The notes: a model not told the origin generated them from the letters alone. A stretch of DNA of 64,000 bases from Alphaproteobacteria bacterium (GCA_965222575.1 OZ244958.1:1024001-1088000), one strand, 5' to 3'; positions 1 through 64,000 are shown, counted from the first letter of the stretch. A program made the numbers and translations.

Positions 1-1
1 G

Positions 2-97
2 GATGTGCTGCCTTTTTTGGGGTGGCTTTTAGGGATGAGTTTCTTATCTTTGGGTATTGTGCCCCCTTTGTGCGCCTTATTGCTTAAGGAGGTATGA
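2..97 (+). CDS. 3' end of a membrane protein, possibly heme exporter CcmB (partial)
   Basis: Frame 2 is open from the window edge: DVLPFLGWLLGMSFLSLGIVPPLCALLLKEV, stopping 1 nt before the asd ATG. The hydrophobic helix resembles CcmB C-termini, but the fragment is too short to be sure. Confidence 0.35.
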   Translation, partial: DVLPFLGWLLGMSFLSLGIVPPLCALLLKEV

Positions 98-98
98 G

Positions 99-1112
99 AT
101 GTATAATGTGTGTGTGGTAGGGGCTACAGGCAATATTGGTCGCAAAATGGTGTCGCTTTTAGAGGCGTGTAACTTTCCTGTTAGAAATTTAAGGCTTTTA
201 GCATCTGTGCAATCTGCTGGGCAAACTCTCTCTTTTCGAGGACGGAAGATTGCTGTTGCTGCTCTTGAAGGGTTTTCCTTTGAGGGGATGGATATTGCGC
301 TGTTTTCTGCTGGCGGTAAGGTCTCTTCTGTTTATGGGCTAAGAGCAGTGGAAGCGGGATGTTTTGTCATTGATAATTCCTCCTATTTTCGTATGGACTC
401 AGAGGTTCCTCTGGTGGTACCTGAGTGTAATCCAGAAGCTGTTGGGGGAGCGAAAAAGCGGATTATTGCTAATCCTAATTGTTCTACGATTCAGCTTGTG
501 GTGGCGTTAAAACCCTTTGAGGATTGGGGGAAAGTTCTTCGAGTGGTGGTGACGACTTTTCAGTCGGTTTCAGGGGCTGGCAAGCGTGCTATGGAGATAT
601 TGCATGCACAAACAAAGGATTACTTGCTAGAGGGGGAGATGAAAGAGAAAGGTGTCTTTCCGCACCAGATAGCTTTTAATGTTCTTCCACAGATAGGAGA
701 TTTTGATGGGAGAGGGAACACGGAGGAAGAGTGTAAGATGGTGCGTGAGATTCCAAAGATTTTAGGGAGGGACATTGGCGTATTTGCTACGTGTGTGCGC
801 GTGCCTGTTTTTGTTGGTCATTGTGAGGCGGTGTGTATAGAGATGGGGAAGGAGATTTCTGTGGAGGAAGCGTCTAGGCTTTTACGGGCGGCGCGGGGTG
901 TGGTGTTAGCGGATGATGACAATTCTTATGCGACGCCGCTGGATGTTGCGGAAAAGGATGGTGTATTTGTTGGACGGCTACGGAAGGACAGGTCTGTGAA
1001 GAGGGGTCTTGGGTTTTGGGTAGTGGCGGATAATTTGCGTAAGGGAGGAGCATTGAATGCGGTAGAGATAGCGCAGTTATTGGTAGAAAAGTCTTTGTTG
1101 AGGGGCAGATGA
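99..1112 (+). CDS. asd: aspartate-semialdehyde dehydrogenase
   Basis: VVGATGNIG Rossmann motif, IANPNCST catalytic Cys, QSVSGAG, CVRVPVFVGH, DNLRKGGALNAV. Start moved to ATG 99, downstream of SD AAGGAGG. Confidence 0.96.
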   Translation: MYNVCVVGATGNIGRKMVSLLEACNFPVRNLRLLASVQSAGQTLSFRGRKIAVAALEGFSFEGMDIALFSAGGKVSSVYGLRAVEAGCFVIDNSSYFRMDSEVPLVVPECNPEAVGGAKKRIIANPNCSTIQLVVALKPFEDWGKVLRVVVTTFQSVSGAGKRAMEILHAQTKDYLLEGEMKEKGVFPHQIAFNVLPQIGDFDGRGNTEEECKMVREIPKILGRDIGVFATCVRVPVFVGHCEAVCIEMGKEISVEEASRLLRAARGVVLADDDNSYATPLDVAEKDGVFVGRLRKDRSVKRGLGFWVVADNLRKGGALNAVEIAQLLVEKSLLRGR

Positions 1113-2080
1113 AAAGAGTGGTGGTTTTATTTCCCGGTCAGGGGTCTCAATTTGTTGGGATGGGGGAGTCTTTGGCGGCATTTTCTGGGGCGGCGCGGGA
1201 CATTTTCAGGCGTGCGGATAAGGTATTGGGAATGTCTTTATCCTCTGTCATGGCGCGCGGTCCGGCAGAGGAATTACAGGCAACCCATCATGCCCAACCT
1301 GCTCTTTTGGCGGTGAGTATAGCAGTACTAGAAGCACTTAGGGAGAGAGGGAGTGACCTGATAGAAGGTGGGCGGACAGCATTTGTGATGGGACATTCTG
1401 TGGGGGAGTATACGGCTTTATGTGCTGCGGGGGCTGTGTCTTTAGAGGACTGTGTGGCTTTGTTGCGGAGAAGAGGGGAGGCTATGGGAGAAGAGGGGAA
1501 GAAAGTGCTGGGCGGTATGGTAGCTTTATTGGGGGGGGATGAAGGGGGTGGAGAGGCGTTGGCGAGACGTATACAGGAGGAAAGAGGGGGGTGTTGTGTG
1601 GTTGCGAATGATAACTGTACAGGACAAGTTGTGCTCAGTGGTGAAAAATCCAACATGCAGGCTGTGGTAGACCTTGTTCAGCAGGGGGGTGCTAAGGAGT
1701 GGGGTATTAGTAGGGCGGTAGCTTTGTCTGTGAGTGGGGCTTTTCATTCGCCTCTTATGTCTCCTGTGGTAGGGGTTTTGGAGAAAGCGTTTGAGAGGGT
1801 GTCTTGGGGTTTTCCTTGTGTCCCGGTGGTGAGCAATGTTTCTGCGCAGCCGATACGGAGTATTGAGGTGATAAAACCTCTTTTAGCGCAACAGGTAGCG
1901 TCAAAGGTGAGGTTTAGGGAGTCGTTAGAGACTGTTTTGCGTCAAAAAGTTGATGCTTTTGTGGAAGTAGGTGCTGGCAAAGTATTGGGGGGGCTTGTGA
2001 AGCGCATGGGGTTTGGGGGGGTGATTTATCGTCTTGAGACCCCAGAGGATATTGTACAATTTTCCGACCTCTACGGGTAG
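1109..2080 (+). CDS. fabD: malonyl-CoA:ACP transacylase
   Basis: FPGQGSQ, GHSVGEY catalytic Ser, SGAFHSPLM, VEVGAGKVL. ATGA-coupled to asd. Confidence 0.96.
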   Translation: MKRVVVLFPGQGSQFVGMGESLAAFSGAARDIFRRADKVLGMSLSSVMARGPAEELQATHHAQPALLAVSIAVLEALRERGSDLIEGGRTAFVMGHSVGEYTALCAAGAVSLEDCVALLRRRGEAMGEEGKKVLGGMVALLGGDEGGGEALARRIQEERGGCCVVANDNCTGQVVLSGEKSNMQAVVDLVQQGGAKEWGISRAVALSVSGAFHSPLMSPVVGVLEKAFERVSWGFPCVPVVSNVSAQPIRSIEVIKPLLAQQVASKVRFRESLETVLRQKVDAFVEVGAGKVLGGLVKRMGFGGVIYRLETPEDIVQFSDLYG

Positions 2081-2667
2081 AGCAGCTGACTTTTCCAGTT
2101 ACCGTTTTTCTCTTGGAGGTAATAACGGCGGGTGTGCAAACGGTTATTGCCTTCTTGCCAAAATTCTATTTCTTGAGGCTTCAGAAAGAATCCTCCCCAG
2201 TGTGTTGGTCTTTTTATGGGCAGGCGTTGCTTTTGCTCTTCATAGGATTTGTGTAACTCCTCTTGGGATGCGAGAGGCTCGGATTGTTTCGAGACCAACG
2301 CTCCTATCTGGCTATTGATAGGCCTTGAGGCGAAATACTTATCATTTTCCGCTTCTGGCAGGAGATGGGCTTTCCCTCTTATCCGCACTTGGCGCATAAG
2401 AGATTTCCATAGAAAGCAAAGAGCGCATAAGGGATTCTTTTTCAATTCCATAGCTTTAACGCTCTTGAGATTCGTATAAAAACAGAGGCCGTCTTTGTAA
2501 AAGCCTTTGAACAGAACAATACGAATATTTGGCAGGCCATTTTTTCCTATAGTTGCAAGAGACATAGCCTGTGGATTGTTGATTTCCTTCAGTGTCGCTT
2601 CTTCAAACCATTGCTTGAAGCCTTCCAAAGGCTGGGGGCTATGGGTTAGTAAGGAAAAAAGTGCCAT
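2071..2667 (-). CDS. pdxH: pyridoxamine 5'-phosphate oxidase
   Basis: AMSLAT, RIVLFK, FYTNLKSVK, YFASRP, IEFWQ...RLH motifs. Start taken at ATG 2667. Confidence 0.94.
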   Translation of the reverse strand: MALFSLLTHSPQPLEGFKQWFEEATLKEINNPQAMSLATIGKNGLPNIRIVLFKGFYKDGLCFYTNLKSVKAMELKKNPLCALCFLWKSLMRQVRIRGKAHLLPEAENDKYFASRPINSQIGALVSKQSEPLASQEELHKSYEEQKQRLPIKRPTHWGGFFLKPQEIEFWQEGNNRLHTRRYYLQEKNGNWKSQLLYP

Positions 2668-2969
2668 CTTTTGAGTGAGTCCTATAAAAAGACAGTTTAA
2701 CAAAAACTTTGTAATTTGCCTATTTGTTCTCTTTTCTTTCTTGTTGGTTTTTGTACAATACTTTTATGACTAAGAAAACCATTGATGCGAAAAGTTGACG
2801 CTAGAGAAAGCTGTAAGCGGAGAGTTAGAAGAAGCGATTGAGAAGGGAGAAATTAAAGAGTGGAAGATGGTGTAGAAATACGCTATGGATTAGGAGAGAA
2901 AAAGTTGTGGAGGGCATGATAGAGTGTCAAAAGAGAGATTTTTAAGGATAATTAAAGATAAAGAGGTGC

Positions 2970-4394
2970 TTGATGTTTTTAGATTGTAAGACTCCTTCGG
3001 ATGTATTGGACGCACTTAGGAAACATAAGATAGAGATGGTGAGTTTGAGGTGTACGGATCTTTGTGGCAAGTGGCAACATGTGACTCTGCATAGTTCTGT
3101 TGTGGATGAGAAGGTTTTTGAAGAGGGGATTTATTTTGATGGTTCGTCTATTGGGGGATGGAAAGCCATTAATGAGTCGGATATGTCTCTTGTTGCGGAT
3201 GCTGAGACTGCTGTATTGGATCCTTTTACGACGACGCCGACTTTGATTATGTGTTGCACTGTTCAAGAGCCGACTACGGGTAAGGCTTATAGTCGTGACC
3301 CTCGTGCTTTGGCTAAGCGTGCTGAGGCGTATATCAAAATGGTAGGGATTGCTGATACGGCTTATTTTGGTCCTGAGGCGGAATTTTTTATTTTTGATGA
3401 TGTTCGTTTTGATATTAAGCCGAATCATATTTTTTGTCGCACTGATGATGTGGAGAGTCCTTACACGGGAGGGGAGGCTAAAGAGGGGGGAAATTTTGGA
3501 CACCGTCCTCGTATAAAAGGGGGGTATTTTCCTGTTGCCCCTGTTGATGGGGGACAGGATATGCGTGCTGAAATGCTGAAAACCTTGAAAGAGATGGGTT
3601 TAAAGGTAGAAAAACACCATCATGAAGTTGCCCCTAGTCAACATGAATTAGGCATTGGCTTTGATTCTCTGCTGAAGATTTCCGATTCTTTACAGGTCTA
3701 TAAATATGTTGTTCACAATATTGCTGAGGCTTATGGGAAAACAGCGACTTTTATGCCGAAACCTATCTGGGGGGATAATGGCAATGGTATGCATGTGCAT
3801 CAGTCTCTTTGGAGACAGAACACCCCTATTTTTGCTGGAAATGCGTATGAGCGGTTGTCTGAGTATGCCCTTTACTATATAGGCGGCATTATTAAGCATA
3901 CAAGAGCGCTTAATGCGTTTACTAATCCGGCGACGAACAGTTACAAGCGTTTAGTGATGGGATTTGAGGCGCCGGTGTTGTTGGCGTACTCTTCTAGGAA
4001 TCGTTCTGCGGCCTGTCGTATTCCTCATGCTTTAGGAGCGGAAGGGCAACGGGTTGAGGTGAGGTTTCCTGATCCGGCCGCAAACCCTTATTTAGCTTTT
4101 TCTGCTATGCTGATGGCAGGAATAGATGGCATTCGCAAGAAAATACATCCCGGGGAGGCTATTGATAAGAATCTCTATGATTTGCCTTTGGAGGAAGTGA
4201 AAGGAATTAGAACGGTGTGTAAGTCTTTGGAAGAAGCCCTTGAAGCGTTGAAGGAGGATATGGAATTCTTGTTAGCTGGAGATGTCTTTTCGAAAGATTT
4301 GATTGAAGGCTATATCAGTATTAAAGAGCAGGAAATCCAGCAATTACGTCTGATTCCTCATCCTGTAGAATATCATTTGTATTATAGTGTTTAG
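2970..4394 (+). CDS. glnA: glutamine synthetase type I
   Basis: FDGSSI, GPEAEFF, HHHEVA, FMPKP, NRSA, EVRFPD, and NLYDLP adenylylation site. Confidence 0.98.
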   Translation: MMFLDCKTPSDVLDALRKHKIEMVSLRCTDLCGKWQHVTLHSSVVDEKVFEEGIYFDGSSIGGWKAINESDMSLVADAETAVLDPFTTTPTLIMCCTVQEPTTGKAYSRDPRALAKRAEAYIKMVGIADTAYFGPEAEFFIFDDVRFDIKPNHIFCRTDDVESPYTGGEAKEGGNFGHRPRIKGGYFPVAPVDGGQDMRAEMLKTLKEMGLKVEKHHHEVAPSQHELGIGFDSLLKISDSLQVYKYVVHNIAEAYGKTATFMPKPIWGDNGNGMHVHQSLWRQNTPIFAGNAYERLSEYALYYIGGIIKHTRALNAFTNPATNSYKRLVMGFEAPVLLAYSSRNRSAACRIPHALGAEGQRVEVRFPDPAANPYLAFSAMLMAGIDGIRKKIHPGEAIDKNLYDLPLEEVKGIRTVCKSLEEALEALKEDMEFLLAGDVFSKDLIEGYISIKEQEIQQLRLIPHPVEYHLYYSV

Positions 4395-4397
4395 AGC

Positions 4398-5591
4398 TTG
4401 AGCATTCTGTCTGATATTGTTCAAAATATAAGCCATGCGGCTACTCTTGAAGTAGCGGCTTATGCGCGGTCTCTTAGAGAGCAGGGGAAAGATATTATTG
4501 ATTTGTCTTTGGGGGAACCTGATTTTGAAACGCCGGATGAAGTGAAGAAGGCAGCCTATGAGGCGATAAAGAGGAATGATACCCGTTATACCTCTGTTGC
4601 TGGCACGCCCGCTTTGAGACAGGCTGTGGCAGACAAGCTTCGTCGTGATAATGGTCTTGTCTATGAGATAGAGAATATTATTGTGGGAAATGGGGTGAAG
4701 CAAGTGCTTTATAATGCTTTAAGTGCAACACTTAATCCGGGAGACGAGGTCATTATTCCAGCGCCTTTTTGGGTTTCCTATCCTATGATGGTGGCATTAG
4801 CGGGAGGCAACCCGGTCATTGTAAAAACCCCCTCTTCACAGGACTTCAAAATCACCCCCGATGCCTTAGAAAAAGCCATTACACCTTCTACTAAGTGGTT
4901 GATTTTGAATTCTCCTTCTAACCCTACGGGGATGGTGTATTCGGCAGAGGAGCTCATGGCCTTAGGAGAGGTGTTAAACGCTACAAAGGTCTATATTTTA
5001 ACTGATGAGATTTATGAACACTTGGTCTATGGTCACCCTTTTGTCTCTTTTCTAACGGTGAATCCTCAGTTGCGGAACCGTAGTCTTGTGGTCAACGGCG
5101 TGTCTAAGGCCTACAGTATGACAGGATGGCGTATAGGGTATGGTGCTGGACCAAAAGAGATTATCGCTTCAATGCTTAAAGTTCAGGCTCACAGTACAGC
5201 TTGTGCTTCTTCTATCAGTCAGGCAGCAGCTAAAACGGCGTTAACGATGAATCAAGGCTTGTTAGAAGAGCGTTGTCGGGTTTTTGACGAAAGACGACAA
5301 AAAGTCATGCAGTGGATTGAGAAAGTGCCTTATCTTGATGCTAATAATCCCCAAGGGGCGTTTTATGTTTATATGTGTTGTCAAGACTTGATAGGCAAGA
5401 CATTGCCTAATGGAAAGGTGTTGCGAAATGATAAGGATGTCTCCTTATATTTTTTGGAGAAAGCGCAGGTTTCTTTAGTATGTGGTGCTGCATTTGGTCT
5501 TAGTCCTTATCTCCGTCTTTCTTATGCGACTTCTCTTTCTTCTCTGGAAGAGGCTTTAAGGCGCATGGAAGAGGCTTTGAAATGTTTGTAA
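4398..5591 (+). CDS. aspC: PLP-dependent aspartate aminotransferase (class I)
   Basis: GEPDF, NSPSNPTG, DEIY, SKAYSMTGWRIGY PLP-lysine motif. TTG start. Confidence 0.9.
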   Translation: MSILSDIVQNISHAATLEVAAYARSLREQGKDIIDLSLGEPDFETPDEVKKAAYEAIKRNDTRYTSVAGTPALRQAVADKLRRDNGLVYEIENIIVGNGVKQVLYNALSATLNPGDEVIIPAPFWVSYPMMVALAGGNPVIVKTPSSQDFKITPDALEKAITPSTKWLILNSPSNPTGMVYSAEELMALGEVLNATKVYILTDEIYEHLVYGHPFVSFLTVNPQLRNRSLVVNGVSKAYSMTGWRIGYGAGPKEIIASMLKVQAHSTACASSISQAAAKTALTMNQGLLEERCRVFDERRQKVMQWIEKVPYLDANNPQGAFYVYMCCQDLIGKTLPNGKVLRNDKDVSLYFLEKAQVSLVCGAAFGLSPYLRLSYATSLSSLEEALRRMEEALKCL

Positions 5592-5610
5592 TTTGTAAGT
5601 GGAAAAGCAG

Positions 5611-5640
5611 TTGATATGCAAGAGGAAGTCATGATAGCAT
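5611..5640 (+). promoter_or_regulatory. sigma70-like promoter of the dsbA pair (nearly leaderless)
   Basis: TTGATA-N18-TAGCAT with extended TG; ATG lies 5 nt downstream. Confidence 0.45.
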
Positions 5641-5645
5641 AGGGT

Positions 5646-6311
5646 ATGGGTTTTTTATATGAGAGGAGTGTAGCAAAAGTGCTCAAGCGCTTATTTTTCC
5701 TTTTAGCGGTTGTTTTTTGTCATTCTGCCCAAGCTAGTGAGATAGACTATAATGTTGAAATGGCATGGGGAGATAGTGTTGCCCCTGTAACGGTTACTCA
5801 ATACTCAGTTTATTGGTGTGGGGCTTGTACTTGGTGGCATCTGGAGCAGTTTTCGGACTTTCAGGAGCAATACATTGCAACAAAGAAAGTACGGTTTGTG
5901 CGGCGGCATTTGACCCATGGGTATGAAGGAGAAAAACTAGCGTCTCTGATTGGGCGTTGTGGAGGGGGAGATTTTCATCGTGATATGGCTCATGAGTTCT
6001 ATGAAAAATATGCAGAATGGGGGCGGAGTTCTGATAGGTTGTCCGCACTTATAGACCTTGCCATTAAAAATGGTCTGTCTAAGGAAAGGATTGATGTGTG
6101 TCTAGAAAATCAAGAGCTTAAGGATTTTGTGCACAGAGAATTTTCTCTTTTTCAACGGCAAGAGTGGCTTAAGGAGCACGAAGTGAATGCTTATCCTACC
6201 TTTTATATTGAAAATGAGGAGGGCGAATCCTTTATGGTGGTAGGGGGAGATACGAAAAAAATCATTGAGATTATTGAGAAGTTTTTAAATGTGGAGGAGG
6301 ATACCGACTAG
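5646..6311 (+). CDS. DsbA-family periplasmic thioredoxin-fold protein
   Basis: Signal peptide (AQA), G..APVTVTQY, CGAC motif, YPTF cis-Pro loop. Confidence 0.85.
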   Translation: MGFLYERSVAKVLKRLFFLLAVVFCHSAQASEIDYNVEMAWGDSVAPVTVTQYSVYWCGACTWWHLEQFSDFQEQYIATKKVRFVRRHLTHGYEGEKLASLIGRCGGGDFHRDMAHEFYEKYAEWGRSSDRLSALIDLAIKNGLSKERIDVCLENQELKDFVHREFSLFQRQEWLKEHEVNAYPTFYIENEEGESFMVVGGDTKKIIEIIEKFLNVEEDTD

Positions 6312-6318
6312 TCGGTAT
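6301..6318. repeat. perfect 18-bp palindrome ATACCGACTAGTCGGTAT
   Basis: Self-complementary when read directly; centred on the TAG stop of the first dsbA-like gene. Confidence 0.9.
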
Positions 6319-6329
6319 GTGCTAGTACT

Positions 6330-6914
6330 ATGTGGAGAAGATTGAGGAAGAGTAGTGGGCTTTTAGTGATAGTGTTTCTTCAGATGGGGTTACCTTCTGA
6401 GGGACAGTCTTGGTCTAGGGGGGATATGGTGTTAGGGAATCCCTCTGCGCCGGTACAGATTATAGAATATGCCTCTTTAAGTTGTACATCTTGTCAACAT
6501 TTTCACCTTAATGTCTTGCCAGAGGTTAAGAGGCGTTGGATTTCCACTGGGCAGGTTTCTTGGGTTTTCAGGGATTTTCCTCTTGATAGGCAAGCTGTTG
6601 TAGCGTCTATGCTGAGTAGATGTGGTGGGGATAAGAAGCGTGCAGGGTTGGTGACATTTTTTTTCAAGAAGTTGCCCCAATGGCTTCATTCGCAAGAGGA
6701 TAAACTTGTGCAGTTCGCTGTGATTGCTGGGCTTTCTAAGGACAAAGTGAAAGGGTGTCTTGAAGATAAAAAGTTAGAAGTTAGCGTCTTACAGTCGCGT
6801 TTAGATGGGGTAAAAAAGTATAACATTCGTGGGACGCCTACCTTTGTGTTGAATGGCAGTGTTATAAAAGGAAGCCTTACCATAGAAAAATTAGAAGCGC
6901 TCATAGAAAAATAG
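6330..6914 (+). CDS. DsbA-family protein (paralog 2)
   Basis: LGNPSAPVQIIEYASLSCTSC, RDFPLD, GTPTF. Confidence 0.9.
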   Translation: MWRRLRKSSGLLVIVFLQMGLPSEGQSWSRGDMVLGNPSAPVQIIEYASLSCTSCQHFHLNVLPEVKRRWISTGQVSWVFRDFPLDRQAVVASMLSRCGGDKKRAGLVTFFFKKLPQWLHSQEDKLVQFAVIAGLSKDKVKGCLEDKKLEVSVLQSRLDGVKKYNIRGTPTFVLNGSVIKGSLTIEKLEALIEK

Positions 6915-6955
6915 CCCCCTTGAGATTCATGAGGAGGAGTGTTTAGGGAAGCGGG

Positions 6956-8368
6956 TTACTTGCCAATACAAAAGCTAGAAAAAATTTCTTCTAAGATATC
7001 CTCTGTGTCTGTTTTGCCGAAGAGGCGGTCAAGAGACCTTATGCCTTGTCGTAGGCATTCTGCTTGTGCTTCTATTGGCATTTTCGGAGAAAGAGCAGTT
7101 AAAATTTCCAACGTTTCTTGTGCGACTTGTTGGTGTCGGAGACGTGTCAATGGCCCGGAAGGGGGGGGAAGGGTTTGTTGCTTGAGGCAGTTTTCTATGG
7201 CTTGTGTTAAAGGCTGTATATCCCCTTTCTGAGGGAGAGCGCAGATTGTGACGGATTGCTGTAGGGGGAGATTGAGAGGGGATGGGTCGAGTTGAGATTG
7301 TGTTTTTTTCAGTAGGTCTTTTTTGTTCTTGACTTCTATGATTGCTAGAGAGTCTTCTAAAGCGTTGCGGAGTGTTTTTGTTAAGGGAGGAAAATCAATA
7401 CCCGGGCATCTTATGAGGAGGGCGATATCACATCCTTGGGCTTGGAGGAGCGTTCGTTTTATGGCCTCTTTTTCTAAAGATTTTGAGGAGGAGGAGGAGG
7501 GGGAGGGGGAGGAGGAAGGTGAGGAGGAGGAGGGGTGGTGAAGTTGTTGTAGACCTGCTGTGTCTGCTATGGTGACTGTGAAGGGTCCTATGGGGAGTTC
7601 TATTTCTATGCTATCTCTTGTTGTGCCTGCTATGGAAGAGACGATAGCGGCGTTACGTTTTGTTAAAGCGTTAAAGATACTGGATTTTCCCACATTGGGT
7701 TGTCCTAGGAGGGCGATACGAAATCCGGTACGTACTTGCAGTGACCAACGACTAGCTTTTATGTGAGCAGCAATTGTGTTTGTGAGGGTTTTAGCGCCTT
7801 TGAGACTTTGCTGTTGTAAGTTGTTGGGCAGGTTTTCGTCCACGAAATCGATAGCGGCCTCTAGGCGTGAGAGGCACCATAGAAGTGTTTGTTGCCATTG
7901 TTGGCAAACAGAAGATAAGGAGCCTTCCAGTTGTTCTAAGGCTTGTAGGCGTTGTTGGCTTGAGCGTGCGGACAAGAGGTCACCTAGGGCTTCTGCTTCC
8001 ATGAGGTCGTATTTTCCTGAGTGAAAAGCTCTTTTGGTAAATTCTCCGGGTTCTGCGAGACGTAATCCTTTGCGGTTGCCGAGGTCTTCTAAAACGCTTT
8101 CCAAAACGTTGAGGCTTCCGTGGAGATATAGTTCTACTAAATCTTCGCCGGTGAAGCTTTTAGGGGCTTTGAACCACATGACTTGGGCGTAATCAAGCAG
8201 CTTTCCATCACGCCCCCATAATTTGTGTACAACACCTGTTCGTACAGGGGGAAGAGGTCTTTTTATCAGTGAGGTTAAAATCTCTTTACTCATGCTCCCT
8301 GATAGTCTTACAATCCCAAGTGCAGAGACACCAAATGGGGTTGAAAGGGCATAGATTGTATCAGGCAT
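6956..8368 (-). CDS. mnmE: tRNA modification GTPase MnmE
   Basis: DTIYALST, SFTGED, GQPNVGKSS, GTTRD, DTAG, NKKD, C-terminal FCIGK. Start at ATG 8368 after SD GGGAGG. Confidence 0.96.
   Translation of the reverse strand: MPDTIYALSTPFGVSALGIVRLSGSMSKEILTSLIKRPLPPVRTGVVHKLWGRDGKLLDYAQVMWFKAPKSFTGEDLVELYLHGSLNVLESVLEDLGNRKGLRLAEPGEFTKRAFHSGKYDLMEAEALGDLLSARSSQQRLQALEQLEGSLSSVCQQWQQTLLWCLSRLEAAIDFVDENLPNNLQQQSLKGAKTLTNTIAAHIKASRWSLQVRTGFRIALLGQPNVGKSSIFNALTKRNAAIVSSIAGTTRDSIEIELPIGPFTVTIADTAGLQQLHHPSSSSPSSSPSPSSSSSKSLEKEAIKRTLLQAQGCDIALLIRCPGIDFPPLTKTLRNALEDSLAIIEVKNKKDLLKKTQSQLDPSPLNLPLQQSVTICALPQKGDIQPLTQAIENCLKQQTLPPPSGPLTRLRHQQVAQETLEILTALSPKMPIEAQAECLRQGIRSLDRLFGKTDTEDILEEIFSSFCIGK
7485..7535. 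repeat. (GAG)n-rich microsatellite encoding a Ser/Pro insertion in MnmE
   Basis: gaggaggaggaggagggggagggggaggaggaaggtgaggaggaggagggg read directly. Confidence 0.85.
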
Positions 8369-8567
8369 GCCATTACCTCCCTTGCTCTCGCCAAGCAACA
8401 ACCGATTGAAAGTCTGTAACACAACAAGTTACAATAAAATCACAACTATTGAAAGACTAATCAGGTGGTTATAGGAACACTATTGATTCAGGGGGGGAAG
8501 TCAGTATACTTAGAGTTCGGGATGGTGTATACTGAGAGAAGTTTTTTGTGAGGGATTCTGGAATTGG

Positions 8568-8843
8568 ATGAAAAAATCTTGTCTTATAAAGCAGTTGAAA
8601 CAAGACTATCCTTATTGGCGGGATGAAGACTTAAGGCGTGCGGTGGAGGAGTTTTTTGCTTCTATTATGAGAGCTGTGGGTGAGAAGAAGTCTGTACAGA
8701 TACGGACTTTTGGGACTTTTCTGAACAAGAAGAAGGGGTCGGTGGTTTTAAATAGCATTGTTCATTCTGTACCGCGTGTTGTCCCTGAGCGTGGTGTGCC
8801 TGTTTTTCGGGTTTCAAGGGGGATGAAAAAAGTACTGGAATAG
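8568..8843 (+). CDS. HU/IHF-family DNA-binding protein (divergent)
   Basis: MKKSCLI start, VQIRTFGTF, VP.R.VP.F motif, 91 aa. Confidence 0.8.
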   Translation: MKKSCLIKQLKQDYPYWRDEDLRRAVEEFFASIMRAVGEKKSVQIRTFGTFLNKKKGSVVLNSIVHSVPRVVPERGVPVFRVSRGMKKVLE

Positions 8844-8853
8844 AGAGAGAGAG

Positions 8854-9225
8854 ATGATGTCTTCTTACGATTCTGATAATATTTTTGCTTCCATTTTGCG
8901 TAATGAGGTACCTTGTAAGCGCGTGTATGAGGATGAATATGCGTTGGCTTTTTGGGATAATGCCCCTTTAGCTGAGACGCATGTGTTGGTGGTTCCTAAG
9001 GGGGAGTGGTTGGAGCTTTGTCATTTTTTGGAGGGTGCTGAGAGAGAGCAGGTGTTGGGATTTTGGGCCGCTGTTGGGAGGACTGTGGATGTTTTAGGTC
9101 TTAGAGAGAAGGGGTTTCGCTTAATCAGCAATTGTGGTGTTGCTGGCGGTCAGGAAGTGCCGCATTTTCATGTACATATTCTTTCTGGGTCTTCTCTACC
9201 TTCTATGAAGGGTCTTTCTTCTTGA
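8854..9225 (+). CDS. HIT family nucleotide-binding protein
   Basis: YDSDNIFASILR, GQEVPHFHVHIL histidine triad. Confidence 0.93.
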   Translation: MMSSYDSDNIFASILRNEVPCKRVYEDEYALAFWDNAPLAETHVLVVPKGEWLELCHFLEGAEREQVLGFWAAVGRTVDVLGLREKGFRLISNCGVAGGQEVPHFHVHILSGSSLPSMKGLSS

Positions 9226-9233
9226 GGGGTTTT

Positions 9234-11762
9234 ATGTGGCCTATTTTCAAGAAGTGGTTTAGTACGCCTGCGCGGTATCGACTTTCTAAGTATGGAGGGC
9301 AGGTGAAGATGGTTAATGCCATGGAGGCGGAATTTGAGGCTATGGAGGATGGGCAGCTGAGGGCGATGACTGAGACGCTTCGGGAACGTTTGAAGAACGG
9401 GGCGTCTTTAGAGGAGATTCTTCCTGCGGCTTTTGGGGCTGTGCGGGAAGTGTCTAAAAGAGCCCTTGGGCAGCGTCCTTATGATGTCCAGCTGATGGGA
9501 GGCATTGTTCTCAATGAGGGCAATATTGCAGAGATGAAAACAGGAGAGGGGAAGACCTTAGTGGCGACTCTTCCTTCTTATCTGAATGTTCTTGGGGGAA
9601 AATCTGTTCATATTGTGACGGTGAACGATTATCTTGCGCGGCGCGATGAAGTCTGGATGGGCGGGATTTTTCATCGTTTAGGCGTGAAGACGGGCTGTAT
9701 TACCTCTGGCATGAGTTTGGAAGAGAAGAAAAAAGCTTATGAAGCCGATGTGATGTATGGAACGAATAATGAATTTGGCTTTGATTACTTGCGTGATAAC
9801 ATGGCGTTGTCTGAGGAGAATCGCGTTCAGAGGGGGTTTGATTTTGCTATTGTGGATGAAGTGGATTCTATTTTGGTAGATGAGGCTAGGACACCTTTAA
9901 TTATTTCTGGTCCTGCTGAGGATCACACGGATCTTTATAAAGTTATCAATGATTTGGTAAGGAAGTTGGTTAGGGAGGATTATGTTTTGGATGAGAAGCA
10001 GAAGTCTGTGATTTTAAGTGATGGAGGTGTTGAGAAAGCACAGAAGTGGTTAGGGGAAAAGTCTCTGTTACGAGGGGATGATTTGTATGATTATGAGAAT
10101 GTGCAGTTGATGCACCATATCAATCAGTCCTTAAGAGCGCACACGTTATTTAAGCGTGATAAGGATTATATTGTGCGTCAGAATGCTGTTGTGATTATTG
10201 ATGAGTTTACGGGGAGGATGATGCCGGGTCGTCGATTTTCTGGTGGGTTGCATCAGGCTCTTGAGGCTAAGGAGCGGGTATCGATTTTGAAAGAGCAACA
10301 AACATTGTCTTCTATTACTTTTCAGAATTATTTTCGTCTTTATGAGAAGCTTGCTGGTATGACAGGCACGGCGGCCACGGAGGCGGAGGAGTTTTCTGAT
10401 ATTTACAATCTTTCGGTTGTAGAGATTCCCACGCATCGTCCTATGATAAGGGCTGATCTTCAGGATCAGATATATCGTACGAAGGAGGAGAAGCAAGCGT
10501 CTATTATTGGTAGGATTAAGGAGATTGTTAAGACACAACAGCCTCTTTTGGTTGGCACGGCCTCCATTGAGCAATCAGATTATTTTTCATCTTTATTGGA
10601 GAAAGAGGGGTTAGTTCATGAAGTACTCAATGCGCGCAATCATGAGAAAGAAGCGTTTATTATTGCGCAAGCTGGTCGTAAGGGGGCGCTGACGATAGCG
10701 ACGAACATGGCGGGTAGGGGAACGGATATTCAGTTAGGGGGGAATGAAGAGATGTTGATGCAGCAGTTAGAGGAGGGGGATGAGGAAGCGCGCGAGCGGC
10801 TTAAAGAGCAAGTAGCGACGGAGAAGGAGGAGGTTATAAAATTGGGGGGTCTTTATATTTTGGGGACGGAGCGTCATGAGAGTCGTCGTATTGATAATCA
10901 GTTACGGGGGCGTTCGGGACGACAAGGAGACCCGGGGAAGACCTGTTTTTTTCTTAGTTTGGAAGATGATTTGATGCGTGTATTCGGGTCGGAAAAATTG
11001 GAGAATATGTTGAAGAAGCTAGGCTGGGAGAAAGGAGAAAGTCTTGCTCATCCTTGGATTTCACGTTCTTTGGAGAAGGCGCAGGAAAAGATAGAAAACA
11101 GAAATTATGACATCCGTAAGACCTTACTGAAATACGATAATGTTCTCAATGAGCAAAGGACGATTGTTTACCAACAACGTAGAGAGATGATGCAGCAGGA
11201 AAGTGTAGAGGATATTATTGCTGACATTAAGGTTGAGGTGGTAGAGAATTTGTGGAGAGATTATGTGGCGGAGAATCCGACTGGGGAGCGTTTGAATGAG
11301 CTCAAGGAGGTACTGCGGGGGAAGTTTAATGTTGTTGTGAAGGAGGCGTGTGAGACGGCGGAGTCTCTGAAGGAGTTTGTGACAGATGAGATTGATAGGC
11401 GCATTGTGAACAATAGAGTTCTTGTAGGGCAAGAGAATATGGGTGGGATTGAACGGTCTTTTTTGTTACAGGTTGTTGATAGGTGTTGGAAGGATCATAT
11501 GTATAGTTTGGAGATGGTGAGGCAATCTGTGGGGTTACGTGCTTATGGGCAAAAGAATCCCTTAAGTGAGTACAGGAAGGAAGCGTTTCATCTTTTTGAG
11601 AAGTTTTTGCAACAGGTAAGAGAAAGGATTCTACAGATATTGCTGAATATCTCCATTCAGAAGAAGCCTGTTGTACAAGCACCTTCTGTGAAGAAGGTTC
11701 TTGTGAAAGGGAAAAAGGGTAATCCGCAGCAGAGGGGGCGGAAGAAAGGCAGGAGGCGTTAG
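9234..11762 (+). CDS. secA: preprotein translocase ATPase SecA
   Basis: MKTGEGKT, DEVDSILVDEARTPLIISG, ATNMAGRGTDI, QLRGRSGRQGDPG. Start at ATG 9234. Confidence 0.98.
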   Translation: MWPIFKKWFSTPARYRLSKYGGQVKMVNAMEAEFEAMEDGQLRAMTETLRERLKNGASLEEILPAAFGAVREVSKRALGQRPYDVQLMGGIVLNEGNIAEMKTGEGKTLVATLPSYLNVLGGKSVHIVTVNDYLARRDEVWMGGIFHRLGVKTGCITSGMSLEEKKKAYEADVMYGTNNEFGFDYLRDNMALSEENRVQRGFDFAIVDEVDSILVDEARTPLIISGPAEDHTDLYKVINDLVRKLVREDYVLDEKQKSVILSDGGVEKAQKWLGEKSLLRGDDLYDYENVQLMHHINQSLRAHTLFKRDKDYIVRQNAVVIIDEFTGRMMPGRRFSGGLHQALEAKERVSILKEQQTLSSITFQNYFRLYEKLAGMTGTAATEAEEFSDIYNLSVVEIPTHRPMIRADLQDQIYRTKEEKQASIIGRIKEIVKTQQPLLVGTASIEQSDYFSSLLEKEGLVHEVLNARNHEKEAFIIAQAGRKGALTIATNMAGRGTDIQLGGNEEMLMQQLEEGDEEARERLKEQVATEKEEVIKLGGLYILGTERHESRRIDNQLRGRSGRQGDPGKTCFFLSLEDDLMRVFGSEKLENMLKKLGWEKGESLAHPWISRSLEKAQEKIENRNYDIRKTLLKYDNVLNEQRTIVYQQRREMMQQESVEDIIADIKVEVVENLWRDYVAENPTGERLNELKEVLRGKFNVVVKEACETAESLKEFVTDEIDRRIVNNRVLVGQENMGGIERSFLLQVVDRCWKDHMYSLEMVRQSVGLRAYGQKNPLSEYRKEAFHLFEKFLQQVRERILQILLNISIQKKPVVQAPSVKKVLVKGKKGNPQQRGRKKGRRR

Positions 11763-11770
11763 GAGGTAAC

Positions 11771-12787
11771 ATGGTGGAGAAATTAGAGCAACAGCAACAA
11801 GAACAAGAACAAGAACAGTCTTCATCTCGTGTTGATTATTTGGAGTTTGAAGCGCCGATTTTGGTGTTGGAAGAAGAACTGCAATCTTTGGAAGAGAAGG
11901 CCCAAGTTGGTGAAGGTGAGGATGTTGAAAAGGATATAGGGCTTTTGAAGCAAAAGATTCGTGGGATGACTGAGAAGGTTTATAGCTCTTTGTCTCCTTG
12001 GCAGACAGTACAAGTTGCCCGTTGTGAGTCCCGTCCTCATACGACGGATTATATAGCGGAGCTTATTGATAATTTTGAGCCCTTGGCAGGCGATCAGTTA
12101 TTTTCTGAAGATGTATCTATTATAGGGGGGATTGGGAAATTTCAAGGACAGTCTGTTGTGGTGATTGGGAACAATAAAGGGGAGGTGTTAGAGGAGAAGG
12201 TTAAGAGCAATTTTGGGATGGCTAAGCCTGAAGGGTATAGAAAAGCGGTACGGCTGATGAATCTAGCGGAGAGATTTTCTTTTCCTTTGATTACTTTTGT
12301 GGATACGCCCGGTGCCTATCCGGGTATAGATGCAGAGCAAAGAGGACAAGCGGTAGCATTAGCCAAGGCCATTGAACGTAGCTTTACACTGAAAATCCCT
12401 TCTGTGTCCTTTATTATCGGAGAAGGGGGGAGTGGAGGTGCTGTAGCGTTAGCGTGTTCTTCAGTGGTGTGCATGCTAGAGTATGCCATTTATTCTGTGA
12501 TTTCTCCTGAAGGATGTGCTTCTATTTTGTGGCGTGATGTGACTAAGAAGGAAGAAGCGGCTCGTAACTTGAAACTCAGAGCGCAGGATATGAAGGCCTT
12601 TGGTATTGTCGATAGAATCTTGGAAGAGCCTCTAGGAGGGGCGCACAGGAATTCTAAGACAATGATTCACTCTTTAGGAAAAGTCCTTTGCGAGGAAATG
12701 CAAAAACTCTCTTCTCTTTCTCCTGGGCAATTACAGGAAAATCGTAGAGAACGATTTCTCAGTATTGCTAAAGTCTTTGATAAATAA
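11771..12787 (+). CDS. accA: acetyl-CoA carboxylase carboxyltransferase subunit alpha
   Basis: LEFE, PWQTVQVAR, FGMAKPEGYRKA, DTPGAYPG, GEGGSGGA, YSVISPEG. Confidence 0.97.
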   Translation: MVEKLEQQQQEQEQEQSSSRVDYLEFEAPILVLEEELQSLEEKAQVGEGEDVEKDIGLLKQKIRGMTEKVYSSLSPWQTVQVARCESRPHTTDYIAELIDNFEPLAGDQLFSEDVSIIGGIGKFQGQSVVVIGNNKGEVLEEKVKSNFGMAKPEGYRKAVRLMNLAERFSFPLITFVDTPGAYPGIDAEQRGQAVALAKAIERSFTLKIPSVSFIIGEGGSGGAVALACSSVVCMLEYAIYSVISPEGCASILWRDVTKKEEAARNLKLRAQDMKAFGIVDRILEEPLGGAHRNSKTMIHSLGKVLCEEMQKLSSLSPGQLQENRRERFLSIAKVFDK

Positions 12788-12791
12788 GCCC

Positions 12792-13055
12792 TCACACTGT
12801 GGGTAAAAGATCCAAAATTGACAAGGTATAATTATAAAGCTCCATGCCAACCCATCGTGCTGTTAAAAAGATAGTAAACGTTACGGCTATGAGCTTAATG
12901 GCAAAGGAAAGCGTTTGTTCTTGAATTTGTGTAAGAGCCTGTAGCAGGCTTACCAACGTCCCAATGCCCGCTGCTACAATAATAGGAGGCAAAGACAACA
13001 TTAAAATCAATACCAACGCTTTAGAGGTAATAATCACAATATCAGCTTCATTCAT
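12792..13055 (-). CDS. sctS: T3SS export apparatus protein SctS (YscS-like)
   Basis: 87 aa; LSLPPIIVAA..GTLVSLLQALTQIQEQTLSFAIKLIAV matches the SctS/FliQ family with YscS-type wording. Confidence 0.93.
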   Translation of the reverse strand: MNEADIVIITSKALVLILMLSLPPIIVAAGIGTLVSLLQALTQIQEQTLSFAIKLIAVTFTIFLTARWVGMELYNYTLSILDLLPTV

Positions 13056-13070
13056 ACTCCCTCATTCTAC

Positions 13071-13718
13071 TTACTGATAGGATAGAACTAGTCCCTTAAT
13101 AAGTCGTGTCCAACCATCTACCATGACGAATAAAAATAGCTTGAACGGTAGCGATATCGTCATAGGAGAAACCATCATCATGCCCATGGCTAATAGAATG
13201 TTAGAGATAATTAAGTCAATAGCAATGAAAGGAAGATAAACCAAAAATCCTATTTGAAAAGCCCCTGTAAGTTCACTAACAGTAAAGGAAGGAATTAAAA
13301 TGAGGAAGCTTTCTCTATCTGTTAAGGAAGCATATTCTTCTGTCCAGAGTTTGGAAGTAGCACGATAGAAAAATTCTGTGACTTTAGGGTCTGTATGTTT
13401 CCGCAAGAAACTAAAGAAGGGTTCTTTGACAGTATTGACAAGATTGATTAATTGTTCGGAATTATCAAAAGAGACCTCCATATCTTTCACTAAGTCCCAA
13501 GCCTGATAGCCAACAGGAGCCATAATATAAATAGACAGAATAATAGCCAACCCATTTAAGGCCATGTTAGGAGGAATTTGCTGTACGCCTAAAGCATTTC
13601 GTACTAAAGACAAGACAATCATGAGTTTGACAAAGGAAGTGACCATAATTGCAATGAATGGCACCATGGCTAGGCCTGAAAGAGCAACAATTAAGAGAAT
13701 AGGGTCAGGCGTTGTCAT
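13071..13718 (-). CDS. sctR: T3SS export apparatus protein SctR (YscR-like)
   Basis: VTSFVK, RNALGVQQIPPN, YLPFIAIDL, LAMGMMMVSPMTISLPFKL, DGW. No FliP-type N-terminal signal peptide. Confidence 0.95.
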   Translation of the reverse strand: MTTPDPILLIVALSGLAMVPFIAIMVTSFVKLMIVLSLVRNALGVQQIPPNMALNGLAIILSIYIMAPVGYQAWDLVKDMEVSFDNSEQLINLVNTVKEPFFSFLRKHTDPKVTEFFYRATSKLWTEEYASLTDRESFLILIPSFTVSELTGAFQIGFLVYLPFIAIDLIISNILLAMGMMMVSPMTISLPFKLFLFVMVDGWTRLIKGLVLSYQ

Positions 13719-13721
13719 TGT

Positions 13722-14723
13722 TTAGGATGTTGGCTTTTCTGTAGATGTTGGTGTTGCTGGTTTTCCCCTTGTAGGCGGTGGAGTTCCTCCTGCGTCTCTC
13801 CTAAGGGGTGCTGCTGGTTTTCCCCTTGTAGGCGGTGGGGTGACTCCTGCGTCTCTCGGTGCTGCTGGTTTTCCTCCTGTAGGCGGTGGAGTGACACCTG
13901 CGTCTCTCCTAAGAGGTGTTGCTGGTTTTCCTCCTGTAGGCGGTGGAGTGACACCTGCGTTTCTCCTAAGAGGAGGTGCTGCTGGTTTTCCTTCTGTAGG
14001 CGGTGGGGTGACACCTGCGTTTCTCCTAAGAGGAGGTGCTGCTGGTTTTCCTTCTGTAGGCGGTGGAGTGACACCTGCGTTTCTCCTAAGAGGAGGTGCT
14101 GCTGGTTTTCCTCCTGTAGGCGGTGGGGTGACTCCTGCGTCTCTCGGTGCTGCTGGGTTTCCCCCTGTAGGCGGTGGGGTGACACCTGCGTTTCTTCTAA
14201 GAGGAGGTGCTGCTGGTTTTCCTTCTGTAGGCGGTGGGGTGACACCTGCGTCTGGGGGTATTGCGAGTTCTCTTTCTGTAGGGATTGGTATGAGTGCTGT
14301 TGTTTCTGAGTTTGAAATGGGGGGCATCAAAGATTTTAGGGTGGTATTTTTGTCTGGTAGGTGATGTTCAGAGATTTGTACGCCTAGTCCATTGTCTATT
14401 CCTACAATGTTGCCTTTACCAACTGTGACTCCGTTGAGAGAGAGAGAGACAGGGTCTTTTTGTGTATTTTTTAGGGGGAAGATATGGCCTTTATGGAAGG
14501 TAGAAAATTCTTTGAGATTAAAGGATAGGGTTCCTAAAGAGAAGGATAGGGTGAGGGGGAGATGTTGTAGGGTCTGTAAGAATTTTTCTTCGCCTATTAT
14601 AGGAGGATTTTTTTTTATAGTATTGATATCTGTTGTTTTTTCTTTCTCTTGTTTGCCCTGTATTGTGTTGGTGTTAGGAGGGGGAGGGGAGGAGGATGTG
14701 GAAGAGGGAGGTGTCATAATCAA
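13722..14723 (-). CDS. sctQ: SctQ-like sorting-platform protein: single SPOA domain plus Pro-rich tandem repeat tail
   Basis: LPLTLSFSLG...VSLSLNGVTVGKGNIVGIDNGLGVQI is a FliM/FliN/SctQ C-terminal SPOA motif; the gene lies directly upstream of sctR. Confidence 0.8.
   Translation of the reverse strand: MIMTPPSSTSSSPPPPNTNTIQGKQEKEKTTDINTIKKNPPIIGEEKFLQTLQHLPLTLSFSLGTLSFNLKEFSTFHKGHIFPLKNTQKDPVSLSLNGVTVGKGNIVGIDNGLGVQISEHHLPDKNTTLKSLMPPISNSETTALIPIPTERELAIPPDAGVTPPPTEGKPAAPPLRRNAGVTPPPTGGNPAAPRDAGVTPPPTGGKPAAPPLRRNAGVTPPPTEGKPAAPPLRRNAGVTPPPTEGKPAAPPLRRNAGVTPPPTGGKPATPLRRDAGVTPPPTGGKPAAPRDAGVTPPPTRGKPAAPLRRDAGGTPPPTRGKPATPTSTEKPTS
13750..14252. repeat. nine-copy coding tandem repeat (51/57/60-bp units)
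   Basis: Units of ggtgctgctggttttccYYYtgtaggcggtggRgtgacacctgcgtYtctc(ctaaga(gga)); encode (D/N)AGVTPPPT(E/G/R)GKPAAP(PLR)R. All unit lengths are multiples of 3. Confidence 0.95.
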
Positions 14724-15361
14724 GCGGTGTCTCCGAGTTTGCTGATGAGTGCATTGGAGAGTGTTGTGAGCTGGGTGTTGAATCCGGCGTCTACGAGTCC
14801 GATTTCGCTTTCTATGATACAGTCTCCTTTTTGGAGGCGTGCGTCTGCTTTAGCGTCTGCGAAGCGGATGGAGTGAAAGCCTGAGAGAATGTCTGATAGA
14901 CATTCTTCAATGAGTGCGACTTCTAGTGGGCAGAGACGAATGGTGATTTTTTTTTGTTCTTTCATGACGCCGATGCCATTTCTGATGAGGTGTATCATTC
15001 GGGTTTTGACAGGTAGGGAGAAAAAGACTTTTTCTAAAATATTGAGGAGCATTTTCACGGCTTTGCTTTCTACGTGGCTGAAGTGTGAGACGACATCATC
15101 TAGTAGGGAGAGGTTATTTTCTGCGGCTTCTTCAGCGATTTGTTGCAGTCCCTCTTCATATCCTCTCTCACTAGCAGCGGCTAGGTTTTTGCGTGCGGTC
15201 TTGAGAATATTTTGTCCTTGTTGTTGTGCGGCTTGCACAATTTTTGTATCGCAAAATCTGTAAGGGGGGCGTAGAGAAAGAACGGGGGAGGGAATTTCTA
15301 TGAGGAATTCCTCTGGTAGGGTGAAGAAGGGAGCATAAGAAGAGGAAGGGGATGTTATCAT
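14720..15361 (-). CDS. sctL: T3SS stator protein SctL (YscL/HrpE family)
   Basis: A..RGYEEGL repeat motif; C-terminal DARLQKGDCIIESEIGLVDAGFNTQL; ATGA-coupled to neighbours. Confidence 0.88.
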   Translation of the reverse strand: MITSPSSSYAPFFTLPEEFLIEIPSPVLSLRPPYRFCDTKIVQAAQQQGQNILKTARKNLAAASERGYEEGLQQIAEEAAENNLSLLDDVVSHFSHVESKAVKMLLNILEKVFFSLPVKTRMIHLIRNGIGVMKEQKKITIRLCPLEVALIEECLSDILSGFHSIRFADAKADARLQKGDCIIESEIGLVDAGFNTQLTTLSNALISKLGDTA

Positions 15362-16104
15362 GAAGAGGGGAAGAGTTTGACAAGACGTCTTAGAAGATAA
15401 AAGCTTCCTTTAGTATCTGGAGTATGTGTTGAAAAGATAGACTGATAATCTTTAGGAAAAACTAACATTAATCGTTCTTTTAAGGGAGGTGATAGAGAGG
15501 AAGTGAGGACTTTGTTGAGGAGGTCAATGCCGATGTATTGGCACTGTTGAGTGATGGCGGCTGGGTTTTTGGTGTTTAGGTTTTGTTTGCAGGTGTGGAG
15601 TGTCTCTTCTCTTATGAAAGGAGAGGGAAAGAAACTGCCCTGACGGGTTATGAGGGTATAGAGGTCTTGTCCTAGGGCTTCTGTGAGGGAGAGGTGGCTT
15701 GCTCTATCGATGTGCTGGCATATCCAGGGAGAAATAGTGAGTGCGCCACTCCACAAACTGAGGCGTAACAGAGTATCAGGAGGGAAAAAGACGAGACTAT
15801 GGAAGGGTTCTACTAGTGTTAAGTCTACTGTGGTTTTGTGAGGTAAGGATTTTAATAACAGGAGGGATAAAACTTTTAGTCCTTCTTTATGTTTTGAGAG
15901 TGTTGCGTAGCCCGGAAGGGATTGCAACCAGCTAGGATGAGCATAGGTAGCAGGCCATGCGTTAAAGTGTAAAAGCTGCTTTTGTTTTTGGGGGGAGAGG
16001 GTAAGAAAGTCTATGGAAACGTAACACTCTGTCTTAGGGTGTTGGCTCTGGGTTTCCATGGGACAGGTTATGAAGTAGCGGTCTGTTTTTTCTTTTTCCA
16101 CCAT
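15358..16104 (-). CDS. sctK: SctK-like sorting-platform protein (YscK-like)
   Basis: Lies between sctJ and sctL; FNAWPATYAHPSWL resembles the YscK/HrpD-type N-terminal motif; later RLMLVFP. True start may be ATG 16059. Confidence 0.65.
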   Translation of the reverse strand: MVEKEKTDRYFITCPMETQSQHPKTECYVSIDFLTLSPQKQKQLLHFNAWPATYAHPSWLQSLPGYATLSKHKEGLKVLSLLLLKSLPHKTTVDLTLVEPFHSLVFFPPDTLLRLSLWSGALTISPWICQHIDRASHLSLTEALGQDLYTLITRQGSFFPSPFIREETLHTCKQNLNTKNPAAITQQCQYIGIDLLNKVLTSSLSPPLKERLMLVFPKDYQSIFSTHTPDTKGSFYLLRRLVKLFPSS

Positions 16105-16772
16105 AGGAAAGCGCCTACTGCGCCTGCTACGGCTAGTAGCAAGAAGATGACAATACCGACTAGGAGTCTTTTATTGGACTGTGCGGGTACGGGTTCAATG
16201 CTAGGGGATATGGAGGGAAAGAGGGCTACTGATACCTGGTCATAAGAGAGATTTTCAACACTGTTGGCGACGAGCAGTTTGATTTGCGGAATGTAGGATT
16301 CTAGTTCTATTACGGGTTGGTGTTTTATGAAAATAGCTGCTGAAGAAGGTTTGATAGTGGTTTCTATCTGAGAGGTATTTTCTGGTAAGACGAGGTGTAC
16401 CCGGGCGCTTAAGACTCCGTCGATGTGTGAGATGGTGGCGGATAATTCTTGAGAAAGTCCGTAAAGGAAGCGCACTTTTTCTTCCATAGGAGAGGAGATT
16501 AATCCTTCTTTGGGGAAGAGGTCTCCTATGTTGGCGAACTGGGAGCGAGGATAGCCTTGGAGGCGCAGAATATCAATGGCTGAGGAGACAAAGTTGCTGT
16601 CCACTGATAGGGCGGCTAAGTTGTCTTTCAGAGAGGTTTTTGTACTTTTAATGCCGGCTTTTTGTAGAATAGACCACATATCATTGATTTCTCCTTCGGG
16701 TAGAGAGGAAAAGAGCTGAGTCTGGCAACCCCAAAGGAAAAGCAAGAAAAAAAGTCCAATGAATACTCGCAT
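16068..16772 (-). CDS. sctJ: T3SS inner-membrane ring lipoprotein SctJ (YscJ/HrcJ)
   Basis: Lipobox LWGC, GYPR..F, GLISSP.EE, SQELS.TIS.IDGVLSARVHLVLP, C-terminal TM followed by KKKK; 234 aa, far shorter than FliF. Confidence 0.96.
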   Translation of the reverse strand: MRVFIGLFFLLFLWGCQTQLFSSLPEGEINDMWSILQKAGIKSTKTSLKDNLAALSVDSNFVSSAIDILRLQGYPRSQFANIGDLFPKEGLISSPMEEKVRFLYGLSQELSATISHIDGVLSARVHLVLPENTSQIETTIKPSSAAIFIKHQPVIELESYIPQIKLLVANSVENLSYDQVSVALFPSISPSIEPVPAQSNKRLLVGIVIFLLLAVAGAVGAFLWWKKKKQTATS

Positions 16773-16925
16773 GACATAGGGGTAAGAGTAAGTTCGAAAA
16801 GGGCTTTTTATATTGGCTCTTTTCTTCTAAAAATTCCGTTAAATCTTGAAAGAGAAAAAGGGATAGCTTTTTATTGGGATAAAAAGTATAAAAGGGATAC
16901 AAGAAGCGTTCCCTTATGTTGATGG

Positions 16926-18626
16926 ATGAAGAGTTTGTATAGGTTTTTTCTCAAGTTGTGGCGTGGGGTCTTAGCCTTTTTTTATCGTGTGGCTGTGACA
17001 ATTGTAGCCTTTCTCTTGATTGTGGTTTTTTTGGTAATTGTTGTGAAGGTGTGGGATAGGGGAGAAGGGTATGAGGCGCCTGATTTTTCGTTGAAGAATA
17101 GCCGGACAGTTGTGTTGGATATGGCGAGCATGCTCTCTCCACCTTGGTATAGAGCTGTTGTTGAGGGGGAACAATTTCTTTTAGGGGAAGGGATTTTTTA
17201 TACATTAAGAGAGCTTGAGGACCTTCCTTTTATTACAACAGTGATTTTGGATTTTTCTCGTTTTCCTCTCTCTTTAGTGATGGCAGAGGAGATTCGCAAT
17301 CATGTAGAGGCATTGAATCTTGCTGGGAAGACGACCATTGCGTTTTCGGAATCTTATGATATGAAAACCTTGTTAGCATCTAGTACTTGCCAGCAGCGTC
17401 TGATTTCTCCTATGAGTTTTAGTAGCTTATTGCGTGGGACTGTACTGAGTGTGTCTTACAATAGGGGATTGATGGATAAGTTGCGCATACGCCCTTATGT
17501 GTTTTCTACGGACCCTTATAAAACGGCTGCTAATACTGTGGAATACAAAACGATGCCGGAGGCTGATAGGGAGGTTTTCACCAGTATAGTGAAAGACCTC
17601 AATAGTTCTATTTTTGCCTCTCTTGAAGGTTCTATGGACTTTCCTGCGAAAACATTGCGTACCCTGTTAAGTACTCAGAAGCCCTTTTACTCAGGGGAAG
17701 AGCTTTTACAACAAGGGCTTGTTACAAAGGTACAGTCTTTTGAAGACCTTGAAAAGGAAATGGGGAAGGTGTCAATTATTGGCTCTTATGAAGAGTTTAG
17801 GCAGGAGTCGGAAAAGTTTATGGAAACGTTTGCTTATACGCAAATAGGGGAGCTTTATCTACAGGGGGGGATTGGAGATCGTGAGGCGGATATTTTTATT
17901 GAAGAGCTGAAGAGTGCTGAGAATAATGCTTCTATTAGGGGGATGTTGGTGTACCTTAATAGTCCGGGTGGAGGGTTTGAGTCTTCTCGCAGGATTTATG
18001 AAGCGGTGAGGAAGGCAAAGAAGCCAATTGTGGTACTGTTAAGAGACATGGGGACATCTGGAGGGTATTATGCTGTTGCGGCGGCAGATAAAATTGTAGC
18101 CTATTCTTCTACTATTACGGGGTCTATAGGGGTTTTTATGGCTCTTCCTATGGTCAAGGAGTCTTTGGAGGTGATTGGTATTAATACCTATAATGTTTCT
18201 GAGTTTCCTGATGATAAGACGGCGCTTTTTCTTACGGAGCCTTTAAGTGAGGGGCAGCAAGGGGGTCTTGAGCAATATGTTGAGAAGCTTTATGATATTT
18301 TTATTGAGGATGTGGCAAAGGGGCGGGAGGTGACGAAGGCGGAGATAAATCAGGTAGGGCGCGGACGTGTGTGGACTGGGAGTCAAGCTTTGGAGCAACA
18401 TCTTGTGGATAGTCTAGGAGGCATAGAGGTTGCACTTACTCATTTGAAAGTCTTATGTGGCATTCCTGCTGATGAGCGGGTGAATCTTGTGAAGATTACG
18501 AAGAAGCGTAAAAGGGAAATTGCTAGTCGTTTAGGCTTACTTTTTTCAAAGTTGTTTGTGAAAACTTTTTGGTCAATAGAAGAGCAAGAGCTTTTGTATC
18601 GTTCCCCTATTATCAATATTCACTGA
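16926..18626 (+). CDS. sppA: signal peptide peptidase SppA (long form, S49)
   Basis: N-terminal TM, YKTA Lys, NSPGG, TSGGY Ser, TGSIGV, GRVWTG.QA. Confidence 0.88.
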   Translation: MKSLYRFFLKLWRGVLAFFYRVAVTIVAFLLIVVFLVIVVKVWDRGEGYEAPDFSLKNSRTVVLDMASMLSPPWYRAVVEGEQFLLGEGIFYTLRELEDLPFITTVILDFSRFPLSLVMAEEIRNHVEALNLAGKTTIAFSESYDMKTLLASSTCQQRLISPMSFSSLLRGTVLSVSYNRGLMDKLRIRPYVFSTDPYKTAANTVEYKTMPEADREVFTSIVKDLNSSIFASLEGSMDFPAKTLRTLLSTQKPFYSGEELLQQGLVTKVQSFEDLEKEMGKVSIIGSYEEFRQESEKFMETFAYTQIGELYLQGGIGDREADIFIEELKSAENNASIRGMLVYLNSPGGGFESSRRIYEAVRKAKKPIVVLLRDMGTSGGYYAVAAADKIVAYSSTITGSIGVFMALPMVKESLEVIGINTYNVSEFPDDKTALFLTEPLSEGQQGGLEQYVEKLYDIFIEDVAKGREVTKAEINQVGRGRVWTGSQALEQHLVDSLGGIEVALTHLKVLCGIPADERVNLVKITKKRKREIASRLGLLFSKLFVKTFWSIEEQELLYRSPIINIH

Positions 18627-18630
18627 GGAG

Positions 18631-19329
18631 ATGCAGCATTTTCCTCCTTTGCTTAGAGGGCATTTGAAGAGACGTTACAAGAGATTTTTAGCTGATGTTC
18701 AGTTGCTAGATGGTCGTGATATCACGGCTTACTGTCCTAATACTGGTTCTTTGCAGGGGCTAGCACAAGAGGGGCGGGAGGTTGCACTTTATTATGAGCC
18801 GTCTTCTAGGAGGAAGCTTTCGTATACTTGGCTTTTATCCAGAGCTTTCCCCTCGAGAGCGTGGGTTAATATTCATACTGGTCAAACCAACGCCTTTGTG
18901 GAAGGTCTTTTGTTGCGTTATAGGACAGCTCTTAGGGGGTATCAGGAGGTAAAAAGGGAAGTGAGTGTACAGGGGGGGCGGTTAGATTTTTGTCTTTCTT
19001 CTCCCGGTAAGCCTCTTTGTTATGTAGAAGTGAAGAGTGTGTCTCTCTCCCGGCAGTTTGGGTTAGCGGAGTTTCCTGATTCTCCTACTGTGCGGGGGCA
19101 GAAGCATTTGAGGATGTTGATGGCGTTGGGAGAAGGGGCGCGTGTTGTGGTTCTGTTTTTGGTTCAACGAGGGGATTGTACGGCTTTTAGAGTAGCAAAG
19201 GACATAGACCCTGTGTATGGGGAGTTATTTCAGGAGGGGCGGCAACGTGGGGTGGAGGTGTTGGTCTATGACTGCGAGGTGAGTTTGAAGAGCATGGGGT
19301 TTAAGGGGGCTTTGGCTTTAGAGCATTAG
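18631..19329 (+). CDS. sfsA: DNA/RNA nuclease SfsA
   Basis: RYKRFLADV, CPNTGS, RLDF, YVEVKSV, FPDSPT.RGQKHL. Confidence 0.95.
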   Translation: MQHFPPLLRGHLKRRYKRFLADVQLLDGRDITAYCPNTGSLQGLAQEGREVALYYEPSSRRKLSYTWLLSRAFPSRAWVNIHTGQTNAFVEGLLLRYRTALRGYQEVKREVSVQGGRLDFCLSSPGKPLCYVEVKSVSLSRQFGLAEFPDSPTVRGQKHLRMLMALGEGARVVVLFLVQRGDCTAFRVAKDIDPVYGELFQEGRQRGVEVLVYDCEVSLKSMGFKGALALEH

Positions 19330-20651
19330 AGGAACTCAAGAGGGGGAGCAGGGGTGAGATTATTGTGGAGGAAGCCCTCTTCCATGACTATTTTGCCAGC
19401 GACTATTGTCATGACGGGCCAGCCGGTGAGGGGGATGCCGTGGAAAGGAGACCACCCGCACTTGCTATAAAGCGGTGATTCGCCAACTTTTTGTATTTTT
19501 TTCATATCCACGAGGACAAGGTCGGCATCGAATCCGCTTGTAATCTGTCCTTTGTTTTTGATGCGAAAGAGTTCTGCTGGACGCCACGAGGTCATATGGA
19601 CAAGTTTTGGCAGGCTGATTCTGCCTTTATGCACCCAATTGAGCATCACAGGCAGTAAGGTTTGAACGCCGGGCATACCGGAGGGAGATTCTGGATAGGG
19701 GGTGTCTTTTTCTTGTTGTGTATGGGGAGCGTGGTCAGAGCCTATGACATCGAAGACTCCTATTTCTAGGGCTTTCCAGAGCGCTTCTCTGTGGTGTTTT
19801 TCTCGTAAGGGGGGATTCATCTGAGCATATGTTCCAAGACGGTCATAACAGTCGGGGGCATAGAAGGTGAGATGTTGGGGGGTGATTTCTAGGGTTATGT
19901 GCGCTTTATGCTGTTGAAGGAAGGCGACTTCTTCCTCTGAGCTGATATGGAGAATGTGAACAGATTTCCCTGTTTTTTTCGCAAGCCCTATGAGTCGTTG
20001 CGTAGCAAGAAGGGCGGTAGTCGTATCGCGCCATAAAGGATGATTGGAGACATTTTGTCCGCGCTTATCAAGTCGTTTGAGGAGGCGTTGGGTGTCTTCT
20101 GCATGAACAGCTACTGGCCTTTGGGCTTGACGCAGTACCTCTTCAATAGCGGACGCTTCATGGAAGAGTAAATCACCAGTAGAAGCCCCCATGAAGATTT
20201 TCGTACCACAGCATCCAGCAAGGTTCGAAAGACGGTGTAAGGTTTTATGATTGGAGGCTGTAGCCCCTAGGTAGAATCCGTAACAGGCTACTGATGACTT
20301 AGCAGCTAGAGACATTTTTTCCTTTAATGTTTTTTCTCCGGTAGTAGGCGGAGAGGTATTAGGCATCTCCAAAAAGGAGGTGACGCCACCGGCTACAGCG
20401 GCGTAAGACCCTGTGGTCATGTCTTCTTTATGCTCCCCTCCCGGTTGACGAAAATGGACTTGTGTGTCAATGACTCCCGGTAGGGCTAAAAGGTGTTGCC
20501 CGTTAATGTTCTTCACCCCTTCAGAGATTCCATTAGGGGAGATGATTTTCCCCTTTTCAATGGCAATATTCATCCTTTGTTGCGTAAGCTGACCATTTCG
20601 AGGTGCCACAGCGAGAATATTTTTGATAAAAATGTCTGGACAGAGAGACAT
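19326..20651 (-). CDS. pyrC: dihydroorotase
   Basis: PGVIDTQVHFRQPG, EMPNT, KIFMG, HAED, MNPPLR, SDHAPH. Confidence 0.9.
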   Translation of the reverse strand: MSLCPDIFIKNILAVAPRNGQLTQQRMNIAIEKGKIISPNGISEGVKNINGQHLLALPGVIDTQVHFRQPGGEHKEDMTTGSYAAVAGGVTSFLEMPNTSPPTTGEKTLKEKMSLAAKSSVACYGFYLGATASNHKTLHRLSNLAGCCGTKIFMGASTGDLLFHEASAIEEVLRQAQRPVAVHAEDTQRLLKRLDKRGQNVSNHPLWRDTTTALLATQRLIGLAKKTGKSVHILHISSEEEVAFLQQHKAHITLEITPQHLTFYAPDCYDRLGTYAQMNPPLREKHHREALWKALEIGVFDVIGSDHAPHTQQEKDTPYPESPSGMPGVQTLLPVMLNWVHKGRISLPKLVHMTSWRPAELFRIKNKGQITSGFDADLVLVDMKKIQKVGESPLYSKCGWSPFHGIPLTGWPVMTIVAGKIVMEEGFLHNNLTPAPPLEFL

Positions 20652-20736
20652 TTGAAAAAGAGGGTTGTAAAATCATTAGCTTTTCCTTAGCGTATCATAA
20701 GATATAAGGGGGAGGGACATCTTTTACTGAAAATTC

Positions 20737-23214
20737 TTGCTCATGAAAATTGTTATTGTTGAATCTCCTGCTAAAGCGAAAACCATTCAAAAGTACTTAG
20801 GGACGGGCTATCGGGTTTGTGCATGTTTTGGTCATGTACGAGACTTGCCCTCTAAAGAGGGGTCTGTCTTGCCTGATAAAGACTTTCATATGATTTATGA
20901 GCTTTCTTCTCATCATAGGAAATACCTGAAGGAGATTACTAAGGTTGCGCAGTCTGCTAGTGCTTTATATCTTGCAACTGACCCTGATAGGGAAGGGGAA
21001 GCCATTGCGTGGCATATGAAGGAGGTATTAGCCTCTAAGAAGGCGTTGCCTCAAAGTGTAAAGAGGATTGTTTTTTCTGAGATTACAAAATCCGCTATTG
21101 AAGCGTCACTACCACAAGCCCGTGCTATCAGTATGGATTTGGTGAATGCGCAGCAGGCCCGTCGTGCTTTAGATTATTTGGTAGGCTTTACTCTTTCACC
21201 GGTATTGTGGAAAAAAATTCCTTCTGCTCGTTCTGCCGGTAGAGTGCAATCTGTGGCGTTGAGACTGATTTATGAACGAGAGTGTGACATTCTTGCTTTT
21301 GTTCCGCAAGAATATTGGAGTATAGAAGGAAACTTTATTCAAAAGGGAAAATCCTTTGTTGCTACGCTGGTGGAGAAAGAGGAAGAGAGACTGGAAAAAT
21401 GTGCTATTTCCACTGAAGACTTGGCGGCGGCTTATGTGGAAGATATCAAGAAAAGGGATTTTTCTATTGTTCATCAGGTAGAGAAAACACTTTACCGTCA
21501 TCCTCCCCCGGCTTTTATAACCTCTACTCTCCAACAAGAGGCCTCTCAAAAGCTAGGATTATCGGTGTCTCAAGTGATGCGTCACGCACAACAGCTCTAT
21601 GAAGGGATAGGAGAGCAAGGGGGGCTAATAACCTATATGCGGACAGATAGCCCTCATATGTCCAAAGAGGCACTTCTTGCTGCGCGGGCTGTGATTGCTT
21701 CTTCTTTTGATAAGGCCTATTTGCCTGTTGCTGCTCGTAAGTTTAAGGCGTCTTCAAAGGTTGCCCAAGAAGCCCATGAAGCCATCAGGCCGACGCAGTT
21801 TTCTCTTTTGCCTTCGCAGGTACAATCGCTCTCTTCTCAACAACTTGGGCTTTATGATCTCATCTGGAAACGGGCGCTAGCTAGTCAGATGCAATCGGCG
21901 ACTTTTAAGCAAGGGACAGTGATACTGAAGGATGCTGAAAAAAAATGGACATTCAAAGCGACGGGGTCAGAGGTCATTTTTGATGGGTTTCTGAAGCTTT
22001 ACCCGCCCTCCTCTGGTGATAAGGAAAAGAAAACAAAAGAGAAGATGCTACCATCTTTGGAAGAAGGGGCTGTGCATCAAGAGCGTATGACGTCTTTTGG
22101 GCATGTGACAACCCCGCCGCACCGATACAGAGAAGCGACTTTGGTGAAAAAATTAGAAGAGCTTGGGATAGGACGTCCTTCCACTTATGCTAGCATTATT
22201 GATATCCTGAAAAAAAGAGAATATGTTACCTTAAAAGACAGAAAATTTGTTTGCCAGCAGCGTGGGGCAGTGGTGACGATTTTTTTGAAGCATTTTTTCC
22301 CTCAATATATTACCTATATGTTCACAGCGGAATTGGAAACGAAATTAGACCATATTGCTACGGGGAATGTTTCGTGGAAAAAAGTTTTAGGAGAGTTCTG
22401 GGACCCTTTTTGCGCTCTTTCTAAAAGCGTCAATCACTCCTCTCGTGAAGATGTGATGAAAGCGATACAGTTGGAGTTGGTATCCTTTGTTTGTCCTAAA
22501 GACAATCCTCAGGAGATGCTTAAGTCTTGTCCTGCTTGTGGAAAAGGGACATTGGGGATTAAAGTTGGGAAGGGGAGATTTTTTTTGGGATGTTCTGAAT
22601 ATCCCAGCTGTACGCACACGCGAAACTTAGGAGATGAGGAGACGATGACAGAGAATAATCAAGCGTTTACAAAGGTTTTAGGGAAAAATCCCACTTCTGG
22701 GGAAGAGGTATTGGTGAAAAAAGGCCCCTTTGGTTATTACTTAGAAGAGCATGTACCAGATAAAAAGCCTAAGCGGGTTTCTCTAAAACCCCCTCTTGAC
22801 CCTCATAGGATTACTTTGGAAGAAGCTCTTAAACTCTTAGTGTTTCCGAAGCTTTTGGGGAAACATCCTGAAACAAAAGAAGAAATTTTTGTACGACTTG
22901 GTCGTTATGGGCCTTATCTTGACCACAATGGGAAATATGCTAAGTTATCTTCTGTGGAGGAGGCTATGGAGGTTGGACTTAACAGGGCTATTGTTTTGTT
23001 GAAAGAAGGGAGGAATGGGGGAAGCAAGAGGCAGGTATTGAAAGTCTTGGGGGAGCATCCGGAAGGAGGCGGTACTGTGGAGATTTTACAAGGACGTTAT
23101 GGGCCTTATGTGACCCATAAAAGAATCAATGTTTCGTTGAAGAAAACAGGGGCTACAGACCTCACTTTAGAAGAAGCTGTGGAGCTGTTAGCAGCGAAAA
23201 GCCGTACCAAGTAG
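20737..23214 (+). CDS. topA: DNA topoisomerase I
   Basis: IVESPAKAKTI, ATDPDREGEAI, GRVQS, ITYMRTD, GIGRPSTY, one Zn ribbon, C-terminal GRYGPY repeats. Start is 20737 or 20743. Confidence 0.97.
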   Translation: MLMKIVIVESPAKAKTIQKYLGTGYRVCACFGHVRDLPSKEGSVLPDKDFHMIYELSSHHRKYLKEITKVAQSASALYLATDPDREGEAIAWHMKEVLASKKALPQSVKRIVFSEITKSAIEASLPQARAISMDLVNAQQARRALDYLVGFTLSPVLWKKIPSARSAGRVQSVALRLIYERECDILAFVPQEYWSIEGNFIQKGKSFVATLVEKEEERLEKCAISTEDLAAAYVEDIKKRDFSIVHQVEKTLYRHPPPAFITSTLQQEASQKLGLSVSQVMRHAQQLYEGIGEQGGLITYMRTDSPHMSKEALLAARAVIASSFDKAYLPVAARKFKASSKVAQEAHEAIRPTQFSLLPSQVQSLSSQQLGLYDLIWKRALASQMQSATFKQGTVILKDAEKKWTFKATGSEVIFDGFLKLYPPSSGDKEKKTKEKMLPSLEEGAVHQERMTSFGHVTTPPHRYREATLVKKLEELGIGRPSTYASIIDILKKREYVTLKDRKFVCQQRGAVVTIFLKHFFPQYITYMFTAELETKLDHIATGNVSWKKVLGEFWDPFCALSKSVNHSSREDVMKAIQLELVSFVCPKDNPQEMLKSCPACGKGTLGIKVGKGRFFLGCSEYPSCTHTRNLGDEETMTENNQAFTKVLGKNPTSGEEVLVKKGPFGYYLEEHVPDKKPKRVSLKPPLDPHRITLEEALKLLVFPKLLGKHPETKEEIFVRLGRYGPYLDHNGKYAKLSSVEEAMEVGLNRAIVLLKEGRNGGSKRQVLKVLGEHPEGGGTVEILQGRYGPYVTHKRINVSLKKTGATDLTLEEAVELLAAKSRTK

Positions 23215-23221
23215 TTTCTCC

Positions 23222-25360
23222 CTAGAAAAAGGCGTAAGGGTCTATATCGATTTCTACTTTTACACTTCTGAGGAGGTGTTTTTTTTGACAGGCTGAGAGC
23301 CAAAGAGAGATGAGTTTTTGAGGGCGTATATGCTTGGGTGTTCGGATTGAGAAACGCCATCGATAGGCGCCTCTGATACGAAAGTGCACAGCGGGAGATG
23401 GTCCTAGAATGGTGACGTCTTGATTTTTTACCTGCGGAATGAGAGAGCCTATTTGGCGCACGATATGTGCGGTTTTTTCTTCATGCAGACCGCTGATGAT
23501 GAGAGAGGCTAGGGAGCCGAAAGGAGGGAGAGAATAGGTTTTTCTCAGATATTTTTCATGGGCTATGTACCCTTGTTGATTTCTTGTGCATAGATACTGA
23601 AGTAGGGGGTTATTTGGGGTATGGGTTTGGAGAAAGACTTCTCCTGGGTATTTTCGTCCTCCGCGCCCTGCTACCTGTTCAAGAATCTGCCAAGTGGCTT
23701 CTGCTGTACGAAACTCTCCGGCAAGAGAATGAAAATCCGCATCAATGACTCCCACCACAGTTAAATGAGGAAAATGGTGACCTTTGCTGATGATTTGCGT
23801 ACCAATGAGGATATCAATTTTTCCTTGTGACATGTTTTGAATCAAAGTTTCTTTTTGTCCTGCTTTGAGAATTGTGTCACTGCTGATTTTCTCAATACAG
23901 GCTTTAGGGAAGAGAGTGCGCACTGTTTCCTCTAGGCGTTCTATGCCCGGACCATAAGAGCGAAACCCTTTGCCTTTTCCGCAAGGACAGGTTTTGCTCA
24001 AAGGAAAAGTGCTATGACAGAGATGACATTTTAGTACCTTTTCTTTTAGGTGGTGGACTAAGAAAGAGGAGCACTGGTCGCACAATAAGATATCGCTGCA
24101 TGTTGTGCAAATGCGACAGTTTGCATAGCCACGGCGATTGAGATATAACAGACTCTGATGTCCTTGTTTCAAGGCTTTTTCTATGGCTTTTTTCAGAGGG
24201 TCTGAGAGGAAGGTGTGGTTGGATGTGGTACGCATATCTACCAGATTGATAGGAGGCAGGGGGCGGGGGCGTTCTTTTTCTTCTAAGGTAGTGAGTGACC
24301 AGCCTTTATGTTCTATGTTATAGAGGGTTTCCATAGAGGGGGTTGCTGATATGAGGATAACGGGACAGCTGTGTTGTTTTCCGCGCATCAAAGCCATGTC
24401 TCGTCCGTGATAGCGCAGTCCTTCGTCTTGCTTAAATGAGGTATCGTGTTCTTCGTCTATGATAAGGCCTCCGAGGGTGTGAAAGGGCAGAAACACAGCT
24501 GAGCGGGCGCCTACGACCACACAAGGAGTAGCCTGTTGGAGTGCTGTCCATATGGCTTTTTTTTCTGAAGGTTTTTGGTGGGTATGCCATAGATAGGGGT
24601 CAATGTTGAGGGTGTCTCTTAACAGTCCTCTCCAACGCGTGGTAAGAGCGATTTCTGGCAAGAGGACGAGTGCTTGTTTGCCGTGGTTGAGAATTTTTTC
24701 TATGAGGGGTGCGCCGATAGTGGATTTTCCTGTTCCGGGGGCCCCTGAGAGAACAAGGGGAGAGAAGGCAGCGTTATGGATTTTTTCGTAAGCGTGTTGC
24801 AGGAAGTTTTGCTGAGAGCGTGTGGGGTTGATGCGAAATTTTTTAGGCTTGTGAGCGGAAAGCGGGGGGGAGAGGCGTTTGAGAATGCCGGCTTTGATTA
24901 AAGGGGCTATGAGATGGCTTTTCTCTTTGAGACGATGTATGGGTATGGCTGTGTCAACGGGCAAGTGGGCAAGCAGGCGGGCACGGCTTTTCGTCATGAT
25001 AGAGGGCTTTTGTCCTTCCCATAGGATATGAGTGGGGCGTGTCTCTTTTTTGAGGGCGGAAGATAGAGCGGTTTTTAGCACTAGGCCAAGGGGAGTCATG
25101 TAGTAGTGGGAAGACCATGTGAGAAACTTTAGGTATTCTAAGGATAGAGGCGTAAAGGGGAGAATTTTTGCAATGCTTTTGATTTGTTCTTCTTTTAAGG
25201 TGGTGGGGGGCTTGTTATGAAGACTCCAAACGACTCCTATGGAGTGTTTATGGCGAATTGGCACTTCTACAAAGGTCCCAATGCATATGTCTTCTTTTGT
25301 TTTATAAGTGAGCGGCTTTTTTAAGGACTGTGGGAGTAAAACAGTGGGGTAGTGAAACAT
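23222..25360 (-). CDS. priA: primosomal helicase PriA
   Basis: GAPGTGKS, LLPEIALT, GARSA, DEEHD, SATPS, NRRGY with Cys-rich region, GTQ..KGH, QVAGRGGR, DIDP. Confidence 0.95.
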   Translation of the reverse strand: MFHYPTVLLPQSLKKPLTYKTKEDICIGTFVEVPIRHKHSIGVVWSLHNKPPTTLKEEQIKSIAKILPFTPLSLEYLKFLTWSSHYYMTPLGLVLKTALSSALKKETRPTHILWEGQKPSIMTKSRARLLAHLPVDTAIPIHRLKEKSHLIAPLIKAGILKRLSPPLSAHKPKKFRINPTRSQQNFLQHAYEKIHNAAFSPLVLSGAPGTGKSTIGAPLIEKILNHGKQALVLLPEIALTTRWRGLLRDTLNIDPYLWHTHQKPSEKKAIWTALQQATPCVVVGARSAVFLPFHTLGGLIIDEEHDTSFKQDEGLRYHGRDMALMRGKQHSCPVILISATPSMETLYNIEHKGWSLTTLEEKERPRPLPPINLVDMRTTSNHTFLSDPLKKAIEKALKQGHQSLLYLNRRGYANCRICTTCSDILLCDQCSSFLVHHLKEKVLKCHLCHSTFPLSKTCPCGKGKGFRSYGPGIERLEETVRTLFPKACIEKISSDTILKAGQKETLIQNMSQGKIDILIGTQIISKGHHFPHLTVVGVIDADFHSLAGEFRTAEATWQILEQVAGRGGRKYPGEVFLQTHTPNNPLLQYLCTRNQQGYIAHEKYLRKTYSLPPFGSLASLIISGLHEEKTAHIVRQIGSLIPQVKNQDVTILGPSPAVHFRIRGAYRWRFSIRTPKHIRPQKLISLWLSACQKKHLLRSVKVEIDIDPYAFF

Positions 25361-25377
25361 TATTCAACTGAAATTGA

Positions 25378-25406
25378 TTGCTCTTAGAGAAGAGAAAGGA
25401 TATGAT
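25378..25406 (+). promoter_or_regulatory. sigma70-like promoter for the redoxin-yfgM-bamB-der operon
   Basis: TTGCTC-N17-TATGAT. Confidence 0.45.
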
Positions 25407-25439
25407 AGCAGGTAATAAACACCTTTCTCAAAGGAATCC

Positions 25440-25988
25440 ATGGTTTTGACAGAAACGCCGCATTTGTCTCCGGGGGGAGAGGCGCCTGATTTTTCTCTTA
25501 CTGATGAGGAAGGGAAGAGGTATACCCTTTCTTCTGTACGAGGCAAGGAAGGCCTTTTGGTGATGTTTATCTGTAATCACTGTCCTTATGTGCAGGCTAT
25601 TGTGCATCGTTTGGTGGAGGAGACGAAGGTTCTTGTTACACTAGGCATTGGTAGTATTGCTTTTATGCCTAATGATGTGGAACAGTTTCCTTTGGATGCG
25701 CCTGATAAAATGAGAGTGTTTGCTAAGGAGAATGCTTTTTCTTTTCCTTATCTTTGGGATGAGACTCAGGAGATAGCCCACGCTTATGGGGCTGTGTGCA
25801 CGCCGGATTTTTTCTTATTTGATAAGGAATTGCGTTTATATTATAGAGGTCGTTTGGTGGAGGTGAGTCACCTGACTATTACGGGGGGTTCTTCAGATTT
25901 GGTGGAGGCTGCGAAAAAAATGAGGACTTTTGTTCCTCCGCCATCTTCTCCCCCTTCTTCTATGGGATGTTCTATTAAGTGGAAATAG
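25440..25988 (+). CDS. thioredoxin-family (AhpC/TSA-like) redoxin
   Basis: APDFSL, MFICNHCPYV, YGAVCTPDFF, SMGCSIKWK. Confidence 0.9.
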   Translation: MVLTETPHLSPGGEAPDFSLTDEEGKRYTLSSVRGKEGLLVMFICNHCPYVQAIVHRLVEETKVLVTLGIGSIAFMPNDVEQFPLDAPDKMRVFAKENAFSFPYLWDETQEIAHAYGAVCTPDFFLFDKELRLYYRGRLVEVSHLTITGGSSDLVEAAKKMRTFVPPPSSPPSSMGCSIKWK

Positions 25989-25994
25989 GAAGAA

Positions 25995-26600
25995 ATGGCA
26001 CTGAAGTCTTTTTTACACAATCTTTCTTTAGACTCTGTACTGGGTCTTCTTAAGGTCTATAAAAGACCTCTTATCATAGGGGGCAGTATTGTTTTGGTTC
26101 TTGTTATTGGGGGGGTATTTTATCAAGAGCGTGTAAAAAAGCTTAGAGAGACTCTCACGACTCATTTATACACCTATGTGAATCACAAGGAAAGTCATGA
26201 GACGCAAGCCCTTTCTTCTCTTAGAGCTGTTATGGATTCCTCTGAAGATTTCTATCGTCACCTAGCGTTTTTGCAGGTTTTGGAAGAGGAAGAAGCCAGT
26301 CATGTTTTGGAAGAGGAGAAGCTAGAAGAAAATCTTCAAGCTATTACGATGTTATCTCGGGGATTTTTGTTATTTTCTCAGGAAAAGTATGAAGATTGTA
26401 TAGTACTGTTAGAAGCCTTTTCGCATCCTGTATATGGGCCTTTGGGGGATGTTATTAGAGCGTTGGCTTACTGGCAGGATGGACAAGTGGGGAGGGCTTC
26501 TGAGATTTTGGAGGCTCTTGAGAGCAGGGTTGAGGTAGACCAGAGTGTGAAGTCTTTGGTCAAGCAGTTTTTACCGATTTTGAGAGAGTCTTCATCATGA
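25995..26600 (+). CDS. YfgM-like membrane-anchored TPR protein
   Basis: Single N-terminal TM, helical domain, conserved position upstream of bamB-der. Confidence 0.6.
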   Translation: MALKSFLHNLSLDSVLGLLKVYKRPLIIGGSIVLVLVIGGVFYQERVKKLRETLTTHLYTYVNHKESHETQALSSLRAVMDSSEDFYRHLAFLQVLEEEEASHVLEEEKLEENLQAITMLSRGFLLFSQEKYEDCIVLLEAFSHPVYGPLGDVIRALAYWQDGQVGRASEILEALESRVEVDQSVKSLVKQFLPILRESSS

Positions 26601-27892
26601 GTGAGCAAGGAAGGTACTGCCAGTGGGTATTAGGGGTCTTTTGTCTGTTGCTTTTAGGGAGTCTTTTTGGTTGCGGGAGTGATCGCGAGGTAGCTGAAGG
26701 GGAAAAGATAGAAGTTTTTTTTCCAAGTTCTTCCCTTGCTGTAGACCCGCTGTTGGAGGGAGTAGCAGTTTTTTTACCGAGGGCGGAGGAGAATAGTGTT
26801 TGGCCTTTGAACAAAGGGAATTTGAAGGTAGTCTCTTGGGATGGTGATATTAGTCCTACATGGAAAGTAAAGCTTGGGGCTCCTCAGGGTGTTGCGCATT
26901 TTACTGTGCCGCCCTTGATATCCGAGGGGAAGGTTTATGTACTAGATGGGCAATGGGTTCTACATGTTTTAGATCTTAAGACGGGAAAAAGGCTGTGGAA
27001 GAAGTCTCTTTTAACGCGAAAGGAAGATGAATCTCTTGTGTTTTCTGGTGGCATAAGCAAGGAAGAGGACATTCTGTATGTTTCCACGGGACTTGGAGAC
27101 CTTTTTGCCCTTACGGAGGAGGGGGAGACCATTTGGGTGTATAAGGATACGACTCCTGTGCGGTCTGCCCCTGTGATAGGAGAAACAATGGTGGTGATTG
27201 CGCTGATTAGTGGGAAGACTCTTGCTTTGGATAAAAAGACCGGTGAAAAACAGTGGACGAATTTGGCGCCTGTGAAGCCTTTGATGTTTTATCCCCAGAA
27301 GTTTCCTGTTTTTGCAGAAGGAGTTTTTTTAGTCCCTGCCTCTTCTTCTCATTTATTAGCGCTGGAGGAGAAAACAGGCAATTTGCTTTGGTCTACTCCT
27401 GTTGCTGGCGAGCGATCGCTTAAAACGGAACTGGAACAGATTGCTAATGTTGTTGGCATGCCTGTGGTGGAAAGAGATAAAGTGTTTGTGTTAGGCAACA
27501 GGCATGTGGTGATGGCTCTTGACATTTTATCTGGTATACCAAGGTGGTCTTTGGACATTGGGAGTTATTATGGCCCTTGGTATGCGGGGAATACCTTGTT
27601 TTTTGTGACTGAAGAGAATCAGTTGGTGGCACTGAGTTCTGAGGGCAAAGTGCGGTGGGTGAGCCAGATACCGCTTCAAGAAGGAAAGACGCGACTCATT
27701 TGGATGGGGCCTGTTTTGGTGGACTCAAAACTGTTTTTGCTTTCTCATATGGGAAGTCTTTTAGTGGTTGATGGACAAAATGGAAAAATTCTACAAGAGC
27801 ACGAATTGACCTCCTCTGTGTATCTTGCGCCTATGTTTGCAGAAGGGAAGATGCTGGTGATAAACAACAGGGGTTATGTGCTGTGTTGGTAG
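26597..27892 (+). CDS. bamB: PQQ-like beta-propeller lipoprotein (BamB family)
   Basis: Lipobox LFGC, repeated A(L)D..TG...W blades, located upstream of der. Confidence 0.8.
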   Translation: MSEQGRYCQWVLGVFCLLLLGSLFGCGSDREVAEGEKIEVFFPSSSLAVDPLLEGVAVFLPRAEENSVWPLNKGNLKVVSWDGDISPTWKVKLGAPQGVAHFTVPPLISEGKVYVLDGQWVLHVLDLKTGKRLWKKSLLTRKEDESLVFSGGISKEEDILYVSTGLGDLFALTEEGETIWVYKDTTPVRSAPVIGETMVVIALISGKTLALDKKTGEKQWTNLAPVKPLMFYPQKFPVFAEGVFLVPASSSHLLALEEKTGNLLWSTPVAGERSLKTELEQIANVVGMPVVERDKVFVLGNRHVVMALDILSGIPRWSLDIGSYYGPWYAGNTLFFVTEENQLVALSSEGKVRWVSQIPLQEGKTRLIWMGPVLVDSKLFLLSHMGSLLVVDGQNGKILQEHELTSSVYLAPMFAEGKMLVINNRGYVLCW

Positions 27893-27907
27893 ACTGGGAA
27901 GGGGGAG

Positions 27908-29218
27908 ATGAAATTTGTTATTGTTGGCCGTCCCAATGTTGGGAAATCTACATTTTTTAACCGCTTTTCAAGGCGGCGCTCTTTAGTGCATGAAGAAGCG
28001 GGGACTACAAGGGATGTCAAAAAGGGACAGGGGCAATTAGAGGCGCTCTCTTTTACACTTATTGATACAGCTGGGTTTATGTCTAAGCCTCAAGGGGAGT
28101 TGCACAAGGGCATGATGGAGAAAATGTTGCAAGCTGTAAGAGAAGCGGACGGGGTGCTGTTTATGATTGATAATAGTGTGGGGCTTATTCCTCTGGATTT
28201 AGAGATTGCTAGGCTGTTGAGAAAAGAAAACAAGCCTATTGTCGTGGTGGCTAATAAGAGTGATAAGAGAGGCTCTTTGGAAGAGGGATTTGCTTTAGGA
28301 TTTGGTGCCCCTGTAGCGTTTTCTGCTCTCCACAGTAGAGGATATGAAACATTGTATGAGAGGCTTTTGCCTTTTTGTCGGTCTTCTGTTAGTGAGTACA
28401 AGAAAGAGAAACGTGTTGTCCTCTGTTTGGTAGGACAACCCAATGTGGGGAAATCGACCTTACTGAATTCTTTGGTGGGGTCGGAAGAGCTGTTGACGTC
28501 TACTGCTGCTGGTACCACTCAGGATTCCATTGAAATCCCTTTTCGATGGAGGAACAAGGATTTTTCACTTATAGATACAGCAGGATTAAGAAGTAAAGTG
28601 AAAATTACGCGTTCTTTGGAGCAATCCTGTGCCGCTATTGCCTTGTCTGAGATGGAACGGAGTGATGTGGGGGTTTTGATATTGGAGGCTATGGCGCCGG
28701 TTTCCAAGCAAAGTCTGAAAATAGCCAATACCCTCTTCAGTAAGGGAAAAACAGTCATTGTAGGGCTGAATAAATGGGATTTGCTTGGGAAAGAGTTTCG
28801 TCTGCATACAGAAAAGGAAGCCTTACGGTATTTGCAAAGCTGCTTACCTCAGGCAGGGATTCGGAAGATTTATCCTATTTGCGCTAAGGAAGGCAAGGGT
28901 CTGGAGGCTTTAATGCGTGGGGCTTGTGACGCTTATGATGCTTGGAGAACGCACATTCCTACTGCCCGTCTTAATAAATGGATTAAAGAGCTGGACTGTC
29001 ACTTGCCTCCGCTTATCAAAGGGAGACGTTGGAAGTGTCGTTATCTTCACCAAGCTTCTGTGGCCCCTCCGGGTTTTGTCTTTTTTGCATCTCTTAAAAC
29101 TCCTCCGCCTGCATCTTACAGGCGGTTCTTGGAGAATCAACTCAGGAAGTCCTTTAATCTTTATAACACTCCCCTCAAGATTTTGATAAAAAAAGACCCT
29201 AATCCTTATGATTCTTAA
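27908..29218 (+). CDS. der: ribosome biogenesis GTPase Der
   Basis: Two G domains (GRPNVGKST, GQPNVGKST; DTAG twice; NKSD, NKWD) and a KH-like C-terminus. Confidence 0.96.
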   Translation: MKFVIVGRPNVGKSTFFNRFSRRRSLVHEEAGTTRDVKKGQGQLEALSFTLIDTAGFMSKPQGELHKGMMEKMLQAVREADGVLFMIDNSVGLIPLDLEIARLLRKENKPIVVVANKSDKRGSLEEGFALGFGAPVAFSALHSRGYETLYERLLPFCRSSVSEYKKEKRVVLCLVGQPNVGKSTLLNSLVGSEELLTSTAAGTTQDSIEIPFRWRNKDFSLIDTAGLRSKVKITRSLEQSCAAIALSEMERSDVGVLILEAMAPVSKQSLKIANTLFSKGKTVIVGLNKWDLLGKEFRLHTEKEALRYLQSCLPQAGIRKIYPICAKEGKGLEALMRGACDAYDAWRTHIPTARLNKWIKELDCHLPPLIKGRRWKCRYLHQASVAPPGFVFFASLKTPPPASYRRFLENQLRKSFNLYNTPLKILIKKDPNPYDS

Positions 29219-29885
29219 GCATATCTTCCAAAGTGAGTAAATCCTCCCATACTTCGCGTTTTTTAATGGGATTACGTAAAAGATAAGCTGGGTGGAAGGT
29301 TGCTAAAATGGGATAGTTGTGGGGGTCAATGACTAGAGAGAGGGGGGTACCTCTGGTTTTTGTAATGGAGGGGTGGTGAGGGAAGAGGGTAGAGAGGGCG
29401 ACACTGCCTACTAAGAGTAATACTTGGGGGGCATTGAGGACAATATGGTGATATAGAAAGGGGAGCATAAGAGATAATTCCTCTTTAGAGGGTTTTCTGT
29501 TATCGGGGGGTCTCCAAGGGATGACATTGGTAATATAGACATTTTTTTCACGGGTATAGCCGATACAGGATAAGAGTTCATCTAGTAATTTTCCTGCTTG
29601 TCCTACAAAGGGTTTTCCTTGTTTATCTTCTTCTTGTCCTGGGGCTTCTCCGATAATCATGAGAGGGCTGTGAGGAATACCGTCGGCAAATACTGTGCGG
29701 TTGGCGTCTTGTTTGAGGGGGCATCCTTCGAATGCTTCTATGGCCTCTCTGAGGTGTTCGAGGGTTTGGCACTCGGCCAGTGTTTTTTCATGAGGAGTAG
29801 GAGAGGAGGGGTGATTTTTTATTGTAAAAGTCCCCCCTAATTCGGTGTGGGTAAAAAGCGTGCCGAGTCGTTTTGAGGAGGACAT
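29199..29885 (-). CDS. uracil-DNA glycosylase family 4
   Basis: IGEAPG.EED.QG.PFVG.AG, WRPP.NR, TFHPAYLLR. Confidence 0.92.
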   Translation of the reverse strand: MSSSKRLGTLFTHTELGGTFTIKNHPSSPTPHEKTLAECQTLEHLREAIEAFEGCPLKQDANRTVFADGIPHSPLMIIGEAPGQEEDKQGKPFVGQAGKLLDELLSCIGYTREKNVYITNVIPWRPPDNRKPSKEELSLMLPFLYHHIVLNAPQVLLLVGSVALSTLFPHHPSITKTRGTPLSLVIDPHNYPILATFHPAYLLRNPIKKREVWEDLLTLEDMLKNHKD

Positions 29886-30021
29886 TGGGGTGGTTTTTTT
29901 TACCTGAGTTTAGGATAAGTATAGCAAAAAATTCTCTTGTGTTCTTTTGTTGTTTTTTGGGGTTAAGGGTATTTTGAGAACAAGGGGGAAAAATAGAGGT
30001 ATAGAGCAATATGTATAGCAT

Positions 30022-30933
30022 ATGATAGATCGGGATTTTTATACTATATTGGGTGTTGATAGGAGTTGCACGGGGGCGGAGGTTAAGCGTGCTTATCAGG
30101 AGTTAGCAAAGGTTTATCACCCTGATAGGTATCATTATAGCAGTGAGGAATCTGGGAGGAGGGCATCTGAGAGGTTTAAGGATATTTCTGCGGCGTATAG
30201 GGTGTTATCATCGCCGCCTAAGCGTGCAGCGTATGATGCAATGCGTCGGAGGGAGGGGGGGAGGAGGTCTTCTGTGAGGGAGGCGAGGGTGAGAGAGAAT
30301 TTTTCTTCTGGTTCGGTTTTTGAGGATTTATTTTCCAGTGTATTTAGCAATCTAGGAGGGGAGGGGGCGAGTGCTCGTCCTGTGCGGAGGCCTGTGCGGG
30401 GTAAGGATGTAGAGGTGGAGGTAAGTATGTCTTTTGAGGAGGCGGTGAGGGGATGTGTAAAAACGCTTGTTATTGGGGGGTGCAAACTGAAGGTACGGTT
30501 TCAGGAGGGGTTAGATGAGGGGGATATTTTGCGTCTTCAAGGGCGTGGAGAGCCCGGAAGGGAGGGGGGAGACAATGGGGATGGTTTTGTGAAAATTGCC
30601 TCTATAACGGCTCATGATATCTTTCAGCGTCAGGGACGAAATATTATGGTTGAGGTTCCGATTTCACTTAAGGAGGCGGTTTTAGGCAGTTTGGTTTCCG
30701 TTCCGACAATCTGGGGGATGGTAAAGGTTCAAACGCCTCCTAATTTGGAACGCAATACCTCTTTGAGAGTCAAGGGCAAGGGCATAAGAACACGAAAAGG
30801 CACAGGAGACCAATATGTGCAGTTGACGATACAGCTACCGCGCAAGAATTTAGAATTGAAGAAGTTTCTGATTTCTTGGCAGGAGTCAAAGGCTTTTTTA
30901 CGCATTGAACAGTATCCTAGCATTATCAAGTAA
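30022..30933 (+). CDS. class B J-domain protein (CbpA-like)
   Basis: J domain with HPD, no zinc finger, C-terminal DnaJ_C domain (EAVLG, LRVKGKG, GDQYV). Confidence 0.9.
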   Translation: MIDRDFYTILGVDRSCTGAEVKRAYQELAKVYHPDRYHYSSEESGRRASERFKDISAAYRVLSSPPKRAAYDAMRRREGGRRSSVREARVRENFSSGSVFEDLFSSVFSNLGGEGASARPVRRPVRGKDVEVEVSMSFEEAVRGCVKTLVIGGCKLKVRFQEGLDEGDILRLQGRGEPGREGGDNGDGFVKIASITAHDIFQRQGRNIMVEVPISLKEAVLGSLVSVPTIWGMVKVQTPPNLERNTSLRVKGKGIRTRKGTGDQYVQLTIQLPRKNLELKKFLISWQESKAFLRIEQYPSIIK

Positions 30934-30939
30934 GAGACA

Positions 30940-31407
30940 GTGACGATACAGCTAGAAACCTTTTCTAATTTTGCGTTGAAGGCAGGGTCTTTTTCAAAGG
31001 AGGAGAAGGCGATTTCTCTACATCCGGATGGTCGTTCACTGATTTGTTGCAAGAAAGCCACACTTCCAAAGTCTTTGGAATACCTTATTGGTAAGGAAAG
31101 AAAAGCGCTTAAGTCTCAACAGCATTCATTTTCAGGGCCTTCTTCTTGTTATGGATATCGTCTTTTAAATCGTGTTGTGTCTTGTGTTGAGCTATCCAGT
31201 GTGCAAGAGCCGAGGGTGGAGAGAGCACTAGGGCAAATGCGTGCGAAATTGGCTTTCACGGAACTCCTTCACAAGGAACACCAAAAGGGAGCAAAACGCA
31301 TACTGGATATCTTATTTTCAGAGGACCCTACAGCCCCTTTGTCCTTAGACCTTATCCGGAAGTCCTTTGACATGCTGAAAGAGACTTGTAAAGAACCGCA
31401 CTTGTGA
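30940..31407 (+). CDS. hypothetical protein
   Basis: 155-aa ORF filling the gap between the cbpA-like and ridA-like genes; no recognisable motif. Confidence 0.6.
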   Translation: MTIQLETFSNFALKAGSFSKEEKAISLHPDGRSLICCKKATLPKSLEYLIGKERKALKSQQHSFSGPSSCYGYRLLNRVVSCVELSSVQEPRVERALGQMRAKLAFTELLHKEHQKGAKRILDILFSEDPTAPLSLDLIRKSFDMLKETCKEPHL

Positions 31408-31447
31408 CTAAACTGAGAGAAATGGTATCTTACAAACGAGAAGGAAA

Positions 31448-31816
31448 ATGGTTATTCAACGTTATGCCGGGGGCAAGCTCCCGTATTCCAAGTCTGTTAG
31501 GGCTGGGAATTTTTTATATGTTTCTGGACAGATTCCTGTAAACGAAGAAGGGAAAATCATAGGGGGCAGTATTAAAGAACAAACACAGTTGGTGATGGAG
31601 AATTTACAAAAGGCTTTGTTGGAAGCCGGTTATACTTTCAAGGATGTGGTGAAGACCACTTGTTGGCTTACCAATCAAAACCAGTTTGGGGATTTTAATG
31701 AGGTTTATCTGCAATATGTCTCTGAAGCCCTTCCTGCCCGCGCTTGCGTCATCACCGGTATGGTAGCAGCGTTTGATGTAGAAGTCGAGGCTGTCGCTTA
31801 TGCTAACGTACCCTAA
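31448..31816 (+). CDS. RidA/YjgF family enamine deaminase
   Basis: PYSKSV, LYVSGQIP, DVVKT, FNEVY, PARACV, VEVEAVA. Confidence 0.92.
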   Translation: MVIQRYAGGKLPYSKSVRAGNFLYVSGQIPVNEEGKIIGGSIKEQTQLVMENLQKALLEAGYTFKDVVKTTCWLTNQNQFGDFNEVYLQYVSEALPARACVITGMVAAFDVEVEAVAYANVP

Positions 31817-31893
31817 CTTGTAGTGTAAATTGGAGTCGAGGAATGGAGGGGGTGTGGAGAAGGTTTTTTTTTATGAGGGAGATTAACTTGGTG

Positions 31894-31922
31894 TTGCAAA
31901 GGAAGAGAACCTTTTGTATAGT
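31894..31922 (+). promoter_or_regulatory. sigma70-like promoter of rpsD
   Basis: TTGCAA-N17-TATAGT, 38 nt upstream of the GTG start. Confidence 0.6.
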
Positions 31923-31960
31923 GGGATTTGTGTGTTTTGTTAGAACTCTTTTGAGGTAGT

Positions 31961-32581
31961 GTGAGCAAGCGGTTAAAAGCGAAGTATAAGATTGACAGGC
32001 GGATTGGCACGTCACTTTGGGGGCGTAATAAGTCTCCTGCTAATAAGAGGCCTTATCTTCCCGGACAGCATGGTCCATCTAAAGGGCGGGGGCGATTGAG
32101 TGATTATGGGGAGCATTTATTGGCAAAGCAAAAGTTGAAGAGATACTATGGGTCTGTGATGGAAAAGGCTTTTCGCAATATTTATGAGAGAGCGTCTAAG
32201 AAGAAAGGGAATTCGGCTGAGAATTTGGTGATGTTGCTGGAGTCACGTTTGGATACGGCTGTGTATCGTTTGAAGTTTGCCCCGACGATTTTTTCTGCGC
32301 GTCAAATGATTAATCATGGTCATATTCGTGTTAATGGGGCGCGGGTGAAAATCAGTAGCTATACCTTGTCTATTAATGATGTGGTGGAGGTTATTCCTTC
32401 TATGGTGGAATCTAATCTGGTGATACAGGCGGTGGATAGTCAAGAAAGAGAAGTGCCTACTTATTATTCTGTAGATCATAAGAAGATGCAGGGTTCTCTT
32501 TTGCGTCTCCCTGTTTTAGGAGATGTGCCTTACCCGGTTGAAATGTTTCCTAATCTTGTGGTGGAGTTTTACTCTCGGTGA
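31961..32581 (+). CDS. rpsD: 30S ribosomal protein S4
   Basis: KYKIDRR, PGQHG, SDYG..L.AKQKLK, LESRLD, ARQ.INHGH, VVEFYSR (alphaproteobacterial type). Confidence 0.98.
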   Translation: MSKRLKAKYKIDRRIGTSLWGRNKSPANKRPYLPGQHGPSKGRGRLSDYGEHLLAKQKLKRYYGSVMEKAFRNIYERASKKKGNSAENLVMLLESRLDTAVYRLKFAPTIFSARQMINHGHIRVNGARVKISSYTLSINDVVEVIPSMVESNLVIQAVDSQEREVPTYYSVDHKKMQGSLLRLPVLGDVPYPVEMFPNLVVEFYSR

Positions 32582-32585
32582 GAGA

Positions 32586-33332
32586 TTAAAGGCGTTCGTA
32601 TTGAAAAAATTTTCTAATTTTGCCCTCTTTTTTGGCTTTATTTTCATATCGTGTAGCAGGCCAATCTGAGGGTCGGCTGGGGCTTTGATTGGTAGTTTCT
32701 TCAAAATGCAGGCAGGAAAATTCTTTTTGTTTCCCCATGATATGGTCACTCCATTGAGCCATTGTCTCATGGTCAGTGGCTATTCTCAGGAGTCCGCCTT
32801 TTTTCAGAATGATGCTTAAGGTTTGAGCGCTTTCCAGCTGCAAGTATCGGCGTTTTGCGTGTCGTTTTTTAGGCCAAGGGTCGGAAAAGAGCAAAAAACA
32901 ACGCTGTACAGAATTTTCCGCTAACGTATCCAAAAACGCTTCGCCTTTGTTGGGGACAAAGGCAATGTTTTGTATTTTTTGGCGTTCAATGGCTTTGTGA
33001 AGTTGCGCTAATCCGTGAAGAAAAGGGTCTATGCCTATCATGGCAATGTTTTTATGATGTAAGGCTTGCCATAAGAGATGTTCACCCCCCCCGAAGCCAA
33101 TTTCTATCCAGAGGTGGTCAAAGTTTTGTTGAAAATCTTCAATGGTTTGAGGACTGTTAAGACAATAGGGCGAATGAAAAATATCTTGTCTCTTGAGAGA
33201 CAAAGAGGTACGAAAGCGTGCTTTTGTTGTGTAAAAGCTGTTATAGGCGTAAGAGGGCCTCTTGCAGGGAGGGGGACTCTTTTTCCCAAGGGAAGGCGCC
33301 TTGTTCAGTGGGTTTGCGTCCGAAGTGTCCAT
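32586..33332 (-). CDS. trmB: tRNA (guanine-N7)-methyltransferase
   Basis: EIGFGGGEHL, FSDPWPKKRH.KRR, ATD, TRYE.KA. Start uncertain (ATG 33332 or TTG 33203). Confidence 0.92.
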   Translation of the reverse strand: MDTSDANPLNKAPSLGKKSPPPCKRPSYAYNSFYTTKARFRTSLSLKRQDIFHSPYCLNSPQTIEDFQQNFDHLWIEIGFGGGEHLLWQALHHKNIAMIGIDPFLHGLAQLHKAIERQKIQNIAFVPNKGEAFLDTLAENSVQRCFLLFSDPWPKKRHAKRRYLQLESAQTLSIILKKGGLLRIATDHETMAQWSDHIMGKQKEFSCLHFEETTNQSPSRPSDWPATRYENKAKKEGKIRKFFQYERL

Positions 33333-34410
33333 AGCTAGCAGTGATTTTATAGAAAGGCGTTTGTAAGTTAAGATGTTTGATAATGCCTGATGGCGTGAGG
33401 TCTAGAAGGTTTGGGAGGGCTTTTTTCACTCGTTCTTCACTAATTTTGCCTGTGCCTAAGAAGTCGCAATATAAAGCTACTGGCTCTGCTAAACCGATGG
33501 CATAGGAAAGCTGTATCAGGCATTTTTGCGCAAGACCGCTTGCTACAAGATTTTTTGCGATATACCGCGCCATATAAGCACCGGAACGATCGACTTTCGT
33601 TGCATCTTTTCCTGAGAAGGAGCCTCCTCCATGAGACAAATACCCTCCATAGGTGTCTACCATGATTTTGCGCCCAGTTAGTCCTGTGTCTCCATCAGGG
33701 CCTCCTATGATAAAATTTCCGGCAGGGTTAGGCAAGATGGTACTTGTATCGTTGATAAAATCCTTTGGAAGGGTTGCTTTAAGGACTTTTTTTAAGTGAG
33801 ACCGTACCTCTTCCAAAGGCATATCTTTGGAATGCTGGCTTGAAATCACCGCAGAATGTAAAGACTGTGGGCACCCTTGTTCATACAAGAGAGTCACTTG
33901 GCATTTTGCATCTGGGTAGAGGAGAGGGCAAGTGTTTTGACGATAGGTCTTCAAGTGCTTCAGAATCTCATGGGCATAAAAAATAGGGGCAGGCATAAAA
34001 TGTAGCGTTTCATCTGTAGCATAGCCAAACATTAAGCCTTGGTCACCAGCTCCTAGGGACTTGTCCCCTCTCGCTTTTATTCCTGTTGCTATATCATGGG
34101 ACTGGCTGTGAATAAAATTGCTAATTTCAACTGTTGCCCAATGAAAAGAGGACTGTTCATAGCCTATCTCTTTGAGCGTTTGGCGCACAATCTCTTTTGT
34201 TTGTTGAGGTGTTAACAGGGGGGCTGAAACTTCTCCAGCTAAGATGACTTTCTTTGTGGTGACTAGGACTTCTATTGCTGTCCGTATGCTAGGGTCTTTC
34301 TTGAGATAGGCGTCTAGGAGGGCATCTGAGATGATATCACAAATTTTGTCCGGATGACCGCAGGAAACAGACTCAGCAGTCAACAAACAGCTATCAAGAC
34401 AAGGAAACAT
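33241..34410 (-). CDS. metK: S-adenosylmethionine synthetase
   Basis: ESVSCGHPDK, GAGDQG, GLTGRK, GGGSFSGKD, YGHFGR. Confidence 0.97.
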   Translation of the reverse strand: MFPCLDSCLLTAESVSCGHPDKICDIISDALLDAYLKKDPSIRTAIEVLVTTKKVILAGEVSAPLLTPQQTKEIVRQTLKEIGYEQSSFHWATVEISNFIHSQSHDIATGIKARGDKSLGAGDQGLMFGYATDETLHFMPAPIFYAHEILKHLKTYRQNTCPLLYPDAKCQVTLLYEQGCPQSLHSAVISSQHSKDMPLEEVRSHLKKVLKATLPKDFINDTSTILPNPAGNFIIGGPDGDTGLTGRKIMVDTYGGYLSHGGGSFSGKDATKVDRSGAYMARYIAKNLVASGLAQKCLIQLSYAIGLAEPVALYCDFLGTGKISEERVKKALPNLLDLTPSGIIKHLNLQTPFYKITASYGHFGRKPTEQGAFPWEKESPSLQEALLRL

Positions 34411-34463
34411 GAAGGAAAAAACAATCTTTGCGGTAAAAAGCGTGTAGCATGTAGTCTAAAGAA

Positions 34464-36383
34464 TTACGGCAGAGCATGCATCTCATTTTCAAAAAATTTA
34501 TGCTTTTGTAAAGTTGGTATTTCATCAATAAACATGCTTGGAGTATTGATTTTGAGCTTTCCGAACATGACACGACTTTGGGTGTAGGAAATGATACATA
34601 AGGTTTTAGCCCGTGTAAGGCCTACGTAAGCGAGGCGTCGTTCTTCTTCAAGGTGTTGGGGTTCGTCCATAGACTTATTGTGAGGGCATAATCCTTGCTC
34701 CCAACCGGGCAGGAAGACATAATCAAACTCCAAGCCCTTAGCGGCATGCAATGTCATGATTAACACCCCTTGTTCTTTTTTAGCGGACATATCTGTGGCA
34801 AAGCTTGCATGTTCTAAAAAGGAATCCAGTGTTTGAAATGTTTCTATCATACTTTTGAGTTCTTCCAGATTCGCCAAGCGCGCTTCTTTTTCCAGAATTG
34901 GAGCGGTGTCCCAGATTTCTTTATAGCCACTTTCTTCTAGGACAATATGAAAGACTTCGCCTAAGCGCTTTGATGCTAAGAGGTCTTTCCAACGATAGAG
35001 ATTGTGAGAAAATTTCTTTAGGGCTTTTGTCATTTTGGATGATAAGGGGGCGTGTTCAAGGGCTTCTATGATGGACATATTGTCTTTGTATTGCTCGAGG
35101 GTTGCGAGGGTTTTAGGGCCGATGCCTTGTTTGGGGATACTGATGGCGCGACGAAAGGCGAGATTGTTATGGGGGTTGTGCAAGAGGCGGAGATAGGAGA
35201 GCATATCCTGAATTTCCTGACGTTGATAAAATTTGACATTACCAATGATTGTATAGGGAATAGAGGCGTTGAGGAGTTTTTCTTCAAAAACGCCGCTTTG
35301 GGCGCTGGTACGGGTGAGGATGGCAATAGACTTTAAGGGAACATCTTGTTGTTGTAGCTGTTCAATGGCCTGTACAATGACGGAGGCTTCCATATACTGG
35401 TCGCTACACTCCCAGACAGAGACAGGTTCGCCGTCTTTATCTGTTTTGAGAATTTTGCCTAGATGTGAGGTGTTGTGTTTGATGAGGCTATTGGCAGCTT
35501 CTAAGATAGGTTTTGTTGAGCGGTAGTTGGTCTCTAGGTGAACCACTTGGCAGTTATCATATTGTTCGGGAAAGTTGAGAATATTCTCTATAGCCGCGCC
35601 GCGCCATGAGTAAATGGACTGATCTTCGTCTCCTACGCAGCAAATATTATGTTCAGGGGCTTTCACCAGTTGCTCTAGCCATAAGCGCTGGGTGAGATTG
35701 GTATCTTGGTATTCATCTACAGAAATGTAACGAAAAAGATTTTGGTATTTTTGTCGGATACTGTCATTTTCTTTGAAGATTGTCAGTGTTTTGAGGAGCA
35801 AATCATCAAAATCACAGGCGTTGCTTCTCACAAGGGCTCTTTGGTAGGCAGGATAGAGTTTGAGGGCTATTTTTTCTAAGGTGTTCTCACTGTCATGTAA
35901 GAGTACATCTTTAGGGCGTAGGGCTTTTTGTTTCCACATATGGAGGTGATAGAGAATACCTTTAGGGTTGATGGTATTGTTAATATTGTTATCGGTTAGG
36001 AGGGTCTTTAGGAGGGCGTTTTGTTCTCGTTCTGAGATGATGGTAAAGGTTTCGGTGACGTCGCTTTTGTGGGCTTCTTGTCTTAGGATTTTGCTAGCAC
36101 AAGCGTGGAAGGTTCCAACGAAGGAAAAGGCAGGGAGAGGAAATTGTAGCAACTCTTGGAGGCGCGTGCGCATTGCTGTAGCAGCTTTATTGGTGAAAGT
36201 GACTGCTAGGATTTGTCTATGGGTAGATAGTCCTTTTTGCAGGATATAGGCTAGGCGATGGGTGAGGGTTTTGGTTTTTCCTGTTCCTGCTCCTGCTAGG
36301 ACTAGGAGGGGGCCTTGTGTATTTTCAACGGCTTTGCGTTGTTCAGGATTTAGAGAGGAGAAAAGGTTGTGAGTGATTTTCAT
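34464..36383 (-). CDS. uvrD: UvrD/PcrA family helicase
   Basis: AGAGTGKT, TFTNKAA, VDEYQD, VGDEDQSIY.WRGA, NYRS, TLHAAKGLEF, EERRLAYVGLTRA. Confidence 0.95.
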   Translation of the reverse strand: MKITHNLFSSLNPEQRKAVENTQGPLLVLAGAGTGKTKTLTHRLAYILQKGLSTHRQILAVTFTNKAATAMRTRLQELLQFPLPAFSFVGTFHACASKILRQEAHKSDVTETFTIISEREQNALLKTLLTDNNINNTINPKGILYHLHMWKQKALRPKDVLLHDSENTLEKIALKLYPAYQRALVRSNACDFDDLLLKTLTIFKENDSIRQKYQNLFRYISVDEYQDTNLTQRLWLEQLVKAPEHNICCVGDEDQSIYSWRGAAIENILNFPEQYDNCQVVHLETNYRSTKPILEAANSLIKHNTSHLGKILKTDKDGEPVSVWECSDQYMEASVIVQAIEQLQQQDVPLKSIAILTRTSAQSGVFEEKLLNASIPYTIIGNVKFYQRQEIQDMLSYLRLLHNPHNNLAFRRAISIPKQGIGPKTLATLEQYKDNMSIIEALEHAPLSSKMTKALKKFSHNLYRWKDLLASKRLGEVFHIVLEESGYKEIWDTAPILEKEARLANLEELKSMIETFQTLDSFLEHASFATDMSAKKEQGVLIMTLHAAKGLEFDYVFLPGWEQGLCPHNKSMDEPQHLEEERRLAYVGLTRAKTLCIISYTQSRVMFGKLKINTPSMFIDEIPTLQKHKFFENEMHALP

Positions 36384-36958
36384 TAAAGGGAGTGCTTTGA
36401 TTCTGTACCGGAGCAGAGGTTTTGAATATTCTTCTTGTGACGAAGGAGGATTAGGAGTGTGAGGAGCAGGAGGGGGATGGAGGTGTTAAAGGGAAGGGTG
36501 AGGAGGGCGAGAAGAGCAAGACTGCAAGATGCGCCCATGGAAGCGATACTAACATATCGGGTCAGAGATAAGAAGAGGATAAAAGCCCCTAGGAATAAAA
36601 GGGACATAGGAGGATTCAGTGCGATGACAACGCCTAAGAAAGTTGCAACGCCTTTCCCTCCTTGGAATCTGAGCCACAGAGGGAAGCAATGTCCTACCAC
36701 GCAGGCGATAGCGACCAAAGGGGCGGCGGAGGGGAGGATTATAAAGGTGATAGCGACTGGTATTGTTCCCTTTAGGATATCGGCTATCAGAGTCATGAGT
36801 GCTAGAAGGGGGGTAGTGGTTCTGAGGACATTGGTTGCCCCGATGTTGCCGGAGCCTTTTTGGCGAATATCCTCTTTGCCTGTTATCTGTGTGAGGAGGA
36901 GTCCGAAGGGAATACTTCCTAAGAGGTATGCTGCTATTAGGAGGGGGATGATGGTCAT
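36383..36958 (-). CDS. plsY: glycerol-3-phosphate acyltransferase PlsY
   Basis: YLLGSIPFG, GSGNIGATN, DILKG, GHCFP..F.GGKGVAT, RH..NI. Confidence 0.95.
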   Translation of the reverse strand: MTIIPLLIAAYLLGSIPFGLLLTQITGKEDIRQKGSGNIGATNVLRTTTPLLALMTLIADILKGTIPVAITFIILPSAAPLVAIACVVGHCFPLWLRFQGGKGVATFLGVVIALNPPMSLLFLGAFILFLSLTRYVSIASMGASCSLALLALLTLPFNTSIPLLLLTLLILLRHKKNIQNLCSGTESKHSL

Positions 36959-37818
36959 GGGCCTGCGACCCAGAGGAGGGCATTCATGCGTGCTATGACG
37001 CCGTTTTGGACTTGTTTTAGGATGAGACTTCTGGGGGAGTGTATGAGAGAAGGGTGCATATCCAGTGTGCCTTCTATGGGGCCGGGGTGTAAGAGCACGC
37101 CATGGGGGGGTAGAAGGTTTAGGGTCTCTTTGGTGATGTAAAAAGGGCTTATTTTGGTATTTTGTTTGTGTCGTTCGCGTTGGGGTCTTAGGACCATGAG
37201 GGCGTCGGTTTCTTTGAGGGCATCTTTGAGAGATGATAGATATCTTGCTCTTGGGAAAGTTTTAGGAGGGGGTAGCCAAGGGGGGGGGGCGATGAGGGTG
37301 ATAGTCATGCCTTCACTTTCCACAGCTGCTATGGTTGAGGGCACGACGCGGCTGTGTACGATATCGCCGCAAATGGAAAGCCTTTTTCCTTTTAGGGAGC
37401 CGAAGTGTTTTTTGAGGGTTAAAGCGTCTAGCAGTCCTTGGGTGGGGTGTTCTAAAGCGTCTCCGGCATTGATGAGGTGACAGGAGATGGAGGTTGCTAA
37501 GGGTTTGAGGGCGTGAGGCGTTCGGACGATGAGGATATCTGCTAGTTGGCTTAAGACGCAGAGGGTTTGGGATAGACTTTCCCCTTTTTCCAGAGAGGAA
37601 GTTTTCGCATCAAAACGTAATGTTTGTGCCCCTAAGCGCCCTGCGGCGCTTTCAAAAGAGAGGCATGTACGCGTGGAGGGTTCTAAAAAGACAAGGATGA
37701 TAGTATAGCCTTTTAAGGGATTATCACTAAGGGAGGGTAAAGGCCTAAGCAGTGTTGCGAGGTCTTCTTTTCTCAAGGTTTTAAGACCTAATAAGTGGCG
37801 GGGGGAAGAGGTTATCAT
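36955..37818 (-). CDS. pyrB: aspartate carbamoyltransferase catalytic subunit
   Basis: EPSTRT, KGESL, INAGD, HPTQ.LLD, GDIVHSRV, HPGP, QVQNG. Start taken at ATG 37818. Confidence 0.94.
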   Translation of the reverse strand: MITSSPRHLLGLKTLRKEDLATLLRPLPSLSDNPLKGYTIILVFLEPSTRTCLSFESAAGRLGAQTLRFDAKTSSLEKGESLSQTLCVLSQLADILIVRTPHALKPLATSISCHLINAGDALEHPTQGLLDALTLKKHFGSLKGKRLSICGDIVHSRVVPSTIAAVESEGMTITLIAPPPWLPPPKTFPRARYLSSLKDALKETDALMVLRPQRERHKQNTKISPFYITKETLNLLPPHGVLLHPGPIEGTLDMHPSLIHSPRSLILKQVQNGVIARMNALLWVAGP

Positions 37819-37828
37819 GATGTGCGCT

Positions 37829-38605
37829 TTATAACACAAGTTGTAAGCCATCAAAGCCCGGTTCTATTGTGGGAGGTAGAGAGGCTTTGAGTTGTTCATA
37901 ATCCATGAAAGAGGAGAGGTTAGTGAGAATACTGCGTTTAGGTTGTGCTTCTTTTATCCATTTTAGGGTTTTTTCTAGGTGTGCATGGTTAGGATGCGGT
38001 TTGTATCGTAGGGCATCAACAATCCAGATATCAGTACCCTTAATGGTGTTGAAGGCTTCTTTGGAGAGAGAAACCACATCATTGCTATAGCAAAGAGAGG
38101 TTTCTGTTTTGAGGAGAGAAGAGCATTTTATGCCTAAAGAGGTTGTGTCTCCGTGTTCTTGTTGAAAAATCTGTAGTTTTAGTGTTTCAAAGGTGAGGGT
38201 TGTGGGAGGGTTTATGGTGTTTAGGTGGAAGAGCTGAGGGCGGTGTGTGGCATGGAAACAGTAAGAGAATCGTTGTGTTAGGGTTTTGAGGGTATGAGAG
38301 GTACCGTAGGCTTCTATAGGATGGTTGGTGAGGTCTCTGAAGGGTCTTATGTCTTCTATGCCGTTGACATGGTCGGCGTGGGTATGTGTCCAAAGGAGGG
38401 CAGTGAGATGTGTGAGGAACAAAGGGGCAAGTTGTTGTCGGAGTTCGGGGCTTGTATCTACGAGAATCACTGTGTTTCCTTCTTGAATCAGCAAACCAGC
38501 TCTACTGCGGTGGTTTTTGGGGTTTTTGGGGTTACAATCCCCCCAGAATCCATTGCTGTGTGGAAGACCTCGAGAAGAGCCGCAACCAAGGAGTGTGACT
38601 TTCAT
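37829..38605 (-). CDS. MBL-fold metallo-hydrolase (PhnP-like)
   Basis: LGCGSS.G, VDTSP, THTHADH.NG, located downstream of tatD. Confidence 0.9.
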   Translation of the reverse strand: MKVTLLGCGSSRGLPHSNGFWGDCNPKNPKNHRSRAGLLIQEGNTVILVDTSPELRQQLAPLFLTHLTALLWTHTHADHVNGIEDIRPFRDLTNHPIEAYGTSHTLKTLTQRFSYCFHATHRPQLFHLNTINPPTTLTFETLKLQIFQQEHGDTTSLGIKCSSLLKTETSLCYSNDVVSLSKEAFNTIKGTDIWIVDALRYKPHPNHAHLEKTLKWIKEAQPKRSILTNLSSFMDYEQLKASLPPTIEPGFDGLQLVL

Positions 38606-39387
38606 GATGATGATAATGAGTGGTTGGCTTTAGGAAAGAGGGTGAGAAAATTGTTAGTTGTTGCGGAGGCTATAGTTTTTAAGGGTGTGTTACGCAGTGT
38701 CGCTAAAGCCGAAGCGACATAGTAAACATAAGCGGGTTCATTTGGCTTTCCTCTGTGGGGAACGGGAGCAAGATAGGGGCTATCGGTTTCTATGAGTATT
38801 TTCTCTAAGGGGCACTGGCGGGCAATGCTAGCAATGGGGGAGGCATTGGGAAAGGTAATGAGTCCTGTAAATCCTAGATAAAAGCCTAGAGACAAAGCGG
38901 TTTCAGCTAAAGCTTTTGAAGAGGCAAAGCAATGTAACACCCCTTGAAAAGGCTCTTTGGCATATTCTTCTTCTAAGAGCTGTTTCATATCTTCGTCGGC
39001 ATTGCGGGCGTGGATTATCAGAGGCAGTGCCGTTTTGCGTGCCGCCTCAATATGGCGCAGAAATAAAGTATGTTGTAGCGCTTTTGGCGTCTTAGGACGG
39101 CTGTAATCCAACCCGCTTTCTCCTAAAGCTATAATGTAAGGTAAAGAAGAGGCATCAATTAGCTCCAAAGTGGTAACATTCTGATGAGAAGAAACATTCA
39201 AAGGGTGAATCCCAACGCTATAGCCTATATTCTGAAACATTTTTGTGAGATGATAGGTTTTGCTACTTCCCTCCAAAGTCGTCCCAACACTTAGAACATA
39301 TTCCACTCCTTTCTCCTTAGCCCTCAGGAGGCATTTTTCTAAATTGCCCTTTAGCATATCTAAGTGACAATGGCTATCTATGAGCAT
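38602..39387 (-). CDS. tatD: TatD family hydrolase
   Basis: DSHCHL, GIHP, GESGLDY, IHAR, HCF, ETDSPYLAP.P.RGK.NEP. Confidence 0.95.
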   Translation of the reverse strand: MLIDSHCHLDMLKGNLEKCLLRAKEKGVEYVLSVGTTLEGSSKTYHLTKMFQNIGYSVGIHPLNVSSHQNVTTLELIDASSLPYIIALGESGLDYSRPKTPKALQHTLFLRHIEAARKTALPLIIHARNADEDMKQLLEEEYAKEPFQGVLHCFASSKALAETALSLGFYLGFTGLITFPNASPIASIARQCPLEKILIETDSPYLAPVPHRGKPNEPAYVYYVASALATLRNTPLKTIASATTNNFLTLFPKANHSLSSS

Positions 39388-39388
39388 C

Positions 39389-39487
39389 TTACCCTCTCAA
39401 GAAGAGAGCCTTGAGCAGGGGAAGTAGAAACCCTAGGGCTACAAGGAGTAGCAGGGCTATGAGTGTGAAATGAAGGCGGCGTTTCAT
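39389..39487 (-). CDS. putative 32-aa single-pass membrane peptide (not in the ORF track)
   Basis: MKRRLHFTLIALLLLVALGFLLPLLKALFLRG; stop codon lies 1 nt before the tatD ATG. Confidence 0.5.
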   Translation of the reverse strand: MKRRLHFTLIALLLLVALGFLLPLLKALFLRG

Positions 39488-39500
39488 AGGGGAAAAGATT

Positions 39501-39529
39501 TTGATTGACCTGTGGGCTTATGCTACCAT
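39501..39529 (+). promoter_or_regulatory. sigma70-like promoter of the small lipoprotein gene
   Basis: TTGATT-N17-TACCAT with extended TG. Confidence 0.45.
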
Positions 39530-39560
39530 GTCAGATGGGATAAAAAAAGAGAGAAAGGGA

Positions 39561-39740
39561 ATGCCTATTTGGGTAACAGGCCTTTTGATTTTGGGGGTGA
39601 GTCAGTTTTTGACTTTACAGTGTGGGTATAAGGGGACACTGGAGCGTCCTGTATCTGAGTCTTATGATTTTCATCTTGGAGTGGTCAAGGAAGAGGGAAA
39701 TTTACCAGTCAAAGATGAGAGAATTATCAGGCTACTTTGA
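39561..39740 (+). CDS. small lipoprotein, LptM/YifL-like
   Basis: Hydrophobic signal followed by CGYKGTLERP, matching the CG.KG.L..P motif of LptM/YifL lipoproteins. Confidence 0.6.
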   Translation: MPIWVTGLLILGVSQFLTLQCGYKGTLERPVSESYDFHLGVVKEEGNLPVKDERIIRLL

Positions 39741-41052
39741 GCAGGTCTTGTAGCTGTTTACGCTCGGGAGAATCTTTTGGGAGGTGTTGAAAAGCGCGAA
39801 AAGCCTGTTTACGGGCTTCTATCATATTCCCCATATAAAAGAATCGCATGGCATTACAGAAATAGGATTTGCCTAATCTTCCGTCTCTACCGTAGAAAAC
39901 AGATAACAGTCGCCAGCTATCGACACTATTGGGGTTATGTCCTAGTAATTCATGGAGGATAGTAGCGCCTTGTTGTTGATAAGCATAGTCTTTTTGCTTG
40001 ATGAGAGCGGAGGCTACTTGTAGGCGTACAGGGGAGTCTGATGTTGAAACCTTGAGAAGGAATAGAGCGGCTTTTAGGGCTTTTTGAGGCTGGTTGGAGG
40101 CAATGAAGAGATCGATAGAGAATTCTAGGAAATAGGGGTCTTCAGGGAATTGTTTTAGGAGGGAGGAGAGATATTGCAAGGCGTCTTTATAATAGCCTGC
40201 TCTGTAGCTTGCAATGGCTTTTGCGTATTGAGCTTGTATGGTTTGTTGGTTATTGTAATGACGGAAGACATTTTTGTAGGAATTGGTAAAGGCATAGACT
40301 TTCGCTTTTGAGCGCGCGAAGAGCGTCTGTAATTTTTGGTCGGTAGGGGTATCATGATAGGAAGAGTCTTTGACTGCGACTTCGATATGTTGTAGGCGTT
40401 TTTTCACATGGGGGTGAGTCAAGAGATATTCTGGTATGCTTTGTCCATGTTTTTCTGAGATGTCCCTGATTCTTTCCATAGCTTTTAAGTAGGGGATTCC
40501 TGAGAGTTGTGCTTTTTCTAGGATGGTGAGTGCGAACTGGTCAGCAGCGCCTTCGTTGTGTCTTATGTCTCTGAGGAAAGAGCGTGAGGCTAGTTCGGAA
40601 CCGCTGTAAGCGATAGCAGCCCCAGCCTCTGCTAACTTTGTATTCCCTCCTATAGTCATAAGGGCCATACCGGAGAGGATAGAAAAGACGCCAATAGCGG
40701 AAGAGGTTTGAGCAGATTCATCCAGTCGACTTAAATGCCCTCCTTGAATGTGTCCTAGTTCGTGGGCAATAATACCTTGTAGTTCTCCTGCTGATTCGAG
40801 GTGTTGGAAAAGTCCAGTGAAGATAAAGATTTTTTGCCCTTCTGCTACGAAGGCATTAAAATTGTGGTCTAAGATAATTTGCAAGGAGAGTTCTCTTCCA
40901 TCTTTTTCTGCAGCCTTTAAGAGTGGTTCTGTGATATGGTTCAAGGTATTTTCGAGTTCGGCATCGGAGATAATCACGAAGCTATAGGCAGGTACCCCAC
41001 TACAGAGAAGAAGGCTCACCAAGTACGGAAGAAAGCGTTTAAGAGAGAACAA
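39727..41052 (-). CDS. M48 metalloprotease with TPR repeats (BepA-like)
   Basis: Signal peptide, NAF, GIIAHELGH zincin motif, E..AD, YLLTHP...R, TPR-like C-terminus. Confidence 0.9.
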   Translation of the reverse strand: MFSLKRFLPYLVSLLLCSGVPAYSFVIISDAELENTLNHITEPLLKAAEKDGRELSLQIILDHNFNAFVAEGQKIFIFTGLFQHLESAGELQGIIAHELGHIQGGHLSRLDESAQTSSAIGVFSILSGMALMTIGGNTKLAEAGAAIAYSGSELASRSFLRDIRHNEGAADQFALTILEKAQLSGIPYLKAMERIRDISEKHGQSIPEYLLTHPHVKKRLQHIEVAVKDSSYHDTPTDQKLQTLFARSKAKVYAFTNSYKNVFRHYNNQQTIQAQYAKAIASYRAGYYKDALQYLSSLLKQFPEDPYFLEFSIDLFIASNQPQKALKAALFLLKVSTSDSPVRLQVASALIKQKDYAYQQQGATILHELLGHNPNSVDSWRLLSVFYGRDGRLGKSYFCNAMRFFYMGNMIEARKQAFRAFQHLPKDSPERKQLQDLLKVA

Positions 41053-41185
41053 GGGATTGGGAGATGGGTTTTGATTTGTAGGGGGTATGCACTATAGTAT
41101 AGCAAATAAGTAGTATTTACTCAATGAATCTCTTGTGTTGTATTTTTTTGAGCTATTGGTTGTTAGAAGGGAGAGATAAAGTCTT

Positions 41186-42001
41186 ATGAAGGAGTTACAA
41201 TCGGGGATAGAGAGTCTGTGGGAGAATCGGTCTTCACTTGATTGGCATCAGGATAGAGGGGCCTGTTTACTTGTGGAGGAAGTGATAGAGGGGTTAGACA
41301 GAGGGGATTTGCGGGTAGTGGAGCAGGATTGCCATGGGGGTTGGCAGGTTTGTGAGTGGTTGAAGAAAGGGATTTTGTTGTCCTTTTCTTTTTATAGCAT
41401 GAAGGTGAAGAGGGGGTATTGGTATGATAAGATTCCGCTTAAGGTAGAGGATTGGGAGGAGAGGAATTTTAAGCGTATGGGTGTGCGGATGGTACCTGGG
41501 AGTATTGTACGCAAGGGCAGTTTTGTAGAGAGTGGGGCGATTTTAATGCCTTGTTTTATCAATGTTGGCGCTTGGGTTGGGAGAGGGAGTATGATTGATA
41601 CTTGGTCTACGGTTGGGTCTTGTGCTTATGTAGGTCGTGGGTGTCATATTTCTGGGGGAGTAGGGTTAGGAGGGGTATTAGAGCCACTACAGAGTCGTCC
41701 GGTGATTATAGAGGATGAGTGTTTTATTGGGGCGCGCAGTGAGATTGCTGAAGGGGTTATAGTGGGGAAGGGGAGTGTGATTGCTATGGGGGTTATGTTG
41801 GGGGCGTCTACTAAAATTATTCATCGTGAGACGGGGGAGATTTTTCAGGGTTGCGTACCGCCTTTTTCAGTGATTGTTCCGGGGGCGTTTAAGGATAGGC
41901 GTTGTGAGGGGGTTTCTTTAGGGGCTGCGGTGATTGTGAAGACGGTGGATGAAGGCACGCGAAAGAAGACCTCTATTAATGACCTTTTAAGAGATATTTG
42001 A
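41186..42001 (+). CDS. dapD: tetrahydrodipicolinate N-succinyltransferase
   Basis: WLKKGILLSF, DKIP.K, INVGA.V, DTWSTVGSCA, GGVLEPLQ, KTSINDLLR. Confidence 0.97.
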   Translation: MKELQSGIESLWENRSSLDWHQDRGACLLVEEVIEGLDRGDLRVVEQDCHGGWQVCEWLKKGILLSFSFYSMKVKRGYWYDKIPLKVEDWEERNFKRMGVRMVPGSIVRKGSFVESGAILMPCFINVGAWVGRGSMIDTWSTVGSCAYVGRGCHISGGVGLGGVLEPLQSRPVIIEDECFIGARSEIAEGVIVGKGSVIAMGVMLGASTKIIHRETGEIFQGCVPPFSVIVPGAFKDRRCEGVSLGAAVIVKTVDEGTRKKTSINDLLRDI

Positions 42002-43168
42002 TGTCTTTTTGTCCAGTGGAGTTAGCGCGCCTTTTGTTGCGGGTTCCGTCTGTTACGCCTGCGCCTCTTAAAGCATTTACGCCTTTAGAGGCAGTGTTAA
42101 AGCCGGTGGGATTTCAGTGGCGAGTCCTGTCTTTGAGTGAGAAAAATTCTCCCTCTGTTTACAATGTTCTTGCTTTTTTTGGTCAAGGGAAGCCTCATTT
42201 TTGCTTTAGTGGCCACCTTGATGTTGTGCCTCCCGGTGATGAAAAATGGAGATACCCTCCTTTTAGCGGAGAGGTGAAAGAGGGGGTCTTGTGGGGGAGA
42301 GGGGCAGTTGATATGAAAGGTGCTGTTGCTGCTTTTGGGGTAGCAGCCGGAAAGTTTTGCGCTACAGAGGATTTTCAAGGCACTGTGAGTATGCTGCTCA
42401 CAGCTGATGAAGAGGGAGAGGCCACTTGTGGTACTGTCAAAGCCTTACAATGGATGCTCAATCATAGTAGCTCTTCTCTTCCACCTCCTTCTCTTGTTCT
42501 TGTAGGCGAGCCTACCAATCCTGCACAATTTGGAGAGATGATAAAAATTGGCAGGCGGGGGTCTTTTTCCGGAGAACTCTCCTTTTTTGCTCCCTCCAAG
42601 CATGTGGCTTATGGAACAGTGCGCGATAATCCTATTTTTCCCCTTCTTTGTGTTTTGAAGACCTTATCCTTGACTCCTATAGAAGCTGGTAGCGACTATT
42701 TTGAACCCTCCTCTTTTCAGGTGACTTCTCTTGATGCTAGAAGTGTAGCCCCTAATGTAACGCCTGAAAAAGCGACTTGTGCTTTTAATATACGGTTTTC
42801 ACCTTTGATGAATGAGGAGAAGATTATAAAGGCTATTGAGACTGTTTGCGCTGACTGCGTGTGAAAATTATACGCTTCGTGGGCGCGTGAATTGTGAGCC
42901 CTTTCTAAGCCCTCTTTCTTGGGAGGCTAAGATGCTAGCGTCCATAGTCAAGAAGGTGACCAAAATTTCCCCTGTGTTTGACACTAAGGGAGGAACATCT
43001 GATGGACGTTTTTTCGCGCCCCTTTGCCCTGTAATAGAGTTTGGATTAGTGGGGCAGACCATGCATCAGGTTAATGAGCGGGTGGCTGTAGATCATCTTC
43101 ATAGTCTTGCTACAATTTATGAGCGATTTTTAAGGGCTTATTTTTCCGCTACTTCTTCATCACTGTAG
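41998..43168 (+). pseudogene. dapE: succinyl-diaminopimelate desuccinylase, split by a frameshift at 42830-42864 (real or assembly error)
   Basis: ORF1 has GHLDVVP, GRGAVDMKG, DEEG, GEPT, GRRGS; ORF2 (+1 frame) has GGTSDGRF, EFG, MHQVNE. Confidence 0.85.
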
Positions 43169-43416
43169 AGTTTTAGTTCTAAAGCATGAAGACCGTCTTT
43201 TATGTCTTGGGCTAAGGTTTTATAGACCATGCGCTGTCTTTCGAGGGCGGATTCTCCTCTGAAAGCTTTTGAGGCCATGGAAACAAAAAAATGACTTTCT
43301 CCGCCTGTTAGACCATGGTGGTGGTCTTTGTGGGTTGCGGAGTGATTTTCAATGACCAGGTGTGTTGGCTTGAAGGTGCGTGTGAGTTTTTCTCTTAATT
43401 TATCAGCTATTTTCAT
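43138..43416 (-). CDS. bolA: BolA family protein
   Basis: H..H, GESHF, F.G...RQRMVY, LHAL. Confidence 0.92.
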   Translation of the reverse strand: MKIADKLREKLTRTFKPTHLVIENHSATHKDHHHGLTGGESHFFVSMASKAFRGESALERQRMVYKTLAQDIKDGLHALELKLYSDEEVAEK

Positions 43417-43494
43417 AGAGTATCTGTAGCAAAAAAACTATAAAAAAGCGAATTTTTTTGTTAAACTTCCTTTTTTAAGTTGGGATGGTGTTTT

Positions 43495-44481
43495 ATGTCT
43501 TATTCTGAAGAGGCGAAAACTCGTCTGCGTCGGAAGTCTATTTTTGTAGAAAAAACCTTTGGGATTGCTTCTTCTTGGGAAGTGCAGGGGTTTGAATCCC
43601 CCCCTTATGAAGAGTTTGCTCCTATTGTGGAGGAGGGCTATGTCTTTGATAGAACAACGACCTTATCAATTTTAGCGGGATTTGAGCATAACAGACGTGT
43701 GTTTGTTCAAGGGCTTCATGGGACAGGCAAGTCTACCCATATAGAGCAAGTAGCAGCGCGTCTTAATTGGCCTGTGATACGATTGAATTTAGATGGTCAT
43801 GTGAGTCGTCTGGATTTGATAGGTCGGGATGTCATTACTGTAGAGGATAATCATCAGGTGACGCGTTTTTCTGAGGGGTTGATTCCCTTTGCGTTGAGGC
43901 GTCCTATTGCCTTGGTTTTAGATGAATACGATGCGGGGCGTCCTGATGTGATGTTTGTCATTCAACAGTTGCTAGAGGAGAAAGGGCGCCTAACGGTCTT
44001 AGAGAAGAATGAAGTGGTCACTCCGCACCCTTTCTTTAGGATTTTTGCAACGGCTAATACTTCTGGCATGGGGGATTCTTTAGGGATATATCATGGCACG
44101 GAAGTGTTGAATCAAGGACAGATTGACCGGTGGCATATTGTGACCTCTTTATCGTATTTACCGCCCTTGCAAGAGGAAAAGATTATTTTACAAAAAGTGC
44201 CGCATTTGCAAGATTCTTATAAAGGGTTGGAAAAAACGCTTGTGTCTTTTGCGAATTTGGTACGGGCTTCTTTTTTAGCTGGAGATGTTTCTGTGACGTT
44301 ATCGCCTCGTACTGTTGTGATGTGGGCGGAGAATACCTTAATATTTCAAGATGTGGTGAAGGCTTTTGAGGTGACCTTTTTCAATAAGTGCGATACGGAG
44401 AGCTACCCTGTGATAGCAGAGCTCTATCAACGTGTTTTTGGAGTAGAGCTCAAGAGTTCTGTGGTGCATCATTTGCCATGA
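43495..44481 (+). CDS. cobS: CobS-like AAA+ ATPase (cobaltochelatase subunit family)
   Basis: YVFD..TT, GLHGTGKSTHIEQVAARLNWP, DEYDAGRPDVMFVIQ, NQGQIDRW, SPRTV. Confidence 0.9.
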   Translation: MSYSEEAKTRLRRKSIFVEKTFGIASSWEVQGFESPPYEEFAPIVEEGYVFDRTTTLSILAGFEHNRRVFVQGLHGTGKSTHIEQVAARLNWPVIRLNLDGHVSRLDLIGRDVITVEDNHQVTRFSEGLIPFALRRPIALVLDEYDAGRPDVMFVIQQLLEEKGRLTVLEKNEVVTPHPFFRIFATANTSGMGDSLGIYHGTEVLNQGQIDRWHIVTSLSYLPPLQEEKIILQKVPHLQDSYKGLEKTLVSFANLVRASFLAGDVSVTLSPRTVVMWAENTLIFQDVVKAFEVTFFNKCDTESYPVIAELYQRVFGVELKSSVVHHLP

Positions 44482-46124
44482 AAAAGCCCTTACAAGAGGT
44501 ATTGGAGAAAACTGCCATTGCCTTATCTGGAGGAGTGAAGGAAGGGATAAGAGAGGTGGGTTTTTCTTCACTTGATACGAAGTTGTCTTTTATGGAGGGG
44601 CGTGGGGAGTGGGATTTTTGGGCTCTTTTGCAGCGCTTTGGGGGAGGGGAAATAGGCGCGGGCTGGAGAGAGAGTATGGAGGAGGTACGTTTAGAGGCTT
44701 TGGGATTTTGTTGGCGTGGTGTGGCTGATAATCTGATGTGGAGAATCAAAGCTCAGGAAGGCTCTTTACAGGCTCTTTTTCAGAGGGAAAGCTGTCAGTT
44801 ACTAGCGAAACAGAAGATGGCGTTGCGGGCGTTTTTGAGGGAGAGTTTTTTGCCTTATACTTCTCCTTTTTTAGGGCTTTGGAGTCATTGGATACAGGGC
44901 ATAGCGGAGAAGAAGAAAGAGGCGCTTTACAGACTGAGGGATGAGATGAAAGACTTGTTACGAAATAGGGAAGCCTACCAAGAGCGTTGTCTAGAGTTAG
45001 AGCGGCTTCTCATGACTTTACTGGAGGAGGAGAAAGAGAAAACTCCCCATGGGAAGGACTCCTCTGTTTTGGAGAAGCCTCAGAAGAGGCCTTTAGAAAG
45101 CAAAGCTCGTCGTCTGTCTTTGAAGCAAAGCAAGGCTGTGGCGGAAGGGGCTGTTAGGGGTTCTCTTCAAGGGCAAGAGGAGAGGCATTATAAGGTCTAT
45201 ACGCGCTCATTTGACCGGGTCAAGCATGCTACTGAGTTAAGTGATAGGGAATCCCTTGTGACGTTGGAGAGGATATTGGATAAAGAAAGTCAAGTTCTTA
45301 GGGGTTTGCCTCTTCGTTTATCGAAAAAGTTGGTAAGACTTCTTCAGCATCAACAGCGCTACAAGTGGCATTTTGATTGTGAAACGGGATATTTGCATGC
45401 TGGTCGACTCCATTGTTTGGCAACGAGTAAGAGGAAAGATTATCTGTATCGTTGGCAAGAACAGGCGCCTTTTCCGAATACCTCTGTTAGTCTTTTAGTA
45501 GATAACTCAGGCTCCATGCGGGGGCGTCCCATTTTATTAGCTGCTGTAGCAGTGGATTTATTAATCAAAACGCTGGAAAAGTGTCGTATTCCTTGTGATG
45601 TTTTAGGCTTTACCACAACAGAATGGAAAGGAGGTCGTTGTCGGCGAAAATGGATTGAGGACGGAATGCCTTGTTATCCGGGGCGATTAAATGAGCTGTT
45701 GCATATCATTTACAAACCCTTTCAAAGTTCTTGGCGCAACAAGAGGAGGGGATTAGCACTTATGTTACAGGAGAGTTTATTGAAAGAAAATATTGATGGT
45801 GAGGCTTTGTTATGGGCGAGTAAGCGTTTGATGATGCGTAGAAGCCAGAGACAAATTCTCATGGTGATTTCTGATGGAGACCCTGTTGATGATGCTACCA
45901 CTGTAGCTAATACGCACGGGTTCTTATCCTCTCATTTACGGCATGTGATTCACCAGATACAAACGCGTACTCTCATAGAGCTTGTCGCCATAGGGATTGG
46001 ACATAATGTGGGGCAGTATTATGAGAAATCTGTAGAGATTCGCAGTGTTGAGGAGCTTCCTGTTGTTATGATGGAGTCCTTTTTGGCGTTATTTTCTTCT
46101 CCTGAAGGAGGTAAAGCAGGCTAA
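44478..46124 (+). CDS. cobT: CobT-like vWA protein
   Basis: Y.VYT..FD, DNSGSMRGRPI, LGFTT..WKGG, LLKENIDGEAL, ISDG.PVDD, AIGIGH. ATGA-coupled to cobS. Confidence 0.9.
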   Translation: MKKPLQEVLEKTAIALSGGVKEGIREVGFSSLDTKLSFMEGRGEWDFWALLQRFGGGEIGAGWRESMEEVRLEALGFCWRGVADNLMWRIKAQEGSLQALFQRESCQLLAKQKMALRAFLRESFLPYTSPFLGLWSHWIQGIAEKKKEALYRLRDEMKDLLRNREAYQERCLELERLLMTLLEEEKEKTPHGKDSSVLEKPQKRPLESKARRLSLKQSKAVAEGAVRGSLQGQEERHYKVYTRSFDRVKHATELSDRESLVTLERILDKESQVLRGLPLRLSKKLVRLLQHQQRYKWHFDCETGYLHAGRLHCLATSKRKDYLYRWQEQAPFPNTSVSLLVDNSGSMRGRPILLAAVAVDLLIKTLEKCRIPCDVLGFTTTEWKGGRCRRKWIEDGMPCYPGRLNELLHIIYKPFQSSWRNKRRGLALMLQESLLKENIDGEALLWASKRLMMRRSQRQILMVISDGDPVDDATTVANTHGFLSSHLRHVIHQIQTRTLIELVAIGIGHNVGQYYEKSVEIRSVEELPVVMMESFLALFSSPEGGKAG

Positions 46125-46617
46125 ATTTGTAGGGAATCAGGACGATGAGGGCGACACTCCATTTGACGAATAGGTCTCCTATGGCCCATGTAACCCAAGG
46201 AAGTGATGTGCCAATGAAGGCTATGGAAAAGAAAAGGCTTGTGTCTAAGACGGAAGCGAAGGAAGAGGAGAACAAAGGGGCTTTCCACCATTGTTTGGTT
46301 TTTTTTAGCAGTCGTTGGAAGAGGGTTATATCTATCATTTGGGCTGTGAAGAAGGCCGTACCGGAGGCTATAGCAATGCGGGGATTGGCGGTCATAGAAA
46401 GGACGACGCCTAGAGCGAAGCCAAGCAGCACAATATATCTTGCTGTTTTTGGGCCGTGAATTCTTGTGGTGATATCTGTTACTAAGAAAGCAAAGGGATA
46501 GGAGAAAGCCCCCCATGTTAACCAGTTATTGATAGGAAATTGCACCAAAATGTTAGAGATGAAGACCACAAGCCCCATGGCTATCATACTGACAATCAGA
46601 GTGTTCTTATGTGTCAT
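46066..46617 (-). CDS. VUT family queuosine-precursor transporter (YhhQ-like)
   Basis: SNILV, TWGAFSYP..FL.TD, RIAIASG.AF..Q..D, DT..FFSIAF. Confidence 0.85.
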   Translation of the reverse strand: MTHKNTLIVSMIAMGLVVFISNILVQFPINNWLTWGAFSYPFAFLVTDITTRIHGPKTARYIVLLGFALGVVLSMTANPRIAIASGTAFFTAQMIDITLFQRLLKKTKQWWKAPLFSSSFASVLDTSLFFSIAFIGTSLPWVTWAIGDLFVKWSVALIVLIPYKFSLLYLLQEKKITPKRTPS

Positions 46618-46680
46618 GTTCTATTATTCGAAAATAAGCTTTTTGTCCTTAGAGCCTGAAAAATGTTGATAATTTTTGTC

Positions 46681-46992
46681 TTATGTGGCGGAAGGGGGTG
46701 AAGGAGGTTTTTGTGCTAAGGTTTTGAGAACTTGCCTTTGGAGTCGTTGTCCAGAAGGTGATAATTTTCGTTTTTTGAATCGTTCTAGGAATCCATCGAT
46801 TCCGCCATATTTATCGATAGTGCGCATTGTGGAGCGGGCGACATTGCAGGAGATTTTTCGTCCTAACACTTGAGAAGAGAAAGAAACTTTTGAGACATTT
46901 GGTAGAAACTGGTGGCAATTTTTTTTATGGGAATGGCTTACCCTGTTTCCGCTTAGAGAGGCTTTGTCGGTTAAATAGCATTTTCGGGACAT
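46681..46992 (-). CDS. rpmB: 50S ribosomal protein L28
   Basis: MSRKC.LT, GNRVSHS, FLPN, RTIDK.GGID. Confidence 0.95.
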   Translation of the reverse strand: MSRKCYLTDKASLSGNRVSHSHKKNCHQFLPNVSKVSFSSQVLGRKISCNVARSTMRTIDKYGGIDGFLERFKKRKLSPSGQRLQRQVLKTLAQKPPSPPSAT

Positions 46993-47222
46993 GAGACGGC
47001 ACTATCAATAATGTTGTTGAGGAAGTTTTAGAGATAGGAAGCGATCAACTTTTTTTTTGGCATTTCTCTTTATAGCATTGAAGCCCTATGGTTATGGGGA
47101 AGAGAGTAGCTTTGGACAGGATAGAGAAGGCCTTGTGTTTTGTCAACGGGTGCTTTCTTATTGTTGATATTTTCGCTATGGTGTGTACAATGGGGGGGTG
47201 AAGTAAGATAAAAGGGATTTTT

Positions 47223-47783
47223 ATGGTGTTATTGAAAGGGAAAGGGGGGGTCTTTTTGGTGTTACTTGGGCTTTTATTGATAGCTGGATGCATGAAGTCT
47301 AAAGAAAAGGTGACGGTGGTCTCTTCTGAAGGAGAGACTGTGACTCTAGAGTCTGTGCCTCCAGAGATTATGTCTCCAGAGACTGTGCCTTTAGAGGCTG
47401 TGTCTCTAGAGACTGTGCCTCTAGAGGCTGTGTCTTCTGAAGATGTTGTTGTTCATTCTTATTTATGGAAGGGGGCTTTACAAACGCTTTCAAAGCTACC
47501 GTTGCACTTGACAGACCCTATAGGAGGCGTTGTAACCACGGAGTGGTTTTCTCTTCCAGCAGCACCTGAATATCAGCAAAAGATAGAAGTCTATTTTCTA
47601 GGCAGTACCTTAACCCCTTCCTCTCTTAAGGTGGTGGTTTTACAGAAGAAGCAAGAGGGGAATCAGTGGCTTCTCAGCACGCCTTCTCCTGTGGTGGCTA
47701 CCAAGATTGAAGAGAAGATTCTGGAAGAGGCTTACGGACTAGAAACTCGTACAATTCTCAAGAAGAAGAAGAGAAAAGATTGA
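47223..47783 (+). CDS. DUF3576-like lipoprotein
   Basis: Lipobox IAGC, YLW.GAL.TL..LPL..DP.GGV..TEW, conserved position upstream of leuS. Confidence 0.75.
   Translation: MVLLKGKGGVFLVLLGLLLIAGCMKSKEKVTVVSSEGETVTLESVPPEIMSPETVPLEAVSLETVPLEAVSSEDVVVHSYLWKGALQTLSKLPLHLTDPIGGVVTTEWFSLPAAPEYQQKIEVYFLGSTLTPSSLKVVVLQKKQEGNQWLLSTPSPVVATKIEEKILEEAYGLETRTILKKKKRKD
47334..47438. repeat. seven-copy 15-bp coding tandem repeat
   Basis: Units such as gagactgtgcctcta and gaggctgtgtctcta; encode ETVTL ESVPP EIMSP ETVPL EAVSL ETVPL EAVSS. Confidence 0.85.
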
Positions 47784-47825
47784 TGCTTTCATGCCTTAGA
47801 CGGGCTTTAAGTTAAGAGAGAAACC

Positions 47826-50387
47826 ATGACGATTACTGGTGCTAAAGCTATGGAAGAGCGCTGGCATAAGGCTTGGTTGAGAGAGAAATGTTTTGAAAGC
47901 GTTGCTTCTACTGGGTGTGTGAAGAGGCGTTATGTTCTTGAGATGTTTCCTTATCCTTCGGGTCGCATTCATATGGGGCATGTCCGTAATTACACCATAG
48001 GGGATGTTATTGCCCGTTTTTATCGTGCGCGCGGGTATTGTGTGTTGCATCCTATGGGGTGGGATGCTTTTGGATTGCCGGCGGAGAATGCGGCTAGGGA
48101 GCAGAATACCCCTGCTAGTCTTTGGACTTATGGGAATATTAAAGACATGCGTCAGCAATTACAATCTCTTGGGTTCTCTTTGGATTGGAGTAGAGAGTTT
48201 GCGACTTGCGATCCAGAGTATTATCGTTTTCAGCAGGAGATTTTTTTAGATTTTTTAGAGCATGGTATTGCTGTACGGAAAAAGATTTTTGTGAATTGGG
48301 ACCCTGTGGATGAAACGGTATTGTCCAATGAGCAGGTGATTGACGGAAAGGGCTGGCGTAGTGGGGTTGATGTTGAGAAAAGGGCGTTGAAGCAGTGGAC
48401 GCTTTGCATTTCTTCTTATGCTGATAAATTATTGAATAATCTCGATGCCCTAGAAAAGTGGCCTCTACATGTGAAAACAATGCAAAGAAATTGGATTGGA
48501 AAATCCTGCGGTGTACAGATAGATTTTGCTTTATGTGATGAAACGGGAAAAAGTACAGGGGAGGTACTTGAGGTGTTTACAACCCGCCCTGAAACCCTTT
48601 TTGGTGCTTCTTTTTTGGCTCTTGCTCCAGAGCATGAGCTCTTAGAAAAGATAGGAGGAAAGGAGGTTGAGGCTTTCATCAAACGCTATCAGCACCAGGG
48701 AAGGGTTTCTTTGGAAAAACACCCTAAAGAGGGGTTACCGCTTAACATTTATGCTCTTCATCCTTTCACAAAAGCTCTTTTGCCTGTTTATGTAGCGAAT
48801 TTTGTGATGATGACTCATGGAACGGGGGCTATTTTCTGTGTACCTGCCCATGACCAGAAAGATATGGATTTTGCGCAGGCTTATCACTTGCCTGTACGTC
48901 CTGTGATTTTCCCTTTACCTGAGGAAGAGATGCACAGAGCGTATTTTCAAAAAGGCAAAGCCTATACAGCTTTTGAAGGAACGGTGCACCACGCTGGGTT
49001 TTTAGATGGCTTAGATGTTGCGAAAGCAAGAGTTTCTATAACAAAGACCCTAGTGTCTCAAGGCATAGGCAAGGAAGTGAGCATGTTTCGTCTTAAGGAC
49101 TGGTGTATTTCTCGTCAACGGTATTGGGGGTGTCCCATTCCTGTAATTTATTGTCAACATTGTGGTGTTGTTCCCGTACCGCGAGAGCACCTCCCTGTCA
49201 AATTGCCCCAGACTGTGGATATTCATGTGAAAGGGAATCCGCTAAGTTATGGAGATTGGAAGGTAGTATCTTGTCCTATTTGTGAGGCAAGAGCTGAACG
49301 TGAAACAGATACTATGGATACTTTTGTGGATTCTTCTTGGTATTTCTTGCGTTTTACAGCACCAAAAGCAAAAAGAGCCATTGAGAAAGAAGCCCTACAA
49401 AAATGGGGGCGAGTTCATCATTATATCGGGGGCATTGAGCATGCGATTTTGCATCTTCTCTATGCGCGTTTCTTCCTATTAGCCATGAAAGATGTAGGCT
49501 ATGAGGTGGAAGAAGAGCCTTTCCTTCACCTTTTTACACAAGGGATGGTATGCCATAAAACCTTTTATCATAAGAGCTCTTCTCGTTGGATTACCCCGCT
49601 CGATGTGGAAATGAGAGGTAGTGAGGCTTTTTATAAGGGAGAAAAGCTTCAGATAGGACGTAGTGAAAAAATGAGCAAGTCCAAAAAAAATGTCATAGAC
49701 CCCCAGAATATTCTTAAGAAATATGGGGCGGATGCGGCACGTTGGTTTGTGCTAGCTGATTCCCCTCCTGAGAAAGATATGGAATGGACAGAGGTAGGGA
49801 TAAAAGGCAGTGTAGGGTTTTTACGCAAAATCACTCTCCTTGTTAGAAAGGCAATAGACAACAAGATGATACCCCCTCCTGAAGCGAAAAAACCTCCTGT
49901 TGTTGATGCGACCTTATATCGACAAACCCATCTTACGCTTCAAGGGATTTCAGAAGCCATAGAAGGCTTCAGATTTAATACAGCATTAGCAAAAATCCAT
50001 GTTTTTGTGACGTCTATAGAAACATTCATGAAGAAAGAAAAGAAAAGCTGGACTTTAAGGCATGCTTTGGAAGTGTTAGCGTCTGTGTTAATGCCCTTTG
50101 TCCCTCATTTAGCGGAAGAAATATGGTATCTGTTAGGCCATCGGACTCTTTTAGCGTCTTCCCCTTGGCCAACATGGGATGAAGAGGCTTGTGTGCGGGC
50201 TGAGGTGTCTTTGCCCGTACAGGTCAATGGGAAAAAGAGGGGCTGTTTATTCGTATCAACGCATATCAATGAACAACAAGCCTTACAACAGGCTCTAAAA
50301 CTTCCCGCTGTGGTGACAGCTTTGGGAGGGAAAACACCACATAAGGTGATTTTTATTCCTCAAAAAATCCTCAATATTGTCTCGTGA
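47826..50387 (+). CDS. leuS: leucine--tRNA ligase
   Basis: MFPYPSG.IHMGH, editing domain (FTTRP, GTGA), RQRYWG, KMSKS. Confidence 0.98.
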
Positions 50388-50887
50388 CGCGTGAGATGAC
50401 CTTTTGTCCTCCTCTCTCTACTATAGCGCTGATGGGTGCCCTCGCTTTTTTGACAAATGCCTGCGCTTTTGTTCCTCTTTATATGGACAGGTCAAAAGCA
50501 AAGGATTTAGAGGCGGTCTTTTTTCTTGATACTGTCCATGGTCCGGGGAAAGAGTTGTTAGGCAATCGTTTAAGGGTAAGGTTGGGGAAGAAAGAGGAAA
50601 GCAAACAGCCTGTTAGGGTTGTCTTACAGGAAAGGATGGAGTCTGATTATCTTGTGATGGATAGGGAAAAGCCTTATGTGAGAAATTATGTACTGATGGC
50701 AAGTGTTGAGGTTGGGGGTAAGCAGTATCCCCTGAAAGCTAGTGTTTTGTCAGAAGAGAGTGTGGATGTTGTAGAAGATTATCTGTCTGTTAAAGAGGTA
50801 AGAGTGATTGCTATAGAGGTTTTGGAAGAAAAGATTCTGAAGTTGTTGCGATTTTTGTTAGGGGAGAGAGACAATGAAGATTCCTAA
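50384..50887 (+). CDS. lptE: LPS assembly lipoprotein LptE-like
   Basis: Lipobox followed by CAFVPLY (typical CGF.PLY); lies between leuS and holA. Confidence 0.6.
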
Positions 50888-51905
50888 TGCTCGTATAGAG
50901 GAATTTGTGAGGCGTGTCCCTGATGAGGTGGTGGGGGTGTTGTTTTATGGTCCTAATGGAGGGTTGGTGAGGGAATATGCCACTAGGGTTTATAAGCAGT
51001 GGACGGCAAAAGAGGAGGATCCGTTTTTGAATGAAGTGGTTGATGGAGAGGTGTTGGATAGGGAGAGAGCTTATCTTGCAACGGCTGTTGGGACGATATC
51101 CCTGTTAGGTGGCAGGCGATGTGTTTGGGTTAAGGGGGGGTGCAGTTCTCATGGGAAGGTCTTTCAAGAGGTGTTTCGGAAGGGGTTTAGCAACTGTGTT
51201 CTCTTGGTAGAAGCGGGTGTATTGCCTCCTTCTTCGAGTCTTCGCCTTTGTTTTGAGCAACAAAAGTGTTGTGCTTCTGTTGCGTGTTATGAAGATTCTC
51301 CTATTGGTGTAAGAAGGTTAGTAGAGCAGATGTTGCAAGAGGTTATGCTCTCACAGGAGGCGAAAGACTATATTGTGTCTGTTTTAGGTGCTGACAGAGA
51401 GCATAGTCGTACGGAGTTGGAGAAAATTGCTTTATATTGGCAGTCTACAGATTGTCAACGTCCTCTGTCTTTGGAGATTGTTGCGGCTCTTGTAGATGAT
51501 GAGGGTCATCGGGTCATTGAGGCTGTGGTGATGGGGTGTTATGGAGGGGATGTTGAGGGGGCGTATAAGGCTTTGTATCAGGCTTTGGAGGGAAGGGAAA
51601 GTACTATACGCGTGGTGAGGGCTTTAGGCAGATATGGCATGGAGTTGATGATGGTGAAGGAGGGGCTTATGCAAGAGAAGAGTTGGGTTGAGATTTTTGC
51701 TACTTTGGGGCGCGGAAGGCATTTTTTGGTACAAAAGCGCTTTGAAGAGCATAGTCAATTGTGGAGTTATAGGGACTTACAAAAAATCCTAAGGGCGGTT
51801 TTCCTAGCGGATATTGCATCTAAGGAAGGAAAGGGCAACACAAGTGTTTGTGAGCAGCTGGTTTTTCTGATAGGAAGACAGGTGCGGCGACTAGGGAAGC
51901 TGTAG
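50874..51905 (+). CDS. holA: DNA polymerase III delta subunit
   Basis: LFYGPN.GLV.E, SLLGGRR.V, S.LR..FE, CY.D, ELEK..LY; leuS-lptE-holA synteny. Confidence 0.85.
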   Translation: MKIPNARIEEFVRRVPDEVVGVLFYGPNGGLVREYATRVYKQWTAKEEDPFLNEVVDGEVLDRERAYLATAVGTISLLGGRRCVWVKGGCSSHGKVFQEVFRKGFSNCVLLVEAGVLPPSSSLRLCFEQQKCCASVACYEDSPIGVRRLVEQMLQEVMLSQEAKDYIVSVLGADREHSRTELEKIALYWQSTDCQRPLSLEIVAALVDDEGHRVIEAVVMGCYGGDVEGAYKALYQALEGRESTIRVVRALGRYGMELMMVKEGLMQEKSWVEIFATLGRGRHFLVQKRFEEHSQLWSYRDLQKILRAVFLADIASKEGKGNTSVCEQLVFLIGRQVRRLGKL

Positions 51906-52490
51906 GTCTTCTTTCATACTATTGACCACATGAGCAAGGTTAGCGTTCATTTCTAAAAACTTGTCTTCAAAGGCTTTACGACTAGTGATGCTAAGAGAGA
52001 GGGATTCGAAGGCTAAATCGATAATACGCCACTGGTTGTTTTTTGATTCTACGAGAAAGGTAAAGGCATAGGAGACATCCTCATGGTGGAAGGTTGTGTA
52101 GACGGCATAGCGATTTTTTATGGGCTCTTTTCCATCAAGAGTGAAGGTGCCTTTTTGCAGGTATTTCATGTATTGTCCTAGAGTATTAGAGATGTAGAAA
52201 GGTAAAATGTCTGAGAAGGCTTCTATATCGGCAGGCGGTATGCGGCGGCGGTATTTTCCTAAGATGAAGTTTTTGATAGTTTCCATATCGAAGTATGTTG
52301 TGAGAAGGGGTGAAATGACTTCTTTTAGCTGTATGGCGTTGGCTTCTAGGGAAAGATTGTTAGAGACTGCTATGATATCGTCAAGAAGATGTTGGACTAG
52401 CGTTTCGGGTGTCTGTTGGTTTTCTGTTGCCTGCACTGATGAGAGCCATGACACTAGGATGAGAGATAGGGTAGTGATAAGAGTTTTCAT
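51891..52490 (-). CDS. MlaC/Ttg2D-like periplasmic lipid-binding protein
   Basis: Signal peptide (VQA), FD...F.LG.Y.R, W.I.D..E..S....R..F motif. Start taken at ATG 52490. Confidence 0.7.
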   Translation of the reverse strand: MKTLITTLSLILVSWLSSVQATENQQTPETLVQHLLDDIIAVSNNLSLEANAIQLKEVISPLLTTYFDMETIKNFILGKYRRRIPPADIEAFSDILPFYISNTLGQYMKYLQKGTFTLDGKEPIKNRYAVYTTFHHEDVSYAFTFLVESKNNQWRIIDLAFESLSLSITSRKAFEDKFLEMNANLAHVVNSMKEDLQLP

Positions 52491-52587
52491 AGGAATGAAA
52501 GGTATTTTTAGAGAAATTTTATAGGATTTGAGGGAGAAGTACAACAAGGAAGAAATGTCTTGTTAGAGAGAAAAAATGTAAAGAGGG

Positions 52588-52616
52588 CATTGTAATTAAA
52601 TTTTTTGTTCTTATTT
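52588..52616 (+). promoter_or_regulatory. RpoH (sigma32)-like promoter of dnaK
   Basis: caTTG-N17-CTTATTT resembles the alphaproteobacterial CTTG-N17/18-CYTATNT heat-shock consensus. Confidence 0.4.
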
Positions 52617-52668
52617 AAGACATAGAGAGGGACAATCAGATGATATAAGAATGAAAGGATAAAATAAA

Positions 52669-54609
52669 ATGAGTAAGATTATAGGCATTGATTTAGGAAC
52701 GACGAATTCTTGTGTTGCGGTCATGGAGGGTGGAAAGCCTAAGGTCATTGAGAATGCTGAGGGGCATCGGACGACTCCATCGGTAGTTGCGTTTACTGGT
52801 AGTAAGGAGCGTCTTGTTGGCACGCCTGCTAAGAGGCAAGCTGTTACGAATCCTAAGAACACGCTGTTTGCGATTAAGCGGTTAGTTGGTCGGCGTTTTA
52901 AGGATAAGGAGGTGAAAGTTCTGAGGGGTCTTGTTTCTTATGATATTGTTGAATCTGAGGGAGGGGATGCTTGGGTAAAGGTTGAGGGGAAAGATTCCAT
53001 GGCGCCTTCTCAAGTTTCTGCTGATATTTTACAGAAGATGAAGGAGACAGCGGAGTCGTATTTAGGGGAGAAAGTACAAAAAGCTGTGGTGACGGTTCCT
53101 GCTTATTTTAATGATGCGCAAAGGCAAGCGACGAAGGATGCGGGTCGTATTGCGGGTCTTACGGTGGAGAGGATTATTAATGAGCCAACGGCGGCGGCGT
53201 TAGCTTATGGGATGGACAAGAAGGGAGGCAAGATTGTTGCTGTGTATGACTTAGGGGGAGGGACCTTTGATGTTTCGTTATTGGAGCTTGGGGAGGGAGT
53301 ATTTGAGGTACGTGCTACCAATGGGGACACGCACCTTGGAGGGGAAGATTTTGATATGGTTTTGGTGAATGATATCGCTGATGAGTTTAAGAAAGAGCAA
53401 GGGATAGATTTAAGGTGTGATCCGACATCGCTTCAACGTCTGAGGGAGGCGTCTGAGAAGGCTAAGATTGAACTATCTTCGGTTCAGGAGACACAGATTA
53501 ATTTGCCTTTTATTACGGCTGATGCTTCTGGCCCTAAGCATTTAACGAAGACGTTCACGCGGTCGAAACTTGAGTCCTTAGCGGAGGATTTGATGAAGCG
53601 GACGTTGAAACCTTGTAAGCAAGTGTTAAAAGATGCGGCAATAGAGGCTTCTAAGGTAGATGAAATCATTATGGTAGGGGGAATGTCTAGAATGCCGAAG
53701 ATACTGGAAACGGTTGAGAAGTTCTTTGGGAAAAAGCCTCATCAAGGGGTAAATCCTGATGAAGTTGTTGCCATTGGTGCTTGTGTACAGGCGGGCATAT
53801 TACAAGGGGATGTGAAGGATGTGTTATTGTTGGATGTCACGCCTTTATCGTTAGGCATTGAGACCAAGGGTGGTGTTTTCACTCGTTTAATTGAGAAGAA
53901 TACGACTATTCCGACGAAGAATAGCCAAGTATTTTCCACGGCCCAAGATGGTCAGACGGCGGTGACTATTCAGGTTTATCAGGGGGAGAGAGAGATGGCT
54001 AAGGATAATAGGTCTTTGGGACGATTTGATTTGGTAGGGATTCCGCCTGCACCTATGGGTGTGCCACAGATTGAGGTGACGTTTGATATTGACGCTAATG
54101 GCATTGTTCATGTGTCTGCTAAGGATAAAGGGACGAATAAGGAGCAATCGATTCGTATTGAGTCTTCTGGGGGGTTGAAGGAAGAAGAAATTGAGCAGAT
54201 GGTGAAGGAAGCTAAGAAGAATTCAGAAGTTGATAAGAAGAAGCGTAAGAGAGTAGAAGTCCGTAATTCTGCGGAGAGTCTGATTAATAGCACGAGGACA
54301 TCGCTGGAGGAGCTTGGAGATAAGGCAGATAAAGCCATTAAGAAGGAAGTTGAGGCGGATATTAAGGGGCTTGAAAAGGCCATGGAAGGGGAGGAGGAGG
54401 AGGCTTTGGAGAAGGCTTTGAAAGCCTTGACGGCTTCTTCTTTGAAGATTGGGAAAGCTCTTTATGAGCAGCAACAACAACAGGCGGCTTCCTCTGAGAA
54501 GAAGAAAGAGAAAAAGAAGGACGAGAAAGAGAAAGTTGTCGATGCTGAATATGAGGATGTGAAAGATAACAGCGGGAAATCAGATAGTAAAAATAAGAAA
54601 GCCTCTTAG
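52669..54609 (+). CDS. dnaK: chaperone DnaK
   Basis: [48 protein letters not shown]. Confidence 0.99.
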
Positions 54610-54619
54610 GTAAAGTTTT

Positions 54620-55663
54620 TTGTCACAGGATTATTATGATCTTTTAGGTGTCGACCGTGATGCCGATGAAGCTACTCTTAAGAGGGCTTATCGCAAGTCG
54701 GTGATGGACTGCCATCCTGATAGGAATCCTGGTGATAAGGAGGCGGAGGAAAAATTCAAGAGTCTCTCTAAGGCTTATGATACCTTAAGGAATCCGCAAA
54801 GCCGTAAAATATACGATAGCCATGGTGAAGAAGGTCTCGAAGGCGGGGGTCATTCTTTTTTTTCAGATATTTTTGGAGAGCAAGGGTTCAGAAGTTCTTT
54901 TAGCACCTCCGGGTTTTCTGGGTTTGGTAGTCTTTTTAGGAATATTTTTACCGGAGGGCGTTCTTCTAGGCGGGAAGATGTTCACTATTCCGTAGAGATA
55001 TCTTTAGAGGAGTCTTATTTAGGGAAGAGTTTAGATATTCCTGTGAAGAGTAGAGAGGGGTGTGTGGGGTGCGGTGGGGAAGGGGTGCGTCATGAGAGGG
55101 ATAAAGTTCCTTGTGAAGCCTGTGGGGGTCGTGGTGTTCAGAGACTGTCTTCTGGTAATTTTATGTTATTGGAACAGACGTGTTCTTCTTGTCAAGGGAA
55201 GGGGTGGCGTATTAAGAATCCTTGTGGACAATGTCATGGTGCAGGATATACAGAAAAGACAAGTTCTGTTCATGTACAGATTCCCCCCGGTATTCTCAAT
55301 GGGACTCATCTGAAACTCCCTTATCAAGAGGAAGCGTCTGATGGTCATTTTTATCTTTCAGTGACGGTCTTGCCCCACGATTTTTTTCAAACGAATGAGA
55401 CTCATTTATATTGTACCGTTACGATTCCCTTCTCAAAGGCTATTTTGGGGGGAGAAGTCTCCTTTCCTTACCTCAACGGTGACACATTAAAGATAAAAGT
55501 GCCACCGGGTACCCAGCCTATGCAAAAGATTCGGTTAAAAAGAAGAGGTCTCCCTATTATAGGAAGTGGCGGTCGATTTGGAGATTTATATGTAACCCTT
55601 GAAGTTGTTTTGCCTAAAACCCTTACCCCTAAGCAAAAGGAAGCGTTGGAGATATTCCAATAA
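54620..55663 (+). CDS. dnaJ: chaperone DnaJ
   Basis: J domain HPD, G/F region, four CxxCxGxG repeats. TTG start. Confidence 0.95.
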   Translation: MSQDYYDLLGVDRDADEATLKRAYRKSVMDCHPDRNPGDKEAEEKFKSLSKAYDTLRNPQSRKIYDSHGEEGLEGGGHSFFSDIFGEQGFRSSFSTSGFSGFGSLFRNIFTGGRSSRREDVHYSVEISLEESYLGKSLDIPVKSREGCVGCGGEGVRHERDKVPCEACGGRGVQRLSSGNFMLLEQTCSSCQGKGWRIKNPCGQCHGAGYTEKTSSVHVQIPPGILNGTHLKLPYQEEASDGHFYLSVTVLPHDFFQTNETHLYCTVTIPFSKAILGGEVSFPYLNGDTLKIKVPPGTQPMQKIRLKRRGLPIIGSGGRFGDLYVTLEVVLPKTLTPKQKEALEIFQ

Positions 55664-56447
55664 GGCCTTTAGGCCTTTTTTGTTTACCGTCTAAGAAAGC
55701 CTTTTCTAATGCGTGGGTTTTCTGTTCTATGCTTTCAGTCAGTCGGCGTTCGAACTCTTCTCTGGGTAAGCCGGGGAGAATAGGAGGTAGCAGGGCAACG
55801 GTGACGGTGATATCAACATTTCTCCTCCTTTTATAAGGCCAAAAGATTCCCGCATTAACCGCTGCCGGTAGTACAGGTACCTCTAATTTATGATACAAAG
55901 CCCAAATGCCACTTTTGTAATTTTCTCTTTCTCCTGGCAATGTTCTTTTTCCTTGGGGAAAAATCACAACGCTACGTCCTTGGTCAAGCACTTTTTGAGA
56001 CGCTGATAAAAGTTTGCGCAAAGCCCCTCCCCCCCCTTTGCGATTCACACTAATAAGGCCAGCTCTTGTAATATAACTACTATATAGGGGCATATACTTC
56101 ATTTCTGATTTAAAAATTGCAGAGGGAGCTATAAGAATTCTATACCATAAAAACGCATCCCACACAGACTGATGCTTAGCCGCATAAATCATAGGTTGAG
56201 AGGGAATCTCTACCCCCTGTAGGACTTCCCGTAATCCCATGGTGTAATAGGCAAGCCACGCCACGCCATCACACCAGTAGCGCCCTAGCTTGAAAAAAAA
56301 GAATTCCGATTTCCAAAAAGTAGACAGCACATAAATAGGAAGCCAAAGAAGATAACAAACACTTGTCCAAACGCCAAAAGAGACAAGGAAGATAAAATCT
56401 CGCAACCAAGGAGGAAGATAGGATATAAATCCTCTGCTTTTGTTCAC
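55629..56447 (-). CDS. plsC: 1-acyl-sn-glycerol-3-phosphate acyltransferase
   Basis: KHQS.WD (HX4D), FK.E, IFPQG.R, P.A.N.G.FW. Confidence 0.88.
   Translation of the reverse strand: MNKSRGFISYLPPWLRDFIFLVSFGVWTSVCYLLWLPIYVLSTFWKSEFFFFKLGRYWCDGVAWLAYYTMGLREVLQGVEIPSQPMIYAAKHQSVWDAFLWYRILIAPSAIFKSEMKYMPLYSSYITRAGLISVNRKGGGGALRKLLSASQKVLDQGRSVVIFPQGKRTLPGERENYKSGIWALYHKLEVPVLPAAVNAGIFWPYKRRRNVDITVTVALLPPILPGLPREEFERRLTESIEQKTHALEKAFLDGKQKRPKGLIGISPTLPFA
55662..55685 (+). terminator. possible intrinsic terminator of dnaK-dnaJ
   Basis: AAGGCC-TTTA-GGCCTT hairpin followed by TTTTGTTT at the dnaJ stop; overlaps plsC coding sequence. Confidence 0.35.
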
Positions 56448-56578
56448 AAAGACTCCTTTCTATCAAGAATAGCAAATCCCCTGAAAGTTTCAAGATATAG
56501 CAAAAATACCTATGTTAAAAATCCGCAACTATCAATCCCTCTTCTTATCTAAAGAATCCCGTAACCGAGAGAGAGAGA

Positions 56579-56896
56579 TTAAATATGTTGCTCTATCCAC
56601 TTGATAATTTTTTGCTTAGGTATCAAGCCGACTTGTTTAGCAGCCTCTTTGCCATCCTTAAAAAGCAAAAGTGTAGGAACGCCTCGTATTCCATACTCCT
56701 TAGCAATTTTAGGATTGTCATCAACATTGAGGTTTGCGATTTTAATGTCTAAGGAGCCACTTTTTTCAATTTCATCCAAAATAGGAGCAAGTGATTTACA
56801 GGGGGCACACCATTCAGCCCAAAAATCCACCAACACAGAGGTAGAAGCCTTTAGAACCTCTTTTTCAAAGGTTTTATCTGTTACAGCACAGGACAT
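56579..56896 (-). CDS. trxA: thioredoxin
   Basis: VDFWAEWCAPCK, NVD.NP, YGIRGVPTL. Confidence 0.95.
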   Translation of the reverse strand: MSCAVTDKTFEKEVLKASTSVLVDFWAEWCAPCKSLAPILDEIEKSGSLDIKIANLNVDDNPKIAKEYGIRGVPTLLLFKDGKEAAKQVGLIPKQKIIKWIEQHI

Positions 56897-57027
56897 ATTT
56901 CCCTTTTGATAAGTTGTTGCAGGAGAAATTTTTCACTCATAAGGTATTAACATGTATAATTAGGAAACAGTGTGAAAGATTGTATAGAGAATCCCTAAAG
57001 ATTGTCAATGAAAAAATTCCCGTTCTT

Positions 57028-58108
57028 ATGAGTAAAGACCCTAGAAGGCAAGTGAGAAAGAGGCTAGAAGAGAGAAAAAAAATTGCTATCTTGGGTGCAG
57101 GAAGCATAGGATGCAGTTTCGCCTCTCTGTCTTTGTCTAAAGGTCATGAGGTCTTATTACATCCGACGCCTTTCGATAAAGAGATTGTACAGATGATGCG
57201 TGACAAAAAGCCTCACCCTGTTTTGGGAATTTCTTTTTCAGAAGCCATAGAGACAGGCCAGTTAAAAATCTCTTATGATGAACTAGCTATTAAAGATAGT
57301 ACTTTGATATGTATAGGAGTAAGTAGCACAGGTATTTTGTGGTCTATAGGGGTATTAGAGAGAATATTTGCTCAAGTATGTGTACCTGTTTTGTTGTTAA
57401 CGAAGGGGTTAAAGATAGAAGAAGAGAGGCTTTCTTTTTTTTATGAAGGGATAGAGAAGAGGGGATTTTCTGTAGTTGTTGCGGCGGGGCCTTGTATTGC
57501 GAGGGAGTTAGCGCAGCATCGGCTAACGCATGTAGTATTTGCGGGAGAAAAGGCAGAGATTTGCAGGAAGATTTTTGAGACGGCGTTTTTTTCTGTTGAT
57601 GTGAGCGATGATTTGGCTGGGGTTTCTTTGTGTGCGGCACTTAAGAACATTTATGCTATTGGTATTAGTGCGGCTTTGGGGACTGGCGGGAAGGGCACTG
57701 ATGGAGGTGCACTAGTGTGCTGGCACTAGTGCCGGTTCGGTGTTGCCTAATGTAGCGGCGGCGTTTTTTGCGCGTAGTTTAGAGGAGATGGGATATCTTT
57801 GTGAACAGGTGGGTGGGAAGAGAGAAACGGCTCTTGGCGGGGGCGGGAGCGGGGATTTATTTGTGACAGTTCTTGCGGGAAGAAATGGACGTTTGGGACA
57901 GCTTTGGGGAGGGGGGAAAGCCCCTAGTGTTGCTCTTTCAGAGATGAAGACAACTGTGGAAGGTTATCATTTGGCGCAAAAACTTGCTTCTCCGTTGCGT
58001 ACTTATCTTTCTAGCAAGCAGTGGAAAGCGGAAAAGGTGTCTCTTTTAGTCTCACTTGTGGAGGGTCTTGTGAAGGATAAGTCTTTTGATTTTTCCTATC
58101 TTAAGTAA
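57028..58108 (+). pseudogene. gpsA: NAD(P)H-dependent glycerol-3-phosphate dehydrogenase, split at 57716-57729 (real or assembly error)
   Basis: ORF1 has ILGAGSIG, TKG, GPCIAREL, AALKNIYAI; ORF2 (+1 frame) has EM, GDLFVT, GRN, TVEG. Confidence 0.8.
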
Positions 58109-58154
58109 ATAATGGAGAAAAACAGAAAGTGTTAGGCGTGATATCTTGTGGGTG

Positions 58155-64000: not shown

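Follow-up and report, generated by a model that had tools for sequence, protein, structure and literature searches.

Injectisomes of the Ysc family, which include Ysc of Yersinia, Asc of Aeromonas and the systems of Achromobacter/Oxalobacteraceae and of R. etli IE4803/Belnapia, are encoded at one plasmid or island locus, a layout that is typical of the family but not defining. SctX and SctY are specific to this family. Among host-dependent Alphaproteobacteria, Rickettsiales use type IV secretion and Holosporales type VI. In Chlamydia, J-K-L is linked to R-S-T with no Q gene. Its type III secretion system (T3SS) is encoded by 10 operons in five loci, according to one source (PMC2734247). In another (PMC3574062), the rhizobial Rhc family is characterized by Rhc-clade sequences, a split secretin and the lack of SctP.

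Here we describe a six-gene T3SS block in a stretch of 64,000 nucleotides (the window) from an alphaproteobacterium (GCA_965222575.1, OZ244958.1:1024001-1088000). The source genome is a single contig of 1,215,846 bp and is 97.6% complete; genome-wide searches were run over its 13,052 ORFs. The block is a real, probably working sub-operon, and we consider it highly likely that it is a working part of a dispersed, complete Ysc-family injectisome. At positions 12792-16772, six ORFs on the minus strand encode SctJ, SctK, SctL, a SctQ-like protein, SctR and SctS:

11771..12787, plus strand: accA, housekeeping flank (NF004344, 426 bits)
12792..13055, minus strand: sctS, 87 aa, export-gate subunit (TIGR01403, 104.1 bits; cut-off 76.5)
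13071..13718, minus strand: sctR, 215 aa, export-gate subunit (TIGR01102, 276.8 bits; cut-off 208.6)
13722..14723, minus strand: sctQ-C-like gene, 333 aa, with ~48 N-terminal residues, one SpoA domain and a ~200-aa repeat tail
13750..14253, no strand: tandem DNA repeat encoding the tail (8.8 copies, 87% matches; period ~60, unit lengths 51/57/60 nt)
14370..14579, minus strand: SpoA (SPOA2-type) domain, aa 49-118 of the SctQ-C-like protein (Pfam, own HMM and PDB matches)
14720..15361, minus strand: sctL, 213 aa, stator connecting ATPase and sorting platform (TIGR02499, 94.9 bits; cut-off 78.7)
15358..16104, minus strand: sctK, 248 aa, sorting-platform adaptor (Pfam YscK, 22.4 bits; cut-off 22)
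16068..16772, minus strand: sctJ, 234 aa, inner-membrane ring lipoprotein (TIGR02544, 209.2 bits; cut-off 161.95)
16773..16925, no strand: divergent sctJ-sppA intergenic region, 153 nt
16926..18626, plus strand: sppA, housekeeping flank divergent from sctJ (TIGR00706, 170.8 bits, over cut-off)

ORF calls, junctions and flank models agree with the sequence-only reading that six packed genes lie between accA and sppA. The J/K overlap is 37 nt and the K/L and L/Q overlaps are 4 nt each, with spacings of 3 nt between Q and R and 15 nt between R and S; accA is convergent with sctS, their stop codons being separated by 4 nt. As part of the explanation that we rate highly likely, the six genes would form one translationally coupled operon, with the 153-nt intergenic region as its presumed promoter region. 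A scan for sigma-70-like promoter sites returned 10 against 8.4 ± 2.7 by chance, with no excess, and the promoter therefore remains putative. Short-read contigs from two independent runs cover 11500-13856 and 14222-18000 with no difference or few SNPs, and confirm both outer block junctions and the L/Q junction.

The block has a GC content of 0.449 and a GC skew of +0.262, comparable to its 20-kb flanks (0.446 and +0.318; 0.449 and +0.246); genome GC over 4-kb windows has a mean of 0.457 (sd 0.024). There are no tRNAs and no Rfam matches in the window, no transposase or integrase match reaches E<=1e-10 among its 59 other ORFs of at least 80 aa, and repeats flanking the block are just short, chance-like ones. 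Both the host-like composition and the lack of mobile-element signatures had been noted from the sequence alone. They argue against a recent island or second, xenologous T3SS, in which J-K-L-Q-R-S came from another donor than N/T/U/V and replaced the native genes. That origin would draw on the two SctL copies of the genome, which share no significant BLASTP similarity, and on the unique L/Q-R-S junction. However, trees of R+S and of T+U have the same five nearest entries (Aeromonas, Yersinia, an alphaproteobacterial MAG, Belnapia and N. vulgaris), the identity ranking to reference systems is alike for window and distant genes, and the clade (L, L2) is not rejected (p-AU 0.84), the constrained tree being 8 lnL better than the free quick tree. 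We regard a foreign origin of the block as very improbable. The agreement between the R+S and T+U trees suggests that window-encoded and distant parts share one origin, which we counted towards the main reading. Composition and skew, together with scattering among housekeeping genes, also support the long residence proposed earlier.

SctJ has an N-terminal signal peptide with a Cys at its end, and KKKK follows its C-terminal hydrophobic anchor; it matches Pfam YscJ_FliF and, in the PDB, MxiJ (E 1.7e-24), EscJ and PrgK. As in Yersinia and Aeromonas, SctK lies between J and L; it is the single match among all genome ORFs (E 2.2e-19) to our own HMM, trained on 20 ORFs that separate sctJ from sctL in other clusters. 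The protein is fast-evolving, and a word-index search of 5.8 billion proteins found no relative. The window SctL is matched by AscL (E 3.2e-21) and DvuL (E 1.5e-26) with phmmer, scores 127 bits on our own SctL HMM against 67 bits for a second copy (SctL2, genome 333484-334080), and is the better conserved of the two paralogues. SctR scores 298.5 bits with NF009438; its nearest relative among 5.8 billion proteins is 68% identical, and its public gene call starts 17 codons later (198 aa).

Four of the six proteins have flagellar-type Pfam names (FliP, FliMN_C, FliH, YscJ_FliF), as would be expected if a flagellar export remnant had been misread as an injectisome. Model scores and the SctV tree refute this, and its probability is vanishingly small. 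Injectisome models, including non-flagellar equivalogs, outscore flagellar ones for S, R, J, L, N, T, U and V, in line with the sequence-only reading and against a flagellar grouping; these proteins, as well as C and D, pass the NCBIfam Sct cut-offs. The FliQ, FliP, FliF, FliH, FliI, FliR, FlhB and FlhA models all remain below their own cut-offs, for example FliQ on SctS (71.8 bits; cut-off 88.9), FliP on SctR (178.5; cut-off 217) and FliF on SctJ (47.4). SctV falls within the injectisome clades, away from five FlhA outgroup entries, and no flagellar paralogue was found in the genome.

The block does contain a gene of the sctQ type, as had been proposed, but not a full-length sctQ: it encodes only a C-terminal SpoA part and the tandem repeat. 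Its sole Pfam domain is FliMN_C/SpoA (aa 51-119, 45.2 bits), our own full-length SctQ HMM aligns to its aa 49-118 over positions 259-330 only (E 1.1e-15), and its PDB matches are FliN, SpaO SPOA2 (4tt9), YscQ-C (3uep) and, weakly, HrcQB (1o9y, E 0.46). The repeat has three open frames and encodes a tail rich in Pro, Thr, Gly and Ala; its unit is unique to the locus, with 0 of 17 HSPs elsewhere in the genome. The repeat copy number is as assembled only, because the short-read contigs of both runs end inside the repeat (13856, 14222) with no bridging. We weighed the ~200-aa repeat tail, for which no role on a cytosolic SpoA protein is known, against the main reading.

The SctQ HMM finds exactly two ORFs in the genome: the window ORF, matched over HMM positions 238-330 only, and the very divergent SctQ2 (genome 337413-338402, HMM positions 9-331, 29 bits). 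In Yersinia YscQ, Salmonella SpaO and Shigella Spa33, SctQ-C arises from an internal translation start. Another parallel is HrcQA/HrcQB of P. syringae Hrp1, where a separate polypeptide likewise corresponds to the C-terminal SpoA domain. The Hrp1 genes are adjacent, whereas here ~700 kb of the contig (337 kb versus 1038 kb) separates the two SctQ genes; in addition, this system is Ysc-like and its SpoA protein is tailed. With the SpoA domain as its own gene and a longer SctQ gene besides, the genome appears to have a split SctQ of the HrcQA/HrcQB type. A SpoA-only gene lies just upstream of sctR in 7/7 other reduced alphaproteobacterial genomes; a short gene of this kind is a clade trait, and its recurrence suggests that a split SctQ works in other members of the clade, a point counted for the main reading. 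The relatives' SpoA proteins are tailless (129-179 aa), except that of G041 (442 aa), which has N-terminal repeats.

A complex prediction for SctQ2 with two copies of the SpoA part scored 0.58, against 0.26 for the best of three controls; runs agree in at least 65% of contacts and partner pLDDT is at least 69. Of 157 solved complexes, 116 attain the mark applied, as do 2 of 215 mismatched pairs, and scores of 0.60 or less that pass it belong to just 18 of the 157 solved complexes and to both passing mismatches. The prediction weakly suggests such a complex, and its pass may reflect likeness alone because SpaO/SpaO-C-type complexes are already solved.

As the sequence-only reading anticipated, the injectisome is scattered: core genes occupy five loci of the one 1.2-Mb contig, 60-450 kb apart. 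Apart from the block, these are:

genome 240.8-246.7 kb: W-SycN-X-Y-V-D-F
genome 332.6-340.3 kb: YscG-I-L2-N-O-P-Q2-T-U
genome 402.2-404.9 kb: YscB-C, followed by an RsbW-like kinase and a STAS antagonist (partner-switching pair)
genome 849.0-852.7 kb: two LcrH chaperones, SctE, a likely SctB and a CesT chaperone

The genome-wide search for the genes missing from the block recovered SctC, D, F, I, N, O, P, T, U, V, W and a translocator, all as open frames, contrary to the idea of a relic lacking core genes. SctN (648.7 bits), V (941.8), U (412.8), T (238.4) and C (412.1) are over their cut-offs with no internal stops, as is SctD (105.1 bits, including neighbouring stretches in frame). SctF, directly after SctD, scores 40.1 bits, 1.6 under the cut-off of 41.7. 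SctC is one ORF of 535 aa and SctP has a HpaP/FliK-type C-terminus. SctI, O, P, W (115 bits), X (TIGR02502, 64.3 bits; cut-off 30), Y (46.4 bits, below the cut-off of 70), SycN (41 bits, below cut-off) and YscB/YscG-like chaperones are present, YopN/TyeA is fused, and the SseC-family translocator SctE (61.7 bits) is accompanied by two LcrH-type chaperones. By sequence, secretin, needle, gatekeeper and translocon thus all appear to be present, which, with SctX/Y, is a further argument against a flagellar remnant. The genome seems to hold a single T3SS, since FHIPEP, FlhB-like and YscJ/FliF-like genes were each found only once. Searches with Aeromonas queries found no YscE or pilotin, and phmmer with AcrV, AcrG and AcrR against the 13,052 ORFs found no LcrV, LcrG or LcrR at E<=0.01; such proteins diverge fast, so an LcrV-type tip may be missed by phmmer. 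LcrV has no annotated copy in the R. etli and N. vulgaris relatives either.

These data also bear on whether the system is a decaying relic, shattered by genome erosion and no longer assembling, with open frames persisting through slow decay. Decay is active in the genome, because two housekeeping genes of the window, dapE and gpsA, are both split into two ORFs; SctL2 and SctQ2 are extremely divergent, the tail on the SpoA gene is odd, and Aeromonas queries retrieved no tip protein. We nevertheless judge a relic improbable. All ~25 T3SS-related ORFs examined are open, the core ones over curated cut-offs, and operon coupling is retained. A second strain's contigs differ from the window over 11500-18000 by 10 SNPs (9 synonymous); six of them fall in T3SS genes, and 5 of these six are synonymous, a small sample. 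Furthermore, ~25 kb of useless genes intact at five sites would be unexpected under deletion bias in a 1.2-Mb genome.

The Ysc affinity previously judged by eye stands. SctX, SctY and SycN are in Yersinia order before SctV, and identities to Yersinia/Aeromonas (V 57%, N 66-67%, R 59-63%, S 59-63%, J 46-47%) are the highest among seven named references, N being tied with N. vulgaris (67%). SctV is 57-60% identical to Yersinia, Aeromonas and Achromobacter. In a quick SctV tree the nearest entries are Achromobacter, Oxalobacteraceae, an alphaproteobacterial MAG, Belnapia and Yersinia, all in a starred 19-entry set (SH-aLRT 99) that also includes long Hrp1, Rhc and Mxi branches of uncertain placement; support in the SctV, R+S and T+U trees is SH-aLRT only. 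The suggestion of an undescribed T3SS lineage holds only weakly, for a long, isolated branch (nearest SctV 59-60% identical, end branch 0.51; nearest SctR 68%) and fails for a new family: the system is a divergent branch inside the Ysc-like radiation.

Its parts list is the same as that of the Ysc-family systems named at the outset. The accessory set is shared (YopN/TyeA, SycN, SctX and SctY before SctV; YscB before SctC; YscG before SctI), as are the local orders J-K-L, N-O-P-Q, R-S, T-U and W-SycN-X-Y-V, and the V-D adjacency recurs in R. etli, Belnapia and a Lentisphaeria MAG. Compared with that family, this bacterium alone spreads the genes over five chromosomal loci, joins J-K-L to Q-R-S and N-O-P-Q to T-U, has SctQ in two genes and carries an extra SctL. 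The plasmid T3SS of Nitratidesulfovibrio vulgaris DP4 (Desulfovibrionales type) is likewise Ysc-like with SycN/X/Y-V, and has STAS and SpoIIE partner-switching genes beside the cluster where ours has the RsbW-like kinase and STAS after SctC. Its R/S junction is broken, R standing at one end and S-T-U following V. It differs in its single plasmid locus and unsplit 475-aa SctQ; its SctV is 52% identical and in another clade.

Chlamydia is similar in its small genome and in apparatus genes dispersed among housekeeping genes, at five loci here too. Its SctV, however, is 47% identical and in its own starred clade (support 100), and the chlamydial models PRK05933, PRK06328, PRK05922, PRK06298 and PRK05910 score far below Ysc-type models; the separate clade and low scores rule out a chlamydial system. 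An Rhc system is rejected on the unsplit SctC, the presence of SctP and a SctV 41% identical to that of S. fredii and in another clade.

Ysc-type injectisomes were also found in 16 of 400 sampled alphaproteobacterial genomes, again small ones. Seven reduced genomes (G041, G184, G278, G121, G270, G394, G230), none of the same order as our bacterium, carry Ysc-like systems belonging to this family; in the SctV tree, G041 groups with ours, Achromobacter and Oxalobacteraceae (SH-aLRT 85). Dispersal is partial in these relatives, with three loci in G041 and G184 and two in G270 and G394. At 13 class-relative sctJ loci, sctL and then sctN follow in 8, sctN follows sctJ/sctK with no sctL match in 2, and 3 have no sctN match; a SpoA gene with sctR-sctS follows J-K-L in 0/13. 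On present comparisons, the J-K-L/Q-R-S junction, the repeat tail and the second divergent SctL appear only here.

The host was correctly placed among the Alphaproteobacteria. GcrA (PF07750) is over its cut-off, its model matching Caulobacter and, oddly, Sulfolobus among 14 control genomes; Alph_Pro_TM scores 95 bits; DnaK is closest to that of the alphaproteobacterium Belnapia (66% identity, compared with 59-62% for four others that include an alphaproteobacterial MAG); and 40/40 nearest species genomes are related at class level only. Taken together these support the class assignment. No same-order relative was found among 400 class genomes sampled, and within our overall explanation the host is, with high likelihood, a deep-branching alphaproteobacterium with a reduced genome. 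Judging from genome size and content, it may be a symbiont or parasite. Neither VirB4 nor TssC was found in the 97.6%-complete genome, leaving the T3SS as the sole host-directed secretion machine found.

From established injectisome architecture, we infer how the products may work together. SctR and SctS, two of five export-gate subunits, would nucleate the gate with SctT, and the lipoprotein SctJ would form rings around it with SctD. SctK, SctL and the SpoA protein (the SctQ-C/HrcQB equivalent) would be cytosolic components of the sorting platform: full-length SctQ2 would work with dimers of the SpoA-only protein, SctK would dock the SctQ pods onto SctD, and SctL would tie them to the ATPase SctN. 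The dispersed layout probably arose by rearrangement of an ancestral J-K-L-N-O-P-QA / QB-R-S-T-U order inside a long-resident chromosome, not by recent transfer.

A bolder proposal, which we hold only tentatively and think rather unlikely, is an order-level, host-dependent alphaproteobacterial lineage reliant on a Ysc-type injectisome, with the apparatus rebuilt by array duplication. An ancestral G-I-J-K-L-N-O-P-QA-QB-R-S-T-U array would have been duplicated and complementary genes then lost, one copy keeping G-I-L2-N-O-P-QA-T-U and the other J-K-L-QB-R-S. If so, a working machine would need both loci, two diverged SctL stators would be in use, perhaps as a heterodimer, and a pod subunit of SpoA type would bear a long disordered Pro-rich tail. 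Such a lineage would have a Ysc-type injectisome in place of the type IV system of Rickettsiales and the type VI system of Holosporales. On the preferred reading of a dispersed, working Ysc-family system, the bacterium adds a divergent, unusually organised injectisome to the known family.

Six ORFs on the minus strand of the window (12792-16772) overlap or almost abut one another. The overlaps measure 37 nt between sctJ and sctK and 4 nt at both the sctK/sctL and sctL/sctQ junctions; gaps of 3 nt and 15 nt separate the sctQ-like gene from sctR and sctR from sctS. Curated models assign five of the six encoded proteins to the injectisome, not the flagellum.

Model matches of five block proteins
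SctS: TIGR01403 104.1 bits (cut-off 76.5); FliQ model 71.8 (cut-off 88.9)
SctR: TIGR01102 276.8 bits (cut-off 208.6); FliP model 178.5 (cut-off 217)
SctL: TIGR02499 94.9 bits (cut-off 78.7); FliH models at most 40
SctJ: TIGR02544 209.2 bits (cut-off 161.95); FliF model 47.4
Fifth block protein: SctQ-type SpoA domain at residues 51-119; FliMN_C 45.2 bits

Because the Pfam score of SctK barely reached its threshold (22.4 vs 22), we built an HMM from 20 ORFs located between sctJ and sctL of other clusters. Out of the genome's 13,052 stop-to-stop ORFs it matched only the one in the block (E 2.2e-19); a word-index search with SctK found nothing but the protein itself. ORF layout, curated models and this HMM confirm what the sequence-only reading had observed, namely six packed injectisome genes between accA and sppA. 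Its interpretation, a resident and scattered Ysc-like system, is supported with two limits, which concern family and non-uniqueness.

The remaining genes of the machine are present elsewhere in the genome, a single contig of 1,215,846 bp (GC 45.7%, marker completeness 97.6%) on which the window spans positions 1024001-1088000. The block would have been a relic if they were absent; core genes were instead found at four further loci, all as open frames. As had been proposed, the injectisome is scattered through the genome, with five loci on one contig.

Injectisome loci outside the window (genome coordinates)
240.8-246.7 kb (-): locus A, SctW (YopN and TyeA fused)-SycN-SctX-SctY-SctV-SctD-SctF; abuts a gene beside succinate dehydrogenase (context read from ORFs)
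332.6-340.3 kb (+): locus B, YscG-like-SctI-second SctL-SctN-SctO-SctP-full-length SctQ-SctT-SctU
402.2-404.9 kb (+): locus C, YscB-like chaperone-SctC-RsbW-like kinase-STAS protein; adjoins groES/groEL-like ORFs (context read from ORFs)
849.0-852.7 kb (+): locus E, two LcrH-type chaperones-SseC-family translocator-297-aa ORF-CesT chaperone

The distant core proteins pass curated cut-offs, with the exception of SctF (40.1 bits vs 41.7). The 297-aa ORF of locus E has no family match and occupies the position of the second translocator. FHIPEP, FlhB-like and YscJ/FliF-like genes are each present once in the genome, which therefore encodes no flagellar export apparatus. Neither VirB4 nor TssC was found at this completeness. 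Phmmer searches with Aeromonas AcrV, AcrG, AcrR, AopD, the pilotin, AscH, AscG, AscK, AscP and AscQ gave no match at E<=0.01. AscE matched three large unrelated ORFs at 16.9-24.7 bits, which were taken as spurious.

The T3SS loci are surrounded by a cluster of repeat-rich proteins (positions in the cut-out stretches L011, L012 and L013 of this genome are bracketed). SctP at 335880-337136 (L011:9880-11136) carries many SKAPQNLQQA-like motifs of about 10 aa before its HpaP/FliK-type C-terminus. The 465-aa protein after SctU, at 340366-341763 (L011:14366-15763), has PTPAPP-type repeats at its end and matches no family. Two paralogues (711 and 330 aa), also without family match, adjoin the SctU locus on the minus strand at 342725-345965 (L011:16725-19965) and have long repeated segments in common. 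Two ORFs at 234455-236047 (L012:2455-4047), a few kb from the SctV locus, contain tandem tyrosine-containing motifs (PEYINTK-like and DNYLDPIEVRRQQPP-like); they lack family matches and are candidate secreted proteins. Directly after SctC, at 404113-404903 on the plus strand (L013:8113-8903), lie genes for an anti-sigma kinase of the RsbW type (HATPase_c_2) and for a STAS anti-anti-sigma protein, which point to partner-switching control of secretion. The plasmid T3SS of N. vulgaris is likewise flanked by STAS and SpoIIE genes.

The block appears to be resident in the chromosome. Its neighbours are accA and sppA, and housekeeping genes (secA, topA, priA, dnaK, leuS and others) fill the remainder of the window. 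Host-like composition and an absence of mobile-element signs, both proposed earlier, are borne out: a tRNA scan and an Rfam scan of the window found none, no transposase or integrase match occurred among its 59 other ORFs, and repeats flanking the block were limited to short, chance-like matches. Block GC (0.449) and plus-strand GC skew (+0.262) match those of the 20-kb flanks (0.446/+0.318 and 0.449/+0.246), and the skew tracks the replication strand although the genes sit on the opposite one. Contigs from two public runs span 11500-13856 and 14222-18000, ending inside a tandem repeat, and confirm the accA/sctS, sctL/sctQ and sctJ/sppA junctions. A third run, from a second study (share 0.19), gave pieces of 151-458 nt with 0-2 differences. 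In a second strain, contigs differ at 10 sites in 11500-18000, nine of them synonymous; within the T3SS genes the figure is five of six, with SctK A67P the one non-synonymous change. These differences hint at constraint on the block. A 6-nt insertion at window 11795 in a second strain's contig falls in the Gln/Glu-rich repeat with which accA opens.

Being so tightly coupled, the six genes may form one transcript that begins in the 153-nt region between sctJ and sppA. In a promoter scan no site was conspicuous (10 sites vs 8.4 +/- 2.7 expected). Terminator-like sites numbered 17 versus 6.1 +/- 2.4, several of them on the non-coding strand within the tandem repeat.

The Ysc affinity, previously judged by eye, is upheld by the accessory set and local gene orders, which are those of Yersinia and Aeromonas loci, and by SctV.

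Identity of SctV to other systems
Achromobacter sp.: 60%
Alphaproteobacterial MAG, Photobacterium: 59%
Belnapia, an Oxalobacteraceae MAG: 58%
Yersinia LcrD, Aeromonas AscV: 57%
R. etli IE4803, N. vulgaris: 52-54%
Chlamydiae: 47%
Ralstonia Hrp2: 43%
Rhc: 41%
MxiA: 39%

Every tree came from a quick search, with SH-aLRT as its sole support measure, and contained no SPI-2/LEE, Pseudomonas aeruginosa or Bordetella rows. In the maximum-likelihood tree of 39 SctV/FlhA rows, the SctV of this genome groups with the alphaproteobacterial MAG, Achromobacter and Oxalobacteraceae (SH-aLRT 85). This group stands next to R. etli/Belnapia and near Yersinia/Aeromonas, within a starred 19-row set that also takes in long Hrp1, Rhc and Mxi branches of unsure placement. 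SctR and SctS from the block have the same five nearest rows as SctT and SctU from locus B, and the reference systems rank alike by identity for all components; the simplest reading of both patterns is that the whole machine would have come from one source. An undescribed T3SS lineage had been suggested. In a set of 5.8 billion proteins the closest SctR shares 68% identity, and sequence comparison places the injectisome as an isolated, divergent member of the Ysc-like radiation, not as a new family.

The host is a deep-branching alphaproteobacterium, in agreement with the initial assignment. Its GcrA passes the cut-off (among control genomes GcrA was also matched in Caulobacter and, oddly, Sulfolobus) and an Alph_Pro_TM protein is present. 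DnaK identity is 66% to the alphaproteobacterium Belnapia; for four further genomes it is 59-62%, and one of these is labelled an alphaproteobacterial MAG. All 40 relatives compared share the class only, and no same-order relative occurred among the class genomes sampled. Two window genes are split into ORFs whose halves match the same NCBIfam model: dapE (41998-42861 and 42836-43165, overlapping, plus strand) and gpsA (56914-57726 and 57740-58105, plus strand). Both are probably frameshifted genes or pseudogenes. Whole-genome GC skew reaches +/-0.3 in 50-kb bins, with sign changes at about 1150 kb and about 560-600 kb. The small genome, the split genes and this very strong skew would fit a host-restricted lifestyle. 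The prolyl-tRNA synthetase at 58158-59633 (-) is of the family I type, which we take to be archaeal/eukaryote-like (TIGR00408, 445 bits, above cut-off); it reaches only 79.8 bits against a cut-off of 550 with NF008979, presumably the alphaproteobacterial type. It may be an old transfer.

Such systems also occur in other genomes of the class. In an even sample of 401 class genomes, SctJ exceeded the cut-off in 17 (present genome counted in both figures), and 10 of the 16 others are assemblies of at most 2.0 Mb (sizes rounded; completeness 83-100%). At 13 sctJ loci from these other genomes, sctL is followed by sctN in eight; sctN follows sctJ or sctK without an sctL match in two, and three have no sctN match. 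The joining of sctJ-K-L to a SpoA gene and sctR-S was found at none of the 13, nor in any of seven named reference clusters. We located J, R, V and C in seven other reduced alphaproteobacterial genomes. They form one cluster of 15-25 kb in G278, G121 and G230, two loci in G270 and G394, and three in G184 and G041, where N/O/P, the translocon and T/U fall within the same three loci. With five loci, the present genome is the most fragmented of the eight. Small alphaproteobacterial genomes with such systems are not unique. Seen only in this genome are the J-K-L/SpoA-R-S operon, the tailed SpoA subunit and the second SctL. Searches of open-access text, including passages of PMC11909080, found no description of the organism or its gene arrangement.

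When 10 full-length SctQ proteins were combined into an HMM, it matched exactly two ORFs in the genome. It aligned to the ORF after sctP over its full length (positions 9-331, 29 bits) and to the window ORF over the last SpoA domain only (49-51 bits), a pattern indicating that SctQ is split, as in HrcQA/HrcQB (described in passages of PMC3574062); the halves here lie about 700 kb apart. BLASTP detected no significant similarity between the two proteins, so profile methods were needed. A SpoA-only protein is encoded just before sctR in all seven other reduced genomes, with 129-179 aa in six and 442 aa, including N-terminal PT repeats, in G041. These proteins end within about 10 residues of the domain, whereas the window protein carries a peculiar 209-residue C-terminal tail made up largely of Pro (27%), Thr (13%), Ala (13%) and Gly (11%). 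The tail is encoded by 8.8 copies of a ~60-nt unit in the assembly, a copy number spanned by no independent contig, and the unit is confined to this locus. In G041, a 1.6-Mb MAG, the domain is preceded by tandem repeats that take up some 300 aa at the N-terminus (Pfam PT repeat; stretch L121:10187-11515, minus strand) and mirror the tail. In G278 (stretch L150, G278:C1:61768-74364), a 211-aa N-terminal SctQ part follows sctD-sctP, and sctV, on the opposite strand, separates it from a SpoA-only gene-sctR-S-T-U. A predicted complex of the long SctQ and two SpoA-part chains scored 0.58 (best control 0.26), with at least 65% of contacts agreeing between runs and partner pLDDT of at least 69. Of the solved complexes, 116 of 157 passed the mark, compared with 2 of 215 mismatched pairs; 18 of the 157 and both passing mismatches did so with a score of at most 0.60. 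The prediction weakly supports such a complex; like complexes are already solved, and the pass may reflect memory. Present in all eight genomes, the stand-alone SpoA gene gives genetic access to the question of SctQ/SctQ-C stoichiometry.

Likewise, an SctL HMM matched exactly two ORFs, the window copy at 127 bits and the copy between sctI and sctN at 67 bits. The two are 20% identical, which is not significant by pairwise BLASTP. In the SctL tree, 2 of 20 inner branches are starred and the second copy has an end branch of 4.6; holding the two together was not rejected (p-AU 0.84), both being long branches. From the layouts of relatives (G041; Belnapia, L-N...R-S-T-U-W...V-D; N. vulgaris, C-D-F-...-J-K-L-N-O-P-Q-R), the ancestral layout would have been (G-I-)J-K-L-N-O-P-QA plus QB-R-S-T-U. 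The present one is G-I-L2-N-O-P-QA-T-U plus J-K-L-QB-R-S, where L2 is the second SctL and QA and QB are the long and SpoA-only SctQ parts. J-K-L and T-U could have moved, with sctL duplicated separately. Alternatively, the array could have been duplicated and complementary genes then lost, which explains in one step a second sctL exactly where J-K was removed. The blocks J-K-L, N-O-P-Q, R-S, T-U and W-X-Y-V-D-F remain linked, and the L/N, Q/R-type and S/T junctions are broken.

By analogy with known architecture, R and S, together with T, would seed the export gate, J and D would form the inner rings, and the pods and stator serving the ATPase N would consist of K, both Q parts and L. Scattered injectisome genes are regarded as a hallmark of Chlamydiae. 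The present genome is a clear, well-documented case of chlamydia-like scattering in a deep-branching alphaproteobacterium; scattering arose again, with a Ysc-type system in a reduced genome, and in milder form in at least four of the seven other small alphaproteobacterial genomes. Rickettsiales depend mainly on type IV secretion. For Holosporales, passages of a review name type VI secretion as the candidate host-interaction system. A T3SS-only lineage with no same-order relative among the sampled class genomes represents a third route, and offers a natural experiment on which injectisome gene neighbourhoods need to stay linked.
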